In this document: piece by piece, positions 1-14,519 of the stretch
Numbering within the stretch: the first letter of the stretch is position 1
How the letters are laid out: every line of letters starts with the position of its first letter
DNA from: a bacterium
Lineage (GTDB): Bacteria > Bacillota > Clostridia > TANB77 > RGIG9151
Reading direction: 5' to 3'
Length of the DNA: 14,519 bases
Assembly (NCBI GenBank): GCA_963635575.1
Contig: CAVHFU010000035.1
Coordinates: forward strand, 1-14,519
Position numbers and translations under genes: made by a program
The notes under the pieces: generated by a model
Told to the model about the DNA's origin: nothing
The model's input: only the letters and a program-made list of their open reading frames with translations
Databases searched by the model: none

Positions 1-142
1 AACCACAAGAGGAAAAGCAAAAATAATTGACAAAAAAATTAAGCTTAATTACAAGCTTAGAGCATATTTTTTATATTAATTTGATACTAAAGTGTGGAGC
101 AGATAAACTTCCGTATAACGCATAAAAATGTCGAGGAAGTTA

Positions 143-171
143 TTGACAAGTGCACAAAACAGTGATAAAAT
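143..171 (+). promoter_or_regulatory. Candidate sigma-A-type promoter for rpoB (and rpoC)
   Basis: Read directly: TTGACA at 143-148, an exact 17-nt spacer (149-165), and TAAAAT at 166-171 preceded by TG at 163-164 (TGnTAAAAT, extended -10). The implied TSS is near 178, giving a leader of about 260 nt before the rpoB ATG at 440. AT-rich DNA produces -10-like hexamers by chance, so this is only a sequence-motif call. Confidence 0.4.
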
Positions 172-439
172 TATAAAATGTATGAGTTTATGTGCAGACA
201 TACGTAAACAGTTCTTCATTTCGCAAGAGCAGGAATCCTGCTGCCAAATGGTAGACATTTGATATTGCACTTAGAAGGAATGATTTTATATTGTTTATTG
301 TTAGTTTTGCTAAGAAATAAATAATTATTTAAGGAGCAAGGATTACTTGGTCCTTATTGTCGTTCTTAAAATTACAAAATACAACTAAAGATAATGTGCT
401 AATAGAGTAGTATTTGAATTTTATAGGAGGGGTAAAAAA

Positions 440-3400
440 ATGCATGAAATTAAACTGGGTAAAAACAAGAGAATGTCTTTTTCTAGAATTCCTGAAAAAT
501 TAGAATTACCTAATTTGATTGAAGTACAGAAAGATTCGTACGAGTGGTTTGTACGAGAAGGACTTAGAGAAGTATTTAGGGATATTTCTCCAATTACTGA
601 TTATACGGGAGGACTAATTTTAGAGTTTTTAGATTATTCTCTAAAGGATGACCCAAAGTATACTATTGCGGAATGTAAGGAAAGAGATGCTACATATGCA
701 GCTCCTCTTAGAGTTAAGATAAGACTTATTAATAAGGAGACCGGCGAAGTTAAAGAACAAGAAATCTTTATGGGAGATTTCCCTCTTATGACTGATAGTG
801 GTACATTCATAATAAACGGAGCAGAGCGTGTTGTTGTAAGCCAATTAGTACGTTCTCCTGGTGTTTACTATGGAATGAAGTATGATAAATTCGGTAAGAA
901 ATTATTTGATGCAACTGTAATTCCTAACCGTGGTGCATGGATTGAATATGAGACAGACTCTCAAGACATTTTCTATGCAAAAATAGATAGAACAAGAAAG
1001 CTTCCTGTTACAAGCTTACTTAGAGCTTTAGGTATTGTAACTGATGCTGAGATACTTGAATTATTTGATAATGATGAAAAGATTTTAGCTACATTACAAA
1101 AAGATCCTGTAAAGACACAAGATGAAGCTTTAATAGAGTTATATAAGAGACTTCGCCCTGGCGATTTGCCTACAGTAGATAGTGCTAGAAACTTACTTGA
1201 AGCTATGTTCTTTGACCCTAGAAGATATGAAATGGCTAGAGTTGGCAGATACAAATACAACAAAAAGTTATCTATTGCTACAAGAATTATGAAACACGTT
1301 GCTGCTGAAGATATTAAAAATGATGAGCAAGTGTTTGTAAAAGCAGGAGAAATCATTAACAGAGAAACAGCTTTTGAAATTCAAAATGCTGGTATTAACG
1401 TTGTATATCTTGATGTTGAAGGTAAGAAAGTTAAGGTTATCGGTAACAATACTGTTGATATTTCTAAATATGTAGATATTGATTTAAGTGAATTAGGAGT
1501 TAAGGGCTTTGTTAATTATACTATTTTAATGAATATTTTAGCTAATAATCCTAAGAAAGAAGATTTAATTGAAGCTATCAAGGAAAATCGTACAGCTTTA
1601 TCTGCTCCTACAATCACAATGGACGATATTATTGCTACAATTAGCTATTGCTTGAACCTTGAACATGGTTTAGGAAATACTGATGATATCGACCACTTAG
1701 GAAATAGAAGAATAAGAGCTGTTGGTGAATTACTTCAAAATCAATTCAGAATTGGTTTATCCAGAATGGAAAGAGTTATTCGTGAAAGAATGACAATTCA
1801 AGATATGGATATTGTTACACCACAAGCTTTAGTAAATATAAGACCTGTTTCAGCTGCGATTAAGGAATTCTTCGGAAGTTCTCAATTATCACAGTTCATG
1901 GATCAAAACAACCCTCTTGCAGAACTTACTCATAAGAGAAGATTAAGTGCATTAGGCCCTGGTGGATTAAGCCGTGATAGAGCAGGATTCGAAGTTCGTG
2001 ATATCCACTATTCTCACTATGGAAGAATGTGTCCTATTGAAACTCCAGAAGGTCCTAACATCGGACTTATCGGTTCACTTTCTTCTTATGCAAGAATTAA
2101 TGAATATGGATTTATTGAAACTCCATACAGACTTGTTAAAGATGGTGTAGTTACTGATGATATTGAATATATGGCTGCTGATGAAGAAGATGGATATATT
2201 CTAGCTACTGCAACAGAACCATTAGACGAAAATAATAGATTTGTAAACCCTAAAACTAAAGTTAGATATAAGGCTGAAATCTTGGAAGTGGAAAGCAACA
2301 AGATTGAATTAGTAGATGTTTCTCCTAGACAACTTGTTTCTGTTGCTACTGCAATGATTCCTTTCCTAGAAAACGATGATGCTAACCGTGCTCTAATGGG
2401 TGCAAACATGCAACGTCAAGCAGTGCCTTTACTTAAAACAGATTCTCCAATTGTTGGTACTGGTATGGAATACCGTGCTGCAAAGGATTCAGGAGTTTGT
2501 ATCTGTGCTAAAAATGAAGGTATTGTTGAAAAGGTTACAGCTGACAATATCGTAATTAAGAAAAAAGATGGCAACTTTGATGAATATAAATTAGTTAAGT
2601 TCAAACGTTCAAACCAAGGTACTTGTATCAACCAAAGACCTATTGTTGAAAAGGGAGAACATGTTGGTAAAGGCGATGTTATCGCAGATGGACCTTCAAC
2701 AGATAACGGAGAACTTGCGTTAGGAAAGAACATCTTAATCGGATTTATGACTTGGGAAGGTTATAACTACGAAGATGCTATTCTAATTAGTGAAAGATTA
2801 GTTAAAGACGATGTTTTAACATCTATTCATATTGAAGAATATGAATCTGAATCAAGAGATACAAAATTAGGACCTGAAGAAATAACAAGAGATATTCCAA
2901 ATGTTGGTGAAGATGCATTAAAAGATTTGGATGAACGTGGTATTATTCGTATTGGCGCTGAGGTTCATTCAGGCGATATCTTGGTTGGTAAGGTTACTCC
3001 TAAGGGAGAAACAGAACTTACAGCTGAAGAAAGATTGCTTCGTGCAATTTTCGGTGAGAAAGCTCGTGAAGTTAGAGATACATCACTAAGAGTTCCACAT
3101 GGCGAAGCCGGAATAATCGTTGATGTAAAGATATTTACAAGAGAAAACGGCGACGAAATGACTCCTGGTGTAAATGAAATTGTTAGAGTTTATATAGCTC
3201 AAAAGAGAAAGATTTCTGTCGGAGATAAAATGGCAGGACGTCACGGCAACAAGGGTGTTATTTCAAGAGTACTTCCTGAAGAAGATATGCCATTCTTACC
3301 GGATGGTACACCACTTCAAATTGTGTTAAACCCTCTAGGCGTACCAAGCCGTATGAATATCGGACAGGTGCTAGAAGTTCACTTGGGTTATGCTGCTAAA

Positions 3401-4174
3401 GCTTTAGGCTTTAAGATTGCAACTCCTGTATTTGATGGTGCACGTGAAGGTGACATTTGGGAGGCATTAAAACAAGCAGGATTAAATGAAGATGGTAAAT
3501 CTATATTATACGATGGAAGAACCGGTGAACCGTTTGATAGACCGGTTACAGTCGGATATATGTATATGTTAAAACTACATCACTTAGTAGATGATAAGAT
3601 TCATGCTCGTTCTACTGGACCTTATTCTTTAGTTACACAACAACCTCTTGGTGGTAAAGCACAATTTGGTGGACAGAGATTCGGAGAGATGGAAGTTTGG
3701 GCTCTAGAAGCTTATGGTGCTGCTTATACACTTCAAGAAATCTTGACTGTAAAATCTGATGACGTTGTTGGACGTGTTAAGACATATGAATCTATTGTTA
3801 AGGGCGAAAATGTTCCTGAAGCCGGTATTCCTGAGTCATTTAGGGTATTAGTTAAGGAATTACAAAGCTTAGGTCTTGATGTTAAGGTATATTCTAAAGA
3901 CAACGAAGAAGTTGCATTAAAAGAATATGTTGAAGATGAAATTGATGAAGAATTACCTGTTAACATTGAAGGTACAGAAGATTTACAGTTTGTTCGTCAT
4001 TATGATGAGCCTATGGATGATGTTATTATAGAAGACGCTGAAGACGATGATTTTGAAGATGAAGAAAGCGATGAAATCGATGACGATGTAGAAGAATTCG
4101 ATTTTGATGATAATGTTGTTGAGGATGATGAGCTCGGCGGAGAAGATTTAGACAATTTTGATGATGAAGAGTAA
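440..4174 (+). CDS. rpoB: DNA-directed RNA polymerase subunit beta
   Basis: 1244-aa ORF. The AGGAGG RBS at 425-430 lies 9 nt upstream of the ATG. Hallmark beta-subunit motifs are present: the N-terminal [14 protein letters not shown], the rifampicin cluster I region [34 protein letters not shown] (about 1868-1960), [16 protein letters not shown], the [13 protein letters not shown] active-site region, and [22 protein letters not shown]. It ends in an 83-aa Asp/Glu-rich tail. Confidence 0.98.
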
Positions 4175-4206
4175 ATAAAATGTATCACTATGAGAGGAGT
4201 AAAAAG

Positions 4207-7200
4207 ATGTTTGAACTAAATAATTTTGATAGTATTAAAATTAGTCTTGCTTCACCGGAGAAAATCAGAGAATGGTCAAAAGGTGAAGTTAAGAAACCTG
4301 AAACTATTAATTATAGAACATTAAAGCCAGAACGTGATGGCTTGTTCTGTGAAAAGATTTTTGGACCTCAAAAAGACTGGGAATGTCATTGTGGAAAATA
4401 CAAGAGAGTAAGATATAAAGGTATTGTCTGCGACAGATGTGGTGTTGAGGTTACTAAATCTAAAGTTAGACGTGAAAGAATGGGACATATTGAACTTGCG
4501 GCTCCTGTTTCACATATATGGTATTTTAAAGGAATTCCAAGTCGTATGGGACTTATATTAGACCTTTCTCCAAGAGCATTGGAGAAAGTCCTATACTTTG
4601 CTTCATATATCGTTATGGACGCTGGTACAACAGCATTAATGAAGAAGCAAATTTTGACTGAAAAAGAGTATGCAGAAGCAAAGGAACAATATGGTGCAAA
4701 TGCATTTAGAGTTGGAATCGGTGCTGAAGCTATTCGTGAGTTATTAAAAGAAATAGATCTAGAGTCTTTAGCTAAGGAATTAAGAGAAGAAATGAATTCT
4801 TCTTCTGGTCAAAAGAAAGTAAAGATTATTAAGAGACTTGAAGCTGTTGACTCATTTAGATTATCAGGAAACAGGCCTGAATGGATGATTTTAGACGTTG
4901 TCCCTGTTATTCCGCCAGATTTAAGACCTATGGTTCAATTAGATGGCGGTAGATTTGCAACATCTGACTTAAACGATTTGTACAGAAGAGTTATCAACAG
5001 AAACAATCGTTTAAAGAGATTGCTTGATTTAGGAGCACCTGAAATAATTGTTAGAAACGAAAAGAGAATGTTACAAGAAGCAGTAGATGCCCTAATAGAT
5101 AACGGACGTCGTGGTCGTCCTGTTACAGGCCCTGGGAACCGTCCGTTAAAGTCATTGTCTGATTTGCTAAAAGGTAAACAAGGTCGTTTTAGACAAAACT
5201 TACTAGGTAAACGTGTTGACTACTCTGGACGTTCTGTTATCGTTGTAGGACCAGAACTTAAGATTTATCAATGTGGTGTACCTCGTGAAATGGCTATTGA
5301 ATTATTTAAGCCATTTGTAATGAAAAAGTTAGTTGAAAATGGAATGGCTCATAATATTAAGAGTGCTAAGAGAATGGTTGAACGCGTTAAACCAGAAGTA
5401 TGGGATATATTAGAAGAAGTTATTAAGGAACACCCTGTAATGTTAAACCGTGCTCCGACACTTCACAGATTAGGTATCCAAGCATTCGAGCCTGTATTAG
5501 TAGAAGGTAGAGCATTAAAACTTCACCCACTAGTTTGTACAGCGTTCAACGCTGACTTCGATGGTGACCAGATGGCTATTCACCTCCCATTATCAGCAGA
5601 AGCTCAAGCTGAAACAAGATTTTTAATGTTATCTGCAAACAACTTGTTAAAACCTCAAGATGGTAAGCCGGTTACAGTTCCTACACAGGATATGGTATTA
5701 GGTAGCTATTATTTAACATATGAAACAGGTATGAACGATGATAGAGTACCGTCATACTTAGTGGATGTTCCGGAAGATGAAAGATATGCAAAAGATGCAG
5801 ATGGAAACTTTGTATTAGACGCAGAAGGTAATAAGAGATTACTTCTAAAAGCATTTAGTGATAAAGATGAGGCTTTTGAAGCATATTCTGTTAATGCTAT
5901 AAAGCTACAAGATCCGATTTTGGTGAGATTTACCAAAGAAGTGGATGGAGTAAAAAAATCTAAAGTTATTAAAACAACAATGGGTAAGATTATATTTAAT
6001 GACTCTGTTCCGCAAGATATTGGATTTGTAGACAGGAGTATTCCGGGAAACGAATTTAAGATGGAAGTTGATTTCTTAGTAACTAAGAAGGAGTTAGGAA
6101 AAATTATTGATAAATGCATTAGAAAGTACGGTTTTACAATTTCTGCTGATGTAGTAGATAAAATTAAGGCTACCGGATATAAATATTCTACACGTAGTGG
6201 TATTACAGTTGGTGTTGCGGACATGCAAATTCCTGGTGTAAAGGAACAACGTATTAAAGAGGCTGAAGCTAAGGTAGAAACTATTACAAAACAATATCAG
6301 AGAGGATTGCTTTCTAATGAGGATAGAAGAAATTCTGTTATTACAATTTGGGAAGATACAACAAAGGTTATTACACAAGACTTGATGGATGGACTAGATA
6401 GATTAAATCCAGTTTACATGATGGCTCACTCCGGTGCTCGTGGTAATGTAAACCAGATTAGACAACTTGCTGGTATTCGTGGACTTATGGCGGATACATC
6501 GGGTAAAACAGTTGAAATTCCTATTAAGTCAAACTTAAAAGAAGGACTTGACGTTTTGGAATACTTCATTTCATCACACGGTTCTAGAAAAGGTCTTGCC
6601 GACACAGCTCTTCGTACAGCGGACTCTGGTTACTTAACAAGACGTCTTGTTGATGTCAGTCAAGATGTTATTATTCGTGAGGAAGATTGCGGAACTAAGA
6701 AGGGTATTTGGGTTGAGGATGTTACTGAAGGTAAAGAAGTTATCGAACCACTTTCTGAAAGACTTGTTGGCAGAACTGCAATTGGTGATGTAGTAAATCC
6801 TGAAACAAATGAAGTAATTGTAAAAGATGATACATTAATTACTGAAGCTCAAGCTAAGGCTATTGAGAAAGCAGGAATTAAGAAAGTATATATTCGTTCA
6901 ACACTTACTTGTCGCTCAAGACATGGTATTTGTGCAAAATGTTATGGCACGAACCTAGCTACAGGCAAACCTATCAATATTGGTGAAGCAGTTGGTATTA
7001 TTGCTGCTCAATCTATCGGTGAACCTGGTACACAGCTTACAATGAGAACGTTCCATACAGGTGGTGTCGCTGCTGCCGGCGGTGATATTACACACGGTTT
7101 ACCACGTGTTGAGGAAATTTTTGAAGCTAGAAAGCCAAAGGGACTTGCTGTTATTACTGAAATTAAAGGTAATGTTACAGTTAGTGATAACAAGAAGAAA

Positions 7201-7839
7201 CGTGAAGTTATCGTTACTGACCCTGATGGAGATGCAAAGACATACTTAATTCCTTTCGGCTCAAGATTAAAAGTTCGTGATGGCGATTTTGTAGAAGCCG
7301 GAGATGAGTTAACAGAAGGTTCTGTAAATCCACATGACATTATAAGAATTAAAGGTGTTGACGGAGTTCAATTATATATGCTTCGTGAAGTTCAAAAGGT
7401 TTATAGAATGCAGGGTGTTGATATCAATGATAAACACATTGAAGTTATTGTTCGTCAAATGCTTCGTAAGATTAAAGTTGATGAAGCTGGAGATACAAAC
7501 TTCTTACCTGGAATTCTTGTAGATATGTTTGAATTTGAAAGTGAAAACGAAAGAGTTATAGCTGAAGGTGGAACACCGGCTACTGGTAAACAAACATTAT
7601 TGGGCATCACAAAAGCAGCCTTAACAACAGAATCATTCTTATCAGCAGCATCATTCCAAGAAACAACAAGAGTTTTAACTGATGCAGCTATTAAAGGTAA
7701 GGTTGATCCATTAGTTGGACTTAAAGAAAACGTTATCATTGGTAAGTTAATTCCTGCCGGAACTGGTATGGCTAGATATAAAGATATAAACATTCAAACA
7801 GTTAAGGAAGAAAAAAGTGAAGACGAAATAGTCGACTAA
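4207..7839 (+). CDS. rpoC: DNA-directed RNA polymerase subunit beta-prime
   Basis: The ORF track opens at 4180, but ATG 4207 is preferred. It is preceded by GAGAGGAG (about 4191-4198) at proper spacing, and it gives the canonical N-terminus [24 protein letters not shown]. The N-terminal Zn-binding motif [20 protein letters not shown] is present. The catalytic Mg motif [10 protein letters not shown] has its NADFDGD core at 5548-5568. The bridge-helix and trigger-loop regions ([26 protein letters not shown]; [16 protein letters not shown]) are also present. The product is 1210 aa from 4207. Confidence 0.97.
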
Positions 7840-7887
7840 AAAAAAGCTGTAAAGAACTAAATTTCGAGTTCTTTACAGCTTTTTTTT
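7838..7887. terminator. Bidirectional Rho-independent terminator shared by rpoC (+) and the convergent small gene (-)
   Basis: A perfect 14-bp stem: AGCTGTAAAGAACT (7845-7858) pairs with AGTTCTTTACAGCT (7867-7880) around an 8-nt loop (7859-7866). It is flanked by an 8-nt A-run (7838-7845) on the left and a 7-nt T-run (7881-7887) on the right. It therefore reads as hairpin plus U-tract on both strands. It starts at the rpoC stop (7837-7839) and overlaps the minus-strand gene's stop (7886-7888). Confidence 0.85.
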
Positions 7888-8047
7888 AGTCCTTACAAAT
7901 AAATGTTTCGCAACAAGTTCCATCAGATGTATGAGCTTTACCTGACATATTGTTTACGTCTAATTGTTTTGCTGTGCAAAAATGATTTTCCCAATATGTG
8001 CATGTGTCTACACTGCAATGGACTGGCATTCTATTTGGATTTCCCAT
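7886..8047 (-). CDS. Small Cys-rich protein, DUF1540-like (53 aa)
   Basis: The minus-strand ORF is trimmed to the third in-frame ATG (8047), the only one with a usable RBS. AAGGAG has its complement at about 8057-8062, and GGAG is followed by a 9-nt spacer. The protein is MGNPNRMPVHCSVDTCTYWENHFCTAKQLDVNNMSGKAHTSDGTCCETFICKD. The pattern V-x-C-S-V-x2-C-x-Y-W-x4-C-x-A-x2-L-x-V ... T-C-C-x-T-F matches my recollection of the DUF1540 (PF07561) family common in Bacilli and Clostridia. It has 6 Cys in 53 aa. The family assignment is from memory and no HMM was run. Confidence 0.6.
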   Translation of the reverse strand: MGNPNRMPVHCSVDTCTYWENHFCTAKQLDVNNMSGKAHTSDGTCCETFICKD

Positions 8048-8069
8048 ATAATTCATCTCCTTTTTTATT

Positions 8070-8083
8070 ATTTTGTACAAAAT
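8070..8083. promoter_or_regulatory. 14-bp perfect palindrome ATTTTGTACAAAAT, candidate operator in the divergent intergenic region
   Basis: Read directly: 8070-8083 is its own reverse complement (7/7 pairs). It lies 23-36 nt upstream of the DUF1540-like start codon and about 110 nt upstream of the NRPS start. No known regulator box could be assigned with confidence. It resembles the AT-rich CodY-type dyad AATTTTCWGAAAATT only loosely, because the centre differs. Confidence 0.25.
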
Positions 8084-8128
8084 TTAATAAATATATGCTA
8101 AATACTTGATTAAAGTTTTATGGAAATA

Positions 8129-8154
8129 TTGACGAATAACATTTGGAGTATAAT
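8129..8154 (+). promoter_or_regulatory. Candidate promoter for the NRPS gene (perfect -10, mis-spaced -35)
   Basis: A perfect TATAAT at 8149-8154 lies 37 nt upstream of the NRPS ATG. TTGACG at 8129-8134 is a 5/6 -35 match, but the spacer is only 14 nt, which is far from the 17-nt optimum. The -35 assignment is therefore doubtful, and the promoter may depend on an activator or use another -35. Confidence 0.3.
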
Positions 8155-8191
8155 TTTAGCAATTATATATTGAATTAGGGAGGCAGTAAAA

Positions 8192-11100
8192 ATGGATAAA
8201 AAAATGTATACTTTGTCACGTCCGCAGAAAACTATTTGGTATATGGAGAAATTGTATAAAGATTCTGGAATGACAAACATTTGTGGAACAGTAAGATTTA
8301 AAATTGGAGTTGATTTTGAACTTTTATGTAAAGCAATTAACATTTTTGTTTCTGCTAATGATGCTATGCGTGTTAAAGTGCTGGAGGACAATGGAACCCC
8401 ATATCAATATATAAAGGATTATAAAGAGTTTGAAGTTAAATTTGTTGATTTCTCTGATAAAACTAAAGAAGAGTTTTATAGATGGGAAGAAATTGAGAGC
8501 AAGAAACCAATTGATACTTCAAGTAGCGAATTGTTTGAATTCATAATGATTAAATTTAGTGATTCAGAGGGCGGATATCTTATAAAAATTAACCATATCA
8601 TTAGTGATGCGTGGAGCATTATGCTTTTGGTAAGCGACATAAAAGATATATATTCCGAGTTAATTTATGGAAATTTTAGGAAATATGAAAAGCCTTCTTA
8701 TTTAGATTATATAGACTCGGAGGAAGAATATTTTAGTTCAAAGCGTTATATTTCGGATAAAGAATATTGGGAAGAGAAGTTAAAAGATTTCGAAGAAGTT
8801 ACAACATTAAAAGACAATGTAGGAGATAAAAGCTTTACTAACGCTACCAGAAGGACGTTTTTGATACCTGAAAAATTAAACAGAAAAATGAAGTCTTTTT
8901 GCGAAGAAAATAAAGTGTCGGAATATGCATTATTTATAGGTGCATTGGCTATGTACATAAATAGAGTTAAAAATAAAGAAAATATATTGCTTGGTACATC
9001 TTTATTAAATAGAACTGGAATAAAGGAAAAAGAAACGATGGGAATGTTTGCTAGTACGGCCGTTCCACTAAAAGTTGATATTAAAGATGATACAAACTTT
9101 AGCATGTTTATAAAAGAAATATCAAAAGAAATTTTGTCTGTTTTGAGGCATCAAAAATACCCTTATGAAGATATGCTTAAAATAGCTCAAAACGCCAATA
9201 AATCAGCTGACAAAATATTTGATATAGTTCTTAACTATCAAAATGCAAAAGGAACTAAGGGCGTTTTAGAGCATGAAGTATCGTATTCTACAAGATGGAA
9301 TTTCAATGGGGAGCAAATCGAGTCCTTAATTGTTAATGTAAATGATAGAGATAATGAAGGTAGATTAATAATAGATTATGATTTCTTAAACCATATGTTT
9401 TGTATTAAGGAAATAGAGTTTTTACATCAACATATTATTAATATTTTATGGCATGCATTAGACAATCCGGAGAAAGCGATATCAAAGCTAGAAATGCTTT
9501 CAGAGGATGAAAAAAGGCAAATTCTATTTGATTTTAATGATACAGAAGCAACTTATAATAAGAATATTACAATACACGAATTATTTGAAGAAATAGTAAG
9601 AAAATATCCGAATAATATTGCTGTCAAATTTGAAAATGAGACTATCACTTATAGAGAGCTAAATGAAAAGGCAAATAGTTTAGCTAGAACTTTAAGAAAG
9701 TTGGGTGTAAGGCGTCAGGATATCATTGCAGTTATAATGTATAAGTCAATAAATACGATAATTGCCACTTTGGGTATTCTTAAAGCCGGGGCAGCATACT
9801 TGCCAATTGATCCTGATTTTCCAAGCGATAGGAAGAACTTTATGATTACTGACTGCAATTCAAGAGTACTGATTACTGAACAAAAGTTAAAAAACGAGAA
9901 TCCTTTTGATGGAACAGTTATATGTTTAGACGAGGAAGGAGTATTCTGTGAAGATATAACTAATTTAGAAAATATAAATGAATCCGCTGATTTGATTTAT
10001 ATAATTTATACATCCGGTTCTACGGGTAATCCAAAAGGAGTTATGTTAGAACACAGAAATGTTGTAAGGCTTCTATTTAACAGTAAATTCCAGTATGATT
10101 TTAATGAGAATGACGTTTGGACAATGTTTCACTCATATTGTTTTGATTTTTCGGTGTGGGAAATGTATGGTGCACTGCTTTATGGCGGAAAACTTATAAT
10201 TATATCTAAGGAAACCTCAAAAGACTTAAATAAATTTGTCAAATTGCTTAGAGAAGAAAATGTTAGTGTACTTAATCAAACACCGGCAATGTTTTATAAT
10301 GTAATTAATGAAGAAATGTTATATAATGACGCTGATTTAAGCATAAGGTATGTTATTTTTGGGGGAGAGGCATTAAATCCTAGTAAATTAAAACCATTTA
10401 GAGAGAAATATCGAAAATGTAAATTAATTAATATGTATGGAATAACTGAGACAACGGTTCATGTTACATTTAAAGAGCTGAGTGATGATGACATAGAAAG
10501 TGGGAAGAGTAATATAGGTAGGCCTATTCCAACATTAAAAACATATATAATGGATAAAAATTTGAACTTATTGCCAATTGGAATACCAGGGGAGATTTGT
10601 GTTTCCGGTGATGGAGTTGCGAGGGGGTATTTGAATCAAAAAGAACTAACCGATAAAAAATTTGTTGTTAATCCGTATAGCCCAAATAAAAGATTATATC
10701 GTTCCGGTGACTTAGGAAGATTTTTTGCAAGAGGAGATATGGAATACTTAGGAAGGATTGACAGTCAAGTTAAGGTTAGAGGTTTTAGAGTTGAAATAGG
10801 TGAGATTGAACGAAATATATCTAGTTTTCCTAAGGTAAAAGATGTTGTAGTTATTCCTAAAAAGGACGAAAATGAAAAGAGCTATTTAGTTGCTTATTTA
10901 GTATGTACACAGGCGATAGATATTCAGGAATTAAAAAAACATTTAGGGAAATTTATGCCGACATATATGATTCCTTCATATTTTGTATTTATGGAAAAAT
11001 TACCAATTAATGCCAACGGAAAGATAAATAGAAAGGAATTGCCTGAACCTTTAAGAGAAATAAAAGAGGATGTACCATATGTTGAACCTAGAGATAAAAC

Positions 11101-12511
11101 CGACAAAGTTTTGCAAACCGTTTTCTCAGAGGTTTTAAAGCTAGAGAATATAGGAATAGATAATGATTTTTTTGCTATGGGAGGAGATTCTTTAACGGTT
11201 ATTCAAGCATTGACTAAATTATATAAATATGATTTAGGAATTAGTGCTACGGATTTTTATAAGTATCCTACAATTAGGTTGCTAAGTAATAAAGTTAAAA
11301 ATAATATACAATTAGATGATGATATGCAAAGAGAGTCTTTTGCAGTGGTCCCTGATTTCAAATTATCAGAGAAGTTAACTAATAGGGAAATGAAAAATGT
11401 TTTAGTTACGGGCGCAACCGGTTTCTTAGGTAGTCATATTGTAAAGAATTTGTTAGATAATACTGAGGCTAAAGTTTATTGTTTGGTTAGAGGGAGCTCT
11501 CAAACTGAAGCAAGGGAAAGGTTTTTTAAAGTATTTAAATTTTATTTTAATACTCAATATTGCGAAGATAGAATAGAAATTATTAACGGGGATATTACTA
11601 TGGAAGATCTTGGAGTAGACTCTGAAATGTCTTATAAATTGGGCAGAACAATAGACAATATTATACATACAGCTGCACTTGTTAAATATTATGGGGATTA
11701 CAAAGAATTTGAAACAATTAATATAGCGGGTGTTAGAAATGTAATGATTTTCGCAAAAAAATATGACATAAAACTTAATCACATTTCTACAATAGGTATT
11801 TCAGGGAGCTATTTAGTAAGAAATAACATAAATTCAAAAGAGCTTACAGAAAAAGATTTATATGTTGGTCAAAATTACACTGAAAATGCTTATGTTAAGA
11901 CTAAATTCTTAGCTGAAAATATGCTATTGAATGAGATTAGTAATGGACTAAAATTGACTATATTTAGAATGGGAAATTTAACAGGAAGGTATAGCGATGG
12001 GTATTTTCAAAAGAATGCCAAGGATAATGCTTTTTATAATATATTAAAATCTATAATTGAACTAAAAAAAGTCTCTTCAGACATGGATGATGTAGATGTT
12101 GAGCTTACGCCAGTTGATATGGCTGCAAATTGTGTGGTAAACATTGCTAAAACTAATGAATGCGATTCTAGAATTTTTCATATAACAAATTATAAAGAAC
12201 CACATTTTGAAAAAATAAGACATATGTTAGTAGAACTTGGCTTTGATATTCAAGTTATTAGTAACGATGAATTTAATAGGTACATAAAAGAAGTGGCAGG
12301 TAAGGACGAGGAAAGTGAAATACTTAGAGGTATAATTACAGATATGGGGACAGATGGTAGTCTGAATTATAATATACCTGTAAAAGCGACTGCAAATATT
12401 ACAGCAAAATATCTAAAAATGTTAGGATTCGAATGGCCTGATATAGAAATTGAATACGTAAAAAGGATAGTGGATTATTTAAATTCAATAAATTATTTTG
12501 AAATTAAATAA
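8192..12511 (+). CDS. Single-module non-ribosomal peptide synthetase, C-A-T-R (condensation / adenylation / thiolation / terminal thioester reductase)
   Basis: 1439-aa ORF. The RBS AGGGAGG (8177-8183) lies 8 nt before ATG 8192. C domain (about 8204-9495): C1 LSRPQKTIWYMEKL, C3 INHIISDAWS (N134-H135...D139, 8591-8611), C5 MGMFASTAVPLKV, C6 HQKYPYED. A domain (about 9566-11040): A1 ITYRELN, A2 LKAGAAYLPIDP, A3 YTSGSTGNPKG (10007-10039), A4 FDFSVWE (10142-10162), A5 NMYGITETT, A6 GEICVSGDGVARGYL, A7 YRSGDLG, A8 GRIDSQVKVRGFRVEIGEIE, A9 MPTYMIP, A10 NGKINRKEL. T domain (about 11093-11300): FFAMGGDSL with the Ppant Ser1000 at 11189-11191. R domain (about 11396-12508): Rossmann VLVTGATGFLGSHI (11399-11440), GDITMEDLG, and YVKTK (Y1234/K1238, 11891-11905). 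Confidence 0.93.
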   Translation: MDKKMYTLSRPQKTIWYMEKLYKDSGMTNICGTVRFKIGVDFELLCKAINIFVSANDAMRVKVLEDNGTPYQYIKDYKEFEVKFVDFSDKTKEEFYRWEEIESKKPIDTSSSELFEFIMIKFSDSEGGYLIKINHIISDAWSIMLLVSDIKDIYSELIYGNFRKYEKPSYLDYIDSEEEYFSSKRYISDKEYWEEKLKDFEEVTTLKDNVGDKSFTNATRRTFLIPEKLNRKMKSFCEENKVSEYALFIGALAMYINRVKNKENILLGTSLLNRTGIKEKETMGMFASTAVPLKVDIKDDTNFSMFIKEISKEILSVLRHQKYPYEDMLKIAQNANKSADKIFDIVLNYQNAKGTKGVLEHEVSYSTRWNFNGEQIESLIVNVNDRDNEGRLIIDYDFLNHMFCIKEIEFLHQHIINILWHALDNPEKAISKLEMLSEDEKRQILFDFNDTEATYNKNITIHELFEEIVRKYPNNIAVKFENETITYRELNEKANSLARTLRKLGVRRQDIIAVIMYKSINTIIATLGILKAGAAYLPIDPDFPSDRKNFMITDCNSRVLITEQKLKNENPFDGTVICLDEEGVFCEDITNLENINESADLIYIIYTSGSTGNPKGVMLEHRNVVRLLFNSKFQYDFNENDVWTMFHSYCFDFSVWEMYGALLYGGKLIIISKETSKDLNKFVKLLREENVSVLNQTPAMFYNVINEEMLYNDADLSIRYVIFGGEALNPSKLKPFREKYRKCKLINMYGITETTVHVTFKELSDDDIESGKSNIGRPIPTLKTYIMDKNLNLLPIGIPGEICVSGDGVARGYLNQKELTDKKFVVNPYSPNKRLYRSGDLGRFFARGDMEYLGRIDSQVKVRGFRVEIGEIERNISSFPKVKDVVVIPKKDENEKSYLVAYLVCTQAIDIQELKKHLGKFMPTYMIPSYFVFMEKLPINANGKINRKELPEPLREIKEDVPYVEPRDKTDKVLQTVFSEVLKLENIGIDNDFFAMGGDSLTVIQALTKLYKYDLGISATDFYKYPTIRLLSNKVKNNIQLDDDMQRESFAVVPDFKLSEKLTNREMKNVLVTGATGFLGSHIVKNLLDNTEAKVYCLVRGSSQTEARERFFKVFKFYFNTQYCEDRIEIINGDITMEDLGVDSEMSYKLGRTIDNIIHTAALVKYYGDYKEFETINIAGVRNVMIFAKKYDIKLNHISTIGISGSYLVRNNINSKELTEKDLYVGQNYTENAYVKTKFLAENMLLNEISNGLKLTIFRMGNLTGRYSDGYFQKNAKDNAFYNILKSIIELKKVSSDMDDVDVELTPVDMAANCVVNIAKTNECDSRIFHITNYKEPHFEKIRHMLVELGFDIQVISNDEFNRYIKEVAGKDEESEILRGIITDMGTDGSLNYNIPVKATANITAKYLKMLGFEWPDIEIEYVKRIVDYLNSINYFEIK

Positions 12512-12533
12512 TACGAAAGAAAGAGTGAAAAAT

Positions 12534-14519
12534 ATGAGAAAAAGGTCTGATGTATGGGGAATTATAAATATTTATAATATTATAATAGTAATATTGGGAA
12601 TAGGATTTTATTTTTTACTACCTATTTTGTTAAATTATGCACCAGGGTCATATAATAGTTATTTTGAGACTCAAATAGATTCGGGAATGAATTATTTTGT
12701 TCAGTTTTTCTTAGCAATACTTGCAGTAATTATTATTGTTGACACTCTCGTATGGTTTCAATTTAAAGAAATCAAGAGTTTGGAAGGGATAACTTTAGAT
12801 GATAATACACGAGATAAAGAATGTAAAATAAAAGCAAAATGCTTTAGGTTACCATTTAGATTATACTTATATGAAATAACTATAATTCCAGTAATAGTCG
12901 CTATTGTCTTGTGGATAACTAAAACTGAAATAGGGTTAATTGTAAAAACAACGTTGATAATATTTTTATTTGCCACAGTCCTTTCTACATCAGCATACGT
13001 GTTTACTAGAAATAAAATGAAACAGCTTTTCAACAGGATAAACAATTTTGAAATATGTGGAGGAAAGTCTAATATAAGTCTTGCTAGTAAAATATTTTTG
13101 CAAATTTTTCCGCTTTTTTTGGTGATTTCAATTTTCTTATCATTTTTAGGATATGTAAGAATGATTAATGAAAAAGGACTAATGCGATTCGAAGAATATA
13201 CAGTAAGATTAGATGAAAGTTTGAGTCATAACATCGCCACAGAAAAAGAATTGTTTGAATCAGCAAATAAGATAGTTAGAATAAATCCTAATGACGAGAT
13301 GTTTATAATACGAAATAATGAAGTTCTTTATAATGAAGGCAGTGAATTAAGTGGTTTTTTCATAAAATATGCAACAATTTTAGGAGAGGAATATAATGGA
13401 CATTTGTACGACTATTATGGTTCAGATATTCAGGGAACAGCAGAATATATAAAGATAGAAAATAACAATTATATAGTAGGCGTAAAATATAATTTAGTAT
13501 CTCAAGAAATGATTTTGGTTTTTGTTTGCGGTACAGTTTTTATGTTGCTTTTGACGATATTTGTACTTGTATTTTTAAGCAAGGACTTATCGGACGATAT
13601 CGGTGAGGTAGGAAAGTATTTGTATAAGCTTTCTAATCAAGATAGCATAGATTACGATAAAAAACTTCCTGTTACCTCTAATGATGAAATTGGTGAGTTG
13701 GTTATCTCTTTCAATAAAATTCTTGATTTAGAAAAGAACAACATTGAAACTATGTCTAGAAACCAAGAAATTTTAGTAGAACAAGAACGTCTTTCGTCTT
13801 TAGGACAATTAATTGGTGGTATTGCACACAACTTAAAAACACCTATAATGTCTATTGCCGGAGCTTTAGAAGGGGTAGAGGATTTAATAAAAGAGTATGA
13901 TGAATCAATAGATGATAGCCAGGTAACAAAGGAGGATCATCATCAAATTGCAGGTGAAATGAAAGAATGGATAAGCAAAATAAGACCGTATTTATCATAT
14001 ATGACTGAAGTTATCGATGCGGTAAAGGGGCAAGCTGTTTCAATGAATGCTTCAACCGTGGGAGAATTCTCAGCAGAGGAACTTATTGCAAGAACTCAGA
14101 TTTTAATGAAAAATGAGTTAAAACGACGTCATTGTAATTTAAGTCTTGATTTAAATATTGGCGAGAAAACACAAATTAAAGGTGAAATAAGTGCAATAGT
14201 TCAAGTTATGGATAACTTAATAATTAATGCTATGGATGCTTATGGAGAAAAGGGCGGAAATATAGACATTAAGGTAAGAGAAGATGAGGAGAAGATATAT
14301 ATAGAGGTAGCTGATTTGGCAGGTGGAATATCCGAAACTGTTAAAGACAAATTATTTAAGGAGATGATTACTTCAAAAGGCAAGAACGGAACAGGTTTAG
14401 GACTTTATATGTGCTATTCGACTATTAAAGGAAAGTTTGATGGTGACATGTGGTTTGAAAGTAAAGATGGAGTAGGTACGACTTTCCATATTATATTAAA
14501 TAAGCTAAAGATTTTATAA
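12534..14519 (+). CDS. Membrane sensor histidine kinase (6 predicted TM, extracytoplasmic loop domain, HAMP, HisKA/DHp, HATPase_c)
   Basis: The ORF track opens at TTG 12498, overlapping the NRPS stop. ATG 12534 is preferred: it gives MRKRSDVWG..., is preceded by the purine-rich GAAAGAAAGAGTG, and lies 22 nt after the NRPS stop. Hydrophobic segments lie at about aa 8-33, 54-76, 108-129, 133-156, 184-207 and 326-348, with K/R-rich loops consistent with positive-inside topology. A HAMP-like segment runs SKDLSDDIGEVGKYL...NDEIGELVISFNKIL (about 13578-13735). The H-box is SLGQLIGGIAHNLKTPI, with the phospho-acceptor His codon at 13827-13829. The N-box is VMDNLIINAMDAY, the G1 box is VADLAGGI and the G2 box is GKNGTGLGLYM. 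The stop TAA at 14517-14519 is the last triplet of the window, so the CDS is complete. Confidence 0.9.
   Translation: MRKRSDVWGIINIYNIIIVILGIGFYFLLPILLNYAPGSYNSYFETQIDSGMNYFVQFFLAILAVIIIVDTLVWFQFKEIKSLEGITLDDNTRDKECKIKAKCFRLPFRLYLYEITIIPVIVAIVLWITKTEIGLIVKTTLIIFLFATVLSTSAYVFTRNKMKQLFNRINNFEICGGKSNISLASKIFLQIFPLFLVISIFLSFLGYVRMINEKGLMRFEEYTVRLDESLSHNIATEKELFESANKIVRINPNDEMFIIRNNEVLYNEGSELSGFFIKYATILGEEYNGHLYDYYGSDIQGTAEYIKIENNNYIVGVKYNLVSQEMILVFVCGTVFMLLLTIFVLVFLSKDLSDDIGEVGKYLYKLSNQDSIDYDKKLPVTSNDEIGELVISFNKILDLEKNNIETMSRNQEILVEQERLSSLGQLIGGIAHNLKTPIMSIAGALEGVEDLIKEYDESIDDSQVTKEDHHQIAGEMKEWISKIRPYLSYMTEVIDAVKGQAVSMNASTVGEFSAEELIARTQILMKNELKRRHCNLSLDLNIGEKTQIKGEISAIVQVMDNLIINAMDAYGEKGGNIDIKVREDEEKIYIEVADLAGGISETVKDKLFKEMITSKGKNGTGLGLYMCYSTIKGKFDGDMWFESKDGVGTTFHIILNKLKIL

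What the first reader, a model, noticed from the sequence alone, without database searches (positions are those of the whole stretch)
8192..12511. Orphan single-module C-A-T-R NRPS (reductive release) with no partner genes in view
All core motifs of a condensation, adenylation, carrier and SDR-type thioester-reductase domain are readable in one intact ORF (see the feature evidence). A terminal R domain in place of a thioesterase implies NAD(P)H-dependent release as an aldehyde (2 e-) or alcohol (4 e-). The GxTGxxG Rossmann motif and the YxxxK pair are intact, so the R domain looks catalytically competent. One module headed by a C domain predicts a very small product, an N-acylated or N-aminoacylated amino aldehyde or alcohol. 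Precedents for this logic are MxcG of myxochelin biosynthesis (C-A-T-R) and the terminal-R NRPSs of human-gut Clostridia, which release peptide aldehydes that cyclise to pyrazinones and inhibit cysteine proteases. The window encodes no PPTase, acyl/aryl donor-loading enzyme or free carrier protein, and no MbtH-like protein, type II TE or exporter. It is therefore a minimal or split pathway whose product cannot be deduced from neighbours.
Basis: partly seen in the sequence, partly recalled or inferred. Interest (0 to 1): 0.75.

Follow-up and report, generated by a model that had tools for sequence, protein, structure and literature searches.

The report
NRPS paired with sensor kinase
The one-module peptide synthetase is real and intact, but it is not an orphan. 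It sits next to a membrane sensor kinase in a two-gene unit that recurs across uncultured gut and sediment Clostridia, and the unit varies in the way signal/receptor pairs do, so it may be an undescribed cell-to-cell signalling system.

Summary
ORF 8192-12511 encodes a 1439-aa C-A-T-R NRPS with every catalytic residue present.

New findings:
- The A domain carries the canonical threonine code, DFWNIGMVHK.
- The C domain groups with the N-terminal (initiating) C domains of two-module relatives, which points to N-acylation.
- The R domain is closest to AusA-type reductases.

"No partner genes" is wrong. A 661-aa, six-TM sensor histidine kinase starts 22 nt downstream (12534-14519).
- In 69 of 72 informative metagenome loci found with the kinase alone, an NRPS lies next to the kinase. 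At least four unrelated chromosomal neighbourhoods are involved.
- A REC-HD-GYP (c-di-GMP phosphodiesterase type) regulator usually follows. It is not seen next to the kinase in the window's lineage.
- Between close relatives, the stretch from the A domain through the kinase's sensor half is hypervariable. The C domain, the kinase transmitter and the regulator stay 90-100% identical. This is the pattern seen at agr pherotype loci.

Best reading (confidence about 0.5): the NRPS makes an N-acyl-threoninal or -threoninol that the neighbouring kinase senses. That would be analogous to RpfF/RpfC/RpfG, with an NRPS as the synthase. No product or ligand has been shown. I found no publication on the cassette.

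The parts
8192..12511 (+). NRPS gene, 1439 aa, C-A-T-R single module
   Evidence: ORF; Pfam domains; NCBIfam; exact protein also on Logan contig SRR13434665_18781
8201..9526 (+). Condensation domain (aa 4-445), starter-like; C3 motif NHIISDA
   Evidence: Pfam. It is 32-50% identical to the N-terminal C1 of two-module relatives and only 20-27% to their internal C2. His135 and Asp139 are invariant in 41 homologues. PDB sequence hits do not discriminate the subtype.
9584..11023 (+). Adenylation domain (aa 465-944), specificity code DFWNIGMVHK (threonine)
   Evidence: Pfam; code read by alignment to GrsA-PheA positions 235-517
11108..11290 (+). Carrier (T/PCP) domain, phosphopantetheine site Ser1000 in GGDSL
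   Evidence: Pfam PP-binding; motif; Ser invariant
11396..12496 (+). Thioester reductase (R) domain, aa 1069-1435; GATGFLG, Arg1100, Thr1200/Tyr1234/Lys1238
   Evidence: NAD_binding_4; TIGR01746. Best solved relatives: 6VTJ T-R didomain (E 5e-64), AusA R (E 3e-51), MxaA R (E 5e-32). Residues invariant.
12534..14519 (+). Sensor histidine kinase gene, 661 aa, starting 22 nt after the NRPS stop; conserved partner of the NRPS
   Evidence: HAMP (weak), HisKA (weak) and HATPase_c; gene call on L001; no terminator-like site between the two genes; homologues adjacent to NRPS genes
12534..13601 (+). Kinase sensor half (aa 1-356): N-in; TM 15-33, 55-73, 110-128, 133-151, 187-205; acidic 121-aa outside loop 206-326 (helix plus beta-sheet); TM 327-345
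   Evidence: Hydropathy and charge distribution; AlphaFold2 model with pLDDT about 80-90 over aa 10-340
13602..14516 (+). Kinase cytoplasmic half (aa 357-661): HAMP-like linker, DHp with H-box GGIAHNLKTPIMS (His432), CA domain
   Evidence: Alignments A2 and A3; Foldseek hits to WalK, ZraS and HK853 DHp-CA
9542..13658 (+). Hypervariable block (A-T-R plus kinase sensor half) relative to the Ser-type alleles L167 and L168
   Evidence: Window vs L167: C domain 85-95% aa identity, A-T-R 25-52%, kinase aa 1-375 49-56%, kinase aa 376-661 90-100%
8057..8191 (+). Intergenic region upstream of the NRPS (presumed promoter, RBS GGGAGG); no riboswitch
   Evidence: Sequence. The Rfam E-value scan found no real match. 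The promoter scan is not above shuffled background.
7886..8056 (-). DUF1540 small Cys-rich ORF (56 aa), divergent from the NRPS; also present upstream in L167 and L007
   Evidence: Pfam PF07561, E 6e-12; L167 gene list; synteny with L007
7838..7887 (.). Bidirectional terminator hairpin after rpoC and DUF1540, the upstream boundary of the unit
   Evidence: RNA fold -26.2 kcal/mol, z = -10.1

Best explanation
The NRPS and the histidine kinase 22 nt downstream form one functional unit: a small-molecule synthase and its membrane receptor.

Proposed steps:
1. The starter-type C domain takes an acyl thioester, probably a fatty acyl-CoA from general metabolism, and N-acylates L-threonine loaded by the A domain on the carrier domain. 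This step is inferred.
2. The R domain releases the product with NAD(P)H as N-acyl-threoninal, or after a second reduction as N-acyl-threoninol. The chemistry is inferred from the domain type. Whether the reduction is 2 e- or 4 e- is undecided.
3. The lipid-like product is sensed by the six-TM/extracytoplasmic sensor half of the kinase. This step is inferred from comparative genomics only.
4. The kinase phosphorylates a receiver protein. In most relatives this is the REC-HD-GYP c-di-GMP phosphodiesterase-type regulator encoded immediately downstream. In the window's lineage the regulator is not adjacent and would have to be encoded elsewhere.

The logic is that of DSF signalling (RpfF/RpfC/RpfG) or CqsA/CqsS. 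The allele structure, with a variable synthase and sensor between constant flanks, is that of agr pherotypes.
For: - Intactness: domains and catalytic residues are present.
- Substrate: Thr code DFWNIGMVHK.
- C domain: 32-50% identical to initiating C1 domains and 20-27% to internal C2 domains. A FadD-like acyl-CoA synthetase gene lies divergently upstream in 11 of 34 related loci, and between the NRPS and the kinase in L089-L091.
- R domain: nearest AusA-type reductases.
- Operon: 22-nt gap, same strand, no terminator-like site.
- Adjacency from the NRPS side: homologous kinases (phmmer E 1e-90 to 1e-211) lie directly after single-module relatives in rpoC, cysS and mutS2 neighbourhoods. The other NRPS loci of the genome scan have no such kinase. 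Only L023 and L037 give weak generic hits, E 1e-10 to 1e-13.
- Adjacency from the kinase side: of 80 metagenome loci found with the kinase alignment, 56 have a complete C-A-T-R gene adjacent, 13 have NRPS fragments cut by contig ends or frameshifts, 8 are uninformative and 3 have none.
- Output: REC-HD-GYP follows the kinase in 54 of 69 informative loci. All 51 inspected carry the HD, HHE and GYP motifs. This output is an enzyme, not a transcription factor, which argues against a plain cluster-situated regulator of NRPS transcription.
- Hypervariability, window lineage: window vs L167/L168 gives C 85-95%, A-T-R 25-55%, sensor about 50% and transmitter 90-100% identity. L167 vs L168 (both Ser code) keep A at 84-100% and sensor at 61-87%, despite higher synonymous divergence.
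- Hypervariability, mutS2...bipA locus: L006 vs L172 gives MutS2 93, BipA 96, regulator 96 and transmitter 90% identity, but C1 62, R 45 and sensor 45%. L006 has one module (Thr) and L172 has two (Ser plus a Pro-like code).
- Diversity: A-domain codes differ across cassettes at one chromosomal locus (Thr, Ser, Asn-like, Gly-like, Lys-like and others).
- Covariation: sensor identity tracks the A domain (partial r 0.22, p 5e-4) and the C domain (partial r 0.40). Transmitter identity does not track the A domain (r -0.05). Pairs with the same code share 50% sensor identity against 27% for pairs with different codes.
Against: - No chemistry or binding has been shown. Everything beyond domain content is comparative.
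- The variable block is contiguous DNA. A single recombination event could swap A-T-R and the sensor together without any functional coupling.
- Sensor domains evolve fast in general. Window vs L002 shares the Thr code yet only 26-46% sensor identity.
- The Mantel statistics are not corrected for phylogeny.
- Two quite different sensor types, the six-TM/HAMP type and the HisKA_7TM type, accompany similar NRPSs at the same locus. This is unexpected if the ligands are similar.
- In the window's own lineage no REC-HD-GYP gene is adjacent in L007, L002, L167 or L168.
- The starter-C assignment rests on position and similarity to other N-terminal C domains. There was no reference subtype classifier, and PDB hits are inconclusive.
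- Two stand-alone C-A-T-R genes, L013 and L037, lack the kinase.
Confidence: 0.5

Rival explanations
1. The NRPS makes a reactive N-acyl amino aldehyde aimed outward, such as a protease inhibitor acting on host or competitor enzymes like the gut-Clostridia peptide aldehydes. The neighbouring kinase is only a regulator of, or unrelated to, this small pathway.
For: A terminal R domain of the AusA type. 31-45% identity to C-A-T-C-A-T-R proteins common in gut metagenomes. The nearest relative is a MAG from a Hadza gut sample. Aldehyde warheads as protease inhibitors are established for the two-module family (Guo et al. 2017, from my own knowledge; the paper is not held in the library).
Against: Kinase adjacency is near-obligate from both directions and across unrelated neighbourhoods. 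The usual third gene is a c-di-GMP phosphodiesterase-type regulator, not a DNA-binding one. The kinase's sensor half co-varies with the NRPS while the flanks stay constant. No exporter is conserved with the cassette. The cassette is also found in sediment, bioreactor and Dehalobacter genomes, not only in host-associated ones.
Confidence: 0.2
2. The kinase senses some other cue, such as envelope or membrane state or a nutrient. The co-transcribed NRPS makes an effector lipid, for example a membrane-active N-acyl amino alcohol or surfactant, whose production is coordinated with c-di-GMP signalling. The product is an output, not the ligand.
For: Co-transcription only shows co-expression. A polytopic sensor with an extracytoplasmic PAS/Cache-like loop is generic. 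Two different sensor architectures accompany similar NRPSs. A FadD-like partner suggests a lipid product.
Against: A structural or effector lipid would not be expected to switch head group (Thr, Ser, Asn-like, Gly-like, Lys-like, dipeptide, N-methylated) among close relatives at one locus. It also leaves unexplained why the sensor half changes along with the NRPS while the transmitter and regulator stay constant.
Confidence: 0.22
3. The gene is a decaying or silent relic with no current function.
For: The first His of the C3 motif is Asn. No PPTase or response regulator is in view. G+C is lower than in the adjacent rpoBC genes.
Against: The 4.3-kb ORF is uninterrupted and every catalytic residue is kept. 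It is 97% identical with few substitutions to an independent MAG copy, L007, where only about 13% of four-fold degenerate sites differ. The N-H variant of C3 occurs in 4 of 41 intact homologues. The catalytic His and Asp are present.
Confidence: 0.03

Closest known systems
DSF signalling module RpfF / RpfC / RpfG of Xanthomonas (synthase, membrane sensor kinase, REC-HD-GYP regulator)
   Same: Both have a three-part logic in adjacent genes: an enzyme making a lipid-like small molecule, a polytopic membrane histidine kinase, and a REC-HD-GYP response regulator. The regulators here belong to the RpfG and RpfY architectures as defined in 10.1101/2021.11.05.467447.
   Different: The synthase is an NRPS with reductive release, not a crotonase. 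The kinase is not a hybrid kinase and has unrelated sensor domains. The hosts are anaerobic Firmicutes. In the window itself the regulator gene is not adjacent. Signal perception has not been shown.
agr (AgrB-AgrD-AgrC-AgrA) pherotype loci of staphylococci and clostridia
   Same: A contiguous hypervariable stretch covers the signal-determining part of the synthase side and the sensor half of the kinase. It is flanked by highly conserved sequence that includes the kinase transmitter.
   Different: The signal would be an NRPS product, not a ribosomal thiolactone peptide. The output is HD-GYP rather than a LytTR transcription factor. Cross-inhibition and specificity are untested.
Two-module terminal-R NRPSs: AusA of S. 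aureus and the gut-Clostridia peptide-aldehyde/pyrazinone family
   Same: The R domain is closest to 6VTJ and AusA R. There is 31-45% identity to many C-A-T-C-A-T-R proteins. A two-module version (L172) occupies the same cassette slot, with kinase and regulator.
   Different: The window protein has one module, so no dipeptide and no pyrazinone. The N-terminal C domain implies a blocked amine. The AusA equivalog model scores 798 bits against a cut-off of 2500. To my knowledge, a kinase partner has not been reported for the published families.
MxcG of myxochelin biosynthesis (C-A-T-R)
   Same: The same four-domain order and overall length. The NCBIfam MxcG model aligns end to end over aa 4-1378.
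   Different: The score of 617 bits is far below the cut-off of 2300. The A domain has a Thr code, not Lys. There are no aryl-carrier or DHB genes nearby.
CqsA/CqsS (CAI-1) and LqsA/LqsS alpha-hydroxyketone systems
   Same: A synthase gene lies adjacent to a multi-TM sensor kinase gene, and the signal is a fatty-acyl-derived amino/hydroxy compound.
   Different: The synthase there is a PLP-dependent acyl-CoA transferase. Those are hybrid phosphorelay kinases. There is no sequence relationship.

Membership tests
NRPS module with terminal thioester reductase (C-A-T-R) | Condensation domain with catalytic His and Asp of the HHxxxDG motif | tested here: met
   PF00668, E 6e-79. The motif is NHIISDA, with His135 and Asp139 present and invariant in the family. 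The first His is replaced by Asn.
NRPS module with terminal thioester reductase (C-A-T-R) | Adenylation domain with core motifs A3-A10 and Lys517 equivalent | tested here: met
   PF00501 and PF13193; TIGR01733 scores 438.8 bits against a cut-off of 317.4; motifs; code DFWNIGMVHK
NRPS module with terminal thioester reductase (C-A-T-R) | Carrier domain with GGxS phosphopantetheine site | tested here: met
   PF00550; GGDSL with Ser1000
NRPS module with terminal thioester reductase (C-A-T-R) | SDR-type R domain: TGxxGxxG, Thr/Tyr/Lys triad | tested here: met
   PF07993, E 1e-49. GATGFLG, Thr1200, Tyr1234 and Lys1238. TIGR01746 scores 203.5 bits, just under its cut-off of 213.35. PDB relatives are 6VTJ, AusA R and MxaA R.
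NRPS module with terminal thioester reductase (C-A-T-R) | NAD(P)H-dependent release of aldehyde or alcohol | not testable with these tools
   Needs an enzyme assay or product analysis
MxcG (myxochelin synthetase) | Scores above the NCBIfam equivalog cut-off NF038078 | tested here: not met
   617 bits against a cut-off of 2300
MxcG (myxochelin synthetase) | Lys-activating A domain and neighbouring DHB/aryl-carrier genes | tested here: not met
   Thr code. The neighbours are rpoC, DUF1540 and a kinase.
AusA / gut-Clostridia dipeptide-aldehyde (pyrazinone) NRPSs | Two modules ending in R, giving a dipeptide aldehyde | tested here: not met
   The window protein has a single module. The AusA model NF047350 scores 798 bits against a cut-off of 2500.
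AusA / gut-Clostridia dipeptide-aldehyde (pyrazinone) NRPSs | Sequence relatedness of C, A and R domains to family members | tested here: inconclusive
   There is 31-50% identity to unnamed C-A-T-C-A-T-R proteins.
Rpf-type signalling module (synthase + sensor kinase + REC-HD-GYP) | Sensor histidine kinase encoded next to the synthase | tested here: met
   The kinase at 12534-14519 starts 22 nt after the NRPS. The adjacency is conserved.
Rpf-type signalling module (synthase + sensor kinase + REC-HD-GYP) | REC-HD-GYP response regulator in the same unit | tested here: inconclusive
   The window ends at the kinase stop codon. The regulator is absent from the 1.4 kb held downstream of the kinase in the 97%-identical locus L007, and from L002, L167 and L168. 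It is present in 54 of 69 informative related loci, with HD, HHE and GYP motifs.
Rpf-type signalling module (synthase + sensor kinase + REC-HD-GYP) | Synthase is an RpfF-type crotonase making a cis-2-unsaturated fatty acid | tested here: not met
   The synthase is an NRPS. The resemblance is one of logic only, not membership.
Rpf-type signalling module (synthase + sensor kinase + REC-HD-GYP) | The kinase responds to the synthase's product | not testable with these tools
   Only indirect evidence from covariation
agr-like pherotype locus | Hypervariable block spanning signal determinants and receptor sensor half between conserved flanks | tested here: met
   Window vs L167/L168; L006 vs L172
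agr-like pherotype locus | Ribosomal AgrD peptide processed by AgrB; LytTR regulator | tested here: not met
   No such genes are present. The cassette has an NRPS and an HD-GYP regulator instead.

The most novel reading that the evidence does not exclude
The window carries a threonine-type allele of a widespread and so far undescribed signalling cassette of anaerobic Firmicutes, found in the human gut, rumen, sediments and bioreactors. A small NRPS with reductive release makes an N-acyl amino aldehyde or alcohol autoinducer. The adjacent polytopic histidine kinase is its receptor, and a REC-HD-GYP regulator converts perception into a change in c-di-GMP. Synthase specificity (amino acid, module number, N-methylation) and the sensor half have diversified together into many 'dialects', as agr pherotypes have.
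Probability: 0.4. Interest if true: 0.9.

Novelty: new variant of a known kind. Interest (0 to 1): 0.78.

Why it matters
Small-molecule cell-to-cell signalling in gut Clostridia is poorly known beyond agr peptides and AI-2. The natural role of the abundant terminal-reductase NRPSs of the gut microbiome is still debated. If these enzymes, or this branch of them, make ligands for a dedicated neighbouring kinase that feeds into c-di-GMP, several things follow:
- It would define a new chemical class of autoinducer.
- It would give those NRPSs a self-directed function rather than a host-directed one.
- It would supply dozens of natural synthase/receptor specificity pairs for testing and for engineering orthogonal signalling channels.

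The pair in this window is compact, two genes and 6.3 kb. A Ser-type sister allele (L167) shares a near-identical C domain and kinase transmitter. The hypothesis is therefore directly testable by gene synthesis, without culturing the organism.

Tried and rejected
- **Riboswitch or known RNA upstream of the NRPS.** The Rfam E-value scan of the whole window gave only sub-threshold hits on the rpoC terminator hairpin. Rejected.
- **Promoter and terminator scans.** Promoter-like sites are not above shuffled background, and the scan found no terminator. The rpoC hairpin was missed by the scan and confirmed by folding.
- **C-domain subtype from solved structures.** Starter C domains (RzmA 7C1K, SrfAA 8F7H, CDA 4JN3) and elongation C domains (BacC, Txo1/2, LgrA, TycC) score similarly. 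This was inconclusive, so I compared C1 against C2 of relatives instead.
- **Fold search of the kinase model.** Hits are dominated by the generic DHp-CA core, so the fold of the sensor half was not identified.
- **Literature.** Nine full-text searches combined NRPS, reductase, histidine kinase, HD-GYP, autoinducer, Clostridia and DUF3369. None found a paper on this cassette. Guo et al. 2017 is not held, so the comparison with the published gut clusters rests on my own knowledge.
- **Recent recombination as the cause of the mosaic.** Four-fold degenerate sites differ by about 45-50% even in the conserved flanks between the window and L167. The flanks are therefore conserved by selection, not by recent exchange, and the timing and mechanism of the block swap stay open.
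- **MxcG or AusA membership.** Rejected by the NCBIfam cut-offs.
- **Other conserved partners.** I looked for a PPTase, exporter or carrier protein as a conserved partner and found none. A PPTase was seen only in L170, and a FadD-like gene in about a third of loci.

Full report
**1. What is in the window**

The 14.5-kb window has low G+C, 27-38%. It holds these features:
- rpoB at 440-4174 and rpoC at 4180-7839 (Pfam).
- A strong hairpin at 7838-7887 (-26.2 kcal/mol, z -10). It can terminate both rpoC and the next gene.
- A 56-aa DUF1540 ORF on the minus strand at 7886-8056.
- The ORF of the finding at 8192-12511 (+).
- A further + strand ORF that ends exactly at the window end, at 12534-14519.

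**2.

The 1439-aa product has these Pfam domains:
- Condensation, aa 4-445
- AMP-binding and AMP-binding_C, aa 465-944
- PP-binding, aa 973-1033
- NAD_binding_4, aa 1072-1314

NCBIfam's thioester-reductase domain model aligns over aa 1069-1435. The core motifs can be read directly. The catalytic His135 and Asp139 are present. In 41 non-redundant homologues the following are invariant: His135, Asp139, the carrier Ser1000, the Rossmann glycines, Arg1100, and Tyr1234/Lys1238. The gene looks fully functional.

**3. What the enzyme probably makes**

I aligned the A domain to GrsA-PheA and read the ten specificity positions. The method returns DAWTIAAICK for GrsA itself, as it should. The window gives DFWNIGMVHK, the canonical threonine code by my own knowledge of the Stachelhaus code.

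The C domain is 32-50% identical to the N-terminal C1 domains of two-module relatives, but only 20-27% identical to their internal C2 domains. It therefore belongs with initiating C domains, which acylate the first amino acid. Solved structures do not discriminate the subtype.

In about a third of related loci a FadD-like acyl-CoA synthetase gene lies divergently upstream. In L089-L091 it lies between the NRPS and the kinase. One relative, a Dehalobacter genome (L170), has an Sfp-type PPTase directly upstream.

The R domain is most similar to the T-R didomain 6VTJ (E 5e-64) and to AusA R (E 3e-51). It is less similar to MxaA R (E 5e-32). The inferred product is N-acyl-L-threoninal, or the alcohol if reduction goes further. 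The acyl group and the extent of reduction are unknown.

**4. The gene is not an orphan**

The downstream ORF encodes a 661-aa histidine kinase with weak HAMP and HisKA matches and a clear HATPase_c match. It starts 22 nt after the NRPS stop, and no terminator-like site lies between them.

Hydropathy and charge distribution give this topology:
- N-terminus inside
- TM helices at 15-33, 55-73, 110-128, 133-151 and 187-205
- an acidic 121-residue outside loop at 206-326
- a sixth TM helix at 327-345
- a cytoplasmic half from 357 to 661

An AlphaFold2 model built on 94 homologues has pLDDT of about 80-90 over the sensor half. It shows a helix plus a five-stranded sheet in the outside loop.

**5. 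The pairing is conserved when searched from the NRPS side**

Single-module relatives at 45-57% identity sit in quite different neighbourhoods. One follows cysS and a GNAT gene (L002). Others follow mutS2 (L003-L006). All are followed directly by a homologous kinase.

The species-representative genome scan found the window's near-twin, L007, at 97% identity. It is a MAG of an uncultured Clostridia bacterium from a Hadza gut sample, with the same rpoBC-DUF1540-NRPS-kinase order. The scan also found further pairs in Hungateiclostridiaceae, Oscillospiraceae and uncultured Clostridium MAGs.

Of eight stand-alone single-module C-A-T-R genes in that scan, six have the kinase. In L009 the kinase is cut by the contig end but is recognisable as HisKA_7TM. 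Two, L013 and L037, do not have it. The remaining NRPS loci in the scan have no kinase of this family.

**6. The pairing is conserved when searched from the kinase side**

I scanned metagenome contigs with the kinase alignment alone. It returned 80 loci from human gut, rumen, bioreactor and sediment samples. They break down as follows:

| Category | Loci |
|---|---|
| Complete 1400-1475-aa C-A-T-R gene adjacent | 56 |
| NRPS fragments cut by contig ends or frameshifts | 13 |
| Less than 800 nt of upstream DNA (uninformative) | 8 |
| No NRPS | 3 |

In most of the 56, the NRPS is directly upstream with a gap of -31 to +80 nt. A few have the reverse order. The three loci without an NRPS encode 318-aa soluble proteins that match only the cytoplasmic half of the kinase. 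After removing near-duplicates, 41 independent pairs remain. The kinase family is large: 6783 clusters at E <= 1e-30 among the candidates scored.

**7. The usual third gene**

In 54 of 69 informative loci the kinase is followed by a REC-HD_5 protein. All 51 inspected carry the HD, HHE and GYP motifs. Some have the intervening DUF3369 domain. These are the RpfG and RpfY architectures of c-di-GMP phosphodiesterase-type response regulators (10.1101/2021.11.05.467447).

In the window's lineage the gene after the kinase is not a regulator. This holds for L007, L002, L167 and L168. The kinase's H-box and DHp region are nearly invariant across all cassettes, so a similar receiver encoded elsewhere is plausible. 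This is an inference and I could not test it.

**8. Signal/receptor-like variation**

*Window lineage.* L167 and L168 share the window's DUF1540-NRPS-kinase arrangement. The table gives amino-acid identity to the window.

| Segment | Identity to window |
|---|---|
| C domain | 85-95% |
| A-T-R | 25-55% (Ser code DVWHFSLVDK) |
| Kinase aa 1-375 | about 50% |
| Kinase aa 376-661 | 90-100% |

L167 and L168 differ from each other more at synonymous sites. Even so, they keep the A domain at 84-100% and the sensor at 61-87%. The divergence between the window and L167 therefore reflects a switch of type, not elapsed time.

*The mutS2...bipA locus.* L006 and L172 compare as follows.

| Protein or segment | Identity, L006 vs L172 |
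|---|---|
| MutS2 | 93% |
| BipA | 96% |
| Regulator | 96% |
| Kinase transmitter | 90% |
| C1 | 62% |
| R | 45% |
| Kinase sensor | 45% |

L006 has a one-module Thr enzyme. L172 has a two-module enzyme with a Ser code plus a Pro-like code. The same slot holds an N-methylating C-A(MT)-T-R enzyme in L173. In L169 it holds a kinase whose sensor is the six-TM type rather than the HisKA_7TM type.

*Across all cassettes.* The A-domain codes include Thr, Ser, Asn-like, Gly-like, Lys-like and several I cannot assign. Different codes occur at one conserved chromosomal position, between HtrA-like and Tex-like genes.

*Statistics.* In 41 pairs, sensor identity correlates with A-domain identity after controlling for the transmitter and the C domain (r 0.22, p 5e-4). 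It also correlates with C-domain identity (r 0.40). Transmitter identity does not track the A domain (r -0.05). Pairs with the same code share 50% sensor identity, against 27% for pairs with different codes. These statistics are not corrected for phylogeny and count as supportive only.

**9. Interpretation**

The best explanation is a synthase/receptor unit. The NRPS makes a small N-acylated, reduced threonine derivative. The neighbouring membrane kinase perceives it. Where present, the REC-HD-GYP regulator converts this into a c-di-GMP change. In logic this resembles RpfF/RpfC/RpfG and CqsA/CqsS. The variable block between constant flanks resembles agr pherotype loci.

The argument against a plain cluster-situated regulator is twofold. 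The output domain is an enzyme rather than a DNA-binding domain. No c-di-GMP or other riboswitch lies upstream of the NRPS.

The main weaknesses are these:
- Nothing has been shown biochemically.
- The variable block is contiguous, so linkage alone could move A-T-R and the sensor together.
- Two unrelated sensor architectures serve similar NRPSs.
- The window's own lineage lacks the adjacent regulator.

I put the full chain at about 0.5. The conserved NRPS-kinase pairing itself I regard as established.

**10. Comparison with known systems**

- The protein is a bona fide C-A-T-R NRPS.
- It is not MxcG: 617 bits against a cut-off of 2300, a Thr rather than Lys code, and no DHB genes.
- It is not AusA-like in architecture: one module, and 798 bits against a cut-off of 2500.
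- It is related at 31-50% per domain to the many two-module terminal-R NRPSs of Clostridia. I could not compare it directly with the published gut clusters because that paper and its sequences are not held.
- Nine full-text searches found no description of an NRPS-kinase-HD-GYP cassette. All close relatives are unnamed proteins from MAGs or metagenomes.

**11. Verdict**

The "orphan, no partners" framing is wrong. The NRPS belongs to a conserved, hypervariable NRPS-sensor kinase(-HD-GYP) cassette that appears to be undescribed. I rate it a new variant of a known kind, namely two-component small-molecule signalling with an NRPS as synthase. Interest is 0.78.

Noticed in passing
window 7886-8056 (-): A 56-aa Cys-rich DUF1540 ORF lies divergent from the NRPS. 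The same small gene sits upstream of the NRPS in L167 and is syntenic in L007, so it may travel with the cassette in this lineage. Its function is unknown.
   Followed up: partly
window 7843-7881 vs L007 8491-9690: The 97%-identical MAG locus L007 carries a 1.2-kb insertion between rpoC and the DUF1540 gene. The insertion encodes a 351-aa DapB_N/DAP_DH_C-like protein and is absent from the window.
   Followed up: partly
window 7840-14519 vs 440-7839: G+C drops from 35-38% in rpoB/rpoC to 27-31% across the NRPS and kinase. In addition, rpoC is not followed by rpsL/rpsG as in many Firmicutes (from my own knowledge). Either could mean that the cassette was acquired at this site. This was not tested.
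   Followed up: no
L167 323-4597 and L168 6565-10836 (proteins P0008, P0024): These NRPSs are domain mosaics. Their C domain is 83-90% identical to the window's, but the A domain (43-44%, Ser code) and R domain (39-40%) are as distant as in unrelated family members.
   Followed up: yes
L144 3903-5699 (-); L091 8119-9739 (+); L170 4949-5614 (+): Accessory genes appear in some relatives but not in the window. A FadD-like acyl-CoA synthetase is present in 11 of 34 loci. In L091 it is split into two ORFs and lies between the NRPS and the kinase. An Sfp-type PPTase lies directly upstream of the NRPS in a Dehalobacter genome.
   Followed up: partly
L172 8001-15458; L173 8001-13220; L169 5620-13551: At the mutS2...bipA locus of related Clostridia, the cassette slot holds a two-module C-A-T-C-A-T-R enzyme, an N-methyltransferase-containing C-A(MT)-T-R enzyme, or a one-module enzyme. 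The accompanying kinase has either a HisKA_7TM or a six-TM/HAMP sensor.
   Followed up: partly
L154 2861-3817; L155 389-1345; L159 441-1397: These 318-aa soluble proteins are 71-73% identical to the cytoplasmic half of the window kinase (aa 389-657). They have no sensor half and no NRPS nearby. They may be truncated or free-standing transmitter modules.
   Followed up: no
L007 16418-17029 and 17115-17549; L167 6731-7327: ORFs of 203, 144 and 198 aa without Pfam matches follow the kinase where other lineages have the REC-HD-GYP regulator. Whether they relate to the cassette is unknown.
   Followed up: no
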